Shown here one piece after another: positions 1 to 64,000 of a DNA stretch of 64,000 bases. The position numbers and the translations under genes were made by a program. This DNA comes from Sedimentisphaerales bacterium (GTDB lineage: Bacteria > Planctomycetota > Phycisphaerae > Sedimentisphaerales > Anaerobacaceae): contig OY970194.1 of NCBI GenBank assembly GCA_963708075.1, forward strand, positions 6,656,001 through 6,720,000, written 5' to 3'. The notes under the pieces were generated by a model. That model was not told where the DNA came from, made no database searches, and saw only the letters and a list, made by a program, of their open reading frames with translations. Positions within the stretch are counted from its first letter, which is position 1. The number at the start of each line of letters is the position of its first letter.

Positions 1-211
1 ACGTCACCACTTCAATGTCCCGGTGCGGATGCAAAGGCCAGATCGCTCCGGGCGAGAGCGTATCATCGTTGAACACGCGCAGCGTGCCGAAGTGCATATA
101 GCGGCGGTCGTAGTATTCTCCGAACGAGAAGTGCCACCGGCCGTGAAACGTCCCGTTCTCAATCTCCCCATCGGCCTGATAAATGTCTTCCGCCTTGCGT
201 ACTGTAATCAT
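1..211 (-). CDS. Pirin family protein (YhhW-like), 5' part; runs off the window edge
   Basis: Manual translation of the minus strand from ATG at 211: MITVRKAEDIYQ...WHFSFGEYYDRRYMHFGTLRVFNDDTLSPGAIWPLHPHRDIEVVT. This matches the pirin N-terminal FSF..YYD, LRV.NDD and HPH.D.E motifs. Confidence 0.9.
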   Translation of the reverse strand, partial: MITVRKAEDIYQADGEIENGTFHGRWHFSFGEYYDRRYMHFGTLRVFNDDTLSPGAIWPLHPHRDIEVVT

Positions 212-313
212 AGCCGGCACTCACTCATGCATCGGGTTCGGTCCTTACTCCCTGCATTTCACTGGAGGAGCCGAATCCGGGCAATAGGTGATTTCCTGAA
301 AGGACCGCCGGGA

Positions 314-1039
314 TCAGCTTCGCTTTTTCGCTCTCGCCTCCTGCAGCTCGCGCCAGAAGGGCTTTCCGAGAAAGCTGGTCTCATCGAGTGTGCAGAATTG
401 CTCGTACATGGGTCGGGTCACGGTGAACGCGAGGATGTCGGGCGGCAGGTATTTGCGCATGGCGATATCCGTGGCGCCGAGCATGGCCTGGGGTTGATCG
501 AGGTCCTCGAACAGGGGACAGAGCTGTCCGCAGCCGGAGGCGAAGGGTGCCGTCACGCGGGGCGGCGTGGGTCGTCCCTGGTGATAGTAGGCGGCGGTGA
601 TGAACAGGCTCAACTGGTCGGGATTGACAAGGAAAGTCACCGTCTTGAGATACTCGTACTGGTCGTCCTTGAGCGGGCCGATCAGGACGTTCGGATGGCT
701 CGGCTTATAGTGCGGGCTGCGGTCGATCCACTCGGCCATCACCTCGGCGGAGGCCTTGAGCCCTTCCGTGCCGTAGAGAAAGTCGATCATCTCCTGCCGG
801 GAGCGGGTCGAGACATCGAACAGGTACGTGCCCGCACCGCCGCAGCCGAAGTTCCCGCCGGTTAAGTGTATGGTCTGGCCCTTGAGCCAGCTCTTGTAGA
901 ACATATACACGCAGGCCCATTTCCCCTCGGCCGGGCGAACCAGCGGCTCAAACGCGGACGCATCGGGTGCATCGTACAGGCCGATCACCGGCAGGGTCAG
1001 GCCGGCTTTCTCGATCAACAGTGCGGGATAACGAGGCAT
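314..1039 (-). CDS. DUF169 family protein
   Basis: 241-aa ORF with ACVY, GCGGA, VTFLVNPDQLS, APFASGCG and LGATDIAMR, typical of DUF169. Confidence 0.75.
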   Translation of the reverse strand: MPRYPALLIEKAGLTLPVIGLYDAPDASAFEPLVRPAEGKWACVYMFYKSWLKGQTIHLTGGNFGCGGAGTYLFDVSTRSRQEMIDFLYGTEGLKASAEVMAEWIDRSPHYKPSHPNVLIGPLKDDQYEYLKTVTFLVNPDQLSLFITAAYYHQGRPTPPRVTAPFASGCGQLCPLFEDLDQPQAMLGATDIAMRKYLPPDILAFTVTRPMYEQFCTLDETSFLGKPFWRELQEARAKKRS

Positions 1040-1066
1040 GATTTCATCCTTGATTATGACAACAAA

Positions 1067-2497
1067 TTATGGATTACGAGAACTGTCGTCCGCCCGTTCA
1101 GGAGGGAAAACAGTCCAGGGCTTCGGCGGCATGTCCGGCAGGTGGCCTTGCAGCCAGTCATACTGCGGGTGCTTCTGGAGGAAGTCGGCCGCATTGAAAC
1201 CGGTGTCGCATGACCCGCCCCACTTGGCCCAGAATCGCCAGGCCTTGGCCATGTCCGAGTCCACGACCTTGCCGTCGAAGGCCCCCGATGGTCGGAAGGC
1301 TCGCCCCGTCCCTGGCACGCTGCCGTCGTCAAGCTCGAAGTGCCCGCAGATGGTCCGGCCGCCCGGCTGCTCTTTCTGCAGGTACGTGTCGTAATGATCG
1401 GCCAGCATTTGCCGGGCAAGCGGCACGTCGATTCGCCCGAAGTGCTCTTTCATCAACTGGTTCCAGCGCACCCGCCGGCTCACGGAAACGTCTCGGATGT
1501 CGTCCCAGGTCGCCGTCGTCTCGAGTCTCAGAATCTGGGTATTCTCCGCGACGTTCGAGCCGGTGAAATATCCGTGCTTCTTCTTTTCGAGGCTATGGTA
1601 TTTCAGGCCGAGTTCCAGGCAGGCGATCTCCCCGGTCCGGATGTCCCCGAGCAGCCACGAGTTTGCGTAGGCCCCGTTGTTGTCTTTGATGAGGATGTCC
1701 GCCCACTCATTGATGCTGTCGGCGTACTGCATCGCCTTGCGGGCGCGGACGAACACGGGGACCCTCCTGGCGTTGAAACCGTCGAAGTCACCGATGGTTG
1801 TCTCCGTGCCGATGAGCCCCGCATCGGTGATAAAGAAATCCGTGGCGCTGTAGATGCAGGGGCCCCAGGTCTGCATGAGGATGCGATGGCCGCTCTGCGG
1901 GACGATGTCCAGGATGATGTTGGCGGACTTGCCCAGCCAGTAGGAGCACCAGGAATTATGGGCCATGACGATCTTGCCGCCGGCGGTGGCGTCGCCGGTG
2001 GCGATGAAGGCGCTGCAGCCGGGGTGATCATCCCGGATCCTGTGTTTCTCCTTGGGCCACCAGTACCATAAGATGTCGATGAACCCGTTCATATACAGGA
2101 CCTGCTCGTATGTCGCCTTCTTGCCCGCGTGCTGCATTCCGGCGGCGATCCCCCTCATCTCCTCGACGTACTCCGCGGGGACCTTGCCTTTGAACAGCCG
2201 GGAGGCCGCCCGGACGAAGTACTCAGGCTTCAGGCCCGTCTCAAATTCCTGCGTGTAGGAGAGCGTGCGCAGGAACTCATCAATCTCGTTGGCCGTCAGG
2301 TATCCTCGCTGGAAGCCTCTCTCAAAGGGCCCGCCTTCGGTGTGCAGGAAGATCCAGCCATTGGCATCCTGCCGACAGCCCTTGGCCAGCCATTGCTCCT
2401 GTTGCTGCGGGCTCGTCGAGACTTCCGTGGTTCGGCACGATACGAGACAGCCAGCCGAAAGGATGACGACGCAACCTGTGACGAGTTTCCTGTGCAT
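1067..2497 (-). CDS. Ntn-hydrolase, phospholipase B-like / peptidase C45 family, probable lipoprotein
   Basis: Autoprocessing motif GCSAFIATG..T..GKIVMAHNSW, plus GTETT and NNGAYANSW. The N-terminus has a lipobox-like LVSC. Confidence 0.8.
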   Translation of the reverse strand: MHRKLVTGCVVILSAGCLVSCRTTEVSTSPQQQEQWLAKGCRQDANGWIFLHTEGGPFERGFQRGYLTANEIDEFLRTLSYTQEFETGLKPEYFVRAASRLFKGKVPAEYVEEMRGIAAGMQHAGKKATYEQVLYMNGFIDILWYWWPKEKHRIRDDHPGCSAFIATGDATAGGKIVMAHNSWCSYWLGKSANIILDIVPQSGHRILMQTWGPCIYSATDFFITDAGLIGTETTIGDFDGFNARRVPVFVRARKAMQYADSINEWADILIKDNNGAYANSWLLGDIRTGEIACLELGLKYHSLEKKKHGYFTGSNVAENTQILRLETTATWDDIRDVSVSRRVRWNQLMKEHFGRIDVPLARQMLADHYDTYLQKEQPGGRTICGHFELDDGSVPGTGRAFRPSGAFDGKVVDSDMAKAWRFWAKWGGSCDTGFNAADFLQKHPQYDWLQGHLPDMPPKPWTVFPPERADDSSRNP

Positions 2498-2532
2498 TGC
2501 AGCTCCTGTTCTCCACATCTCAGCAGAAAGCA

Positions 2533-2557
2533 GGGCGGGTTTGAAACCCGCCCCTAC
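2533..2557 (-). repeat. GTAG-type REP palindrome (family A1), overlapping the stop codon of the S9 peptidase
   Basis: GTAG-GGGCGGGTTT-C-AAACCCGCCC; near-identical copies at 5471-5495 and 49771-49795. Confidence 0.85.
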
Positions 2558-4875
2558 GGATTCACTTGATCCGGTTCAGCGGCATTGCGGTTCGGCGGTT
2601 CTTTGCCGAGCAGGTGGCGGACGAAGAAATCCTCCATCCGGCGCTGGCCGTAAGAGCCGCCCATGCCGTGCCCGCCGCCGGGGATCACTAAGAGGTCGAA
2701 ATCCTTGCCCGCCTTGATCAGGGCATCGACGAAACGCATCGTCGATTCCGGCGGGACGTTGTTGTCCATCTCGCCGACGATCAGGAACAGCTTGCCTCGC
2801 AGCCGGTGGGCGTTGTCGATGTTCGAGCATTCCGCATAGCACGGCCCGACCGGATAGCCCATCCACTGCTCGTTCCACGAGGCCTTGTCCATTCGATTGT
2901 CGTGGCAGCCGCACGAGGCGACGGCGGCGTTGTAGAATTCCGGATAAAACAGCACGGCCCCCGCGGCGTTCTGGCCCCCGGCGGAATTCCCATAAACGCC
3001 GACCCGGCTGATGTCATAGCACGGGTACTCCCCGGCCACCGCCTGGTGCCACAGGATTCGATCCGGGAACCCGGCGTCCTTCAGGTTCTTCCAGCAGACG
3101 TCGTGGAACGCCTTGGACCGATTCGCCGTACCCATGCCGTCTATCTGGACGACGATGAAGCCCAGGTCCGTCAGCGATGCGAATTGTGACGTGGGGCTGA
3201 ACCGCTTGGGCACATAGGAGCCTTGCGGCCCCGCGTAAACGTACTCGATGACCGGGTATTTCTTGGTTGGGTCAAAATCCCTGGGTCGGCAGATGATGCC
3301 CCAGATGTCGGTCTTGCCGTCGCGGCCCTTGGCCACGAACACCTCCGGCGGGGACCATCCTTTGGCAGCCAGCCCGCTGATGTCCGCCTTTTCCAGGGGA
3401 CAGACCAGCCTGCCGTCCAAGACGCGGCGCAGCTCATGCACCGGAGGCGCATCCACGCGGCTGTAGGTGTCGATCAGGTAACGTCGGTCCGGCGAATACT
3501 GGATCGTGTGGTTGCCGTTGCCTTCCGTCAACGCCACCAGGTTGGAGCCATCGAAGTTGATCCGATAGTAGTGGATGAAGTACGGGTCCTGATCCACGTT
3601 CTTGCCGCCGGCGTGGAACCAGATCTGACGTGTATCCTCGTCGATGAGATCGATGCCGCGCACGACCCACTCGCCCTTGGTGATCTGGTCGCAGGCGCCG
3701 TCCTTCGCGGCGTCGATGAGGTAGAGATGCCGCCAGCCATCGCGCTCGGAGACGTAGATGATCTCATCGGTCTTATCGAGCCAGTTGACCCGCTCCAGTC
3801 TCAGGTTCTCCGTGTGCGCGGTCCAGATGAATGTCTCGGTCTCTTCTTCAAGGATGGTGCGCACGGCGCCCGTGCGCACGTCCACCGCGATCAATCGCAA
3901 TCGCTGATGTCCGCGGTCCTCCTGTTCGTAGGCGATGCGCCGGCCGTCACGCCTCCAGTGCAGACTGGGCCTCTCCCACTCATGCTCGAACCGATCCACC
4001 GCCGGCTTGGTCTGCTTGCGGCTGGCCACGTCGAAGACATTCAGCTCATAGCGAGGGAATTTGTCGCCGGGCAGCGCGTATGGTCTCGTCTCAAGCACAG
4101 CTCGGCCGCCACCCTGGGGCGACGAGCGAACCAGGTAAACTTCTTTGCGGTCGCCGGGCTCGACTCGCCAGGCGATCATCGCCGTGGAGTCGGGTGACCA
4201 GGAGAGCAGGCTGTAGGCGTTGCCCTCAGTGCCGTCGGTGCTGAGTTGGGTCGTCTCGTTGGAGTCTTTGGCACGGACAAACACGTTGTTGTCCTTGATC
4301 AGAGCCGTCCACTTGCCGTCGGGGGAATCCGGGGACGCATTGCGGCCTCGCCCTCGCCGGCCGGACCGTGGATTCTCGGAGTCCTGGCTGGAGGATTGAG
4401 GGGGGGCGGCGTCCGTCTTGGCAAATGCATAAGACGCCAGATCGCACGTCCAGACTGCCTGATCCACAGTGAGCCGGATTGTCCTGCCCTCGTCTACAAA
4501 CTCGATGCTGTCGAAGGGCAGTTGATCGGCGCGATACTCCGTCCCGGCGGCTTTCGACAGGGCGGCGGCCAGTTTCTGGTGGTCAAACGCCGCTTGTCGC
4601 GTTCCTTGCTCCGAATTGATCAGGATGAATTCCCTGGTGTTGCCGGTCAGGTCATTGCGATACCAGAAGCCCTTATTGTCCGCGAGCCAGTGCGGCGTGA
4701 TTTGGCCCTTGTAATAGCCTTCCACCCTGCGTGGCGGCCCGTACCTGGACTGTGGAGACGCTTTGGATTGCGGATTTGCTGCTCGATCTGCTGTCGTGAC
4801 GGTGGCGCCGATGATACACATGGCGAGGATTGTGAATCGCGCAGTTCGTCCCGTCCGGCTGATGTCGGTCGTCAT
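2554..4875 (-). CDS. S9B dipeptidyl-peptidase IV family protein (DPP IV N-terminal propeller + S9 catalytic domain)
   Basis: GVYGNSAGG nucleophile elbow, GEMDNNV (Asp), GGGHG (His), KKYPVIEYVYAGP and SERDGWRHLY; signal peptide. Confidence 0.92.
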   Translation of the reverse strand: MTTDISRTGRTARFTILAMCIIGATVTTADRAANPQSKASPQSRYGPPRRVEGYYKGQITPHWLADNKGFWYRNDLTGNTREFILINSEQGTRQAAFDHQKLAAALSKAAGTEYRADQLPFDSIEFVDEGRTIRLTVDQAVWTCDLASYAFAKTDAAPPQSSSQDSENPRSGRRGRGRNASPDSPDGKWTALIKDNNVFVRAKDSNETTQLSTDGTEGNAYSLLSWSPDSTAMIAWRVEPGDRKEVYLVRSSPQGGGRAVLETRPYALPGDKFPRYELNVFDVASRKQTKPAVDRFEHEWERPSLHWRRDGRRIAYEQEDRGHQRLRLIAVDVRTGAVRTILEEETETFIWTAHTENLRLERVNWLDKTDEIIYVSERDGWRHLYLIDAAKDGACDQITKGEWVVRGIDLIDEDTRQIWFHAGGKNVDQDPYFIHYYRINFDGSNLVALTEGNGNHTIQYSPDRRYLIDTYSRVDAPPVHELRRVLDGRLVCPLEKADISGLAAKGWSPPEVFVAKGRDGKTDIWGIICRPRDFDPTKKYPVIEYVYAGPQGSYVPKRFSPTSQFASLTDLGFIVVQIDGMGTANRSKAFHDVCWKNLKDAGFPDRILWHQAVAGEYPCYDISRVGVYGNSAGGQNAAGAVLFYPEFYNAAVASCGCHDNRMDKASWNEQWMGYPVGPCYAECSNIDNAHRLRGKLFLIVGEMDNNVPPESTMRFVDALIKAGKDFDLLVIPGGGHGMGGSYGQRRMEDFFVRHLLGKEPPNRNAAEPDQVNP

Positions 4876-4925
4876 AGATGCTCTCTGCCTCAATCTTCAG
4901 TCTGATTCGTGGTTCAACGCGTCGT

Positions 4926-6563
4926 TCACCGGTAGTATCGCCAGTCGATTTTTCCCCTGTAGGCCATCGTCTCATCCACCAGGGCGAACAGGTCCGGGTC
5001 ATACGCACGCAGGGCCTCCCGCGTGGCGATCGGATGGCCGGCGTCGGTGGGCGTCATGCCCCTGCCGACCGCGTCGAAGTAGGCCAGCACGCCTTGGGCC
5101 CAGTATTCCACGCGGTCCTGGACGGCGGGCGTGCCTTTCCATTGGCCCTTGCCCATAGCGGCATCATAGATTGTCTTGAGTCGCTCGTCAAAGCGGATGT
5201 CCATACGCTGGACCCGCAGCTCGTACTGCTGCACGTCGCGGCGTCGGCTGTCCCAGTTTGGGTCCACGGGCCGCGTGCCGGTGACGTGGTAGGCCGCCTT
5301 GGCGAGAACGCGGATCACCTGACACTCGGTCGCGTACGGATTCCCCGAGCTGGCCAGCACGTTCTCCTGATCCACCACGAGCAGCTTCGTTTGCGGCGAG
5401 TATTCCAGGAACCGGGCGGAAAGGTCCAGGTTTGTGGTGACACCGTAAGATGTCTCCTCTGGTGCCGAACGGGCGGGTTTGAGACCCGCCCCTACAGGAC
5501 CACCAATCCTGTACTCGGGCAGGTCGGCAATGCTCTCGTCGGATCCGAGCACGACCAGCTTCACGCCGTCGGCGATGAGAGCCTTGAGGATGTCGTGACG
5601 ATAGGCGAACATCCTGCGGACCGTGTAGTTGGCCTGGAGCATGGCCTCGTTGAGGGCCCCGCGCCCCAGCACGGTGAACTCGCGGGCCCAGGTGGACTTC
5701 GTGTAATATGGGTCGATGTGGAACCTGGCCGGCGGCGCCTCGACTCGGGGCAGTGGCTGCAGCCACGTGTACCGCCAGTCCTGGTCGGGACTCAGGTTGA
5801 AGGTGGTCCGGACCAGCTCGTAGCCGTGCGGATCGTAGATCTTGAGCTGCTCGCGCCTGCCGATGGGGCCGTGGTTCCAGTTGTTGATCCGGTTGCAGTC
5901 GAAGTATGCCTGGGCGATCTCGGCCCAGTATTCGCCCGGATTCGAGCCGGCGTAAGTGTTCTTGAAGAGCCCCTTATCGGTCGCGTTGCGATAGGCGGCG
6001 TTCTTGCGGTCTCGCCACGTCGGATCGATCCTTCCCAAGGCGCTGTCGATCGTGTGACAGAACTCGTGCACGGCGATGCTTTCATCGTCGTAACGGTCAA
6101 TGGGCAGGCTCAGCAGGTTCTCCTCGCCGAAGCTTGTGGGCAGGCCGCCGGTGCCGCGCACCCGCTCGTTGAGATAGGCAGGGTTCGGGGCGTCTCTGTA
6201 TTCCGGCATGTCGGTGTACACTTGGTCCCTGCCGATGACGATCAGGTACATGCCTCGATCGACCATGGCCTTGAGGATGTCGGGCCTGCCCGCCAGCATA
6301 TGGATGACAATGTCATAGGTACGCTGCAGCGCCAGGTCCGCCACCTCCGCGGAGGCCGCCGCCGGCATGCCGTCCACATCGATGTACTTGCTGTAGAATG
6401 TCCGAGCGGCGTCGCGATGTTCCGGGCGGACTCGCTCGAAGAACGGGTCCGGCGGCGAAGTCACCGGCGGGATGTCCCTGTTTGCGGCCGCTTGGGTATG
6501 GGGCCATCCTGCAAAGATCAAAGCGATTGTCAGAGTTGTCCACTTCCCTCTTGCCGATCTCAT
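4926..6563 (-). CDS. Secreted zinc metallopeptidase-like protein with an internally duplicated domain
   Basis: HEFCH plus downstream EYWAE in the first half. The second half repeats the landmarks (MFAYRHDILKAL, EYWAQG, YDPDLF) but lacks HEXXH. Signal peptide. Confidence 0.7.
   Translation of the reverse strand: MRSARGKWTTLTIALIFAGWPHTQAAANRDIPPVTSPPDPFFERVRPEHRDAARTFYSKYIDVDGMPAAASAEVADLALQRTYDIVIHMLAGRPDILKAMVDRGMYLIVIGRDQVYTDMPEYRDAPNPAYLNERVRGTGGLPTSFGEENLLSLPIDRYDDESIAVHEFCHTIDSALGRIDPTWRDRKNAAYRNATDKGLFKNTYAGSNPGEYWAEIAQAYFDCNRINNWNHGPIGRREQLKIYDPHGYELVRTTFNLSPDQDWRYTWLQPLPRVEAPPARFHIDPYYTKSTWAREFTVLGRGALNEAMLQANYTVRRMFAYRHDILKALIADGVKLVVLGSDESIADLPEYRIGGPVGAGLKPARSAPEETSYGVTTNLDLSARFLEYSPQTKLLVVDQENVLASSGNPYATECQVIRVLAKAAYHVTGTRPVDPNWDSRRRDVQQYELRVQRMDIRFDERLKTIYDAAMGKGQWKGTPAVQDRVEYWAQGVLAYFDAVGRGMTPTDAGHPIATREALRAYDPDLFALVDETMAYRGKIDWRYYR
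5471..5495 (-). repeat. GTAG-type REP (family A1) in frame inside the metallopeptidase CDS
   Basis: GTAGGGGCGGGTCTCAAACCCGCCC, translated as VGAGLKPAR. Confidence 0.8.
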
Positions 6564-6772
6564 CTCTATCCCTTTCCCTGGGCGATGCAGAGTCATGTGT
6601 CTCTATGCCATCATGGATTATAGTGGCATTCGTGCAATAAAACAGTACCATTGAGCGTCGAATACGCAGTACAGACGCGAGATTGTGGGTCTGTATTGCA
6701 GAGCCGGATACCCCTTCCCAGGGTGGGAATCGGTCGAACGGTGGTCCGTAACCTTTTCAGGAGGAACACGCC

Positions 6773-7318
6773 ATGAAGAAAAATGTAGGAATCCTCATCA
6801 TTGCCGTAGTGCTGACCTTGGCCGTCGCATGGGCCGCCTTTGGGCAGGCTGGTGGGCAGGGTGGTGGACAGCGGGGCTTTGGCCAGATGCGCGAAGCCCA
6901 GACGAAGGCCCTCGCGGCTCTCCAGGAGAGCGTGGCCAAGCTCAAGTCGATGATTGACGCCCAGGCCAAGGCGATGGAGGGCAGGTCCTTCCAGGACATG
7001 TCCGAGGAAGAAAGGACCAAGATGAGGGAGGAGTCCACCAAGAGGCGCGACGAGCAGCAGAAGATCATGGCGGCCATGCAGCAGCAGATGGACACGCTGA
7101 AAGGCGGCCGGCAACTGGCGACGGAGCATCAGCAGGCCATTGCCCCATTGAAGGAAGCCCTGGCCTCTGCGCAAAAAGAGAACGCCAAACAGACGGCTAC
7201 CATGCTCGAAAAACTGATTGCCGAGCGTCAGAAGCAGTTTGAAGAGAAGATGGCGGCAATGGGCATTCCGGCGGACCAACTGGAGCGAATGATGCAGCCG
7301 AGGCAGCGGCAGCAATAG
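6773..7318 (+). CDS. Exported alpha-helical hypothetical protein (Gln/Met-rich, Spy/CpxP-like composition)
   Basis: RBS GGAGG, signal peptide ending AFG, Gly-rich linker and a charged helical body. Confidence 0.75.
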   Translation: MKKNVGILIIAVVLTLAVAWAAFGQAGGQGGGQRGFGQMREAQTKALAALQESVAKLKSMIDAQAKAMEGRSFQDMSEEERTKMREESTKRRDEQQKIMAAMQQQMDTLKGGRQLATEHQQAIAPLKEALASAQKENAKQTATMLEKLIAERQKQFEEKMAAMGIPADQLERMMQPRQRQQ

Positions 7319-7380
7319 CCAGCAGTAGTCGCTGAGTACCGCGTCACAGGCCCGGGCGCCGGTGACTATCCTGAAAGTCA

Positions 7381-7440
7381 AAAGGCCCTTTCTTGCGAAA
7401 ATGTGCCATCGAGGTACAATCATCGCAGGGAAGGGCCTTT
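7381..7440 (+). promoter_or_regulatory. 18-bp inverted repeat enclosing a sigma70-like promoter upstream of GH2
   Basis: Arms at 7381-7398 and 7423-7440; TTGCGA (7393-7398)-N16-TACAAT (7415-7420). Confidence 0.5.
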
Positions 7441-7462
7441 CTGATTTATTGAGGAGTATGGT

Positions 7463-10330
7463 ATGGATCGCCTAAGGGGCATCGTGGCCTTCACGGCAGT
7501 TCAGTTGTTGATTGCAGGTTGCGGGTCTGTGCAACACTCGGAGTCTCCAACTGATAACAATGCACGGCAGACAGTGGATTTCAATCGCGACTGGAAGTTC
7601 GCCAAAGGCAGCCAAGCCGGGGCGGAGAAGGCTGACTTCGATGACTCCGGGTGGCAGGTGGTCCGATTGCCGCACGACTGGGCGATCTCCGGGCCGTTCA
7701 ATCCGAGCGAAAACGGCTACGCCGGCAAGCTGCCCTGGAAGGGCGAGGGCTGGTATCGGAAGACATTCACGCTCGACAAGGGAGCCGACGGCCGGCGGGT
7801 TTACTTCGACTTCGGCGGCGTGATGGCGTTTCCCAAGGTTTATGTCAACGGGCAGTTGGCCGGCCAGTGGGATTATGGCTATATGTCCTTCCGCGTGGAT
7901 GCCACGCCTTTCGTGAAATTTGGCCAAGCCAATACGATTGCTGTTTATGTGGACACGCGGAGCCACGGCACGCGCTGGTACCCCGGTGCGGGGATCTATC
8001 GCAAGGTGACCATGACGGTCTGCAATCCGATGCACCTGGCCCGCTGGGGCACCTTTGTGACCACCCCGAGCGTGGATGACAAGACTGCCACTGTTCACAT
8101 GCGCTCGACTATCGAGAATCATCTCGCGGCCGACTCTCCGGCGGTGGTCCTTGTCACGCTGCTTGACCCGGCCGGCAAGACTGTGACGCTAGGGAAAAAG
8201 TCGGACACCATCCCCGCCGGCGGGGCACGGGAGTTTGACTTGTCTTTTACCATTGCGAAGCCTCAGCGATGGGACATTGGCAAGCCGAGGCTATACACCG
8301 TTAAGGTTGTTGTGTGGGCGCGCGATAAAGTCGTGGATAGGGATGATGTTCCGTTTGGCATCCGGACATTCGAGTTCACGGCCGATGACGGCTTCCATCT
8401 CAACGGTCGCCGGGTACAGCTCTACGGCGTCTGCCTGCACCACGACCAGGGGCCACTTGGGGGCGCGTTCTACCCTCGTGCTATGGAGCGGCAGTTGGAG
8501 ATCATGCGGGACATGGGCGTCAATGCCATCCGCACGAGTCATAACCCCCCAGCCCCGGAGTTGCTTGATCTGTGCGACCGGATGGGCTTTGTCGTGTGGG
8601 ACGAGGCGTTCGACAAGTGGGACGGCACGGCCGACCGCGTTCGGGGCGAGCCGCCACTGGAGCCGTACGGCGAGAAGCAGATTCGCAATCTGGTGATGCG
8701 GGACCGCAATCATCCTTCTGTCGTCGTCTGGTCGATTGGCAATGAGATCGGCGAGGGTGGCAGGGAGGGAGTCACGCCGGAGCGCGTGAAGTTCATGAGC
8801 GAGTTCGTACGCAAGTACGACCCGACCCGGCCGGTGGGTATGGCCAACCATATCCCCGCCATGGCCGAGCGGCCGAACTTCGACGCCCTCGACCTGACCG
8901 GATGGAACTACAGCCGCCGATACGCGATCTACAGGCAGCGATACCCCGACAAGCCGATCATTTACAGTGAGTCGGCCTCGGCCCTGAGCACGCGAGGGTT
9001 CTACGAGTTACCTTTGCCCAGCGAGAAAACCCAGTACTCGAAGCAGCTCCAAGTGGATTCCTACGACTTGAACGCCGCCGCATGGTCGGACATCGCCGAT
9101 GCTGAGTTTCAGTTGATGGAAAAGGACAAATTCGTGGCGGGTGAGTTCGTGTGGACGGGCTTCGACTACCTCGGCGAACCGACGCCCTTCAGCCAGGAAG
9201 CGAAAAGCTCGTACTTCGGCATCGTGGACCTGGCCGGCATCCCCAAGGACCGGTATTACCTCTATCGCAGCTATTGGCAGCCGGACACGACCACCATCCA
9301 CATCCTGCCCCATTGGAACTGGCCCGACCGCGTCGGCCAGAACGTGCCGGTCTTCGTGTACACCAATGGCGATTCCGCCGAGCTGTTCCTGAACGGCAAA
9401 TCACTCGGGAAGCGAACAAAGGGCGTTCTGCCGGATAGGCCCGCGAATTTCGCAAAAGGCAAGCCTGTCACAGCCAGCTCCGAGGAATCGGGCAAGGGAA
9501 ACCTGATGGCCCTTGCCAACGATGGTGACGCCTCCACCCGCTGGTGTGCGGCGGATGCCACCGCAAATCAGTGGTGGCAGGTCGATCTAGGCCAGGTCCA
9601 GCCGGTGCGATACTTGCTCCTGGAATTTGAGCGAGAGGCGAAGAACTACGGGTATGAAGTCAAAGCCTCGACCGATGCCTCTGCCTGGCAAACTATCGCG
9701 AGCAAGAGTACGAGCAGGCAGCCGCAATGGGGCGGGCCCACGCAGGCATTCCACGACGTGGACGCGCAGGCCCGGTACCTGCGCATCGAGTTTACGCAAC
9801 TGCAGGGAGGGGCCTGGGCCGGGCTCAAGGAGTTCGGCGCCTATCCAGCCAAGGCGGAGTCCTCCTACTACGATGTCACCTACAAGTACCGACTTCGGTG
9901 GAACGATGTCGTGTACGAGCCGGGCGAGTTGAAAGTGATCGCATACAAGGACGGCACATCGATTGGCGAGGCTGTGATGCGAACTGCCGGGGCACCAGCG
10001 GCCATCCGCCTGACGCCGGACCGGAAGAAACTTACGGCTACGGGCGATGACCTGTGCTACATCCTTGTTGAAGGCTTGGACAGCAGGGGGACGCTGTGTC
10101 CGCTCGCGGACAATCTCGTTCGCTTCAAAGTCGATGGTCCGGCGGAGATTGCGGGCGTCGGCAACGGCAACCCCATGTCCATCGAGCCGTTCCAGGCGGA
10201 CTATCGCAAGCTCTTTTTCGGCAAAGCGATGCTGATCCTGCGAACGAAGGAAGGAGCACAGGGCTCAGTGCGCGTCACTGCCGAGAGTGAGGGCCTGACT
10301 TCAGGCGAGACGACGGTTAAATGTCAATGA
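7463..10330 (+). CDS. GH2 beta-galactosidase (GalB/BgaA-like) with an F5/8 type C (CBM32-like) domain, lipoprotein
   Basis: LPHDW, RWYPGAGIYR, GVCLHHD, NAIRTSHNPP, RDRNHPSVVVWSIGNE and FVWTGFDYLGEPTP; F5/8C motifs NDGDASTRW and WWQVDLG; lipobox IAGC. Confidence 0.93.
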   Translation: MDRLRGIVAFTAVQLLIAGCGSVQHSESPTDNNARQTVDFNRDWKFAKGSQAGAEKADFDDSGWQVVRLPHDWAISGPFNPSENGYAGKLPWKGEGWYRKTFTLDKGADGRRVYFDFGGVMAFPKVYVNGQLAGQWDYGYMSFRVDATPFVKFGQANTIAVYVDTRSHGTRWYPGAGIYRKVTMTVCNPMHLARWGTFVTTPSVDDKTATVHMRSTIENHLAADSPAVVLVTLLDPAGKTVTLGKKSDTIPAGGAREFDLSFTIAKPQRWDIGKPRLYTVKVVVWARDKVVDRDDVPFGIRTFEFTADDGFHLNGRRVQLYGVCLHHDQGPLGGAFYPRAMERQLEIMRDMGVNAIRTSHNPPAPELLDLCDRMGFVVWDEAFDKWDGTADRVRGEPPLEPYGEKQIRNLVMRDRNHPSVVVWSIGNEIGEGGREGVTPERVKFMSEFVRKYDPTRPVGMANHIPAMAERPNFDALDLTGWNYSRRYAIYRQRYPDKPIIYSESASALSTRGFYELPLPSEKTQYSKQLQVDSYDLNAAAWSDIADAEFQLMEKDKFVAGEFVWTGFDYLGEPTPFSQEAKSSYFGIVDLAGIPKDRYYLYRSYWQPDTTTIHILPHWNWPDRVGQNVPVFVYTNGDSAELFLNGKSLGKRTKGVLPDRPANFAKGKPVTASSEESGKGNLMALANDGDASTRWCAADATANQWWQVDLGQVQPVRYLLLEFEREAKNYGYEVKASTDASAWQTIASKSTSRQPQWGGPTQAFHDVDAQARYLRIEFTQLQGGAWAGLKEFGAYPAKAESSYYDVTYKYRLRWNDVVYEPGELKVIAYKDGTSIGEAVMRTAGAPAAIRLTPDRKKLTATGDDLCYILVEGLDSRGTLCPLADNLVRFKVDGPAEIAGVGNGNPMSIEPFQADYRKLFFGKAMLILRTKEGAQGSVRVTAESEGLTSGETTVKCQ

Positions 10331-10362
10331 TGCGGCATATTGGGAAAGGCAGGGGAGATACG

Positions 10363-12012
10363 ATGAGAATGAGGCAGATCATCGGGATCGTCGTACTGTT
10401 GACTGGCAGCGGGGCACTGGGCGCCGATGCGGACATCCGGCTGAATTCGCTTGGTTTTCTACCCGACGGCTCCAAGAAGGCGACAGTCGTTGTCGCGTGT
10501 ACCGATTTCTCGGTCAAGAGAGCATCGGACAGCAATGCCGTGTATTCCGCTAAGGCCACGGGGCCAGTGTACCAGGAGGATGTGAAACAAAACGTCTGGG
10601 TCGCGGATTTCTCGCAAGTGAGCGAGAAAGGCACGTTCTACCTGGACGTGCCGGGCGTGGGTCGGTCGGCGGATTTTGAGATCGGAGATGCCGTCTACGA
10701 TTTCGCGTTCTACACGGCCATACGGGGCTTCTATCTCTGGCGGTGTGGCACGGCAGTCAGCGGCGAGCATGACGGGCAGACATACGCCCATGCCGCCTGT
10801 CACATGAACGATGCGTACGAGGATTACGTCGGAAGGTCGAACTCCCGGCGGGACGGCACCGGCGGCTGGCACGATGCCGGCGATTACGGCAAGTACGTCG
10901 TCAATGCCGGCGTCACGATGGGCTGCCTGTTCCTCGCCTGGGACCATTTTCAGAACGATCTCAACGATATTTCGCTGAATCTGCCCGACACGGCGCCGGG
11001 GTATCCCGATTTTCTCGAGGAGCTCAAATGGGAGACGGACTGGCTGCTCAAAATGCCGTACGGGGACGGTTCGGGCGTGGTCTCGCACAAGCTGACACGC
11101 CTGAATTTCGAAGGCTTCATCATGCCTGAGAAGGACACCGGCAAGCGTTACTTCACCGAATGGAGCTCGGCGGCGGTCGCCGATTTCGTCGCCATGATGG
11201 CGATGGCGGCGAGGTATTTCAAGCCGTACGATCCCAACTACGCGCAGCTTTGTCTCGATGCCGCAGAGGAGAGCTACGCATTTCTGACGGCCAATCCGAA
11301 GAACAAAGCGTTCGTCCAGGGCAGCTTCCAGACGGGCGGCTACCAGACCAGCGACTCCGACGACCGCCTGTGGGCCGCTGCCGAGATGTGGGAAACGACG
11401 GGCAGGGCCGAATGCCTCAAGGATTTCGAGACAAGAGCGGCTGCCGGTTCGACGACCAGGATCGACGAGAACTGGGACTGGGGCAGCGTTCGAAATCTCG
11501 GCATGTTCACCTACGTCCTGTCCCAGCAGGAGGGCCGGGACCCCAACCTGGTGGAGCGAGTCCGTCATGACGTGGTGGCGGTGGCCAGTGCCCTCGTCAC
11601 CAAGGCGAAGCAGGACGTGTACGGCCGGCCACTGGCAGGCAGGTACTATTGGGGCTGCAACGGGACCGTCGCCCGGCAGGTGCTGAATCTGCAGGTAGCC
11701 AACAAGGTGTCGCCGAATCCGGAGTACGTGAACGTGGCCCTGGATGCCGTCGCCCATCTATTTGGCCGGAACTACTATGGCCGCTCCTACGTTACCGGAC
11801 TGGGCCGGCAGCCTCCGATGAATCCGCACGATCGTCGCTCGGGCGCCGACGGCATCAAGGCCCCATGGCCCGGCTACCTCATCGGAGGCGGCCACACCGC
11901 CACGGACTGGAGCGACACCCAGGCCGACTACGAAACCAACGAGATCGCCATAAACTGGCAGGGTGCCTTGGTTTACGCCCTGGCGGGCTTTGTCAGCAGC
12001 CCCGCGCAATAA
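10363..12012 (+). CDS. GH9 glycoside hydrolase (endoglucanase) with an N-terminal Ig-like domain
   Basis: GGWHDAGDYGKYVVN, FGRN...SYVTGLG, PHDRRS and YETNEIAINW; signal peptide. Confidence 0.93.
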   Translation: MRMRQIIGIVVLLTGSGALGADADIRLNSLGFLPDGSKKATVVVACTDFSVKRASDSNAVYSAKATGPVYQEDVKQNVWVADFSQVSEKGTFYLDVPGVGRSADFEIGDAVYDFAFYTAIRGFYLWRCGTAVSGEHDGQTYAHAACHMNDAYEDYVGRSNSRRDGTGGWHDAGDYGKYVVNAGVTMGCLFLAWDHFQNDLNDISLNLPDTAPGYPDFLEELKWETDWLLKMPYGDGSGVVSHKLTRLNFEGFIMPEKDTGKRYFTEWSSAAVADFVAMMAMAARYFKPYDPNYAQLCLDAAEESYAFLTANPKNKAFVQGSFQTGGYQTSDSDDRLWAAAEMWETTGRAECLKDFETRAAAGSTTRIDENWDWGSVRNLGMFTYVLSQQEGRDPNLVERVRHDVVAVASALVTKAKQDVYGRPLAGRYYWGCNGTVARQVLNLQVANKVSPNPEYVNVALDAVAHLFGRNYYGRSYVTGLGRQPPMNPHDRRSGADGIKAPWPGYLIGGGHTATDWSDTQADYETNEIAINWQGALVYALAGFVSSPAQ

Positions 12013-12014
12013 GC

Positions 12015-12056
12015 AAAAAAACAGGGTGTGCCGAACTGAGCACACCCTGCGTCTTT
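12015..12056. terminator. Intrinsic, probably bidirectional terminator between convergent genes
   Basis: CAGGGTGTGC / GCACACCCTG 10-bp stem; A7 on the left gives a U-tract for the minus-strand transcript, and TCTTT follows on the right. Confidence 0.8.
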
Positions 12057-12072
12057 CATGAATTGCCTCCGA

Positions 12073-12711
12073 CTATTGGGGTGGAGGGCTGTCAGGCAGA
12101 GGATCTCCGGGCGGGGGCCCATCTGGTGGAGAGTTCGGCCCTCTCATGTCGCGGAACCCGCGGTCGCGGTGGCCATCGGGACCACTTGGTCTGTTGGGGC
12201 CACCCTGATGGTCGGGTCTACCCCTTCGGTCGGGTCCACCGGGGCCACTTGGACCGCCTGGTCCACGAGGTCGCCAATGACCCATATGTCGGTTGAATTC
12301 ATCCTGCCACTTGGTAAACTGCTCGGGCGTGAGGATGCTCTTCATAGATGCGACAAACTCCTCACGTTCCTTCCGCTGCAACTCCATCATTGTTTCCCAT
12401 TGTTTTCGGGCCGCGGCCAAACGCTGGCTGAACATGTCCTTGATCTGCTGGACCTGCTCGTCAGTCAGGCTCAAATCGGCACGCCATCGATCGATTAGCT
12501 CATTTGGTGGACCGGGCGGCCTTTCACCACCTATTGGCGGGAATCGTATGATTCTGTCCTTGAGCGAGAGGATGGTGCCACCGACGCCGATGCCTATGCC
12601 GGAGGCGAGAATCACGGCGGCGACGATGACCTGGCTGATGATCTGTCGACGGGTGAACGGCCACTTCGACCGGGGCGTCACGGGATGAACGGGTTTCGTT
12701 TCGTCTACCAT
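12073..12711 (-). CDS. Membrane-anchored Spy/CpxP-like (LTXXQ) periplasmic protein
   Basis: One TM segment, LSLTDEQ and ILTPEQ motifs, Pro/Gly-rich tail. Confidence 0.75.
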   Translation of the reverse strand: MVDETKPVHPVTPRSKWPFTRRQIISQVIVAAVILASGIGIGVGGTILSLKDRIIRFPPIGGERPPGPPNELIDRWRADLSLTDEQVQQIKDMFSQRLAAARKQWETMMELQRKEREEFVASMKSILTPEQFTKWQDEFNRHMGHWRPRGPGGPSGPGGPDRRGRPDHQGGPNRPSGPDGHRDRGFRDMRGPNSPPDGPPPGDPLPDSPPPQ

Positions 12712-12968
12712 AACCGTATTTCCGGCAGGGGGGCTACCAGCTCCATGAGAGGACTATTCATGTATTGCCAGAATTGGACGGCCAGGAACAGGATGATCGA
12801 GGCCGCCGCGGCCGACAGCCCGCCGAACAGGCCCAGCGGGATCAGCGTGACCGACGGCCGGCTCTCGGATTGAATCCGCAGCCGGACCATCTCCGCCACG
12901 CCGAACACGGGCGTCTGCTCCTCGCGGGCTCTGCGAGCCAGTTTTGCAAGACCCTCTAAAGTGTCCAT
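12705..12968 (-). CDS. Small single-TM putative anti-sigma factor
   Basis: MDTLEGLAKLARRAREEQ... followed by a TM segment; overlaps the sigma stop and the next gene's start. Confidence 0.65.
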   Translation of the reverse strand: MDTLEGLAKLARRAREEQTPVFGVAEMVRLRIQSESRPSVTLIPLGLFGGLSAAAASIILFLAVQFWQYMNSPLMELVAPLPEIRLW

Positions 12969-13531
12969 CCGAGTTTCTCCAAAAGATGTTCTCTCTCGGC
13001 TATTTCTTTCATTTTCCTGCGAGCCCGAAGCGCCTGGGTTTTGACCTTTGCCCGGCTCCATCCCATCTGCTCGGCGATCTCCTGCGTGCCGCACCGCTCG
13101 AAGTACAGCAGCGTCAGCACCAGCCGGTCGGGCGCGGGCAGTCGGGCGAGCAGGGCTTGCAGCACCGCCGCCGCTTCGGCCGGATCGATGCGCTCCTCAT
13201 CTTCCTGCGCCTCGATCTTTTCCATGATTTCAAAGTCCGGCAGGGGCATCTCCTGCGGCTCCCTGGCCTTCTCCCGCCAGAACTTATAGCCCGTGCGGGT
13301 GGCGATCCGCCGAAGCCAGTGCAGCAATGGGGCGTCGCCACGATAAGTTTTCAAGCTGAAATACGCTTCGACAAACACTTGCTGCACAAGCTCCTCGCAT
13401 TGCACCGGGTCCCGCGTGAAACGCCAGAGCAGGCCGGTGATCTGCTTTTCATACCGGCGGACCAGTCTTTCATAGGCGTCTTCGTCGCCCTGGACCGACG
13501 CCTTTACATCCAACCAGTCTGTGTTTTCCAC
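12956..13531 (-). CDS. ECF sigma-70 factor
   Basis: Region 2: GDEDAYERLVRRY, EELVQQVFVEAY, LHWLRRIA. Region 4: LARLP...EIAEQMGWSRAKVKTQALRARRKM. Probable GTG start. Confidence 0.92.
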   Translation of the reverse strand: MENTDWLDVKASVQGDEDAYERLVRRYEKQITGLLWRFTRDPVQCEELVQQVFVEAYFSLKTYRGDAPLLHWLRRIATRTGYKFWREKAREPQEMPLPDFEIMEKIEAQEDEERIDPAEAAAVLQALLARLPAPDRLVLTLLYFERCGTQEIAEQMGWSRAKVKTQALRARRKMKEIAEREHLLEKLGWTL

Positions 13532-13623
13532 AAGCGCTATTCTACCGGATCGTTCTCGATCTTCCAACAACCCCTCGGCAGGGCAGCATTGGCACGGTGC
13601 ATCTGTCATTGATTCACTTGCTC

Positions 13624-13659
13624 CACCCTGATAGTGGCACAAGACATGCGCCGGTGACA
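13624..13659 (-). promoter_or_regulatory. Putative ECF promoter driving the sigma operon
   Basis: Minus strand TGTCAC-N15-GCCACT-ATCAGGGTG; twin copy on the plus strand. Confidence 0.7.
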
Positions 13660-13704
13660 GTAAAAACGGCCGAATACGGCTCAATAGTGAAAAGCGTGGT
13701 CCGG

Positions 13705-13740
13705 TGTAACCATCCCCGGTTCCACGCCACTTACAGGGTG
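13705..13740 (+). promoter_or_regulatory. Putative ECF promoter driving the T2SS operon
   Basis: TGTAAC-N15-GCCACT-TACAGGGTG, with the same spacing as the minus-strand copy. Confidence 0.7.
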
Positions 13741-13846
13741 TAATACGACAGTCCTGAGTTTTGAGTGTTGAGCTCTCCATCAAACCGTTTTCCAGTCGAG
13801 CAGGAAGCGTGAGCACTCAAAGCCATCATGTGAAGGAGTCAGGGCC

Positions 13847-14074
13847 ATGAGTTCAGAGGAAATGAGAGTTGAGCTTGAAGCGTTCGTCAATACAGGTCTG
13901 CAGGAAGGCTGGGGCGGCTGGCCGTTGAAGGAAGAAACCCGGATGAATCAGACATCAGGCGTGCTGCATGCAGGACCGATAAAATTCCGGCGCCGGCAAA
14001 ACATCCCGGCAACCGCTGCCCGCGGACGACTACAGGCTTTCCGTGCCGGCGGCCGATATTTTGTGGAGAATTGA
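13847..14074 (+). CDS. Small hypothetical protein (75 aa)
   Basis: Preceded by GAAGGAGTCAG, identical to the RBS of the next gene; no recognisable motif. Confidence 0.4.
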   Translation: MSSEEMRVELEAFVNTGLQEGWGGWPLKEETRMNQTSGVLHAGPIKFRRRQNIPATAARGRLQAFRAGGRYFVEN

Positions 14075-14144
14075 AAAAGTTGGGCAATGGCCCGATAAGT
14101 TCAACGTAAAGCAGGGTTTGGTCGATTTAAGAAGGAGTCAGAAA

Positions 14145-14717
14145 ATGAAAAGACAGGTGATCGTGATCGGAATTGCTGCGTGTGTGCTGGCCCTGGCGGT
14201 TGGGGGACTGTCCATTGCCCAGCCGCCCCAAGGCGGCAGGGACCGAGGTCCGGCCGGACCGGGACAGTTTGATCCCGAGCAGATGCGCCAGAGGATGACG
14301 CAGCGGATGAAGGAGCAATTGGGCGCCGACGACGAGGCTTGGAAGGTCCTGGAGCCCCGGCTGATGAAGGTCATGGAACTGAATCGCCAGGTTGGAGGCG
14401 GTCCCGGCGGCATGTTCGGTATGTTCGGCCGTGGTGGCCCGGCAGGCAACCGCAGTGATCGCGGACCTCGGGATGGACAGAATGCGCCGGGCCGGCCCGC
14501 CGACCAGCAAACGGCGGTCCAGAAGGCTACCGAGCAATTGCGGACCACGCTCGATAATCAGTCGGCAGCGCCGGAGGAGATTAAGAAGAACTTGACGGCC
14601 CTTCGCGAGGCTCGCGAGAAGGCCAAGCAGGAGTTGGCGACGGCCCAGCAGGAGCTGAGGCAGATCCTCACCGTCCGCCAGGAAGCACAGTTGGTCATGA
14701 TGGGACAATTGCCCTGA
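14145..14717 (+). CDS. Exported helical hypothetical protein leading the T2SS operon
   Basis: RBS AAGGAG, signal peptide, Gly/Pro-rich segments and C-terminal LRQILTVRQEAQLV. Confidence 0.8.
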   Translation: MKRQVIVIGIAACVLALAVGGLSIAQPPQGGRDRGPAGPGQFDPEQMRQRMTQRMKEQLGADDEAWKVLEPRLMKVMELNRQVGGGPGGMFGMFGRGGPAGNRSDRGPRDGQNAPGRPADQQTAVQKATEQLRTTLDNQSAAPEEIKKNLTALREAREKAKQELATAQQELRQILTVRQEAQLVMMGQLP

Positions 14718-14731
14718 GCACAAGGGGTCCA

Positions 14732-16450
14732 ATGAACGCACTCGTAAATAGAATGGTCAGTCAGGGTCTGATTGACGAATCCGCGGCCCGGGGGATTGCC
14801 GGTCTGCTCGCCGAGGGTGAGCCGCCCGCCCGGGCCTTCGCGGTCAATGGCGTCGCCGAGGAAAGCCTGCTGCGGTTCCTTGCCCGCGAGCTCAACCTCA
14901 CGTTTGTCGAGCTGGAGCAACGGACGTTCTCCAAGGAGTTTCTCGCCCGGTTTCCCGCCCGCATCCTGCTGGACAGGCACATCATGCCCATTGAGGGGGA
15001 GCACGATGAGCTGTTGGCCGTGACGAGCAACCCGTTCGACACGTCGGCGATTGATGAGCTGCGCCTGGTGACCGGCAGGGACTTCCAGATCGCGCTGGCC
15101 CCGCTGGCGGAGATCGACCGGTGCATCAAGCGGTACCTGGGGGTGGGGGCCGACACGGTGCAATCGATGATCTCGGAGGCCGGCGAGAATGGTATCCAGG
15201 TCATCGACACGGACGCGGACGAGGACATGGACCTGACGCAGGCGGCCGAAGGCGCCTCCATCATCCGTTTCGTCAATCAAATCCTGACCGAGGCCATCGA
15301 ATTGCGGGCCACGGATGTGCACATCGAGCCGTTCGAAGAGTCCCTGCGGGTGCGGTACCGCATCGATGGCGTTCTGCAGGAGGCCTCGGTCGCTCCCGAG
15401 GTCAAGCAGTTCCAGGCGGCCATCGTCTCCCGCTTGAAGATTCTGAGCAAGCTGGACATCGCGGAAAAGCGTATCCCGCAGGACGGCCGCATTAAGATTA
15501 TCATCGCCGGCCGGGAAATCGACGTCCGCGTCTCGGTGATCCCCATGCTCTATGGCGAGGCGGTTGTGCTGCGTCTCCTGGATCGGTCCTCGGTCCTATT
15601 GGGACTGAACAAGCTGGGCATGTCCCAGCGGGACCTGGGAATCACGCGAATCATTCTCGAACGGCCGCACGGAATCATCCTGGTGACGGGCCCGACCGGG
15701 AGCGGCAAGACCACGACGTTGTATGCGGCCCTGTCGTGCATCAACGACATTCAGCGAAAGATCATCACCATCGAGGACCCCATCGAATATCAGCTCCACG
15801 GCGTGAATCAAATCCAGATCTCTCGCAAGGCCGGGCTGACGTTCGCCAGCGGTTTGCGATCCATTCTGCGTCACGACCCCGATGTCGTCCTTGTTGGCGA
15901 AATCCGCGACTCGGAAACGGCGGAAATCGCCATCCAGGCCTCGCTGACCGGCCACCTGGTCTTCTCGACGCTGCACACGAACGACGCTCCCAGCGCCTTG
16001 ACCCGGCTGGTGGATATGGGAATCGAGCCGTACCTGGTGGCCTCCTCGCTGGAGGCCATCCTGGCGCAGCGACTGGTGCGGGTGATCTGCCCCGACTGCA
16101 AGGAGTCGCTCACCGAACATGAGATGGCGCCGCTGCGGCGGCGGTTCGGAGACGAGTTGCCCCCCGTGCTTTACAGGGGCCACGGCTGTCGGCTCTGCCA
16201 GGAGACCGGATATCGCGGCCGGATCGGCATTTTTGAGCTGATGGTGGTCACGGACGAAATTCGTTCCCGCATCCTGGAGAACACGTCGGCGCCCGAGCTG
16301 CGCAAGCTGGCGGCCACGCAGGGCATGCTGAGCCTTCGCGATGATGGATTCAGGCACCTGTACGAAGGGCGCACAACAATCGAAGAGATCCTCCGGGTCA
16401 CCAAGGACGACGCGTTCGACCTGACTCGGCTTCAGCAGGCGGAGAAATAG
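14732..16450 (+). CDS. gspE: Type II secretion ATPase GspE/PulE
   Basis: ATDVHIEP, PQDGRI, GPTGSGKTTT, TIEDPIE, LRHDPDVVLVGEIRD, TLHTND and a tetra-Cys motif. Confidence 0.95.
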   Translation: MNALVNRMVSQGLIDESAARGIAGLLAEGEPPARAFAVNGVAEESLLRFLARELNLTFVELEQRTFSKEFLARFPARILLDRHIMPIEGEHDELLAVTSNPFDTSAIDELRLVTGRDFQIALAPLAEIDRCIKRYLGVGADTVQSMISEAGENGIQVIDTDADEDMDLTQAAEGASIIRFVNQILTEAIELRATDVHIEPFEESLRVRYRIDGVLQEASVAPEVKQFQAAIVSRLKILSKLDIAEKRIPQDGRIKIIIAGREIDVRVSVIPMLYGEAVVLRLLDRSSVLLGLNKLGMSQRDLGITRIILERPHGIILVTGPTGSGKTTTLYAALSCINDIQRKIITIEDPIEYQLHGVNQIQISRKAGLTFASGLRSILRHDPDVVLVGEIRDSETAEIAIQASLTGHLVFSTLHTNDAPSALTRLVDMGIEPYLVASSLEAILAQRLVRVICPDCKESLTEHEMAPLRRRFGDELPPVLYRGHGCRLCQETGYRGRIGIFELMVVTDEIRSRILENTSAPELRKLAATQGMLSLRDDGFRHLYEGRTTIEEILRVTKDDAFDLTRLQQAEK

Positions 16451-16465
16451 CGGCAAGGTCAAGGC

Positions 16466-17677
16466 ATGGCGACATTCGTGTACAAGGCGATTGATGCACA
16501 GGGACGGCAGGTGGCGGATAAGCTCGTCGCGCCGGACCGTGCCTCGGCGATTGAGGAACTCTGTGGTAAGAGCCTCAGCCCGGTTTCCGTGGAAAGGCAG
16601 GAGGACCGCCGGACGGAGGGCCTGACCGTGCGCATCGGCCGTGTCTCCAAGGGCGAAGTCGAGGCGTTCACCCGGCAATTGGCCAATCTCCTGGCGGCGG
16701 GTGTGCCCCTGAGCCGGGCCCTGAATATCCTCAGTCGGGAAGCCACGCGACCGGCCGCCGCAAGACTCTGGGCGACCGTGCACGACCAGGTGGCAGGCGG
16801 GGCATCTTTGGCGGATACATTCGCTCAGCACCCCAAGGTGTTCTCGCCTGTGTACGTCGCCATGGTTCGCGCCGGCGAGACAGGCGGCTTTCTCGATGTT
16901 GTGCTCGAACAGATTGCCACGTTCCGCTCGCGCGAGCAGGACCTCAAAGGCAAGGTCACATCGGCCCTGATCTATCCGATGATCTTGTCGGTGCTTGCCA
17001 CCGGGATCCTGGCGTTTCTGCTGATCTACTTCATCCCGCGATTTTCGCTGATGTTTGCGGAACTCGGCGGGTCGTTGCCGACATTGACAAAGGCGATCGT
17101 GGGGGTCAGCGGGCTGGTGGTCCGTTACTGGTTCGTCCTGGTGCTTGTTGTCGCTCTGATCGTCTTCGGGATTCAGCGGGCATTGGCGCACGAGGAAGGA
17201 CGTCGCATCCTGGAGCGTGTGATGCTCCAATCGCCGTTGTTTGGCCGGGCGGTGTCGAGATTCGCCCTCGTGCGATTCTGCCGGATGCTGGGCACGCTCA
17301 TCGAGGCCGGTGTGCCGCTCGTGGCGGCCCTGCGCGTGGCCAAGGAAGCCATCGGCAACCAGGTCCTGGCGGACACGGTGGACGGTGCGATCGGGGACGT
17401 CCAGCGCGGGACTGCTTTGGCCCGCAGCCTGGAGAGCTGTCGCGTGCTATTCCCGGCTTCGGTAATCGAGATGGTTTCGGTGGCGGAGGAAAGCGGCCGG
17501 TTGGACAAAGAGCTGACCCGCCTGGCCGCCGCCTACGAGCAGGAGCTGGATCGGTACCTTAAGATGCTGGTAGCGCTGGTGGAGCCGGCCCTGCTGTTCG
17601 TCATGGCGGCGCTGGTCGGCACAATCGTCATTGGGATGATCCTGCCCATCTTCAATATGCAGGAATTGATTCGGTAA
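16466..17677 (+). CDS. gspF: Type II secretion inner-membrane platform protein GspF
   Basis: FTRQLANLLAAGVPL, MVRAGETGG, ALIYP and LVEPALL. Confidence 0.95.
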   Translation: MATFVYKAIDAQGRQVADKLVAPDRASAIEELCGKSLSPVSVERQEDRRTEGLTVRIGRVSKGEVEAFTRQLANLLAAGVPLSRALNILSREATRPAAARLWATVHDQVAGGASLADTFAQHPKVFSPVYVAMVRAGETGGFLDVVLEQIATFRSREQDLKGKVTSALIYPMILSVLATGILAFLLIYFIPRFSLMFAELGGSLPTLTKAIVGVSGLVVRYWFVLVLVVALIVFGIQRALAHEEGRRILERVMLQSPLFGRAVSRFALVRFCRMLGTLIEAGVPLVAALRVAKEAIGNQVLADTVDGAIGDVQRGTALARSLESCRVLFPASVIEMVSVAEESGRLDKELTRLAAAYEQELDRYLKMLVALVEPALLFVMAALVGTIVIGMILPIFNMQELIR

Positions 17678-17686
17678 TGGTGTTGA

Positions 17687-17863
17687 TTGCGGAGTGCGGA
17701 TTGCGGAATGCGGAATAGATTCGCAATCGCCCATCCGTGGTCGAACAACTGAGGATATGATATGAGAACATGGCTGCAGAACACCAATCGCAGAATTCGA
17801 ATGTCAGATTGCAGGTACAACTCACAGGTTCTACTCCGCACTCCGCATTCCGCAATCCGCAAT
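17687..17863. repeat. Inverted pair of heptamer tandem arrays (TGCGGA[T/G/A] at 17687-17716; complement at 17834-17863)
   Basis: ttgcggagtgcggattgcggaatgcggaat and ctccgcactccgcattccgcaatccgcaat flank the gspG start codon. Confidence 0.8.
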
Positions 17864-18277
17864 TCGTCGTCCGGCTTCACGCTGATCGAGCTGCTGCTGG
17901 TGCTGGTCATCCTGGCGACACTGGCGGCGATTGTGACGCCGAAGTTTACGAGACGCTCGGAGCAGGCGCGGATCACGGCGGCCCGAACGCAGCTCTCGTA
18001 TTTCGAGGTCGCCCTGGATGCCTTCGAGATCGACCTCGGCCGCTACCCCACGAACGCCGAGGGGCTCCGGGCCCTGGTGGAGAAACCGGCGTCGAATGCC
18101 GAGGACTGGCAACAGTCATACCTCAGGACCGACATACCGAAGGACCCCTGGGGTAATGAGTACAGCTATCGGTATCCGGGTCAGAACAACCAGGACAGCT
18201 ACGATCTGTATTCCTACGGTCCGGATGGCAAACTCGGCGGCGACGACGATATCACGAACTGGACGGAAGAACAGTGA
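17762..18277 (+). CDS. gspG: Major pseudopilin GspG
   Basis: G|FTLIELLLVLVIL prepilin site, GRYPT.EGL.AL, KDPWGNEY.YRYPG and DLYSYGPDG...DDDITNW. Confidence 0.95.
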   Translation: MRTWLQNTNRRIRMSDCRYNSQVLLRTPHSAIRNSSSGFTLIELLLVLVILATLAAIVTPKFTRRSEQARITAARTQLSYFEVALDAFEIDLGRYPTNAEGLRALVEKPASNAEDWQQSYLRTDIPKDPWGNEYSYRYPGQNNQDSYDLYSYGPDGKLGGDDDITNWTEEQ

Positions 18278-18310
18278 TACGGCGGCTTCAAGTATCGGCG
18301 GCACACGTGT

Positions 18311-18835
18311 ATGAAGATGAACACTGGACAACGCGGCGAACGACGGGCCATGACGCTCCTGGAGCTGATCCTTGTCATGGTGATCATGTCGACTGTGCTG
18401 GCGATGGCGGCGCCGTCCTTGCGGGGCTTCTTCGCCTCGCGTCGCACGGAGGACACGGCCGCGCAAATCCTCGCGTTGACCCAGTTGGCCCGCTCCCAGG
18501 CGATCTGCGAGGGCATTATTTATCGGCTCAACTTCGACACCCAGCAGCGCACCTACTGGCTGACGTCGCAGCAGGCCGGGGCTTTTGAGAAGCTCGAGAC
18601 AGGATTCGGGCGGGTCTTCACGCTCCCGAAGGATATCGAGATGGAGCTGGAAGGGATCGAGGAAGACGACAAGGACAAGTTCCTGGCGTTCACGCCCCAT
18701 GGGACAGTCACCGCGGGCACGGTCCGGCTCATCGACCGGCGGGGACAGGCCGTAGAAGTGACCTGCCCCACGGTCACCGAATCGTTCTCCGTCGTGGAAA
18801 GCGACCGCATTTATGGTCAATATATTTCGCGATAA
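18311..18835 (+). CDS. Minor pseudopilin GspH/FimT-like
   Basis: A|MTLLELILVMVIM, LARSQA and F.P.G motifs; position in the operon. Confidence 0.8.
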   Translation: MKMNTGQRGERRAMTLLELILVMVIMSTVLAMAAPSLRGFFASRRTEDTAAQILALTQLARSQAICEGIIYRLNFDTQQRTYWLTSQQAGAFEKLETGFGRVFTLPKDIEMELEGIEEDDKDKFLAFTPHGTVTAGTVRLIDRRGQAVEVTCPTVTESFSVVESDRIYGQYISR

Positions 18836-19217
18836 CCGAATGGCAGTGGGCCACCGCCGGCGCGGCTTCACGTTTATCGAGCTGCTTGCTACGGTGGTGC
18901 TCATCGCCATCATCATGCCCGTGGCGATGCGGAGCATCGGGCTGTGCACCCGGCTCGGCGGATTGTCGCGCAGGCAGATTGAGGCGGCCTCGCTGGCCAA
19001 AGCGAAAATGACCGAGCTGACCATCACGGGAGACTGGGAGAACGGAAATCAGCACGGGAGCTTCGACGAGGAGTGGCCCGGGTATGAGTGGAAGGCGGCC
19101 GTCACCAACTGGACGGATTCCACCGTACGCCAGCTTGACCTGACGGTGCTCTGGGAATCGATGGGCCGACAGCGGACAGTCACGTTAAGTACACTGGTCT
19201 ATCCGGAGGAGAACTGA
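18813..19217 (+). CDS. Minor pseudopilin GspI-like
   Basis: RRG|FTFIELLATVVLIAII; size and position. Confidence 0.8.
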   Translation: MVNIFRDNRMAVGHRRRGFTFIELLATVVLIAIIMPVAMRSIGLCTRLGGLSRRQIEAASLAKAKMTELTITGDWENGNQHGSFDEEWPGYEWKAAVTNWTDSTVRQLDLTVLWESMGRQRTVTLSTLVYPEEN

Positions 19218-19218
19218 C

Positions 19219-20017
19219 GTGACGATCCATCCAAACGATCCCCGCCTATCTCCGGTACGAAATTGCGGATTGCGGATTGCGGATTGCGGATTCGCATCGG
19301 GAGTCTCTTTCAATCCGAAATCCGAAATCCGAAATCCGAAATCGGAAGGGGGCTTCACGCTCCTGGAGATGCTGGTGGCGATGGTGCTGATGGTGGTCGT
19401 CGCCTCGTGCCTGTACACGGCGTTGTACACGGGTTTTCGGGCGTACCGCAGCGCGCAATCTGCTGTGGAGCCCACGCTGCTGGCGATCAACGCCATTGAG
19501 CTGCTGAAAGAGGACATCGACGGCGTTCTGCCGCCCGGCAGCCATCTGGCCGGCTCGTTCATAGGCACGGATGCACCGGGCACGAAAGGCGTGGACGCCG
19601 ACAGTCTCGAATTCTATACGACGCACATCTACGCGGAAGAGGAGCAGTTGATGGGCGGTATCGGGAAGATCGAGCTGCTCCTGGAGAACCGACCCCAACA
19701 GCAAGGACGGCAGCTACATGCTCGTCCGCCGGCTGATGACGAATCTGCTGGCCCCGAAGGAGGTCCAGGCGGAGGAGTACGTCCTCTGCCGCCGGGTGGT
19801 GTCCATGAACCTCCGCTACTTCGACGGCTATAGTTGGGTGGATGAGTGGGACTCGACGGCCGACGCCAACAGCCTGCCCCGGGCCGTGGAGGTCGATATC
19901 GAGATCGCGCACAACGGCAAGAAGGGCACGGAAGAGCCGCTCAAACGCCGGCTCGTCCAGAGCTTCGCCCTGCCATGCCAGACCGCCGCGCAGGAGGAGA
20001 GCGAATCGACGCTATGA
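19219..20017 (+). CDS. Minor pseudopilin GspJ-like (one apparent +1 frameshift near 19688)
   Basis: GG|FTLLEMLVAM. The C-terminal LRYFDG.SW.DEWDS...LPRAVEV lies in ORF 19718-20017. Confidence 0.8.
19263..19343. repeat. Heptamer arrays (TTGCGGA)4 and (AATCCGA)4 inside the GspJ leader
   Basis: Read directly from the sequence; translated as NCGLRIADCG and NPKSEIRNPKS. Confidence 0.85.
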
Positions 20018-21519
20018 TACGTACTATGGCTGAAAACTCCGTGGCACGGGTGGCAGCGGCAAGCGCAGCTTGCCGATGGTTTGCCCATCCGCCATCGGCA
20101 AAGCCTTCGGCCTTGCCGCTGCCACCCAGATACGCAGCCATGTCGGATTCGCGCCGCGCGGGCATTCCGCATTCCGCACTCCGTACTCCGCAATCGGGAA
20201 CGGTTCTCATCGTCACCATCTGGGTCGTTCTGGTGCTGGCGGGGCTGGCGCTGGTGTTCGCGCAGTCGATGCGGGTGGCGGTGGCGGTTTCGGCCAATCA
20301 CGTCGCCTCTCTGCAGGCCGAGTGCCTTGCCGCGGGCGCCCTGGAATACCTCGTGGCCAAGCTCAGCGCGGGCACGCAGGAGCAGGGGACCTCCACTGAG
20401 ACGACCGACTCCTACACGGCGTTGCAGGTGGGGGAGGGCTATTTCTGGATTCTTCGCTCGAACCTGGAGAGCGACCGGGAATTCGATTACGGCCTGGTCA
20501 ACGAGTCGAACAAGATCAATCTGAATTCCGCCTCGCAGGAGATGCTGCAGCGGCTGCCCGGCATGACCGCGGAGCTGGCCGCCTCGATCATCGACTGGCG
20601 GGACAGCGACAGCGAGGTCACCACCGGCGGGGCCGAGGACGAGTACTATCTCCTGCAATCGAACGCCTACCACTGCAAGAACGCATCGCTGGAGACCGTG
20701 AACGAGATTCTCCTGATCAAAGGCGCCTCAGAGGAATTGCTCTACGGCGAGGACACGAACCTCAACGGCGTCCTCGATGACTGTGAGAACGACGGGGATC
20801 TGAGCGATCCGCCGGACAATCAGAACGGCCGTCTGGACGCCGGATTCTACGACTACGTCACCGTCTACAGTGTGGAGGCCAACGTGGACAGCCAGGGCAG
20901 TGCCCGCGTCAACATCAATTCCGCCACGGCCCGCGGTGATTTGCGGAACACGTTGCAGAAGGCGGTCTCGGAGGAGCGGGCCCTGGAGATCATGGGCCTG
21001 GTCCCCACCACCCCGGACTACACCAACATTATCGACTTTTACTTCCGCACGAGCATGAAGCCCGAGGAATTCTCGCAGGTCGCCGATCTGCTCACGACGA
21101 GCGACCAGCAGACTCTTCCCGGGCTGGTGAACGTGAACACCGCCCCCAAGGCGGTGCTCCTGTGCCTGCCGGGGCTGGAGGAGAGCGACGTCGAGGCACT
21201 GCTCTCCTACCGCAGCGCGAACAGCGACAAGCTCACGTCGATCGCCTGGGTGGCGCAGGCGCTGGATCGGGAAAAGGCCGTCGGCATCGGCAGCTACATC
21301 ACCATTCGCTCGTCGCAGTACTCCGCCGACATCGTCTGCCTTTCCGGCAACGGGCGGGCGTACAAGCGATACAAGGCGGTCATTGACACGCAGGAGACAC
21401 CGCCCCGGGTGGTGTACTGGAAGACGTTGACTCGGTTCGGCTGGCCCCTGGACCCGCAGATTGTGGCAGCCCTGCGCAAGGGCGAGCCCCTGACCAGCGT
21501 GGTGTTGAGCATGAATTAG
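20014..21519 (+). CDS. gspK: Minor pseudopilin GspK-like (start at 20014 or 20140)
   Basis: G|TVLIVTIWVV, ESNKINLN, IIDWRDSD, E.LLIKG and VNVNTAP..VL.CLPG helix-hairpin-helix motifs. Confidence 0.85.
   Translation: MIRTMAENSVARVAAASAACRWFAHPPSAKPSALPLPPRYAAMSDSRRAGIPHSALRTPQSGTVLIVTIWVVLVLAGLALVFAQSMRVAVAVSANHVASLQAECLAAGALEYLVAKLSAGTQEQGTSTETTDSYTALQVGEGYFWILRSNLESDREFDYGLVNESNKINLNSASQEMLQRLPGMTAELAASIIDWRDSDSEVTTGGAEDEYYLLQSNAYHCKNASLETVNEILLIKGASEELLYGEDTNLNGVLDDCENDGDLSDPPDNQNGRLDAGFYDYVTVYSVEANVDSQGSARVNINSATARGDLRNTLQKAVSEERALEIMGLVPTTPDYTNIIDFYFRTSMKPEEFSQVADLLTTSDQQTLPGLVNVNTAPKAVLLCLPGLEESDVEALLSYRSANSDKLTSIAWVAQALDREKAVGIGSYITIRSSQYSADIVCLSGNGRAYKRYKAVIDTQETPPRVVYWKTLTRFGWPLDPQIVAALRKGEPLTSVVLSMN
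20048..20127. repeat. 80-bp multi-arm palindromic element (family C, GGGTGGCA...TGCCACCC)
   Basis: Near-identical inverted copy at 50944-51023, half copy at 49345-49386, diverged copy at 60036-60124. Confidence 0.85.
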
Positions 21520-21530
21520 GATTCTACAAG

Positions 21531-23168
21531 ATGGAGATCAGGCGTACGTTAGAAAAGTGGTTGATGCGCAGCCGGTTAGACGCGGCATTCAAGGAAATCC
21601 GAAAGCGGGTTTCCTCGAAGACCGTGGAAAAGTGGTTGATGTACAGCCGGTTAGACGGGGTATATAAGAAGATTCGAACACGGATTTCCTCGAAGGACAT
21701 ACCCCTGCTCTCCACTTTGGAAAATGCCTATCGCCAGCATATGATGAAGGGCGGCGCGCGGCACATCCTGGGGCTGGCGATTGACGACAGCGGCGCCGTC
21801 GCGACGGAGCTGTACATCCAGTCGGGCCGTGCTGAAGTCCGAGCCGTAGGCGAACTCTCCTGGGAAAAGGACTTCACGCCGGATAACGCCAAGGAGCTGG
21901 GCGGTCAGCTTCACCGCTTCCTGCGAGAGGGCGGATTCTCCGCCAACCGCGTGGCGATTGGCCTGGCGGCCAAGTGGGTGCTGGCCAAGGAGATCGAAAC
22001 ACCTCCGGCGACCCCAGAGGCTCTGGCCGGCATGCTCAGCATCCAGGCGGAGCGGGCCTTCTCCCTGAACGCCGACGAGATGATCTTCGACTACTGCGGC
22101 AAAGCCGGCACTTCTCAGAAGAACCAGGTTCTGTTGCTGGCCGCGCCGCGGCAGATTGTCAACCAGATCAAGGCGATCACCGATGCTGCCGGGCTGCGTG
22201 CCCAGTCCGTGACTGTCTCTGCCCTGGCCTGCGGCGGGGCATCGTGTGATGCCGATCCGACGTACCGACTCGGGTTATATGCCCGACCGACGTACTGTGA
22301 GTTCTGGGGACAGTCGGATGGCAGCCCGCGATTTGTCAAGCATGTAGCGATAGGGCAGGATGGGACGCCGGCCGGCTACGCGGACCTGCTGAGCTCCACG
22401 ATCCAACGGCTGGTGCTGTTGTCCTCAGGGCAGGACCAGTTGCCGCCGTACCGGATCATGGCCTACGATACCTGCGGACTGGCGGACGACGTTCTCCATC
22501 GTGTCAACGAGCGGCTCCAACCCCAAATCACGATGCATGACGGCTGTGCCGGCGTGTTGGCCGGGGGACTCGAATGTGCCGATCCTTCGCAGGCCATCCG
22601 CTCGATTGCCGCCATCGCCGTCGCTCTACCCGACGTTCGAGGGGACCGGCCCGCAGTGGATTTCCTGAATTCGCGCCTTGGAGCCGCGCGACGCACAGGA
22701 TACAAACGTGCGATCACTTGGGCCGCCGGCATCGCCGCCGTCTGTCTCATCGGCCTGGGCATCCTCCTGCTGGATTGGCGAAGCGACAGGAAGGACATCA
22801 CTGCCTATACCGCACAACTGAAGCAGATGGGGCCGGATATCGCCGTGGCCCGGGAGATCGTGGACCGTGGCTCCTATGCCCGCAGTTGGACCTCCAGCGA
22901 CCCGCGGTTCCTCAATTGCCTGCGGGAGCTGACCACGGCGTTCCCCGATGAGCCCAGCGTTTGGGCCACCAGCCTGGCCCTCAACGAGAGCGGCACGGGT
23001 CTGCTGGTCGGCAAGACCACCAGTGAGTCGAGCTTCTATGAAGTCCTCGACAAGATCAAAGAGAACAAGGCGTTCTCCGACGTCAAGATGATCCACATCC
23101 GCTACGCAGGCAGGGATTCCCGGGAGAAGGAATTCGCCGTCAACTTCAAATTCGAAAGCGTGAAATAG
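21531..23168 (+). CDS. GspL/PilM-PilN-like assembly protein
   Basis: Actin-like cytoplasmic domain (ILGLAID), TM segment, PilN-like periplasmic end; position after gspK. Confidence 0.75.
   Translation: MEIRRTLEKWLMRSRLDAAFKEIRKRVSSKTVEKWLMYSRLDGVYKKIRTRISSKDIPLLSTLENAYRQHMMKGGARHILGLAIDDSGAVATELYIQSGRAEVRAVGELSWEKDFTPDNAKELGGQLHRFLREGGFSANRVAIGLAAKWVLAKEIETPPATPEALAGMLSIQAERAFSLNADEMIFDYCGKAGTSQKNQVLLLAAPRQIVNQIKAITDAAGLRAQSVTVSALACGGASCDADPTYRLGLYARPTYCEFWGQSDGSPRFVKHVAIGQDGTPAGYADLLSSTIQRLVLLSSGQDQLPPYRIMAYDTCGLADDVLHRVNERLQPQITMHDGCAGVLAGGLECADPSQAIRSIAAIAVALPDVRGDRPAVDFLNSRLGAARRTGYKRAITWAAGIAAVCLIGLGILLLDWRSDRKDITAYTAQLKQMGPDIAVAREIVDRGSYARSWTSSDPRFLNCLRELTTAFPDEPSVWATSLALNESGTGLLVGKTTSESSFYEVLDKIKENKAFSDVKMIHIRYAGRDSREKEFAVNFKFESVK
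21552..21695 (+). repeat. 75-bp in-frame tandem duplication at the GspL N-terminus
   Basis: GAAAAGTGGTTGATG...AGCCGGTTAGACG...TTTCCTCGAAG starts at 21552 and again at 21627. Confidence 0.85.
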
Positions 23169-23170
23169 GC

Positions 23171-23767
23171 ATGGTTCTATCGAAACGTGAACGCATGATC
23201 GCTGTTGTGACCTTGTTGGCGGTGGGCGCCCTTGTGCTGGACAAGGCTGTGCTCAGCCCCGGCTGGCGCCGGCTGCAGGCCACTGAGAACGAGAAGCAGG
23301 AATTGCGGGCTCAGTTCATCGAGGCGCAAAATCTGCTTGAACGCCGCGAGCAGTTGGAGCAGAAGAGGTCGAAGGGAAAACTGTCCGACGCCCTGCGCAG
23401 CGATGCGGAGGCGGAAAGTCAGGTGACTCGGGCGCTGGACGACTGGGCTGGGAACACGCAGTTGACGCTCACGTCGGTCAAGCCCGAGCGCGTAGCCGGT
23501 GACAAAAGACTGCAGGAGATGACGTTCGTGGTGGCCGGCAGGGGGCGGCTTGATGCCGTGGCGCAGTTCCTCTACGAGGTCGAGACGTCCGTGCTGCCGA
23601 TCAAGGTCAAGGACATGCAGCTTGGCTCGTCCGGCGAATCCGGCGACAACATGTCCCTGCAGCTCACCCTGTCCGCCCTGTATTTGGGGGCGGCCCCCAA
23701 GTCGTCGCAAGAGCCGTCACAGCCAAAGCAGCAAGAGGCAAACGATGAAGAGCAAGTCTTACAATAG
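23171..23767 (+). CDS. GspM/PilO-like protein
   Basis: LSKRER followed by a TM, coiled coil and a ferredoxin-like end (FLYEVE). Confidence 0.75.
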   Translation: MVLSKRERMIAVVTLLAVGALVLDKAVLSPGWRRLQATENEKQELRAQFIEAQNLLERREQLEQKRSKGKLSDALRSDAEAESQVTRALDDWAGNTQLTLTSVKPERVAGDKRLQEMTFVVAGRGRLDAVAQFLYEVETSVLPIKVKDMQLGSSGESGDNMSLQLTLSALYLGAAPKSSQEPSQPKQQEANDEEQVLQ

Positions 23768-24584
23768 GACCATAATTGTCAGCCTTCTGATGGCCACGAT
23801 CACGCTGGGCGCGATGCTGTGGCCCACGACCGGCCGCAGTCAGAGCTCGAGCCGGCGGGACCGTGTTCGTCGGGACACGTCCTCCCGCTTCAGCTCATCG
23901 AGAAGCGAACGGACTGTTCAACGGGCTTCCGAGCAGAAGGTTGCAGTGACGAAACCGGTCGAGCCGAATGCCGCGGCGAAAGTAGAAGCGGTGATGAATC
24001 CGGACGAAGTCGGCCCGTCCGTAGCGAGTGATGCAGAGGAGGAGACGGGGCCTTGGGCCAAGTACAGGGTCATTCTGCAAAGGAATATCTTCTCCCGGCA
24101 GCGCACCGCGTACCGGCCGAGAGACCGCAACAGTGCGTTGCAGGTGGTGGCGGCGCCGAATCCGGAGACTCACTTTGTCCTCAGAGGGATTGCCCAGGAG
24201 GACAACCAGGTCATCGCGTTCGTCGAGGACACGCAGGACGGCGGGGTGTTGCGGTTACGCCAGGGCGATCGCGTCGCACGCGGCGCCATCAAGGCCCTGA
24301 GCCTGGATGCGCTGGAGTACCAACTGGAGGACAAAACGATCAGCATTAGACTGGGGTACGACCTGGAGGGCGTGCGTTCACCGGTGGCCGTGACATTGGA
24401 TGAAGTGTCCATTATGCCACAGGCACCCGCGCCGGCGCAGACGCCCGCACCGGCACTGACAGCAGCGCCGGCCGGCCAGCCGACACAAACACGGCCCCAG
24501 CCACAAACGTCCGCCCCTGCGGGCAATGAGGCCGACATTCTCAAGCGACTTATGGAGCAGCGCAGGCAGCAGCTCGGGCAATAG
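23745..24584 (+). CDS. GspC/PilP-like hypothetical protein
   Basis: N-terminal TM, RNIF motif and HR-like L.GI...AFVED...LRQGDRV; sits immediately upstream of the secretin. Confidence 0.6.
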   Translation: MKSKSYNRTIIVSLLMATITLGAMLWPTTGRSQSSSRRDRVRRDTSSRFSSSRSERTVQRASEQKVAVTKPVEPNAAAKVEAVMNPDEVGPSVASDAEEETGPWAKYRVILQRNIFSRQRTAYRPRDRNSALQVVAAPNPETHFVLRGIAQEDNQVIAFVEDTQDGGVLRLRQGDRVARGAIKALSLDALEYQLEDKTISIRLGYDLEGVRSPVAVTLDEVSIMPQAPAPAQTPAPALTAAPAGQPTQTRPQPQTSAPAGNEADILKRLMEQRRQQLGQ

Positions 24585-24638
24585 CGTCCCGGGGCTGCGA
24601 GCTTGCGTGGTCATCGAAATACACAGGAGACAACATCG

Positions 24639-27506
24639 ATGCGTAGTTTGCGAATCATTGCGGTTGGCGCCGTCCTGGCCCTTGGCATCACGTCGATTCC
24701 CGGCCGTATCGCCGCTCAGCAGAATCCCGATCCCCCCGCGGCGGACGGCAAGCCCGTGGAAGTCGTCAAAACCAACGGCGACATGAAGATCAAGCTGAAC
24801 TTCCAGGACACTCCCCTGCAGACCGTGCTGGAGTACCTGTCCGAGACCGCCGGGCTGACCGTTGTCTCCGATGAGCCCATTGCCGACAGCCGCATGACGG
24901 TCATCAGCCGCCAGCCCATCTCGCTCGACCAGGCCGTGGCCCTGATCAACTCGATGTTGAAGGAGAAAAGCCTGACTACCGTGCTCACGGGCAAGACCTT
25001 GAAAGTGGTCACGCTGGCGAACGCGAAGAAGGAGAACATCCCCGTCCTCACGGGCCGGGACCCGAACGCGGTGGTTGCCAGCGACACCGTGGTGACTTAC
25101 ATTGTACCCGTCGGCCACGTGACCGCCGTCGCCCTTGCGGAAAACCTCAAGGCCCTGCTGCCGGAGTACGCTAGTCTCGAAGCCAATGAGGACGGCAACG
25201 CCCTGATCATCACGGACACCACGGCCAATATCAAGCGCCTGATGCAGATCGTCTTGGCCCTGGATACGCACATGGCCTCCGTCGCGGAAATCCGGGTCTT
25301 TCGCCTGGTGAACACCAGCGCCACGAGCGTGGCCAACCTGATCAACAGCGTCTTCCAGCAGCAGACGCTGAGCAGTCGCAGCCGCAACCAGCAGGGGGGC
25401 TTTCGCGGGCCGCTCGAGATGATGATGGACATGAGAGGGGGACCGGACCGGGGACGGGATGACCGCAGCCGGAGCAGTCAGCAGGGCACCGGTGGCAACG
25501 TGAACGTGCAGGTCGTGGCGGCCGCCGACGAGCAGACGAACTCCGTCGTGGTCCGCGGCCCGGCCGAGGCGATGGAACTGGTGACGGGGATCATTGACTC
25601 ACTGGACGATAAATCCGCCAAGGTCGCCGATGTTCGGGTCTTCCAGCTCCGGTATGCAGATGCGACGAACGTGGCCGACGTGATCAACCAGCTCTTCGGC
25701 CAGCAGCAGCAGTCGTCCTCCCGGTCCCGGTCGAGCCGGGGTGGCGGTGGGCAGGATATGCCGGGTCCCATGATGTTCCGGGGTCCATTTGGGACCGGGG
25801 GGGAGGTCGATCAGGCGCAGGGGGCCAGCCTGGTTCAGGTCACCGCCGCGGCCGACAGCCGCACCAACACCGTCGTGGTCACCGGCCCGGAAGCTGTCCT
25901 GCAGGTCGTAGCCGACGTCATCCAGAAGCTGGATGCTCCGCTGGCCAATGTGGCGGACGTGAAAGTCTTCCGCCTGGAATATGCCGATGCCTCAGATACG
26001 TCCGAGCTCATCAACGAGGTCTTCGGTCAAAGCCGCACCAGTTCATCCCGGTCCTCATCGCGCTCAAGCTCTCAACAGAGCTCAATGATCAGTTTCTTCC
26101 GGGGCGGTCCCGGGGGATTCGGGGGGCCGCAAGGCGCCCAAGGCACCCAGAGCACCGCCGCCTCGGATATCGCGGTGGTTGCCTCGGCGGACACGCGCAC
26201 AAACTCGGTCGTGGTCAGCGGTCCACCGGATACGCTGACGGTCATCGCACAGGTTATCAAGGAGCTGGATGAGAACCCGGCGGCAGAGCGACGCATCTTC
26301 GTCTACGCGCTCAAGAACGCCAGTGCCGTGAACCTCATGACGATTCTGAACAACCTCTTCCAGGAGATGCAGGCCCTGAACCAGCAGGTGACCGGCAGCC
26401 GAAGCAGCACGACTGGCGGACAGAGAAACGTAGGCGCCGGCGGGGCCGGTGGTGGCATGGCCGCCGCCGGGGCAGGCGCATCTGCCTCCGGTTCCTCCAC
26501 GGGCGACACCCTCTCCGAAGAGACGTACTTTGAGGCCGATCCGAACACCAACTCGCTGCTATGCATGACCTCCTCGAAGAACTACGACAAGATCAAGCCC
26601 ATCATTGAAGAGTTGGATAAGCCGGTCGGGCAGGTCCTGATCAAGGTCTTGTTCGCCGAGGTCACCCACACCAATAGCGTGGACTGGGGCACCGAGTTCT
26701 CCATGCTGAATCTCCGTAACAGCGGGGGCTCGACCGGAACGGTCCAGGTCTTCGGCCGGCCGGGTACGTTGACCACGCCCGGCGGTCAGCAGGGGCCGGG
26801 GGTCGAAGGGCCGACGGGCTTATCCGTGCGGACCCTGGAGGGAGATCTGGACATCACGATCCATGCCCTTGAGGAGACGGGCCGGCTGAACGTGTTGTCG
26901 CGACCGTACGTCCTGACCCGGAACAACCAGACGGCGACGATCCGGGTGGCGGAAGAAGTCCCGATCCCCAGCGGCGTCAGCCAGGGAAATGCCACCACCC
27001 AAACCAACTTCACCTACCGCGAGGATATCGGTATCGTCTTGGATGTCACGCCGTCCGTCAACCCGGATGGGCTGGTCAACATGACGGTCGTCCCCAGCAT
27101 CACAACCCGCACGGGCGAGACAGTCCAGATTTCCGAGGATCTCTTCCCTGAGGTTTTTGCGACCCGTTCCGCCAGTACGAGAGTGGCGGTCCTCAACGGC
27201 CAGACCATCGTCATCGGCGGCCTCATCGAAGACCAGCTCAAGGATACCGTCAAGAAGGTGCCCATCCTGGGGGATATCCCCCTGGCAGGCATGCTGTTCC
27301 GACGAAGCATCAAGGAGAAGACGAAGACCGAGTTGCTGATCTTCCTGACCCCGATTGTCGCCCAGAAGCCGGAGGAGCTGACCGACATCTCCGCGGCCGA
27401 GCGGGCCCGGAGCAATTTGGAGAAGGACAAACAGACGTCCGAGATTTTCCAAAAGCACATGGATGCCATGGAGAACAAGCCGCTGGAGAACAAGCCAGTC
27501 GAGTGA
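24639..27506 (+). CDS. gspD: Type II secretion secretin GspD
   Basis: LNFQD N0 domain, repeated D.RTN.VVV.G N-domains, QVLIKVLFAEV, GIVLDVTP, GGLI, VPILGDIP..G.LFR and ELLIFLTP. Confidence 0.93.
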   Translation: MRSLRIIAVGAVLALGITSIPGRIAAQQNPDPPAADGKPVEVVKTNGDMKIKLNFQDTPLQTVLEYLSETAGLTVVSDEPIADSRMTVISRQPISLDQAVALINSMLKEKSLTTVLTGKTLKVVTLANAKKENIPVLTGRDPNAVVASDTVVTYIVPVGHVTAVALAENLKALLPEYASLEANEDGNALIITDTTANIKRLMQIVLALDTHMASVAEIRVFRLVNTSATSVANLINSVFQQQTLSSRSRNQQGGFRGPLEMMMDMRGGPDRGRDDRSRSSQQGTGGNVNVQVVAAADEQTNSVVVRGPAEAMELVTGIIDSLDDKSAKVADVRVFQLRYADATNVADVINQLFGQQQQSSSRSRSSRGGGGQDMPGPMMFRGPFGTGGEVDQAQGASLVQVTAAADSRTNTVVVTGPEAVLQVVADVIQKLDAPLANVADVKVFRLEYADASDTSELINEVFGQSRTSSSRSSSRSSSQQSSMISFFRGGPGGFGGPQGAQGTQSTAASDIAVVASADTRTNSVVVSGPPDTLTVIAQVIKELDENPAAERRIFVYALKNASAVNLMTILNNLFQEMQALNQQVTGSRSSTTGGQRNVGAGGAGGGMAAAGAGASASGSSTGDTLSEETYFEADPNTNSLLCMTSSKNYDKIKPIIEELDKPVGQVLIKVLFAEVTHTNSVDWGTEFSMLNLRNSGGSTGTVQVFGRPGTLTTPGGQQGPGVEGPTGLSVRTLEGDLDITIHALEETGRLNVLSRPYVLTRNNQTATIRVAEEVPIPSGVSQGNATTQTNFTYREDIGIVLDVTPSVNPDGLVNMTVVPSITTRTGETVQISEDLFPEVFATRSASTRVAVLNGQTIVIGGLIEDQLKDTVKKVPILGDIPLAGMLFRRSIKEKTKTELLIFLTPIVAQKPEELTDISAAERARSNLEKDKQTSEIFQKHMDAMENKPLENKPVE

Positions 27507-27568
27507 CGCGGGCCAGATCCTTTATTCCGCTGTGCTACGTTCAGGATGACAAACGGCCTCCGGGTGGC

Positions 27569-27646
27569 GGGTGCCATGCTTACGCTTGCGTAAGCATGTC
27601 GTGCCCATTGAATAGGACATGTCTACGCGAGCGTAGACATGGCACC
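27569..27646. repeat. Palindromic doublet element (family B, GGGTGCCATG...CATGGCACCC) interrupted at its right end by the IS
   Basis: Intact copy at 34039-34116, half copy at 43504-43534. Confidence 0.85.
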
Positions 27647-29131
27647 CAACGCCGTGAACTTAAGCGGCCTTGGTCTTTTCGTAAATCCTTTTGGCACAGC
27701 GTTTTTCCTTCTCATTGGCGGGGCGGATTCTCGGTAGGCCCGCGGGAGGATCGTTCTTCTTGTGCGGCCAATGCCGAGCCTGTTTCGGTCCGCTTCGGAC
27801 GTAGGCGTCTTTGACTGCCTTTTGCAGTTGAGCCCGAAGACCGGCTCTTCGAGCAGACCGCCCGAGAGGATGCATGATGCGCCGGACCACCCGCAGCGAT
27901 TCGCATACGCTCCAGCATAGCGGATCCCGCTTGGCCCCGATCAATGCCTCCACGCTCCACAGACCGACTACCAGATACGCCAGCATCGCCCAGTCCAGTT
28001 CCCGCCGGGCCTCCTGCGGACAGCCGCTTCGCATCTTGTGCTGCTCCAGCGTCCGTTTGAACGAGCGATAGAAGACCTCGTGGCCCCACCGCATCCGATA
28101 GAACTGACCGATCTGCCGATCCGTCAGGGCCTGCTCCTCCATCACGCTGGTCACCAGGTACACCGGTGAATGATGCGCCTGCTCGATCCGGATCAGCCGC
28201 AGTTGCAACGGCGGACACTTCGATTGTTTTCGCGTCGGCCACAGCCACACCAACTCGCCCTTGATCTTGACGTGCACATCCGTCAGACCCGTCAGCAGCG
28301 TACGGTTCGAACCCATCCGCACCAGAACCTGCACTCCACGATCTACCAGCGATCGCAGAAGATCAAAACCCGTAAAGCCGGCGTCCGCCACCAGCAAAGA
28401 CCTGCTCGGCAGCAATCCCGCCATCGAGTGCAGGTGCGTCTGCTCCGACTGAATCCCCGCTCCGATCCGCCACGCCCACGGCAGTCCTGTGCCCAGGTGG
28501 TACAGACTGGTCAACGACAACTGCGGCCCCGTCTTCTTGCGACCTGCACAACCGAAGCTCTTTTGGTTCCTGGCGGTCCGGGGGACTTCGATCCGTGTGC
28601 CATCGGCCGAAAAGGCCAACCAGCCGTCCCGCCGCCAGAACGCACCGGCGATGCGACGATGGTGACGCCGAAGGTGGTGTTTGATGGCTTGGCGTTGTTT
28701 GCCATTGATCCTGCGGCGGGCCTTGATGTATCCCTGGTAGGTCCCGCCGGGACGTTTGCGGCCTCGATACATCTCGATCAGCCCCTGGCGGGCGTGAGTG
28801 AACCGATCCTTCAGTGTCCGCGACGGCTCCAACGCCATCAGCACAGACAGGTAGATCACATACTCCAGCGTCCATCGGCCCACACGACAACCGCTCGTGG
28901 ACCCCAGAGCCGCCAGAGCCGAAAAAAGGGGGCCATGAAAATCTGACTCATGGCCGAACGCAACGGCTGCCGATGAAAATGCGTAGAGCCTCTGCTCTCG
29001 ATCTTTCGAGTGTTCATTGGACACCTCCTTGCTTTGTTGTCCGGACAAATACAACATCGGCAAGGAGGCTCTATTCTCTTGCGTTTCCTTCACTTGCGTC
29101 TTCTATAATCCCTGAAGAGTTCACGGCGTTG
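27647..29131 (-). mobile_element. IS4-family insertion sequence (1,485 bp)
   Basis: Perfect 14-bp TIRs CAACGCCGTGAACT (27647-27660) and AGTTCACGGCGTTG (29118-29131); 9-bp DR CATGGCACC at 27638-27646 and 29132-29140. Confidence 0.93.
27660..29093 (-). CDS. IS4-family DDE transposase
   Basis: SADGT, VADAGF and YRMRWGHEVFYRSFK (YREK signature). The best RBS (AAGGAGGT) precedes an out-of-frame ATG at 29017. Confidence 0.92.
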   Translation of the reverse strand: MKETQENRASLPMLYLSGQQSKEVSNEHSKDREQRLYAFSSAAVAFGHESDFHGPLFSALAALGSTSGCRVGRWTLEYVIYLSVLMALEPSRTLKDRFTHARQGLIEMYRGRKRPGGTYQGYIKARRRINGKQRQAIKHHLRRHHRRIAGAFWRRDGWLAFSADGTRIEVPRTARNQKSFGCAGRKKTGPQLSLTSLYHLGTGLPWAWRIGAGIQSEQTHLHSMAGLLPSRSLLVADAGFTGFDLLRSLVDRGVQVLVRMGSNRTLLTGLTDVHVKIKGELVWLWPTRKQSKCPPLQLRLIRIEQAHHSPVYLVTSVMEEQALTDRQIGQFYRMRWGHEVFYRSFKRTLEQHKMRSGCPQEARRELDWAMLAYLVVGLWSVEALIGAKRDPLCWSVCESLRVVRRIMHPLGRSARRAGLRAQLQKAVKDAYVRSGPKQARHWPHKKNDPPAGLPRIRPANEKEKRCAKRIYEKTKAA

Positions 29132-29155
29132 CATGGCACCCGGCCGGCGGATCTC

Positions 29156-30226
29156 TCAGGCGAGGTGCTTGCGGAACCAGTCGCGGGTGCGGCGCCACAT
29201 TTCCTCGGACAGGACGTGGCCGGCGCCGTTCTCGATATAGTGGGTGAAGCGGTCGGCCGCCCCAGCCTGCTCGTAGGCCCGGGCGATGGTCGTGATGCCC
29301 TCGCGGACTTCCTGGATGGGGCTGCCGTCATCGAGCTCGCCAAAGTTCAGGTGCAGCGCGCGGGGGGCGATCAGGCCCGCGATGTCCGGCGTGTCGCCGT
29401 ACTGGAACCAGCCCGGAATGAAATTCGGGAAGCAGTGCAGGATGTGCGTGCGATGGATGGCTGCGTACGTCGGCAGGCAACAGTTGCCAACCAGGCAGAC
29501 CAGCCGCGGCTCCCAGGGGCCGACCAGCCAGGTGTGGGTCGCGCCCATCGAATGGCCGTAGCAGCCGATGCGGTCGGCTTTGACCTCCGGCCGCGAGCAG
29601 AGGTAGTCCACCGCCCGGCGCATATCGAGGATGTTCTTCCAGGCCATGCACTTGCCGGCCACTACGTAGCGGAGAAACTCGCATCGCTCGAAGTCGCCGC
29701 CGCGCAGATCCTTGCTTTGTCGTTCTTCGAAGCAAAGTGCGTCGGGGCAGAGCACCACGTATCCCTCTTTGACCAGCGCAACGCCGGTATGATGCATTGG
29801 GTTGCCTGCCAGTCCCGCCGGTTCTGTTTTGCCCAGGTGGTACTCGCCATTGTGCTGATGCCAGACTGCCACGGCGGGGGCAGGGTGATTCGCATCGACG
29901 CCGTCGGGCACCAGAAGCATCGCCGGCACGCGGTCACCCGGCTCGACCTCATAGGTCACGGACTCGATGCGGTACCCTTCCTTGCGGATCGTCTCGCGAG
30001 CCACCGGCCGCAAGTCGCACGGCTGCGGCCACGGCCCGCCCAGGCACTCCAACAACTTCTTTCGCAGGTCTTCAGCTCTTGTCACGTCGTTTCCTCCACG
30101 GGCGATCCCGGCGGGACCGGCCAGGCCGACAGCCATCGCTACCCCGGCCACTGACCCCGCCAGAAAATCACGTCGCGCGATCCCGCCCTGGTTCCCCTTG
30201 TCTTCTGGGCACATATCTTCACTCAT
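29156..30226 (-). CDS. Tat-exported alpha/beta hydrolase (dienelactone hydrolase / Abhydrolase_7-like)
   Basis: ARRDFL Tat motif, GCYGHSMG, LIAPR and GAGH. Confidence 0.85.
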   Translation of the reverse strand: MSEDMCPEDKGNQGGIARRDFLAGSVAGVAMAVGLAGPAGIARGGNDVTRAEDLRKKLLECLGGPWPQPCDLRPVARETIRKEGYRIESVTYEVEPGDRVPAMLLVPDGVDANHPAPAVAVWHQHNGEYHLGKTEPAGLAGNPMHHTGVALVKEGYVVLCPDALCFEERQSKDLRGGDFERCEFLRYVVAGKCMAWKNILDMRRAVDYLCSRPEVKADRIGCYGHSMGATHTWLVGPWEPRLVCLVGNCCLPTYAAIHRTHILHCFPNFIPGWFQYGDTPDIAGLIAPRALHLNFGELDDGSPIQEVREGITTIARAYEQAGAADRFTHYIENGAGHVLSEEMWRRTRDWFRKHLA

Positions 30227-30246
30227 ACTATGACATCATGATGGAT

Positions 30247-31494
30247 TCAGCGTTCCGAGGCGAGCTTTCTAAGGACGGCCCTGGCTTGGTCGTACTGTTT
30301 GAACGCCCGCTCCTCTTTCGCAAATTCCGTGGTATGGGCGGCTATCCGGTTGCTCTTCCAGGTGATGCCCAGTTGCTTGTGCAGGAGCTCGTGGTAGATG
30401 ATGAAGTCAACCGCGAACTCCGGCACGGTTTTCCTGTCCAGCACCGCGTTCACCATGACGGTATCGTGCGCGTGGTCATAGTGGCCGTATTTGCGCACCG
30501 CGAAGCTCCGGCTCCAGACGAGATGGGGCCGGCGCATAGCGCCGCTGAAATAGGCGGCATTGACGCGGTCGAAGGATGCGGCCAGGTCGTGGCACATGCC
30601 TCGTGTCTGCGCTACCACGCCGCCGAGCGACTCGAGCGCCGAGGCAATCTTCCGGTAGGGCTCGCTGCCCGCGGCATCGTGTACGGCTTTTCGATCGCCT
30701 CCCTTCTTGAACGCGATCCGGGCCACGGACCGCAAGAGATCCTCGTCGAAGCAGATCGCCGGAGTCGGCAACTGCACCAGGGCCCAACTGGAATAGCCGC
30801 AGATGTGGTACATCCCGTGCATTGGGCGGAAGTGGACCAGAATCTCGAAGGACGTCTTTGCGGACCACTGCGACGCTTCGCGGAAAGCAGGCTCCGCCCT
30901 CCGGACGGCGGCACAGTACGCATCGAAATTCTCCCGCTGGGAGAAATAGGCCAGCCAGCCACGCATCTCCCTCGCCGGCCTCTTGAGCTGCTCCGGCCGG
31001 ATATTCTGCGCCCGAATCTCCTCCTCGATGCTCGCGCTGTCGGACGCGATCGTTTCATAAACCTCCTCCGGCGGCTCGTCGCGCTCCCCCGTGGCGAGGC
31101 CGGCCTGGCCTTGTTTTCGAGGGACGGAATGCCTTCGTCCCGGCCGCTGAACTGCCTGGGCCAGCCGGTGCAGAAGGTTGTCGAAGTGACGCTGGAGGCC
31201 GCGAAACGACACGCTGTCCGGCGGGAAGCTGCTCGCCGACGATGTGTCCTCCGTGGCGACGGTGCTGAGGTCCAGACCCTTGAGGAACTGGTAGGCTTTG
31301 CGCGACGGCAAAGGCAGGCTCTGCACCCGGACGCCTTTGTCCCTCGCGATCTGCTCGATGCCCCCGACGTTCTCGTCGATCTCGCTTCGAAGCTGCGTCA
31401 GCCGCTCGGCCGAGATCGGCCCGGCCAGCTCCTGCCTGACCTGCTTCGCAAATTTCACCAGCCCGGAGATACGGAGTCTTCTCATGAAATCCAC
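30247..31494 (-). CDS. SprT/YgjP-like zinc metalloprotease domain protein with a long N-terminal extension
   Basis: FDRVNAAYF, YGHYD, IIYHELLH and AHT.EF...E..F. Confidence 0.75.
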   Translation of the reverse strand: MDFMRRLRISGLVKFAKQVRQELAGPISAERLTQLRSEIDENVGGIEQIARDKGVRVQSLPLPSRKAYQFLKGLDLSTVATEDTSSASSFPPDSVSFRGLQRHFDNLLHRLAQAVQRPGRRHSVPRKQGQAGLATGERDEPPEEVYETIASDSASIEEEIRAQNIRPEQLKRPAREMRGWLAYFSQRENFDAYCAAVRRAEPAFREASQWSAKTSFEILVHFRPMHGMYHICGYSSWALVQLPTPAICFDEDLLRSVARIAFKKGGDRKAVHDAAGSEPYRKIASALESLGGVVAQTRGMCHDLAASFDRVNAAYFSGAMRRPHLVWSRSFAVRKYGHYDHAHDTVMVNAVLDRKTVPEFAVDFIIYHELLHKQLGITWKSNRIAAHTTEFAKEERAFKQYDQARAVLRKLASER

Positions 31495-31626
31495 TGCTAC
31501 CGATTGCGGGACGTTCTGTCAATATCGTGCGAATGCAATTGTTGAATCGTGGAGGTCCGGGTGATAGCATGAGCGGTCGAATGTCACGTATTTTCGCAGA
31601 ACCTGGCTTTCGGAAAGGGGCATGAG

Positions 31627-32520
31627 ATGAGTCACGTGCAGAAGAGTTCGGGCACGGGTCGCGTTTCGCGGCGCGACGTGCTTACGGGGGTGGCGGTGGC
31701 GGTCGGTGCGGCGGCGTTACCCGGCATCGTGCGCGGGCAGACCGGGAAGATTGTCAAGAATGGGCGGATCAAGCAGTCTATCTGCGGCGGGTGTCTGTCG
31801 AAAGCCAAGATGGACCGGGAGCAGACGGCCAAGCTGCTGGTCGAGATGGGGCTGCTCGGGCGGGACCTTGTGGGGCCGGATGAGTGGCCTGTCCTCAAGA
31901 AGTACGGCCTCGTGGCGACGATGGTGCCGGGGGCGGGCTCGATCAAGAAGGGCCTTAACGATAAGTCCATGCACGCCAAGTTCATGGAGGATTTCAAGAC
32001 AAACATCAAGGCCGCGGCCGAGTACAAGTGGCCCAATGCCATCTGCATGGCCGGCGACCGCGCGGGCATCAGCGACGCCGAGGGCATGGACAACTGCCAG
32101 GTGATTCTCAAGGAGGCGGTGAAGATCGCCGAGGACTCCGGCGTGACCCTCTGCATGGAGCTGCTCAACAGCAAGGTCAACCACGCCGGCTACATGTGCG
32201 ACAAATCGGAATGGGGCTTCGAGCTGTGCCGCCGCGTGGGCTCGCCGCGATTCAAGCTGCTCTACGACATCTACCACATGCAGATCATGGAAGGCGACCT
32301 GATCGCCACGATCAAGAAGAACATCCAGTACATCGGCCACTTCCACACCGCCGGCGTTCCCGGCCGCCACGAGCTCGACGAGAACCAGGAAATCTACTAC
32401 CCCGCGGTGATGCGGGCGATTGTCGACAGCGGCTACCAGGGCTACGTCGCCCACGAGTACTCGCCCGTGCGCGACCCCATCGAGTCGCTCGTGCAGGCCG
32501 TGAAGGCGTGCGACGTTTAG
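31627..32520 (+). CDS. Tat-exported hydroxypyruvate isomerase-like TIM-barrel protein
   Basis: SRRDVL, ELLNSKVNH.GY, LLYDIYHMQIMEG, HFHTAGVPGRHE and GYVAHEY. Confidence 0.88.
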   Translation: MSHVQKSSGTGRVSRRDVLTGVAVAVGAAALPGIVRGQTGKIVKNGRIKQSICGGCLSKAKMDREQTAKLLVEMGLLGRDLVGPDEWPVLKKYGLVATMVPGAGSIKKGLNDKSMHAKFMEDFKTNIKAAAEYKWPNAICMAGDRAGISDAEGMDNCQVILKEAVKIAEDSGVTLCMELLNSKVNHAGYMCDKSEWGFELCRRVGSPRFKLLYDIYHMQIMEGDLIATIKKNIQYIGHFHTAGVPGRHELDENQEIYYPAVMRAIVDSGYQGYVAHEYSPVRDPIESLVQAVKACDV

Positions 32521-32544
32521 AGACAAGGCTCAAGTGTGAAGCAT

Positions 32545-32618
32545 GTAGGGTGGGTTCTCAACCCACGCGTGAGTCGCGCGTCGATTCAACAGACGCGTGG
32601 GTCAAGGACCCACCCTAC
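32545..32618. repeat. GTAG-type REP doublet (REPIN-like, family A2)
   Basis: GTAGGGTGGGTTCTCAACCCACGCG...CGCGTGGGTCAAGGACCCACCCTAC; second copy at 34122-34195 with a different spacer. Confidence 0.88.
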
Positions 32619-32630
32619 GAGGAGAATGCG

Positions 32631-33950
32631 ATGGCAACTCATTTGAACGATTACTCGCGAAGAGATTTCATGAAGACCTCGGCAACGGCTATGGCCTCTC
32701 TGTCGGCCTTGCCTCTGGGCTTTTCGAGCAGGGCGTATGCCGGTGGGTCTGACCGGGTCCGGGTCGGCGTTATCGGCTTTGGCGGCCGGGGCTCCGGCGC
32801 TGTGACGGATTGCCTCGCCGCGGACGACGGCGTCGAGATCGTGGCGATCGCCGATGCCTTCCAGGACCGCATCGATGGCAGTCTGTCGAAGGTCAAGGAG
32901 TGGTGCGAGAAGAATGGCAAGCCCTTTGCCCAGAGGGTCAAAGCCGCGCCGGACACCACGTTCCTGGGATTTGACGGTTACAAGAAGCTGTTGGCGCTGA
33001 AAGACGTGGACCTCGTTCTGATCGCCACGTGCGCGAATTTCCATCCCGTGCATCTGGAGGCGGCGATCCAGGCGGGCAAGCATGCGTTCGTGGAGAAGCC
33101 CGCCGGCGTCGATCCGCCCGGCATGCGCAAGATCATCGAGGCCGGCGAACTGGCCAAACAGAAAAAGCTGGCGATTGTGGCCGGCACCCAGAGGCGGCAT
33201 CAGGCGAAGTATCGCCAGAACGCACACGCCGTCGCGCAAGGCGCGATCGGCCGGGTAACGGGTGGTCGCGTCTGGTGGTGTGGCGGGGGCAGCGCCAGAC
33301 CCATGCGGCGCGAGAGCGGCTGGAGCGACGCCGAGTACATGATCCGCAACTGGTACCGGTTCAGCCAGACCTCCGGCGACCACATTGTCGAGCAGCATGT
33401 CCACAATCTCGATGTCGTCAATTGGTTTATCGGCCGGCCGCCCGTGCTGGCCCTGGGCTTCGGTGGACGAGCCCGCCGACAGGGGGGAAACCAGTACGAC
33501 TTCTTCAGCGTCGATCTCGACTACGGCGAAGACGTGATCGTGCACAGCATGTGCCGCCAGGTCAACGGCTGCTTCACCCGCGTCAGCGAGCAGTTCATCG
33601 GCACCGAGGGCTCCGTCTGGGGCGATGGCAAACTCCAGGGCAAGCAGGTCCCCGTCCCCGAGTTCGAGGAGAAGGGCGGTCCCTACGTCCAGGAGCATCG
33701 CGACCTGATCCGGAGCATCCGCGCCGGCGAGCCGCTCAACGAGGCCCGGAACGTGGCGGAATCCACTCTGGTGGCGATCATGAGCCGGATTTCAGCATAC
33801 ACCGGCCAGGTTGTCCGGTGGTCGGACCTGACCAGCAACAGCAGTAGCCAGTGGTACAATCTCACGCTTACACCCACGGCCGGGGACTTCGAGAGCGGGA
33901 CGGTCACAGCCCCGCCGGAGAATGTGATCCCTCTGCCCGGCCAGGCGTGA
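32631..33950 (+). CDS. Tat-exported Gfo/Idh/MocA oxidoreductase
   Basis: SRRDFMK, GVIGFGGRG, FVEKP, GTQRRH and GDHIVEQHVHNLD. Confidence 0.92.
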   Translation: MATHLNDYSRRDFMKTSATAMASLSALPLGFSSRAYAGGSDRVRVGVIGFGGRGSGAVTDCLAADDGVEIVAIADAFQDRIDGSLSKVKEWCEKNGKPFAQRVKAAPDTTFLGFDGYKKLLALKDVDLVLIATCANFHPVHLEAAIQAGKHAFVEKPAGVDPPGMRKIIEAGELAKQKKLAIVAGTQRRHQAKYRQNAHAVAQGAIGRVTGGRVWWCGGGSARPMRRESGWSDAEYMIRNWYRFSQTSGDHIVEQHVHNLDVVNWFIGRPPVLALGFGGRARRQGGNQYDFFSVDLDYGEDVIVHSMCRQVNGCFTRVSEQFIGTEGSVWGDGKLQGKQVPVPEFEEKGGPYVQEHRDLIRSIRAGEPLNEARNVAESTLVAIMSRISAYTGQVVRWSDLTSNSSSQWYNLTLTPTAGDFESGTVTAPPENVIPLPGQA

Positions 33951-34038
33951 GGGTCCGCGCCCAGACCGAAGGCTTAACCGATGACGAACGTCAAACCATC
34001 GGCTTGGTGAGTCTTGACGAACAACTTCCGAGATCCGC

Positions 34039-34195
34039 GGGTGCCATGCTTACGCTTGCGTAAGCATGCTCTGCTCATCTGATAGGCATGTCTACGCAAG
34101 CATAGACATGGCACCCGGCGCGTAGGGTGGGTTCTCAACCCACGCGTCAAGAACGTTTCGCTTGAGTGACCGCGTGGGTCAAGGACCCACCCTAC
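34039..34195. repeat. Composite of a family B element (34039-34116) and a family A2 REP doublet (34122-34195)
   Basis: Direct comparison with the copies at 27569 and 32545. Confidence 0.88.
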
Positions 34196-34365
34196 GAGGA
34201 GCGGCCGAAGGCCATCTTCATTCTTCTGTAGCGCACCGACGGGCCGTGGATGGCTCCGCTTGATGATGCCAACCTGAGACCCAAATCCTGCTCTGCCACA
34301 ATCCTGTCGTGCAGCCGCCGGAGTCGCTCAACGCAAAATTTCGCAAAAAAATTGTCACGAGAGAC

Positions 34366-34394
34366 TTGACAAGCTTCTAACCGCTATCTACACT
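34366..34394 (+). promoter_or_regulatory. Sigma70-type promoter
   Basis: TTGACA-N17-TACACT with an A-rich UP-like tract upstream. Confidence 0.7.
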
Positions 34395-34559
34395 CGCCTT
34401 TGATAGCAGTTTTGACAAATGGGGTGGATTCATTTAAGCCAGCGCAGTCTTCGGGAGTGAGGATCAGCACGAACATAAGGCAATGAGTGGTCGAACGGTT
34501 TTGTGACTTCGGCCCGTTGCCGCACTGCGCGGGGCTCCGTAATTTGGGAGGGGTAGAAC

Positions 34560-35419
34560 GTGGGGGGTGGCCAGGGAAGGCCGGTTTCCGTATTTGTCGG
34601 CGGCTTGCGCCGGCGGCAGATGGTGCTTCTTTTCGCCTGCTGGTTGATCGAAGCAGTCCTTTGCGCCCTGTTCCTGCGAGGGGACAGCCGGCTTGTCGTA
34701 CCGACAATCCAAGCGGTTCCCGCCTCGCTCACGCCGGCATTCGCCACGAATGGGACCGGCGCCTTTTCCGCTCACCGCCTCGATGCCGGCGCCGGCTACC
34801 AGCCTGCTTTCTCTCTCGGCTGGAAAAATCTGCGCGCGAAAACGGGCGTCTCGGAGTCTTCAAAACGCCTTTACACAAAGTCATCAGAATTGACGACCTC
34901 CAAATGGAGTTTTACGAGCATGGCCGGAGCGGAGCCGAAGCGGCAGCTCCCCACACGGCCCGCCGACAGGATCCATCTACGGACGATGGAGCCCCCGACA
35001 TCGAGGCCCGGTTTACCGAGGTGTTCGATGCCTTCCGGAACGAGTTCCGACCGGAAACCCGCGGCATGATCATGGACAGTCCCTTTCCCATGGACATGAG
35101 CAATGTCTCGAAGGTGATCATCCGCGGCTTGGACTATCGTGTCCTTCGCGGCGGTCAACTGGAGCTGGGCATCCGGTGCCGCAGCGCCATTGCCTCGGGC
35201 TCCGAGATCGAGCTGCGGGGCGGAGTATTGATCCAGGTGGAGGGCAGAAAGCTCTTGAGCAACTACGTTTTGTGGGACATGGAGAGGAGTCAGTTCTCCG
35301 TGCCGGGTACCTATATTCTGGATCGCAACGGTGTGCCGGTCCGAGGGGACGGCATTCGCTGCGATCATCATCTGCAACCTTTGGGGACGCCAAAGGTTTA
35401 CAGCAAGAAAGGAGCATAG
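34560..35419 (+). CDS. Membrane-anchored hypothetical protein with an LptC-like C-terminal beta region (apparent frameshift near 34838; start uncertain)
   Basis: The TM segment in ORF 34560 joins ORF 34487 at ...WKNLR/ENGRLGVFKT. The C-terminus L.S..VLWD......VPG...GDGIRCD..L resembles LptC. Confidence 0.5.
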
Positions 35420-35421
35420 AA

Positions 35422-38400
35422 ATGGACAGGAGGTTCATCATTCTAACGATTGCTGCCACGATGTGTGTCGGCCAGCTTGCTTGGCGCAGGGAACGGACCC
35501 GAACCAGTTTGACTACACACTTCCGGCCATCGAGCAGTTCGCCTCGACGGGAACGCTCGCCGGCATGACGCAGGCGTACCAGACGCTCAATGAAGGCGTC
35601 AACGACCCGAATGTGACCGGGGACAGGAGGCAGCTCATCCTGCTGCACGTGGCGGCGCGCGCCGGAATGCTTGTGTTCGACACGGACAACGTGGCCGTCG
35701 ACACCAGCCTCCTGGAGGTCGTGCAGCCCCTGGGCATCACGATCACGGGCAACAAGTTCTTCTCGGCGGATCCGAATGATCCGGCGTTGATCGAGCTTGT
35801 CCTGCCGCTCGATCCCGAGGACCCGAACTGCCTGGTGATCCCGCCGGGGGCCGATGTAGAGGCCGCCGCCGGCGCGATCAATACGGAGATTCTGCCTGAG
35901 CTCGACAGCATTCTCGCCGAGCTGAACCAGGTCACGAATTCGCCGGCGTTCGTCATGACTCTGCCGGCCGCCCAGACGGGCCTGGAGGCGGACATCGAGG
36001 TGGACTGGGGCGACGTGCTGGCGCTGAGGACGGCGTTGCTGTCGCTCAAGACCCTCCTGTACGCTCTGGCCAGCCCGCCGTACGATCTGCAGATCGACCT
36101 GACCAATCCGATCTTCACCGGCTGGGAGTGCCAGATCCTGCCGGAGACCACAACCATCAACACGATCCTCAACGCATATCCCAACCTGCTTGAGATTCTC
36201 CCCGGCATCGGGACTGCCAGGTTGGCACAGACAAAAACAGATCTTCTTGCCGCGCTCGACGCCGGGATCGCCGCGCTCGACAGTATTCTCGCCGAGACGG
36301 ACGATCAGTCGAACGATTTGCTGATGATGGAGGCCGAAGACAGACCTCAGAATATAGCGCTCAGGACGGAATTGGTGAAGTTCCGGAATTCCCTGGCCAG
36401 TGGCACGGCTGCCACGTACACATTTGGGTCCAGCCAGACGTTCAACCTCAACGAGGGTGCAGTTGTCATTGGCCAGCTTCGATTGGAGTTCGAGCCGTTC
36501 AGCCAGGAGGGCACCGGCTGGGTCTCCGTGCCGGAGACGGAAGGATCCCCCGCGTTCTGGGACATCGAACAGTTTTCCGTCGAGGGCACTACGATTCAGG
36601 GCGACATCAGTGGCAGTACCGGCATGGACTTCTTTACAGGCTCGTTTGACGGTACGATCTCGGCTGATGGAAGCCAAATCACCAATATGACCGTCCAATG
36701 GACGTCGCTCAGCAGCAGTGACACGATCACCGGCCTTTCGGCAATCCGGACACTCAACGAACCGGTCAACGTGCTGTTCAATCCCGGCCCGATTTTCGCC
36801 GGCACGATCAGCCCGAGAGACGCGCTGCCACAGTTTGACCCGAACGGCCAAGCGATTCCCGGCACCATGGGTCACGGCGTCAACAACGACGCTACGCTGG
36901 CCGGAGTCTTCCCCGGACTGACCCAGCAGGACTGGTTCCCGTTTGGTTTCGAGCTCTGGGGCGGCAACACGAACTTTATCGAGGATCCCAGGGCCGACTT
37001 CATTTTCAGGAACATCGACCAATTCGGGTACGTGAGACTGGGCCAGTCGAACGGAGGCAACCTGACCGGCTCGGGCAACTTCCAGTACTACGTGATTGTC
37101 GCCCGGGCGCGACCCTGGCGGACAGCGTCAGGGGCTCGACCGGCGACTTCTACAATGGATCGCTCTTCACAGGCACCGTGGAGAATCCGGAGAACATCCT
37201 CGGGGCTCCCGACAACCAGTTTGCCACGATAGGCGACACCGAGTTCCTCAACCTGGGCGGTGATTCCTTCTCTGGCTTTGTCGTGCTGACCAATCCGGGC
37301 GGTTGGACAAATGTGACGGTCATCACCGGCGGGGCCCAGACTCTCGTGACGGCCACCGTCACCCCCGGCGAGCTCGCCGCCAGCGGCACGGCCACCAGCA
37401 CCATCACGATCACCGTCCGGGATTCGTTCGGCAACGCGGTCGCGGGGATCGAGCCCAACCAGATTGTCGTTTCCACCACTCCCGCCGGCGCCACGATCGT
37501 TCAACCCACTACGGCCACGAATGCCGGCGGCCAGACGACGGCCCGAATCGCGAGCACTGAGGTCGGCACGCGGCGCATCAACGTGGAGCTGGACGGTGTG
37601 ATGTTCAGCGAGGCGGCCTCGGTCGTCTTCACGGCGGGCGCGGCTAATAAGCTCGTCTTCATCACACAGCCGGAAGGACCCTACGTCGCCGGCGAAGAGA
37701 TCACTCCGGCTCCCGTGGTCGCCGTAGAGGATGCACAGGGTAATATCATCACCACGAGCGCTGCAGCGGTCATTATGGCCATCGGAACCAATCCGGGCGG
37801 TGGCACACTCTCCGGAACGACGCAACACGCGGCGGTGGGCGGTGCAGCCACGTTCCCGGACCTGAGCATCAACAAGGCCGGTGCCGGTTATACCCTGCAG
37901 GCCACCTCACTGGGCCTGACGTCGGCGGTGAGCGAGCCATTCGATGTCACTGCCGACGTTTCTACCGCTCGCCTGGTCTTCACCACGCAGCCGGCGAATT
38001 CTGCTGCACTGGGGGCGCTGATCGGTCCTCCGGTGGTGACGATACAGGATGCGTTCGGCAATACCGTGACGACTCTCGATCCGCTGGTAACCCTGGCCAT
38101 CAAGGCAGGCACCGGGGCCGAGGGCGCCGACCTGATAGGCGATGACTCTGTGACCGCCACCGATGGCGTCGCCACGTTCAACAACGTGAGAATCACCGGG
38201 GCCGGAACCGGTTTTCAGTTGACGGCCACCGCCACGGACATCACTGGATCGGTGGATAGCCAGGCGTTCAATATCCTCATCCAGCCGGCGATGACGATCG
38301 AGAAGACCGATGATTCCGATCCCGTCGATCCGAATGATGAAGTGGAGTACACGATCACATATGGCAACGAAGGCCTCGCTGACGGCGCCAACGTCGTCAT

Positions 38401-40714
38401 TCGGGAGACACTGCCGGCCGGACTGGAGTTTGTCAGTGCCGGCGAAGATGGTGTCTTCAGCGCCGGGACGATCACGTGGAACGTAGGCACTGTCGCGGCC
38501 GACACAAGCGGCCTGACGGTGAGCTTCGTCGCCCGCGTCACCGACTCCGTGGCCGACGGCGGCGTAATCACCAATAGCAACCTCACCATTGCCGCTGCGG
38601 GCCTGCAACCCGTCGGACAGGTGACGCCGGAGACTACGACGGTGAATGATAGAAGGGCGCCGCAGGTTTCCGGACAGATTCCCGAGCCCAACTCCATCTC
38701 TGCCGCACGGGATACGATCATCCGGGTCCATGTGACGGACCCCGGCTCGGGTGTAGACAGTGAAAGTGTCCTGATCTTCGTCGAAGGGGATCTCATCTAT
38801 GACGGCTCGGCGGAGACATCAGACGGTGAATACGATACCACCGGTGACGAGCAAGCCGTTCGGGGCATCACTCGGCGGACCGGAGATCCCAATGATCTCA
38901 CCTTCACCTTCCTGCCCTCGACCCGGTTTGAATACGAGCAACAGGTGGACGTCACCGTCGAAGCGGCGGACTTGGAAGGCAACGGGAACACGGTGAGTTA
39001 CTCCTTCTTCACGCAGATGCGAACGTTTGGCGCCAACGTGAAGGTGAACAGCGATACAGGTGCGGCGATCCAGGACAATCCGGCCGTTGCCGTAGAGCCC
39101 AACGGGACGATCTGGGTGGTCTGGGATCAGCGAGCCACCTCGACCTCGGACGCAGACGTCTACATCGCCAGGTTGCCGGCCGACGGAAGTGCCTTTGAGC
39201 CGTCGGTCCTGATCTACAACAACAGCCTGAATCAGGCGAACCCTGCGATTGCGATTGATGCTGCCGGCAGGTTGTATGTGGCCTGGGAACAGTCAAGTGC
39301 CACAGATCCCAACCGCTTCATCATGCTGGCCACCTCAACCGACGGTGAAACCTGGGTCTCCGATCCGAACAACCCGCCGTTGAGGGTCGATCCCGCTCCG
39401 CCGGAGCCAAACACGGTGGTCGTGGCGCGCAACCCGTCCATGGCCGTGGCTGAAGGCGATCGGGTGTACATTGCCTGGGAGGAAACGAGGAACAGCGGCG
39501 ACAGTGATATCTGGCTGAGAAGCTTCCACGCGGTGGCTGGATTGGCGGCCGCCACGCAGATCACCACGGATACCGCCAATCAGACCGAGCCGGTCGTGGG
39601 GATAGATTCCAACGGCGTGGTGTACGTGGTCTGGACTGACGCGCGAAACGCCGGGACGACGGGGACGGATATCTTCATTGCACAATCCACCATTGGGCCG
39701 TGGACGAATACCCCGGTTGTCAATACGCCGGGCAATCAGAGCAGTCCCACGCTGGCGCTAGCCACACAGGTGCATATTGCCTGGGTCGACGCCAATGACC
39801 TGATGGAGACCTTCCTTGGGTCGGAGACGCCGGTAAGCATCCTCGATCCGTGTGAGCCGGGTGCTCTGCCGCAGTTGCCAGGCATGGCGGCGGTGGAGAC
39901 GGATGCTAACGACAGAGTATTTGTGACCTGGGTGGACAGCCGCGATGTAATCGGTGCCAATAATGACACGGATATCTACTTTGTCGAGGGCGCCTTGCGC
40001 TTCGGGACCAACATCCTCGTCAACGACGACACGGGGGCAAGCAGACAGACCAAGCCCGCGATCGGCGTGGACGCCGAGGGCGAGCCGTTCATCGTCTGGG
40101 TGGATAACAGGAACGGCAACGACGATATCTTCTTCGCCGGTGCCACCGCGATTCGTCCGCTGGGGGTCGTGGCGGAGCCCAACCGCGTGACGGTGCCTGA
40201 CGTGCCTGACCTGGAGGTGATCATTCCGCCCGGCGCTCTGCCGGAGGGGATTGATGCCAACGACATCACTATCGCGGAAGTCACGAATCCGCCGCAGCCT
40301 CCTTTGACCGCGTTTGGCGTGGCCTACGATTTCGGGCCGAGCGGTGTTGTGTTCGAGGAGCCGGTGACGCTCAGGATCCCGCTGCCCGATGATGCTCCGT
40401 TGTTCCCCATCTACTTCGTTTCCCGCTACGATGCGGGTACCGGGACTTGGACTCAGGAGGGGATTCATAACCCCGCCAGGAGAGTTGACGGGCCCGAGGG
40501 CTCGTTCCTGGAGGTCCAGGTCGATCACTTCACCCTGTTCATCGTGAGCGGTGGAGCGGTGTCCGACGACGACGGCGGTGGGTGCGCGCTGTCACCCTGG
40601 AGCAACGCGGGGCCGGTGGACTTTATTGTGCCGTTTGCCGCGCTCGCCCTGGTTCTGCTCATGTGCAGCATCGTGGGCGGATTGCGGCGTCGTTCCGGCG
40701 GGACACGGGAGTGA
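35422..40714 (+). CDS. Large (~1,760 aa) cell-surface protein: invasin/Big_1-like, DUF11, propeller-like repeats, ZU5-like domain and a Cys-containing C-terminal sorting signal (frameshifts near 35472 and 37103)
   Basis: RBS AAGGAG and signal peptide MDRRFIILTIAA; ITVRDSFGN; KLVF.TQP repeats; IEKTDD.DPV...VEYTITYGN (DUF11); NPAIA.D repeats; IPPGAL...FGPSG..F..PVTL; tail GGGCALS-TM-RRR. Confidence 0.8.
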
Positions 40715-41023
40715 TGAGGTCTTGCGTGCAAGGTAACGCTATCAGCAAATTCAAGATGCGGACAGGTGTGTGGCGGATTGCCTTGGGCTCTGCTCGCGGG
40801 CAAAGCCACACATCTTTCCGCTGAAGGCATCACTTGTTCGGGCTGTGGCCTATGACCACGGCCCGAACCGTATTCGCGGGCACCCCACGCTCCGCAAGGA
40901 GTCCTCACGGAATCCCGTACCTCATCTGATGCAACGGATAACCCCGCGAAATGTGCACCGGTAGACTCAGCCCATCCCAACCACCATCCATCCTTCCTCT
41001 CCCCTCGAAATGCACACTAAGAA

Positions 41024-41094
41024 AGCGGGTGGCGGGAATCGGACCCGCGTAGCCAGCTTGGAAGGCTGGTGCTTTACCCCTAAGCTACACCCGC
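41024..41094 (-). tRNA. tRNA-Gly (TCC), CCA not encoded
   Basis: Cloverleaf: acceptor GCGGGTG/CACCCGC, D stem GCTT/AAGC, anticodon stem CCAGC/GCTGG with loop CTTCCAA, T stem GCGGG/CCCGC, discriminator T. Confidence 0.93.
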
Positions 41095-41095
41095 A

Positions 41096-41123
41096 TTGAT
41101 TTTTCGTATTGAGAGCTTATAAT
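41096..41123 (+). promoter_or_regulatory. Possible sigma70 promoter for proA
   Basis: TTGATT-N16-TATAAT. Confidence 0.45.
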
Positions 41124-41166
41124 TACCTCTTTCTACGGAAAGTCAGGTTAAATGGTGCAGGTGCAG

Positions 41167-42462
41167 ATGTCAAGGAAAATGAAAATCTCTGAGCGTGCGG
41201 CGGCGGCGAAGGCGGCGTCGATTCGGCTGGCGGCGGTCAAAACGGAAGTGAAAAACGACGCGTTGAACGAGATCGCCAAGGCCCTGCAGGAGCACTCTGC
41301 CGAGATTCTCCAGGCCAACCAGCAGGACCTGGACGCCGCCCGGCAAAGCAACCTCGCAGCCCCGCTGCTCAAGCGGCTGAAATTCGACGAAAGCAAGCTC
41401 GCCGACGTCTGTGCCGGCATCCACAGCCTCATCAAGCTGCCCGACCCCGTCGGCAAAACCCTCTCCGCCATCGAGCTCGACGAAGGCCTCGAGCTCTACC
41501 GCGTCTCCTGCCCGATCGGCGTCATCGGCGTGGTCTTCGAGTCCCGCCCGGACGCCCTCGTGCAAATCTCCACCCTGTGCCTCAAGAGCGGCAACGCCGT
41601 CCTGCTCAAAGGCGGCAGCGAGGCCGCCCACACCAACCGCATCCTCGCCGACACCATCGCCCTCGCCGGCCATGCCGCAGGCCTGCCCGAAGGCTGGATC
41701 CAGCTCCTCGAAACCCGCCAGGACGTCGCCGACATGCTCGCCCTCGACGACCAGATCGACCTGATCATCCCCCGCGGCTCCAACGAATTCGTCCGCCACA
41801 TCATGCACAGCACGAGCATCCCCGTCCTCGGCCACGCCGACGGCCTCTGCCACGTCTACATCCACGCCGACGCCGACCTCGACATGGCCGTCCGCATCAC
41901 CGTCGACTCCAAGTGCCAGTACGTCGCCGTCTGCAACGCCGCCGAGACCCTCCTCGTCGACGACAAAATCGCCGGCCTCTTCCTCCCCGCCGTCCAGAAG
42001 GCCCTCAGCGAGTGCCACTGCCGACTCAAAGGCGACGACCGCACCCGCGCCATCATCGACGTCGAGCCCGCCACGGAGGAAGACTGGTCCACCGAGTACC
42101 TGGACTACACCCTCTCGATCAAGGTCGTGGATGGCCTCGACGCCGCCATCGACCACATCAATCGTTACGGCTCGCGACACACCGACTCCATCGTCACCGC
42201 CTCGCGCGAGACGGCCGAGCGCTTCATGAACCTCGTCGATTCCGCCGACGTCTTCTGGAACTGCTCCACCCGTTTCAGCGACGGCTACCGCTACGGCTTA
42301 GGCGCCGAAGTTGGCATCAGCACCAACAAAATCCACGCCCGAGGCCCCGTAGGCCTCGACGGCCTCCTGATCTACAAATGGAAGCTCTACGGAAAGGGTC
42401 AGATAGTCGCGGATTATACGGGTCCTAATGCGCGTAAGTTTACGCACAAAAAGCTACGTTAG
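41167..42462 (+). CDS. proA: Gamma-glutamyl phosphate reductase
   Basis: PIGVIGVVFESRP, KSGNAVLLKGGSEA, IIPRG, VCNAAETLL and NCSTRFSDG..YGLGAEVGIST.KIHARGPVGL. Confidence 0.97.
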   Translation: MSRKMKISERAAAAKAASIRLAAVKTEVKNDALNEIAKALQEHSAEILQANQQDLDAARQSNLAAPLLKRLKFDESKLADVCAGIHSLIKLPDPVGKTLSAIELDEGLELYRVSCPIGVIGVVFESRPDALVQISTLCLKSGNAVLLKGGSEAAHTNRILADTIALAGHAAGLPEGWIQLLETRQDVADMLALDDQIDLIIPRGSNEFVRHIMHSTSIPVLGHADGLCHVYIHADADLDMAVRITVDSKCQYVAVCNAAETLLVDDKIAGLFLPAVQKALSECHCRLKGDDRTRAIIDVEPATEEDWSTEYLDYTLSIKVVDGLDAAIDHINRYGSRHTDSIVTASRETAERFMNLVDSADVFWNCSTRFSDGYRYGLGAEVGISTNKIHARGPVGLDGLLIYKWKLYGKGQIVADYTGPNARKFTHKKLR

Positions 42463-42537
42463 CGGCGCTTCGGTGATAAGTCTTGGGTACTTCTGTCACC
42501 CTATAGATGGGCGGTATAGGTCGGTAGGAATTGCACG

Positions 42538-43497
42538 TTGAAGACATTGCATGAATGGCTTGAGGAGCAAGAGGCGGCGATAGCGCCGATGTTGGCACGA
42601 CAAGAGCGTGCCAAGCAACTCAAGGCCGAGGTACCTCCGGCTTGGCTATTCGTGGGGATGTGCGGGGTTGCCTGGGAAGACGGGTTGTTTGAGATCAAGC
42701 CTGGATTTCTTTCGCTGCGAAGTGTGGAGAATGCGCCTGACATCATGGACGTGTGTGCCGCTGCCGATTTTCAGAAGACCGACTCTCTCAGTGTCGGTCG
42801 CTATTCTACAGCGATCCGTGCAGAACTCGTGGTCGGAGGGCCTTCCGCTGAAGAGAAATACAACTCCGCCCGCTTTCTCCATACTCTTGCCTGGCGCGTC
42901 GCTGCGTTACTCAAGTTGCGGGGTTATTCCGCACTGGTATGTCCAGCGTCGGCTACCATTTCCTGGGATACAATCGCAGCCGCACCCAGCCATTCCGTAT
43001 GCTTCCACGTGCTTGACGACATTCCCAGATCCATCTCACTTTCCGACAAGAAGGTCGTTGTATCCAGAGATGATCTCGAATGGGTAAGCAATCATCTTGA
43101 TGCAGCGTTGCATCTCGGACACGAATCAGTATCGAGGAGGTTCGATCTTGCGTTCAACCTCGCGTACACATGGAATCACACGAGTGATGCTCGTGTAGCG
43201 ATTGCGAACCTCTGGTGTGCACTGGAGGCTCTTTTCGGGTGTGAAGATGACCGGCCGGTTACTCAGAAACTCGTCCAGCGGATTGTAGATTGGCTACCGG
43301 GCACCAGTACTGAAGACATAAGAGGTCTCTATGATCACAGATGTGATGCGGTACATGGGCGATGCCTGAACCAGGAGAAGATTGAATACATTCTCGGTGG
43401 ATCGCTGTCTTGTCTCCGAGCAAGCCTCATAAAGTGCATTGAGGGAAGGACGAAGCCTTTGCCTGATTGGAATGGACATGAGATAGGCCAGGACTGA
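42538..43497 (+). CDS. Apea-like HEPN domain protein (putative RNase)
   Basis: LWCALEALF followed by LYDHRCDAVHG (R-x4-H); visibly lower GC than the flanking genes. Confidence 0.75.
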   Translation: MKTLHEWLEEQEAAIAPMLARQERAKQLKAEVPPAWLFVGMCGVAWEDGLFEIKPGFLSLRSVENAPDIMDVCAAADFQKTDSLSVGRYSTAIRAELVVGGPSAEEKYNSARFLHTLAWRVAALLKLRGYSALVCPASATISWDTIAAAPSHSVCFHVLDDIPRSISLSDKKVVVSRDDLEWVSNHLDAALHLGHESVSRRFDLAFNLAYTWNHTSDARVAIANLWCALEALFGCEDDRPVTQKLVQRIVDWLPGTSTEDIRGLYDHRCDAVHGRCLNQEKIEYILGGSLSCLRASLIKCIEGRTKPLPDWNGHEIGQD

Positions 43498-43674
43498 CCC
43501 GGCGGGTGCCATGCCTACGTTCGCGCAGGCATGCTCTATGTGCACAGTTCAAACCACGAAGAACACCGAGAAGAATAGGCGCGGGAAATTAGGGCCTATG
43601 TATATCTTTTATACCCGGTGTGAAATGTGTAGGTGTGACCCTCGGTTCCCGGTGAATTTCAATGAGTCCTTAAG

Positions 43675-46600
43675 TCAGACCGTAAGCATTCCTCGGGTGC
43701 GCAGCTTCTTGATCCTGTTCAGTGCGTCCTGAATTTGGTCCTTCAGGTCCAGGACTCTGGGCTTGTCGCCTCCTTCTCTCGGTTGGCTCCAGTCGAGGTC
43801 TTTACATCGGGCCAGAGTCCTGACAAAACGAACGAGCGAGTGCAGTTCCAACATGCAGTGCTGATAATCGAAGATCTGAGAACCGAGAAAATGCGTTCGC
43901 AAAGAAGGTCCTCCTTAAGTCAGAGAAAGTGATGTCCGACAGCATCCTGGGTGTCTCATAGCGTCTCTCCGGTAGGTTCAAACACCTCGAATCCCCATAG
44001 AGCGTGTAGAACTCCTCCACGGTCGGCACGCCCGCGCACTGAAAGGCACGCTCGCAGATCTTCTGGCTCGCCATCAGGCTGTTGACCAGATCGATGCCAA
44101 GCTCTGTGTTCTCAGAGCCCTTCGTCATAATCAGATGCCAATCACCCCAGCAGGAGACATGTTTTGCCGCATCGCCGAACTCCAGAAAATGAGAAAGACT
44201 GATCGGGATCGGCATGATCCCAAGCTCCGCTCGTCGATTTTGCCAGAGGAACGGGGAACTCTCATTCCCTCGCGCGGCCAGATCATTCCGGGACGCGGAT
44301 TTCTTTTCCGCTCCTGGCGCCGCTGAATCATCCGGGGACGTGGATTTCTTCTCCGCCGTGAGCAGATCGACCAGGGTCGAGTACCACTGGCGGGCAAAGA
44401 CCCAATCGTTGCCCCTGCGCGTGGTCTTATTGCGACCCACGCTATACTCGTTGGCGAAATGAGCAACATCCAATGTTGAATCACCAGGGATGATTCCCTT
44501 GTGCAACATGACGGTCAATAAATAAAGGGCCTGAAACAACTTGTGTTTCGTCTTCTCCTCATCCTCGATGTCGTAGTCCGCCCCTATCTTAAGGCTACCG
44601 CCGCAACCCCATAAGAACTCCAACATAGTACAGAGCAGAGTATCCAGGGTCTGCGTTTCTATGACAAAATGACGCTTCGATGGTTCTGTTGGACTTGAGG
44701 CTCCTCTTCGGTCCCCCGTACTCATCAACTGAAGAAGCGTGGTCATCTCCTCCCAGGTCTGGAGCGGTCCCTGGGACAACAGCTTTCTGTCGAGGTACTG
44801 TTTGAGGTTCGTCTCAAGAAGATGGCGGACTCGCTCTTCCACGCCCTGGGCCTGGAACTTGGAGTACAGGTCTTGGGTCGGTTTATCGTACAGCGAAAGC
44901 ATCTTGTGTAGGGAGAGGACACCCTGAACGTAGTCGTTGAACTTCTCCCCGGCCTTGCCGTCTTTCCAGAGGTTCCGCTTGATGTACGGCCTGAGGAGGT
45001 CATCGCGATAGACGATGAAACTGACATTGGCGTTGTATGGAATCGAGATCAACGATCTGGCATCGCGCATAGCGAAGAGCAGTCCCGGCCGATGCATCGG
45101 TCGCTTGTTGTCCGGCGACAGCTCTTCCAATTCCTTGATGATCGTGCTCCGCCGCTCGCCGAACAGGCGGATTCTGTCTTCAGGTATGTCGCTCAGGAAA
45201 TGGTACGTGTTCCGCTTCTTCAAGATGAGATGATAAGTCGTCATCAAGCGGTACAGCGCCTGGTGAGATCTCTCTTGGGTACACAGGCTCCAGAGGTCTT
45301 TCATGGATTCAGGCTTCCCAAGCTCGCCGCACTGGGTCCCCGACAGCATCTCCGGCAATTTGGTAAACAGCGCTTTCAAAACCACGTATGTCTTCTTTGC
45401 GAGCGACTGACGTATAGTGCTCAGTTCCCTTAACTTGTTCGTCTCGTCTTCTTCTTCCTGCCTCTTGGGCGACTCCTTGTCTTCGCTCAGTTTACTGGTC
45501 GCCCCCTCTGTGCTCATCCCTTTCAACTTCTCTCGGATCGCATCTTCTCCCTTGGAGAGGACAAAGTCGATGTAGCTCCAGAACTCCACTCTGCATTCGC
45601 AGCCCAAGTGCCTGTCCAGAATCTCGCGTATTTTCCCTGCCTCCGTCTTCTCGCGACAATCCAGGAGCTCTTTCTTGAGCCTGCGTCTGGCACCTTCCGA
45701 TTTCATCCAGGGCATCGTCTCGTCCAGAGCTTCCAGCACCTCAGAAGGATCTTCTCGCCGCTGTGACAGTATCTGGCTGATCTGCTCGGCCCGCCTATTG
45801 AGCATCTCTTGGTCCGAGCTGCTCGGCCCGTCATAGGCCGCGCTCTCCAGCTCGTTCATCCATTGTTTCACATTGGCCGGGGGCTCCCCATTCATATTCA
45901 GCAGCGCTCGCACCGCGCTGCTCTGGCAGCATCCGGCTTCATCAATAGATTTCGACATCCGGTCCAGAATGGACTCGATCTCCTTCGCTTCCTCAGGATC
46001 CACGGTGTACTTTGAGAAAGGCTTGGCACCTGTCTGCGTCCCAGGGTCATGTTCAGCCTGCTTGCCTTTCTTTGACATCCGCGTGATTACGTACGGAAGC
46101 ACTTGTTGATTCTCCTTCGCAATCTGCCTGAGCACCCACCAGCAGAACCGGCAGAAGAAGCATTTCATACAGTTGCTTCTCCTCGACAACGACGCAAAGG
46201 CAATCAGCACCTCCTTCAGCACGATGGCCTCGTTCGGCTCCAAAATGTCGTTCAAACACTGCACCAAAGTGTCGGGACGGCCCATCAAAGACTTGTGCAT
46301 CGCACTGATGAGTTTGGCCACATCCTCAGGGTTCTTGTCCGGGCCTCCGACGCTGTCCTCGACGCCCTCGGCCACAGCGCGCCTCCAGCACAATTCGCCG
46401 TACCAGTTGACCCAGTAGTTATCGAAGCTCGACACATACAGATCGGTTCGACTGGGAACGTACCGCGACCGACGCTGGTTCATATAGATCCGCTGGAGAC
46501 TGCTGCGGTCGAAGTCCTCGTACCTCAACGCCGGGTACAGCTCCGGCAGGTCCTCTCTGAAGAACGTATCCCATACCTGTTTCTGTTGTGCGTTCTCCGT

Positions 46601-47750
46601 GAAAAGAAGGATGTGCCCGTCGCCAGGATAGGTTTCATAAAATGTCAGACCGGACCCCATGACGATGTCATAGGCGCATCGCCTGGACTGATTGGCCGCT
46701 TTTCTGGACTTAACGACACGGATGAAAGACCGGGATTCCAGCTTGCTACTCTCTTGTCCCGGGACTTTGTCGATGATCTTGAAGATGCTGTAGCCTACAG
46801 ACCCCTGCCGGCTGGCTTCATAGCCCGCCGGGACGGCGATGGGCTCACTGGTAAGCGTGATCTCCACATCCGACAGGAAACTCTCCGCCATGCCGGTCGC
46901 CACCCACGATGCCTCATGGTGGAACTCGCTGGAGACAAGAATCACGAAACGCTTGAATTTCTTTCGGACCATGGCGAACGCACGGTTCATTGTCAGTCGG
47001 GCTTGGGACTGACTCAACTCTGTGTATTGGCGAACGATTGCCAGCAGTGCGTTGATCGAATCAATGAACAGTATGCCTTCCGGCTGAGAGCGGTCGATCT
47101 CCTTGGGACTACCTTCGGAAGTCGGATTCTCGTCAGTCTCATCCTCTTCGCGCGAACCGGCCAGGATGCCGGAAAGAAAAGACCAACCCCAGTCAAGGAA
47201 TAGCGGCACCACAATGTCCTTGAACGGTCCTATGAGGAGCCCCGTACCGAACTTGGCGACACCCTTTGTCAATTCATCCGGCTTCTTGGCACCGGGTTTG
47301 GCTCGGATCTCCTTGACAACCTCCTTCATGAAGCCGGCAGATAGCGGCACCAACAGATCGCCTCGCTTCTGCTTCTGGAAGAAGTGGAAATCTGTCGTGA
47401 CCTTGCGGACGACCTTACGTGGATCGGTTCTCAAGAGAGAGAAGAAGAGCCATGAGTTTGCCAGAGACGTACCTGCAGTCGTCGCTGGCCAGATAGTTGG
47501 ACATGATCTGCAGGCCCAAAGTAGTCTTGCCACTGCCGGGGCCACCTCTCAACACGATGATGTCTCCTGGCCGGATGCCTGTGCCGGCGCCCAGGCTCTC
47601 GTTGTATCCCAACAGCTTGTCCACTGCCGGAATGTTGGTCTTGAACTCAGGCCTGACCAATGTCGACAGGTGTCGATCTTCCTCCATTCCTGTGGTTTGC
47701 TCCCTGGGCTTTTGTGCTCTTCGCTCCTCAGGACGTTCAGATGATCCCAT
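43675..47750 (-). CDS. KaiC/RecA-like ATPase fused to a solute-binding-protein fold (~1,350 aa; apparent frameshifts near 47427 and 43881)
   Basis: RBS GGAGG; TNIPAVDKLL, GGPGSGKTT, LFIDS, SDVEI and IRVVKSR; then IPYNANVSFIVYRDDLL, TWEEM, LCTMLEFLWGCGG and WGDWHL...SEN. Confidence 0.8.
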
Positions 47751-48172
47751 GTATAGCCTCCGAGATACTGTGCTGCCCCGCGGCTTTGGAATCTTAAAAC
47801 GGGGACGGCCACCTATTATCTCCCTGTGCTGTCACATCCCGCGCGTCTTTAATGCCGCACCGACGCTGATGCTTGAATGTTTGAACAGCTCCAGCCTCAA
47901 ACCGATCCGTCACGGTCTTTGGGAGTCGTCTACTCACTCAACGCGCACTTGCCGCAAGTCCACCGACTAATATTGTGACAAAGTCAGTCAAACACGGCAA
48001 GGAGAAAATGAGTCAAGAGCCAAAGTTTTTGGTGTGGCGGGACATTCGCGTCAAAGACCGCAAAGATTAAAGACCTGTGATATCCAGGGTTTTCTTGGTG
48101 TGTCTGGCGAGAATAGGTGTTGTTGGTCTCTGGTTGTTCGTTGTTGGTAGGGGCGGCGTTTGAAGAAGGAAT

Positions 48173-48308
48173 GGATTCCCGATCAGGTCGGGAATGACAT
48201 CCACGTGTGCGGGGCATATCTACGTATTTCTACGTAGTTCGCGGTTGGAAGGACCTGGATTCCTGATCAGAGCCTGCCCTCGACCTGATCGGGGGTCGGG
48301 AATGACAT
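48173..48308. repeat. Two GGATTCC...GGGAATGAC palindromic elements (family D)
   Basis: ggattcccgatcaggtcgggaatgac and ggattcctgatc...gtcgggaatgac. Confidence 0.65.
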
Positions 48309-48351
48309 CATTCTTTGAACCACGAATTGCACGAATGGCACGAATTAGAAG

Positions 48352-49248
48352 CTACAAGTCTCCGTTGGATTCGTGTGATTGGTGTGATTCGTTGTTTGTT
48401 GCCGTTTCATGCGGGAAATTCAGGGCGGCGTAGGGGCCGTGGATCGCGACGGCGGCGCGGTCGTAAGCTCTCGCGGCGTCGGCCTCGATGTCGTAGGAGC
48501 CGAGGTAACGCTCTTTGCCTTGGTCCTTGATGTGGGCGATCCATTTGCGGCGGCGCTTGTTGTAGGAGACGCCGAGGTATTGGCTGCTTGCGGTGCGGCA
48601 CTTGCGGCGGTTGGCGTTGTTCTGGGCGGTGGTGCAGTTGCGGCAGTTGCGCTTGCGGTTGTCCAGGCCGTCGTGATTCTCGTGGTCGCAGACGAGGTGG
48701 TCGGGCGTGTTCCTGATCAGGCGGTGCATGTAGATGCGCTTGGATCGGCCGTGGGTCTGGACGTTACGCACGGCGTAGCAATTCTCCACGTTCATCTTGC
48801 AGCACCAGCGGAACTGCGAGAGCCAGACGTAGTCCTCCGGATCGACCTTGGCGAACTTGCCCTGCGTCAGCGGGATCTTGCAGTAATCGCCGAATTGGTC
48901 GGCGAAGACGGGAAGGCCGTCGAATTTATGATTTATGATTTTTGATTTATGATTTGGGGCGGAGGCGTCCGATTTTTGATTTTTGATGTTTGATTTTTGA
49001 TTTGCGATGGGTGCAGCGGCATGCCCGATCGTTCTGCTCTGATCCCCGACCCCTGACCCCTGATCCCTCTTCCTGATTTCGGGCTTGGGGCGGTGTCGGC
49101 CGCAGCGGTCGGTGGGCTGGACGATGGGCCAGCGGGCTTGGGCGGTGACGGGGTCGGGCGCCGGCGGGTTGCGCACGCAGCATAAGCGGCCGGCGATCTG
49201 CCGGACGAAGTAACAACTGCCGCATTGTCGAGCGGGCATGTCGGGCAT
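48352..49248 (-). CDS. HNH endonuclease-AP2 domain protein with an N-terminal Cys-rich module and repeat-encoded linker
   Basis: IPLTQGKFAKVD, YMHR, DHENHDGLDNRKRN, SSQYLGVS and YLGSY..EADAARAYD.AA...HG.YA.LNF. Confidence 0.88.
   Translation of the reverse strand: MPDMPARQCGSCYFVRQIAGRLCCVRNPPAPDPVTAQARWPIVQPTDRCGRHRPKPEIRKRDQGSGVGDQSRTIGHAAAPIANQKSNIKNQKSDASAPNHKSKIINHKFDGLPVFADQFGDYCKIPLTQGKFAKVDPEDYVWLSQFRWCCKMNVENCYAVRNVQTHGRSKRIYMHRLIRNTPDHLVCDHENHDGLDNRKRNCRNCTTAQNNANRRKCRTASSQYLGVSYNKRRRKWIAHIKDQGKERYLGSYDIEADAARAYDRAAVAIHGPYAALNFPHETATNNESHQSHESNGDL
48925..49070. repeat. Heptamer arrays (GATTT[A/T]T; CTGA[T/C]CC) within the HNH-AP2 CDS
   Basis: Translated as NHKSKIINHK, NQKSNIKNQKS and DQGSGVGDQ. 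Confidence 0.8.
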
Positions 49249-49805
49249 GCCTTGTCCTCTCCGGCCCGGGCATCGCGGGCGAATGATGATTCGCCCCTAC
49301 GGCCCAATGGGCCGGTGACGCTCCTGGCGCTTAGGCTGGCTGGCATGGGCAAACCATCGGCAAGCTGCCGCTTGCCGCTGCCACCCAGAAATATCATCCG
49401 GCCGTAAACCGGGCCGGAAAATCGTCCCCCCCTATATGCTCGAAAGTGCGCGAATTGGTCGAAAATTGTGAGCCGGGACGCGGGCGAGGTGGATGTAAGT
49501 CCTTGCGGGGCAAGGAATAAGAAAATGTTGCATGGCGGGCGGATTGGGTTCTAAACCGGCGCGCGAATCGTGCGAAAATCGACTGAAAGTGGTACGGGGG
49601 GACACGATTGCGGATTGCGGATTGCGGAATGCGGATTGAGGGAGGAGGCCGGGACGGCCTGATGGGGGGTTGCGGCCCTGGATCGGGGTCCAGGGTGACA
49701 TGATGGCAGAGTTATGGCGGGGGACGCGGCGGGAATCGCGGATTGCGTGTAGTGCGGGCGAAACCGGGGGGGGCGGGTTTGAAACCCGCCCCTACGGCTT
49801 GATTG

Positions 49806-50798
49806 TCACTTGGTGATCGGCGTCAGGACGATGTTTCGGTACTTGATGCCGGTGTGGTCGCCCTGTAAATAAATTGGGCCGGGCTTGAGTTCGTCGGACC
49901 AGAGGGCGCCGCCGGTGCAGCCGAGGAGCGGCTGGTTGTCGATGATCTTCCGGCCGTTGAGGATCACGGTGGCGTGGCGGTCGAGTAGCGTCAGGTCGAG
50001 GGTTTGCCACTGGCCGGCGGGCTTCTCGGCGCCGACGGTAGGCGTGATCCGGCTGTAGATGCCGCCCATGTTGTGCGAGTCGAGGGGCTTGCCGGCGGTG
50101 TCGGCGACCTGGACCTCGTAGATGCCGCGCAGGTACACGCCGCTGTTCTCGCCTTTGGCGACGTTCAGCTCGAGCTTCAGATTGAAGTCCTCAAACTCGG
50201 CGATGGTGCGGAGGTTGCCGTAGTTGATGTGCGGCTTGCCCTCCTGCTGGACGGGCTTATTGACGAGGACGCCGTCCTCGACCGACCAGCCGCTCTTGGC
50301 GCCGGGATCGGTCAGCTTCCAGCCTTCGAGGTCCTTTCCGTTGAACAGTGTGACTGGCTTGCCAAACTTGGCCTTGGCCAGGTCCGGCTTCGGCGGCAGG
50401 GGGGCAATCCGTTTGCCCGTGAATGTCGCGGGGGCGGTCATGGACCCATCCGGTCGTTTGGTAACCGTGGTGAGCTTGAGGTTGTCGCCGTCGAGCGTCG
50501 CGGTGATCGTCTCGGTGGAAATCTTCTTGGGGTCCCGGGGAGCTTCATGGATGCGCGTCACGACAAGGGTGTCGCCTTTGACTTCGACCTCCTTCACAGG
50601 CACGACGCTGCCGCCGCCCCAGAGGATGCTGCCGGAGAGCCTGCCATCCTTCTCGACCACGCCGAGCCAGCCGGCCCCGCCGCCGGGAATGGTCAGCGCC
50701 CATCGGCCGACGAAGGGATTCGCCGCTTGGCCGGCGAATGCGGTGCAGGTAATCGACAAGCCCAGGACAACCAGTGCGTAACGCGTGCCTTTGTTCAT
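49806..50798 (-). CDS. DUF1080 (3-keto-disaccharide hydrolase) domain protein, exported
   Basis: LFNGKDLEGW, W.VEDG, NSGVYLRG.YEVQ, GQWQ and GPIYLQGDH..IKYRNI. Confidence 0.9.
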   Translation of the reverse strand: MNKGTRYALVVLGLSITCTAFAGQAANPFVGRWALTIPGGGAGWLGVVEKDGRLSGSILWGGGSVVPVKEVEVKGDTLVVTRIHEAPRDPKKISTETITATLDGDNLKLTTVTKRPDGSMTAPATFTGKRIAPLPPKPDLAKAKFGKPVTLFNGKDLEGWKLTDPGAKSGWSVEDGVLVNKPVQQEGKPHINYGNLRTIAEFEDFNLKLELNVAKGENSGVYLRGIYEVQVADTAGKPLDSHNMGGIYSRITPTVGAEKPAGQWQTLDLTLLDRHATVILNGRKIIDNQPLLGCTGGALWSDELKPGPIYLQGDHTGIKYRNIVLTPITK

Positions 50799-50943
50799 GT
50801 GATCAACCCTTTCCTTCACATAAGATCCAGCTATGCTTCGAGAGATCGTGCCCAACAGGATACCCGCGCGGCCGTGACAATGCAACAAGTGTCGGGCCGC
50901 TCGGTCTCCACGTGTCTGCGAAGATTTCAGGACATTTTCGGAT

Positions 50944-51023
50944 GGGTGGCATCGGCAAGGCCGAGGGCTTTGCCGATGGCGAATGGGCAAACCATCGGCA
51001 AGCTGCACTTGCCGCTGCCACCC
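50944..51023. repeat. Family C palindromic element
   Basis: Reverse complement of 20048-20127 with few differences. Confidence 0.85.
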
Positions 51024-51138
51024 AAGACTCAAGAACTTGGGACGAACCCAACGAGTTTGGCGGTGCCACCCGGCCGCGCAACCAGCCTGTTGGGACAGGG
51101 TTTTAGTCGCACACGCGCCGCTGTGGGGACGCAGGTCG

Positions 51139-51912
51139 TCACGGCTCGCCGCCGAAGGGCAGGAGCAGGGCGACGGAGAAGCCGGTGCTGTCGTCCGTGA
51201 ATCGTCCTTCGGCCATGAGGTCGCATCGGCTGAGCCAGCCGGTGCTCGATGGGCCGGCCTTGAACAGGGTCACGGTTCCGCCGACGTAGCCGCCGGCGTC
51301 CCACTGGTGATCGACGTCGAAGGAAGTGCTCACAGTCTTGGCGTCGAAATCCAGGCTGCCCGTGACATAGCGAAGGAGCAGGCCGCCGTAGACGGTAAAC
51401 CGGTCGTGCCGCCAGGTCGGGCCCGTCGCGAAGTTATACTCGACGATGTTCAACTCCTCGTCCGTGGGCAGCAGGGTGGGCACCTCCGGCTCCCCAATGA
51501 GCCACTCTTCGACGGTGTCGAAGCGAGAGACGAGGTTGGTGAATTGAGCCATCGCGCCCCAGGTGAAGTTGTTCCACTCGAACGCGGTCAGCCGCGTGCC
51601 CAGGCCCCAGGAGAGATTCATATCACCGTCAAAACCGGAGGCCTCGGCCTGAGCCGCTCCGAGACGGACGAAGAACTCCAGCCACTGCGTAGCCGCGACG
51701 GAGAATACGGCGAATGCGCTGTCGAAGTCGAAGTCCTCCGTGACCTCGTCCCCATCGATCTCCAAGGGAAGATCGACGTCGGTCTGCCCATATTCAAGGG
51801 ATATGCCGAAGCGCTCGCCGCCCAGCATGGCGGTGGACGGCCCCGCCAGCGTCGTCGCGAACACAGACTGGCCCACCACAAGAACAGCGAGAGGAACTAC
51901 GATTCGTCGCAC
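51139..51912 (-). CDS. Putative outer-membrane beta-barrel protein
   Basis: Signal peptide and alternating aromatic/hydrophobic strands (FFVRLGA, SWGLG, VYGG, GGYVG). Confidence 0.6.
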   Translation of the reverse strand: MRRIVVPLAVLVVGQSVFATTLAGPSTAMLGGERFGISLEYGQTDVDLPLEIDGDEVTEDFDFDSAFAVFSVAATQWLEFFVRLGAAQAEASGFDGDMNLSWGLGTRLTAFEWNNFTWGAMAQFTNLVSRFDTVEEWLIGEPEVPTLLPTDEELNIVEYNFATGPTWRHDRFTVYGGLLLRYVTGSLDFDAKTVSTSFDVDHQWDAGGYVGGTVTLFKAGPSSTGWLSRCDLMAEGRFTDDSTGFSVALLLPFGGEP

Positions 51913-52175
51913 AACTCATCTCCTTGCGTTCTCACCCGCGGAAAACGGATAACCCACGGCCTGTTTCCGCTTCTCAAGCCCGGCCGCACACAACCATTAC
52001 TCAGGCCGCTCTATTGTGTGCCGGCCGGTCCGAAAAGGCAATGGAAAAACCCGAGGCATGCTTGTGGTGACGTCGTGAGGAGTCTCGGGGAAGTGTAAGG
52101 TGTAAAGTCTGAAGTGTGAAGTCGGATGGCCGGGCAGAAGGGAAGAAGGTAAGAACTCGCAGGGTGGGGCCTGCC

Positions 52176-52772
52176 TTATGCGTGGCGGAGGGCGAAGGCG
52201 GCGCCTCGGCGGAGGGCTTCGGCGTTGGTGGGGATCATTTTGTAATGGCGCTCGGCCAAGACGTCGGGCAGGGCCTCGGCGGCCTGGTCGGGGGTGAGGT
52301 GGCCCCGCTTGCCCAGGTAGGCGCCGAGCATGACCATGTTGGCGCTCTTGGGCGAGCCCGCCTCAAGGGCGAGGTCCTCGGCCGGCACGCCGATGACCTC
52401 AACGCCGTCCGGCACGGAATGCACGTTCTGGATCAGCGAGTTGTTGAAGATCATCAGTCCGCCCGATTTCAGGCGCGGCGCGAATTTGCTCAGCGCGGCC
52501 TTGTTGCAGATGACGAGCGAGTTCGGATTGCTGACGACCGGGCAGGCGATCGGCTTGTTCGAGACGATCACCATGCAGTTGGCGGTCCCGCCGCGGACCT
52601 CGGCCCCGTAGGACGGCATGTACGTCACTTCCAAGCCGGCACGCATCGCCGTCTGGGCCAGGAGCTTGCCCGCCAGGACGATCCCCTGGCCGCCGAAACC
52701 GGCCATTACCATTTCTTCGTAGAGGCCCGTTGTGATTGCGGATTGCGGATTGCGGATTGCGGATTGACTCAT
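52176..52772 (-). CDS. 2-oxoacid:ferredoxin oxidoreductase gamma subunit
   Basis: AGFGGQG, PSYGAEVRGG and ANMVMLGA; the N-terminus SAIRNPQSAI is encoded by a heptamer array (52735-52766). Confidence 0.92.
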   Translation of the reverse strand: MSQSAIRNPQSAITTGLYEEMVMAGFGGQGIVLAGKLLAQTAMRAGLEVTYMPSYGAEVRGGTANCMVIVSNKPIACPVVSNPNSLVICNKAALSKFAPRLKSGGLMIFNNSLIQNVHSVPDGVEVIGVPAEDLALEAGSPKSANMVMLGAYLGKRGHLTPDQAAEALPDVLAERHYKMIPTNAEALRRGAAFALRHA

Positions 52773-52795
52773 TGGCTCACCTGTGTCTGCTGATC

Positions 52796-53526
52796 TCAGC
52801 CCTTCAGACGGGCGATAGGAAAGACCTTGCTCATGTCCTGCTCGATCCACTTCATGGCGTCAGCCGGCGACATCCGCCAGTACGTGGGGCAGGGGGACAG
52901 GATCTCCACCAGCGAGAGTCCCGGGGCTCCGTTCATCTGGAGCTCGAAGGCGTGCTTCAGGGCCGCCTTGGCCTGCCGGATGCGAGGGACACTGCTCAAG
53001 GCGCAGCGTTCCACGTACACGGCGCCGGGCAGGAGCGCGAGCAGCTCCGAGACTTGCAGTGGATAGCCTTGGCCGTTGGATTGCCGGCCCTGGGGCGTGG
53101 TCGCCGTCACCTGGCCGAGGACAGTGGTGGGAGCCATCTGGCCGCCGGTCATGCCGAACACGGCGTTGTTGATGAACACCACCGTGAGCTGCTCGGCGCG
53201 ATGAGCGGCGTGGATGATCTCCGCCGTCCCGATCGCAGCAAGGTCGCCGTCGCCCTGATAGGAGAAGATGATGCTGTCGGGGTTCGTGCGTTTCATGCCG
53301 GTGGCGACGGCGGGGGCCCGCCCGTGTGCGACCTCGATCATGTCCACGTCGAGGTAGTTGTACGCGAGCACCGCGCAGCCGACCGGGGCGATGCCGATCG
53401 TCCGGCCCCGGATGTCAAGCTCCTCGATCACCTCGGCGATGAGCCGGTGAGCGATGCCATGCCCGCAGCCGGGACAATAGTGCGTCGGGCAATCCTTGAG
53501 TACCCTTGATTTCTTGAATACTGTCT

Positions 53527-53530
<4 letters not shown>
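52796..53530 (-). CDS. 2-oxoacid:ferredoxin oxidoreductase beta (TPP-binding) subunit
   Basis: HYCPGCGHG, HGRA, YQGDGD, NN..FGMTGGQ.APTT and SPCPT. Confidence 0.93.
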
Positions 53531-54587
<1,057 letters not shown>

Positions 54588-54591
<4 letters not shown>

Positions 54592-54866
54592 CGCTTTTCC
54601 TCGATCAGGCGGGGCGTGTCTTTCTTGGCCGCCGTGGCGACGATGGGGATCCGGTCCGCCTCCTCTATGTATACCTCGATGACGGCGTCCGGGCAGACAG
54701 TGGCGCACCTGGCGCAGCCTGTGCAGCCGGGATTCTTCGCCTGGGCGGCGAAATAGCCGTTCTTGTTGGACTCCTGCGAGGTGACGATGCAGTTGTGGGG
54801 GCAGGCCGTGATGCACAGGCCACAACCCTTGCACCGCTCCATGTCGATTACGATTCTGCCTGCCAT
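54588..54866 (-). CDS. 2x[4Fe-4S] ferredoxin (delta subunit)
   Basis: CKGCGLCITACP and CTGCARCATVCPD. Confidence 0.93.
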
Positions 54867-55338
54867 GATTACATCCCTGGCGATTTCAATCTTGACAAAT
54901 ATGCCCCGACGAACATTGGCGCGGGCAAATACCGCGCTCCAGCACGGCGATCATGCTACCAGCGCAGCATGCCCCTGTAAAGAACAAAAAGGCGTGCCTC
55001 CCTGGAGCAAGGCTCGCTTCATAGTAGCATGGGAACAGCCCATTTCAATTCATATGACAGGGGGGGGCGAGGGCTGTCGACCGTCTGCTTCCGCTCCGTT
55101 AAGGAAGCTATGTTGCTTCGTGGAGAGTCGGCCCTTCGACTTGACCGGCAGGACAGCACTGGTCGCAGAAGCAGAGTGTGGCACCGGCTTCATTTTGGCG
55201 TAAAGGCCGGCCGAGGGGAATTCTGGGGGCATCGATGAGCGAGTGGATGTCAGCTTGGTCATCCCGTCCGTCGGCAGAACAGAGCGTCTCCACCCGTTTC
55301 AAGAAGCAGGGCCCGTTGTGGGCGGCTTGGATGCAAAG

Positions 55339-55367
55339 GGACGGGGCCTGCCAGGAGACCCCGTCCA
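55339..55367 (-). terminator. Possible terminator after the PEP-CTERM-like gene
   Basis: GGACGGGG/CCCCGTCC stem followed by a short T-tract on the minus strand. Confidence 0.5.
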
Positions 55368-55388
55368 TCAGTTGAGCACAAGGAATAA

Positions 55389-55889
55389 TTAGAGGGCTCT
55401 TCTTCTGCGGAGCCAGCCCACGAGGCTGACGCCAATACCGCCGAGCAGAATAGCTCCTGGCGCAGGAACAGGAGGAGAACTCAATTGCGTCCACAATCCC
55501 GCCGGGACGCCACCTACTCCGTTGCCCTGGATCGTCAGTTCGTGGGCGCCGGGGGCCAACAGGACTTCCCCTCCGGAGTACACGGGGTTCTGCCATGCCG
55601 CTTCCCCGTCGCCGCCAAAACCAGTTGGCGCACCGGCGTATGGAAGGGTCGTCGTCAGAATAAGCGCTGCGAAGTCGTAGACATAGTAGATGTCATCTAT
55701 GACGTAATCGTCGGTAATCCTGAAGACGGCAGGATCCGTCAGGTTAAAGACATAGGGGGAACTGATGGAGTTAACGAAAGCTTCGTTGATTTGATCCGAA
55801 AACCACCCCGCGTCCAGAACCGGTGCCGCCGAAGCGGTACCGACCATCGTCATTACAAAACAAACTGCCATCAATCTCTTCATTCTCAT
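55389..55889 (-). CDS. PEP-CTERM-like (VPAPGA) sorting-domain protein
   Basis: Signal peptide ...ASA; C-terminus VPAPGAILLGGIGVSLVGWLRRRRAL. Confidence 0.85.
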   Translation of the reverse strand: MRMKRLMAVCFVMTMVGTASAAPVLDAGWFSDQINEAFVNSISSPYVFNLTDPAVFRITDDYVIDDIYYVYDFAALILTTTLPYAGAPTGFGGDGEAAWQNPVYSGGEVLLAPGAHELTIQGNGVGGVPAGLWTQLSSPPVPAPGAILLGGIGVSLVGWLRRRRAL

Positions 55890-56098
55890 CTCCTTCTCTC
55901 CGATAAACCCTGATGCAATAACAACTTACGTGGCTGTCACAGTAGCAAAGCCAAGACCGGCTTTTTCCTTCATCCAATTCTTTCGAACCAGACTTGGGCG
56001 CGTCCAACAACCCATCACCGTGCCTCCAGCGAAGCAAAAGGCCACTTCGCGGAGTCACGAGAATCACTGCTTAGCTCTCGTCTAAGGCAATATTCTCT

Positions 56099-56128
56099 AT
56101 TTTACCAAACGCTTGTGAAAAATGTCAA
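56099..56128 (-). promoter_or_regulatory. Sigma70 promoter for the PEP-CTERM-like gene
   Basis: Minus strand TTGACA-N18-TAAAAT with an extended -10 TG. Confidence 0.6.
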
Positions 56129-56342
56129 GATTAATACTATGGGAATACTGGGAAAATTTCAAGAATCCGCTTCTTGCAGGAGTCTTTCCACAGGCTGGGT
56201 ATGTTTCTCTATGGAATGCCTGTAGTGGATGAGGGATCGCAGATGACTGTGCCCTGCCTTGGCCCTCCGTTCTGTGTCTTCTGGCTTCACGGAGAGGCTG
56301 GAGCTTGTCAGCGGGACTGGTCTGTGGTTTACTGTGCTCCAT

Positions 56343-57117
56343 ATGGAGAGCCGGTTGTTTGATCTGACGGGTGCGACGGCCCTGGTGACGGGGGCGGGGC
56401 GGGGCATTGGGTTTGCGCCTGGCGCGGGGATTGGCCCAGCAGGGGGCCGATGTGGCTCTGGTGGCGAGGACGCGGAACGAGCTGGAGGCGGCGAAGGAGC
56501 AGATCGAGAACCAGACAGGCCGCCGGGCGTGGGTGTTTCCTTTTGACTTGGCCAATCTTCATGCCATCGGGGAGCTGTTCGACAAGATCGTTCAGGCGGT
56601 GGGGGGCGTTGACATCCTGGTGAACTGTGCCGGGATGACGGTTCGCGAGCCTACGGAGGATGCTTCGCTGGAGAGCTTCAACCGGGTGATGGAGGTGAAT
56701 CTGACATCCGTCCTGTTGCTGTCGCAGGCGTTCTGCAGGCACCGCAAAGAGATGGGCAAGCCCGGGCGGATCATCAACATCGGCTCCTTGGCCTGTCATG
56801 CGGCCCGGCCGACCATCGCCGCTTACGCCTGCAGCAAGATGGGCGTACTGGGTCTGACGAGGACGCTGGCGGTCGAGTGGGCCAGGTATGGCATCAACGT
56901 CAACGCCATCGGACCCGGCTATATCGCGACCGATCTGACGGCTCCGTTGCAGGCCGATGCCGAGTTCAGCCGGTGGGTGCTGTCGAAGACGCCCCTGGCC
57001 CGGTGGGGCCGGCCGGAGGACCTGGTCGGCACGGCCGTGCTGCTCGCATCCAAAGCAGGCGACTTCATCACGGGACAGATCTTCTACGTGGACGGCGGCT
57101 GGACCGCGCTTGTGTAG
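56343..57117 (+). CDS. SDR oxidoreductase (gluconate 5-dehydrogenase/KduD-like), apparent frameshift near 56417
   Basis: FDLTG..ALVTGAGRGIG in one frame; VNCAG, YACSK, NVNAIGPG and YVDGGW in the next. Confidence 0.88.
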
Positions 57118-57156
57118 GTGGATGGTATGCAAAAGGTAGCAAAGGGGAGTCTCTCC

Positions 57157-58794
57157 ATGAAGTCATACATCATCGCTGCAATTCGTAGGGTGTGCATCGC
57201 ACACCATTCATTAGAATCGATCCGAAGCAAGCGGTGTGCGGTGCACACCCTACGGCTTATCATCGTCCTGGTTGCCCTTTGTGGGCAGGCGATTGCTGGT
57301 TCGGGTGCGGACGGGACATTGAAGGTAGACGTTCGCAAGCGTGTCGCGTCTGCGGATGCTCCGGACCGGGCTCACATCGTCTGCGAGACACAGCAGTGGA
57401 AGCCGGCCGAGACCGCCATCGTCATCTGCGACATGTGGGATCACCACTGGTGCAAGGGGGCGAGCGAGCGCGTGGCCGAGTTAACGCCGGTGATGGATCG
57501 TGTCGTCTCTACGGCGAGGGACAAGGGCGTGCTCATCATTCACTCGCCCAGCGGGACCATCGACCGCTACAAGGATCACCCGGCACGCCAGCGGGCCAAA
57601 GCGGCTCCGAGAGCGGCGAATGTCCCGGCGGGCATCGAGTCGTGGTGCCCGTGGAAGGACGAGACGGAGAAGAAAGTGTATCCGATCGACCAGTCCGACG
57701 GCGGCTGCGATTGCCGGCCGCGATGCAAGGAGGCCTCGCCCTGGACCGGGCAGATCGATGCCATCGAGATCAAGGACGCCGACGCGATCAGCGATTCCGG
57801 CGTGGAGGTCTGGAACCTGCTGGAGCAGCGGGGGATCAGGAACGTGATCCTCATGGGCGTGCATACGAATATGTGTGTGCTCGGGCGGCCCTTTGGACTT
57901 CGCAACCTGGCCAAGGCCGGCAAGAACGTCGTGCTCATGCGGGACATGACGGACACGATGTATAATTCGCGCCAGCGGCCAAATGTCAATCACTTCACGG
58001 GCACCGACCTCATCATCGAGCACATCGAGAGATACATCTGCCCGACCGTTGCATCCACCGCCTTCACGGGCCGGCCGCCGTTTCGATTCAAAGAGGACAA
58101 GCGGCCATCCGTCGTGTTCCTCTCGGCCGAGAACGAATACAACGCCGCCGAGACGCTCCCTGTCTTTGCACGCGAGTTGGAGCTTCATCGCGGCCTGCGT
58201 TGCGAGATCCTCCAGGCCAGCACCGCCAAGCAAGGCGAGGAGATCCACTTCATCAGCGGCATGGAGACGCTGGCCAACGCCGATCTGGTTGTCGTTTATG
58301 CCCGGCGAAGGGGCTTCCAGGCCGACCAGATGAAGTACCTGCGGGACTTCCTCGACCGGGGCAAGCCGCTGATCGGCCTTCGCACGGCCAGTCACGCATT
58401 CGACTCCCGCGGCAGCGCGCCGAAAGAGGGACACGACGAGTGGGCGAAGTTCGATCCCGAGGTGCTCGGCGGCAACTATCACGGGCACTATGGCGCCGGT
58501 CCCGTGGCAACGGTGATGCTCGCCCCCGGCGCTGAGAATCATCCCATTCTCAAGGGCATCGAGCTGCCCCTGCGGAGCAACGGCTCGCTCTACAAAGCAA
58601 GCCCGCTAGTCGCCGGGACCACGCCACTGCTCATCGGCGAGATTGCCGACCAGAAACCCGAGCCCGTGGCATGGACGCACCAGTACAAGAACTCCCGCGT
58701 GTTCTACACTTCGCTCGGCCATCCCGACGACTTCGCGAACCCGCAATTCCAAACGCTGCTAACCAACGCTGTCTTCTGGGCGATGGAAAGATAG
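57157..58794 (+). CDS. Isochorismatase-like + ThuA-like fusion protein, exported
   Basis: ICDMWD.HWC, GVHTNMCVLGR, GLRTASHAF and RVFYTSLGH. Confidence 0.85.
   Translation: MKSYIIAAIRRVCIAHHSLESIRSKRCAVHTLRLIIVLVALCGQAIAGSGADGTLKVDVRKRVASADAPDRAHIVCETQQWKPAETAIVICDMWDHHWCKGASERVAELTPVMDRVVSTARDKGVLIIHSPSGTIDRYKDHPARQRAKAAPRAANVPAGIESWCPWKDETEKKVYPIDQSDGGCDCRPRCKEASPWTGQIDAIEIKDADAISDSGVEVWNLLEQRGIRNVILMGVHTNMCVLGRPFGLRNLAKAGKNVVLMRDMTDTMYNSRQRPNVNHFTGTDLIIEHIERYICPTVASTAFTGRPPFRFKEDKRPSVVFLSAENEYNAAETLPVFARELELHRGLRCEILQASTAKQGEEIHFISGMETLANADLVVVYARRRGFQADQMKYLRDFLDRGKPLIGLRTASHAFDSRGSAPKEGHDEWAKFDPEVLGGNYHGHYGAGPVATVMLAPGAENHPILKGIELPLRSNGSLYKASPLVAGTTPLLIGEIADQKPEPVAWTHQYKNSRVFYTSLGHPDDFANPQFQTLLTNAVFWAMER
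57185..57253. repeat. GTAG-type REP doublet (family A3)
   Basis: GTAGGGTGTGCATCGCACACC...GGTGTGCGGTGCACACCCTAC; single copy at 61653-61673. Confidence 0.85.
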
Positions 58795-58880
58795 GACTTA
58801 TAGGACGCATTGGACTTATGGGACCTATGTTGTCGTGGTGCAGAATTGGTCCTATTCGTCCCATGTGTCCGATTAGTCTT
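58791..58880. repeat. Inverted pair of 9-mer tandem arrays
   Basis: ATAGGACTT ATAGGACGC ATTGGACTT ATGGGACCT, followed by the complementary array GGTCCTATT CGTCCCATG TGTCCGATT AGTC. Confidence 0.7.
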
Positions 58881-58916
58881 GTGTGCAGCGTTTTGCGCAA
58901 AATTTACTTCGCGCCT

Positions 58917-58946
58917 TGTCAACCGCGGGGCTACGATGGCCGTCTA
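58917..58946 (+). promoter_or_regulatory. Putative autoregulatory ECF promoter
   Basis: TGTCAAC-N17-CGTCTA (AAC and CGT hallmarks) just upstream of the sigma gene. Confidence 0.55.
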
Positions 58947-58972
58947 TGCCCGTAGTTGGAGCCGTAGCATTG

Positions 58973-59557
58973 ATGGCAAGTAGCGACGAGAGCTTAGTGG
59001 CCGCCCATCTCGCGGGTGATCAGGCGGCGTTTTGTGAGCTTGTCCGACGGTACGGGGACGGCGTGCTGGGGTATTTGTTCCACATGACGGGCAATCTGAG
59101 CCAGGCCGAAGACCTTTTCCAGGAGACCTTCAAGCGGGTCCACGAGAAGGCCCACACCTTCCGCGGCGGACGCTTCAAAAGCTGGCTCTTCACCATCGCC
59201 ACCCGTGCGGCCATCGATCACCGCCGGCGCAAACGCCTGACGCTCGTCTCCCTGGATCAGGCGGACGATTGCGACGAGGCGAATCCATCGCAGGCTGGTG
59301 CCCTGGCGGACGACAATGCCGCTGACCCGGCCAACGAGTTGGTCAAAGAGGAGCAGAAACAGCAGGTCCGGCAGGCGATTGATATGCTCCCCGTCAAGCA
59401 GCGGGCGACCCTCATTCTCGCCTACTATCAGCAGCTCAGCTACCAGGAGGTGGCGCAGGTGATGGGCTGCTCCATCGGCACGGTGAAGACCCAGATGTCG
59501 CGGGCGCTGGCTGCCCTGGCGCGGAAACTGCCGGACTCCATTGGCGTGACGGAATGA
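58973..59557 (+). CDS. ECF sigma-70 factor
   Basis: GDQAAFCELVRRY, AEDLFQETF, FKSWLFTIA and LSYQEVAQVMGCSIGTVKT. Confidence 0.93.
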   Translation: MASSDESLVAAHLAGDQAAFCELVRRYGDGVLGYLFHMTGNLSQAEDLFQETFKRVHEKAHTFRGGRFKSWLFTIATRAAIDHRRRKRLTLVSLDQADDCDEANPSQAGALADDNAADPANELVKEEQKQQVRQAIDMLPVKQRATLILAYYQQLSYQEVAQVMGCSIGTVKTQMSRALAALARKLPDSIGVTE

Positions 59558-61484
59558 ACATGCACTTGACGGAACAACAACTGATCGACTACCAGTTCAA
59601 GCTGGCCTCCGACGCCGGTATGGAGGAAGCCCGTGCGCACCTCGATCAATGCGAGGCGTGCCGCCAGCGGCTGGCAGGGCTGAATCGTAAATTCGCCACC
59701 CTGGACGTGCTTCGCGAGGAGGTCAAGCCGTCAGATGCCCTGATTGCCGGAACGGTTGAGAATGCATCAAAAGCTCGCCGCACGAGAGTGATCCCGATGC
59801 TGTCAATGCCCTGGCTGGGGGCAACCGCCGCGGCAATCGTTGTCGGCGTGGCCGTATTCATGATGTCAAACCAGGAACAACTGGAACGCTTGGAGAAGAC
59901 CCCGGCCCCTGCAGTGCAGGAGATGAAGGACGCCCCGGCCCAGACGGTAGAGAAAGAACTTGCGTCCGAGCCTCGCAAGATGGCGCTTGCCCCGGCGCAG
60001 CCCTCGCTCGGACAGGGTCTTGCTCAGTCATCGGCGGGTGGCAGCGTCAAGACCGAAGGTCTTGGCGATGGTTCTTTCGTACTTGAACAGGGCCATCGCC
60101 AAGCTGCGCTTGACGCTGCCACCCAGCCCGCACAGTCTGGCGCCATATCCGAGAAGCCGCCATTCGCGCCGGCCAGCGCCATCGAGTTGGTCGTCCTGCC
60201 TCGACGGGAGAACGTGCAACTGACGATCTACAACGGCGCGGACCTGACGCTGGTGCGGGAACGTCGGAATCTGACCTTGAAGCAGGGCTGGAACTGGCTG
60301 CAATTCATGTGGGCCAATACGCTGATCGACCCGACCTCGCTGACCCTTGAGCCTCTGGAGCACAAGGACCAGGTGCAGGTCCAGCAGTTGGTCTTCCCGC
60401 CAAGGCTGCGGGAGCTCGGCCGCTGGCTGATCCGCTCCGAGGTGAGCGGCCAGGTGCCCTTCGAGCTAACCTACTCTCACCAGCTACCTATCTTGGCGAG
60501 CCTTCTACATGGGCACGCTCTCGCAAGACGAAAGAACAATGCACTTGGAGGCCTACGTCCGCGTCGCCAACGGTAGCGGCGAGGACTATGAGCATGCCCA
60601 AGTTCGCCTCCTCGTTGGTCGCGTCCATCTGCTCGACCGTATTGCCTACTTGGCCCGCCAGCAATATCCCTACGGTCGTCCAGGTATGACCAAAGACCCT
60701 CGTTGGGTCGAAACGGCCGGGATGACGAGGGACGAACTCGTGCGGATTAAAAGTGCTGAGGCCCAGGCAGCGGCTGGCGACAAGGTCAAGCAGATCGTCA
60801 AGGAGGGGCTCAGCGAGTACTTCCTTTATACGATCGAAGGGACGGAGACGATTCCGAACAAGTGGGGCAAGAGGTTGCTTTCGTTCGAGACCGATGAGAT
60901 TCCGATCAAGGCGTTGTACAAGTACGACGAGGAGCGGTGGGGGGACTCAGACGATCCAATTCCTGTCATTCGCCAATGACGAGGAGCACAAGCTCGGCGA
61001 GACGCCGCTGCCGGATGGCATGGTTCGCATCTACGGCAGGGCGGATGAGCATGGGCATTTGTCCTATGTCGGCGGCACAAGTGTGAAGTACATCCCGGTC
61101 GGTGAGGAGGTGGAGCTGAATCTTGGACCCGCCCGGCTGGTCGAGGTCAAGCCGGTCCTGATGGACTATCGAACGGAGAACCATGTCTTCGATCAGGACG
61201 GCAACGTTGGCGGCTGGGACGAGGTGCGGACGTGGAAGATCGAGGTCACCAACACGCGCACGCTGCCGGTGGAGATCGAGATCACTCGCGGCCTTGGGAC
61301 GGCCTACTGGACGTTGAAGCAGGGGGACTCGCCGGCAGCCTTCGAGAAACATGATGTGACGCACGCTCGCTTCCGGCTGACTGTCGAGCCGCGGAGCAAG
61401 CGGACTTTTGAGTATACGGTGACGACTTATCACGGTGTCCGCGAGCAGTCGGCCCCAAACGCCAGAATATTGAATGGAAATTGA
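59554..61484 (+). CDS. Zinc-finger (HxxxCxxC) anti-sigma factor fused to a DUF4139/DUF4140-type domain (apparent frameshifts near 60477 and 60943)
   Basis: HLDQCEAC, a TM segment, then VQLTIYN.ADLTLVRERR, N.SGEDY, LPDGMVRIY and YIPVGEEVEL; ATGA overlap with the sigma gene. Confidence 0.8.
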
Positions 61485-61530
61485 GTTGTGATATTGGAAT
61501 GTCAGACGCTGCAACGGAATGAGTCCCATC

Positions 61531-61605
61531 ATGTCACCCCCGCGCAGGCTGGGGTCCAGGATGCTTCGATGTGTAAATGGATTCCCGCCTTCGCGGGGAT
61601 GACAT
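61531..61605. repeat. Family D doublet (GTCA[T/C].CCC...GG.GATGAC) between DUF4139 genes
   Basis: atgtcacccccgcgcaggctggggtcca...tggattcccgccttcgcggggatgacat. Confidence 0.8.
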
Positions 61606-61691
61606 GTGGGCAGTTTGGTTGTCGTGTCATTCTGTCAAGGGCTTTTAGAGAAGGTGTGCGGTGCACACCCTACGAATTTGGGAGATTTGTT

Positions 61692-62842
61692 ATGATCGCA
61701 AAACGTGCTGTATTGATCGTGGTTCTGGTTCTGCTGTGTGTCGGGGCGGCTCAGGCGAGGATCAAGCTGGTGGCGCTGCCGGAGCGGGCGGCGACGGTGA
61801 TCCGACTGGACAATCCCAACGCCACGCTGATCGAGGAGGAACGAGTCCTGACGCTTCAGAAGGGGCTCAACAAGGTGGATTTCTCGTGGAAGGGCGTGCA
61901 GATCGATGAAGATTCGATCCGTCTGCAGAGTACTCGACCATCCGGCGGATGTGACGCTGCTGAGCGTCAGCTATCCGCCGGGCGAGGCGGCGCTGGTCTG
62001 GGAGATCAGCAGCGGCGGCGACTTCGCCGAGACCGTCCGCATCAGCTACCTGCTGAGCAACATCGACCGGCTGATCACCTACAAGGCCGTCGCCAATAAG
62101 CCGGAGACGCTCGTCGATCTCAAGAGCTACCTGGTCCTGCGCAACTTCTCCGGCGAGGATTTCGCGAAGGCCCGCGTCCTGCTCGACTACGGCGAGGCCT
62201 TCGAGCAGGGCATCGACCACGAGGAGACCAAGCAGATGCTGTTCCTCACCGAGCCGAACGTGCCGGTCCGCAAGATCTGGACGTTCGACGCCGCGCACGC
62301 TGCCGTGGGACCCGGAGCAGCTCGAGAACCAGAACGTCGGCATCCCCGTCAGCTACGAGGTCACCAACAGCGACAAGAGCCGGCCTGGGCAAGTTCGCCC
62401 TCTGGGGCGGCAAGGCCCGCCTCTTCCAGGAGGACGGCCACGGCAGCACGATCTTCCTCGGCGAGGACAACGCCTCGCTCGTGCCGGTCGGCGAGAAGAT
62501 GGAGCTCTACATCGGCGACAGCCGGGATATCGTCGTCACGCAGCGAAAGATGCGGGACGCCCAGATCGATATCCGCAAGAACAACGCCAACGCAAGTCGT
62601 CCTCTTCGACACCGACGAGATCATCACGGCCAAGATCGAGAACTTCAAGGACAGCCCCGCCGTCCTGACGATGATCCAGCACATCCCCGGCCAGTGGGAC
62701 ATGGAGGAGTGCAACATGAAGTACACTAAGAAGGACGCCACCACTCTCAAATTCGAGATCGAGCTGCCCGCCGCGAACCGCAGAGGGCCCGGCGGTGAAG
62801 GAACTGACGATGCACTACCACCGCCGCAACGTCCGTCCGTGA
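61692..62842 (+). CDS. Exported DUF4139-type protein (several apparent frameshifts)
   Basis: Signal peptide AQA, TLIEEERVLTLQKGLN, NFSGEDF and PVGEKMEL; paralog of its neighbours. Confidence 0.75.
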
Positions 62843-62880
62843 GGTTCTGAAATGGTGAGGACGTCGACAAACGCCTCCGT

Positions 62881-62950
62881 ATGTCATTCCCGCGAAAGCG
62901 GGAATCCAGGAACCTATGGAGTGGACCCCCGCCTTCGCGGGGGTGACATC
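62881..62950. repeat. Family D doublet containing ATTCCC-N8-GGGAAT
   Basis: atgtcattcccgcgaaagcgggaatcca...tggacccccgccttcgcgggggtgacat. Confidence 0.8.
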
Positions 62951-63026
62951 GTGGGGAGTTCCGGGGTATCAGCAAGTTCGCAGGGTGGGCTATGCCCACC
63001 ATCTGCCTGTGAAAGGAAAGATCGTT

Positions 63027-64000
63027 ATGAAACGGATATACGCAGTCCTGATAATACTCACCGTCCTAATCGGCATTGCGTCAGCAAAGGTGGATCTGAC
63101 AACCTTGCCGACGCGCGACACCGTGCAGCTGACGATCTACAATTCCGCCGACATGACCCTCGTCCGCGAGAGCCGGGCCCTGACCCTTAAAGAGGGCGTG
63201 AACAGCTCTACAGTTCTCCTGGGAGAACACACTGATCGACCCGACCAGCCTGGAGATGCTGCCCAAGGCCCAGGCCGACAAGATCGAGATCGCCGAGCTG
63301 GTGTATCCGCCGCGAGTGAAGAACCTGGGCATGTGGAACATCCAGAGCGAGGTCAGCGGCAAGGTGCCGGTGGAGATCACGTACCTGACCAGCGGCCTGA
63401 CCTGGCGGGCCTTCTACATGGGCACGCTGTCGCCGGACGAAAAGACGATGCGGCTGCAGGGCTACGTCCGCGTGACGAACAACAGCGGCGAGGACTATGA
63501 GAACGCCCAGACCCGCCTCATCGTCGGCCAGGTCCACATCCTCGACCAGATCGCCGAGCTGGCCCGGCGACAGTATCCCTACGGCCGGCCGGGAGAGGTC
63601 GTTCCCCTGGATCGGATGGCGCCCGCCCCAGCGGTGGCGGCTCCGGAAAGAAGACTGAAGGCTGCTGCGGTATTTGACATGGCTGCCAGCAAGCCCAAGG
63701 AAATCGTGAAGGAGGGCCTGAGCGAGTACTTCCTCTACACGATCGAAGGCACGGAGACGATTCCGACCGGCTGGTCGAAGCGGCTGGCGAGCTTCGATGT
63801 TGACGGGCGTGCCTGTCGTCAACCTCTACAAGTTCGAGGAAGAGCGGTACTGCCCGCGCGTCAATCGGTTCCTCAGCTTCAAGAACGACGAGGCCCACAA
63901 GCTTGGCCAGACCCCAATCCCCGACGGCAATCTCAAGGTGTATCGCATCGGTCGATGATCGAAGCACCTGTCCTACGAGGGCCAGTCCTCGTTCAAGTAC
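63027..64000 (+). CDS. Exported DUF4139-type protein, partial (apparent frameshifts)
   Basis: Signal peptide ASA, VQLTIYNSADMTLVRESR, NNSGEDY and IVKEGLSEYFLYTIEGTETIP; very similar to the domain in 59554-61484. Confidence 0.8.

Follow-up and report, generated by a model that had tools for sequence, protein, structure and literature searches.

A single gene for a KaiC-type ATPase and a solute-binding domain

The window, a stretch of 64,000 nucleotides from a Sedimentisphaerales bacterium, carries on its minus strand (47750-43675) one gene of 1,357 amino acids once two extra bases are taken out. As assembled, this gene falls into three minus-strand pieces, at 47750-47415 (111 aa), 47545-43802 (1,247 aa) and 43902-43675 (75 aa). 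The features of the locus are the following:

43675..47750, minus strand: whole gene, KaiC-type ATPase plus cytoplasmic class II solute-binding protein (SBP), 1,357 aa (reading frames, homologs, contigs of other runs)
47757..47761, minus strand: GGAGG as ribosome-binding site, 6 nt upstream of the start codon ATG at 47750 (sequence)
46634..47750, minus strand: single KaiC/RAD55-type ATPase domain, aa 1-372 (Pfam PF06745, PDB KaiC matches, conservation, alignment to the genome's own KaiC)
47078..47428, minus strand: variable insert 1, from the catalytic Glu to Walker B, ~120 aa here and 54-186 aa in the homologs that cover it
43678..46630, minus strand: class II SBP domain, trehalose/maltose-binding type, split by inserts 2 and 3 (models, profile, conservation)
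45194..46396, minus strand: variable insert 2, inside SBP lobe 1, ~400 aa (aa 452-852), all-helical in the AlphaFold model (lengths from homologs)
47428..47429, minus strand: extra base 1, assembly error (absent from contigs of runs X1 and X2)
43882..43883, minus strand: extra base 2, assembly error (absent from the run X2 contig; homolog alignment)

Both +1 shifts are assembly errors, since the extra bases are missing from contigs of two other runs and homologs with an intact frame run through all three pieces. The X1 contig lacks the base at 47428 and is otherwise identical over eight listed pieces, with no X1 depth at the second site, and the contigs of X2, whose strain is ~95% alike, are one base shorter at both sites; each of these is a single contig with a depth of 2.5-4.4, which would be weak if taken alone. 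In six intact homologs of 1,251-1,303 aa, all three pieces lie in one chain (39-49% identical, covering 95-96% of the long frame). Other shifts occur in the same assembly, in one of 21 genes compared with congeners and, apparently, near position 37,180. The first-pass annotation had proposed, from the letters of the stretch, one reading frame of ~1,350 aa after two single-base repairs, with a good ribosome-binding site and in a lower-GC segment; all of this was borne out (GC is 0.55 in the gene and 0.60 in the genome), and the contigs point to an open frame through ATPase and SBP.

The same annotation had recognised KaiC/RAD55 landmarks in the N-terminal ~370 aa, an assignment that PF06745 and conservation uphold. 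Walker A (GxxGxGKT, 47546-47523), the catalytic Glu107, the Walker B hhhhD ending at Asp230, Ser290 at the position of KaiC S431 and Lys347-x-Arg349, which we take to be the equivalent of the KaiC KMR motif, are all present in the window protein. Across homologs, the Walker A Lys is kept in 100/100, the catalytic Glu in 97/103, the Walker B Asp in 104/104, and the Lys and Arg of the last motif in 105/105 and 103/105. The N-terminal piece scores 23.2 with PF06745, under the cut-off of 26.6 that intact homologs reach or exceed, because it is cut by the frameshift. RecA fold, Walker A, catalytic Glu, Walker B, the Ser and the Lys-x-Arg are all shared with KaiC and single-domain KaiC-like ATPases (PF06745; PDB 1tf7, 2dr3 of PH0284, 2w0m of SSO2452). 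In contrast to KaiC, models and profiles give the window protein only one ATPase domain instead of the tandem CI-CII, and the family has no KaiA-binding tail, a variable insert and a C-terminal SBP; neither kaiB nor kaiA was found among the scanned neighbours (mostly ORFs of at least ~100 aa). One of the two catalytic Glu and one of the two phosphosites of the KaiC pairs are kept, with Ser in 104/105 homologs at the S431 position and Phe or Tyr in place of T432. One study reports that a KaiC-like protein in which only one Ser is present did not autophosphorylate (PMC11680916). When the full-length homolog P0115 was modelled together with an additional ATPase domain, ATP and Mg, the predicted complex scored 0.29, the mark being 0.32.

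The remainder of the chain had been annotated as an SBP, and here the SBP motifs and the class II fold stand, whereas some 400 aa are an insert and not SBP. The AlphaFold model of the window protein (pLDDT 85.9, pTM 0.86) has MalE3 (6dtq) as its best structural match (Z 20.7, rmsd 3.1, 336 aligned residues), as was to be checked for the C-terminal region, and that of the compact homolog P0125 (pLDDT 90.9, pTM 0.91) matches the same structure with Z 33.9 (rmsd 3.0, 376 aligned) and 1eu8 in Foldseek at E 8e-19. In both, the ATPase is joined to the SBP without a linker, through a junction motif that is among the best conserved stretches. The models lie closer to closed SBP structures than to several apo entries (target TM 0.76-0.79 and 0.60-0.68). 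The family SBP profile matches only disaccharide and sulfoquinovose SBPs (10 matches, best 4e-12), and SBP_bac_1 is at or above its cut-off in 13 of the 37 members scanned.

A closer view of the pocket shows six conserved positions over 106 sequences, namely (whole-gene numbers) Asp443 (106/106), Trp446 (106/106), Asn908 (101/106), Trp1122 (103/104), Trp1204 (104/104) and Arg1289 (102/103). In the alignment, the Asn, the two distal Trp and the Arg fall on D118 and W287 of the alpha-glycoside-binding protein of Thermus thermophilus and on the MalE3 motifs RNW and PRP; the respective reports name these as binding residues (PMC12096829, PMC7949145). From its position, the pocket Asp would correspond to D69/D70. 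In comparison with the Athe_2310 pocket (D69, E225, W243, W280, R351, D121, F119, G278/G279), the Asp, two Trp and Arg are kept, E225 has no clear counterpart, the D121 position is Asn, the F119 aromatic gives way to Asn/Asp, and in 101/105 homologs Asp/Glu takes the place of a Gly in the GGW motif (G279). These last two changes leave the ligand class only partly constrained: the ligand probably retains a glucoside-like core, but the two altered positions make plain trehalose or plain maltose improbable.

The family shares with disaccharide SBPs of ABC transporters (T. litoralis TMBP 1eu8, T. maritima MalE3 6dtq, T. thermophilus 6j9w, LpqY) the two-lobed class II fold and the pocket Asp, Asp/Asn, two Trp and hinge Arg. 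It differs from them in its fusion to an ATPase, in the low identity (14-18%), in the lost subsite-1 aromatic, in the pocket Gly exchanged for Asp/Glu, in inserts of up to ~500 aa, and in lacking both signal peptide and permease. These two absences, already proposed for this locus, hold across the family: a hydrophobic N-terminus occurs in none of 105 homologs (in four, a lone hydrophobic stretch lies further inside the chain, within or next to insert 1), and no permease family occurs among 110 neighbouring ORFs of genome loci (162 within 4.5 kb) or 53 ORFs of metagenome loci.

The family alignment shows a conserved core with three fast-changing inserts. Insert 2, which the earlier annotation does not mention, carries four conserved Cys at aa 530, 533, 698 and 717 (28/30, 29/30, 22/27 and 28/29 among 32 long members), possibly a metal site. 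No fold match to it appears among the matches listed in two structure searches, all of which were SBPs.

Relatives, fusions and gene neighbourhoods

The first-pass annotation had suggested looking for homologs with the same fusion; the family has 180 representatives at E up to 1e-30. The gene is rare, being present in 3/251 genomes of the order, 0/7 congeners and 3/401 genomes of the phylum, where one is an IS-broken remnant (counts include the source genome). GC is lower than in the flanks at 23/25 genome loci and 24/25 metagenome loci, three of which repeat genome loci. For an empty insertion site, proA was found in three of five congeners, each contig ending within ~460 bp after it. A search for longer forms (1,261-3,600 aa, a range that leaves out an 879-aa ESM Atlas cluster) gave eight long members, none above 1,336 aa, and 44 pattern matches in viral contigs gave no confirmed relative. 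No RNA data set was listed as carrying the gene. P0187, which has a HATPase tail, and P0114 were not taken as architectures, since both look chimeric or frameshifted. Double-KaiC proteins with an SBP (P0190, P0260 and the ESM Atlas cluster, which scored 0.97 for P0115) also join KaiC-type ATPase to a C-terminal cytoplasmic SBP-like domain; they have two ATPase domains, whereas the window family has one, and both groups are uncharacterised. The family SBP profile reaches P0190 and P0260 at E 2e-14 and 4e-7, among nine proteins tested.

Five relatives (P0122, P0126, P0129, P0130, P0180) carry an N-terminal ECF sigma factor, two above and three below the TIGR02937 cut-off. They form one clade with support 1.0 (FastTree, 74 sequences, 441 columns, midpoint-rooted), so that the fusion has a single origin and is a minority form, with 5 of ~150 members seen. 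Like ECF sigma factors with C-terminal extensions, they combine the sigma factor with a C-terminal regulatory module; here, however, the extension is KaiC plus SBP, and the window protein has no sigma2-sigma4 domain. In the literature, we found no description of KaiC plus SBP as an ECF sigma extension and no paper on the KaiC-ATPase-SBP family. At locus L045 a separate sigma gene lies 458 bp upstream of the ATPase gene on the same strand; a 79-aa ORF between them does not resemble the linker found in the sigma-fused proteins.

The family has no fixed partner gene, and the window protein has neither a conserved neighbour nor a recognisable output domain. At the sister loci L002 and L067 a TIR gene lies 51 bp upstream on the same strand, and the two TIR proteins are 36% identical over 145 aa; five genomes hold 0-11 TIR_2 genes each. 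Two larger proteins, at L052 and L054, were at first grouped with the TIR neighbours but are HZS/FGE proteins and were not counted. Conflict- or mobility-type genes occur within a few kb at about one third of 48 loci, the other two thirds lying among ordinary genes; they include Shango SngB/C (L019), JetD and Fic (L007), SIR2-NACHT (L013), RES (L054), HNH (L049, L068, L073) and weak matches to putAbiC, DUF6082 and deoxyribosyltransferase (L014, L025, L051). PADLOC (2023 library) assigned the window frame to no family and gave three homologs only short Walker A matches with E above 1e-4; no NCBIfam model fits the family beyond such weak matches. The adjoining HEPN gene, to which the first-pass annotation had linked the function, did not hold up as a partner: it was assigned from an R-x4-H motif alone, has no Pfam, PADLOC or NCBIfam match and no homolog in L001-L040, and the X2 contig departs from the window sequence at 43654, right after the stop codon of the ATPase-SBP gene.

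A candidate ligand-gated switch and its rivals

We favour, with a probability of about 0.6, a cytoplasmic one-protein ligand-gated ATPase switch whose outputs differ by lineage. The gene itself, the folds, the conserved catalytic and pocket residues, the cytoplasmic location as judged from sequence and the sigma fusions are established; we infer ligand binding and its coupling to the ATPase, and likewise the direction of signalling, ring formation, autophosphorylation and the outputs. A small sugar-like molecule would bind between the two SBP lobes, and closure of the SBP would be transmitted through the linker-free junction to the KaiC-type ATPase, whose nucleotide state (possibly its phosphorylation or oligomeric state) would change and then be read by a partner. 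This output may be an ECF sigma factor, fused or encoded nearby, in some relatives and a receiver-like-TIR protein in another branch. The long form of the window would act on a separate protein partner, with the 400-aa Cys-bearing helical insert as the likeliest docking or second sensing surface. The earlier suggestion that the SBP was recruited as an intracellular ligand sensor is therefore supported in terms of architecture, location and a pocket conserved across the family, as a ligand sensor needs. KaiC-like ATPases have been proposed to act as signalling hubs, fused to receiver domains among others (PMC5847659). The sigma fusions of the module support a signalling role. SgrR and DsvR (HTH plus cytoplasmic SBP_bac_5) may serve as a precedent by analogy, since they also use a transporter-type binding domain as the intracellular sensor of a one-component regulator; they differ in SBP family, in a direct DNA-binding output and in having no ATPase.

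Against the favoured switch stand the single catalytic Glu and phosphosite, the sigma fusion as a minority form of one origin, and the window protein's want of an output domain and a conserved neighbour. Moreover, a gene that is rare, low in GC and equipped with fast-changing inserts looks more like a defence gene than like a housekeeping regulator, and on these grounds, not on that of the HEPN neighbour, a defence role is a serious rival, even if we judge it the less probable one. The pocket would then read an infection-linked molecule, for example an NAD-derived sugar-nucleotide from a TIR enzyme, and the ATPase switch would trigger the effector or be it. The biochemistry would be the same as that of the ligand-gated switch, with another purpose. 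The TIR genes 51 bp upstream and the conflict- or mobility-type genes at a third of the loci also speak for it. Nevertheless, the neighbours vary between loci, the TIR pairing is one event and the TIR count the sole matched control for enrichment, most loci lie among ordinary genes, no defence model fits beyond weak Walker A matches, and the members seen have no fused effector domain, the sigma factor being the only recurring fusion. Somewhat more speculative is a combination of both, in which the ligand-gated KaiC-type switches would form a mobile family whose outputs can be swapped. Their repurposed sugar-transporter pocket might read an intracellular danger molecule (a modified glucoside or a TIR-made sugar-nucleotide) and drive either a sigma factor of the ECF type or an enzyme of immunity, with the Cys-bearing insert as a diversifying recognition surface.

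An improbable alternative is that the flow is reversed or the SBP is a fixed scaffold, so that opening and closing of the SBP, driven by the ATPase cycle, would set a metabolite free or sequester it, or a cofactor would sit in the pocket permanently. Whole-chain pTM values of 0.86 and 0.91 suggest a rigid ATPase-SBP joint, and the conserved junction and the better match to closed SBPs also speak for this alternative; the closed model says little, however, because AlphaFold often returns one state, and the sigma factor is fused at the ATPase end, which implies input at the SBP end. It is hardly credible that this copy is decaying into a pseudogene, that its fusion arose by chance or that it is a transporter subunit in fused form. 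The two frameshifts in the assembly, a Phe beside the second shift where 82/104 homologs have Lys/Arg, and the IS-broken copy elsewhere would suit decay, but independent contigs lack the extra bases, the family has 180 representatives, and substitutions between X2 and the window gene are mostly synonymous (among 40 listed, with 49 more, 25 are at third positions, and 24 codons are synonymous and 14 not). As for a transporter, the ATPase is RecA/KaiC-type and not ABC-type, and no permease was found among the scanned neighbours.

Sensing and control by non-clock bacterial KaiC-like ATPases are largely unknown, and databases misname members of this family 'extracellular solute-binding protein' or 'RecA/RadA recombinase'. 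Since the conserved pocket is a candidate input and the sigma-fused forms add a candidate output to the same chain, the idea of KaiC as a signalling hub becomes testable with one purified protein and one reporter. If the defence reading were true, the family would represent a new kind of receptor that senses danger signals inside the cell, and if it were a mobile switch with swappable outputs, a new class of bacterial surveillance receptor.

Integrity of the gene

On the minus strand, the gene is read in three overlapping frames (47750-47415, 47545-43802 and 43902-43675) with GGAGG before its ATG, and every motif of the first-pass annotation, as well as its good ribosome binding site, was found there. 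The source genome is a single 7.5-Mb contig. Two single extra bases in the assembly divide the gene. As originally proposed, these shifts split one ORF: the first base is absent from a contig of another sequencing run, X1 (a single low-depth contig that matches the window exactly in its listed pieces), both are absent from the contigs of X2 (single, low-depth contigs of a strain ~95% alike), and six intact homologs of 1,251-1,303 aa keep the sequence of all three pieces in one chain, so that no real stops separate the ATPase from the solute-binding protein (SBP). Substitutions between X2 and the window in the gene's frame are mostly synonymous (24 codons vs 14 non-synonymous; 40 listed of 89), and further frameshifts in the assembly affected one of 21 genes compared. 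The gene is real and intact, its product reaching 1,357 aa after correction instead of the ~1,350 aa first estimated. Elsewhere, two long plus-strand ORFs at 35331-40714 (633 and 1,178 aa, overlapping near 37,180, the first with an out-of-frame tail) probably belong to a single large secreted surface protein of Ig-like/DUF11 type that a further assembly error has divided.

A KaiC-type ATPase joined to a binding domain

Residues 1-372 form one KaiC/RAD55-type domain, in agreement with the initial reading, and the best PDB matches of the family profile are RecA fusions and KaiC. Across 106 aligned sequences (denominators being rows with a residue in that column), the Walker A Lys (100/100), the catalytic Glu (97/103), the Walker B Asp (104/104) and the Lys-x-Arg motif (Lys 105/105, Arg 103/105) are near-invariant, and the ATPase is probably active. 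The domain does not belong to a clock KaiC: on alignment to the genome's own two-domain KaiC, a Ser conserved in 104/105 corresponds to the first phosphosite, whereas the second is Phe/Tyr (KaiC features as defined in PMC11680916). PMC5847659 describes proteins in which KaiC is fused to a receiver or HalOD1 domain, and cites a signalling-hub proposal. The source genome holds two two-domain KaiC genes (G000:C1:3786446-3792405 and 4608292-4611587). Labelling by eye of what comes after them gives two KaiB-like ORFs and a kinase-like ORF behind one, and sensor-type ORFs behind the other. Two proteins of ~700 aa, P0188 and P0189, apparently have three KaiC-type domains and no SBP.

Despite a Pfam scan of the window protein that did not find the SBP, the evidence converges on a trehalose/maltose-type binding domain, as anticipated for a class II fold. 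AlphaFold models of the long window frame (pLDDT 85.9, pTM 0.86) and of the compact homolog P0125 (90.9, 0.91) are both closest to trehalose/maltose-binding proteins (vs 6dtq: Z 20.7, rmsd 3.1, 336 aligned, and Z 33.9, rmsd 3.0, 376 aligned, respectively; 1eu8 structural match, E 8e-19). Moreover, the ten matches of the SBP-part profile to PDB sequences are all disaccharide or sulfoquinovose SBPs, SBP_bac_1 lies at or above cut-off in 13 of 37 scanned members, and the first ESM Atlas match is a KaiC + SBP cluster (0.84 for the window frame, a lead only; 0.97 for the homolog P0115). The original reading of the remainder as SBP held for the fold but overlooked three variable inserts interrupting the conserved core. 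Between Trp446 and PYNAN, compact members have as few as 48 aa and the longest form 552; the window protein has 457, and its AlphaFold model shows the long insert as helical, with good confidence. Among 32 long members this insert is poorly conserved apart from four Cys (28/30, 29/30, 22/27 and 28/29), which might form a metal site.

In the pocket, the same alignment keeps Asp443 and Trp446 (106/106 each), Asn908 (101/106), Trp1122 (103/104), Trp1204 (104/104), Arg1289 (102/103) and a Glu-Asn-x-x-Gln loop (Glu, Asn and Gln in 103, 103 and 101 of 105). In the T. thermophilus alpha-glycoside-binding protein the residues aligned to Asn908 and Trp1204 are D118 and W287, both mutated sites according to PDB titles; the equivalence of Asp443 with D69/D70 is deduced from position, because the HMMER alignment begins later. 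PMC12096829 and PMC7949145 list the corresponding Asp, two Trp and Arg as residues that contact the ligand. Two pocket positions are altered (aromatic to Asn/Asp and Gly to Asp/Glu), so that a modified glucoside-like compound is the likely ligand.

Distribution and genomic surroundings

Among 1.84 billion, the family profile picks out 180 representatives with E no higher than 1e-30; those relatives of the gene that are named are largely Planctomycetota. Judging by record titles, the 26 genome loci span Planctomycetota, Verrucomicrobiota, Acidobacteriota, KSB1, Fibrobacterota, Spirochaetota and others, although bins may be mislabelled. The family is rare: counting the source genome, and with genomes incomplete, it occurs in 3/251 of the order, 3/401 of the phylum (including a remnant broken by an IS) and 0/7 congeners. 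The lower GC already noticed in the window recurs in most family loci, gene GC falling below flank GC in 23/25 genome loci (L004 dropped for its short flank) and 24/25 metagenome loci (of 38, 26 were examined once duplicates and short loci had been removed, and L060 was dropped; three repeat genome loci). Around the window gene we find:

42538-43497, plus strand: 319-aa ORF with an R-x4-H motif near its end
48352-49248, minus strand: ORF of 298 aa, Cys-rich at the N-terminus, with an AP2 domain according to Pfam and a stretch that looks HNH-like by eye
49806-50840, minus strand: 3-keto-disaccharide hydrolase (PF06439), 2 kb upstream of the family gene

The first, which we take to be HEPN-like from its motif, is convergent with the family gene, single-copy in the genome (GC 0.53) and without a match in Pfam, PADLOC or NCBIfam. 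A link between the two is not supported, since loci L001-L040 contain no homolog and the X2 strain has other DNA after the family gene. The AP2-containing ORF, upstream in the window, recurs in locus L005, where its homolog immediately precedes the family gene. The hydrolase is probably unrelated, because it is kept in 5/5 congeners without the family gene. Short repeats flank the low-GC segment at 43500-43640 (2-3 genome copies), 48250-48310 (about 12) and 49350-49650 (up to about 134).

No neighbour is common to the family loci compared. Five proteins, one clade in the tree, carry a full N-terminal ECF sigma factor; at locus L045, which falls elsewhere in the tree, sigma is encoded by a gene of its own upstream. 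The sister loci L002 and L067 (support 1.0) each show, 51 bp upstream, a TIR gene with the Glu-bearing motif, its TIR preceded by an N-terminal domain that is receiver-like by eye. In four lineages (L012:6135-6758, L014:11239-11937, L025:10226-10705 and L013:2244-3248) the family gene is followed directly by a co-oriented gene for a small membrane protein; two of these proteins give weak putAbiC and DUF6082 matches, and all four may be membrane effectors or island passengers. LysE-type exporters are directly downstream at two unrelated loci (L065:8022-8657 and L077:6811-7281), and a 214-aa ORF with an R-x4-H motif (L058:2658-3299), matchless in a Pfam scan, sits 90 bp upstream on the same strand.

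A candidate ligand-gated switch

With folds, conserved sites, location and fusions established, the most likely reading is a ligand-gated switch, with a probability of about 0.6: ligand binding would close the SBP, the closed SBP would alter the ATPase state through a linker-free joint, and a sigma factor, TIR protein or other partner, depending on the lineage, would read that state. A defence version of this same switch is less likely; a conflict- or mobility-type gene is nearby in ~1/3 of 48 loci, different each time and as a raw count without matched control. Reversed flow, or an SBP serving as scaffold, is improbable. An artefact or a transporter component is very improbable. None of 105 homologs has a hydrophobic N-terminus, consistent with the earlier claim of no signal peptide, and the reported lack of ABC permease genes extends to the neighbours scanned across loci, among which kaiB was also not found.

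An SBP serving as sensor inside the cell has a precedent in SgrR/DsvR, described in bioRxiv 10.64898/2026.04.01.715812. The earlier remark that no characterised protein with such architecture is known agrees with the literature searched (titles and abstract openings, subscription papers mostly outside scope), where no description was found, and with NCBIfam and PADLOC, where no model covers the family; in a review of SBPs in signalling (PMC8050422), a term search for KaiC, ATPase, fused and one-component gave no occurrence. The family is real and uncharacterised, and relates to two known kinds, the KaiC-like switch and the intracellular SBP sensor.
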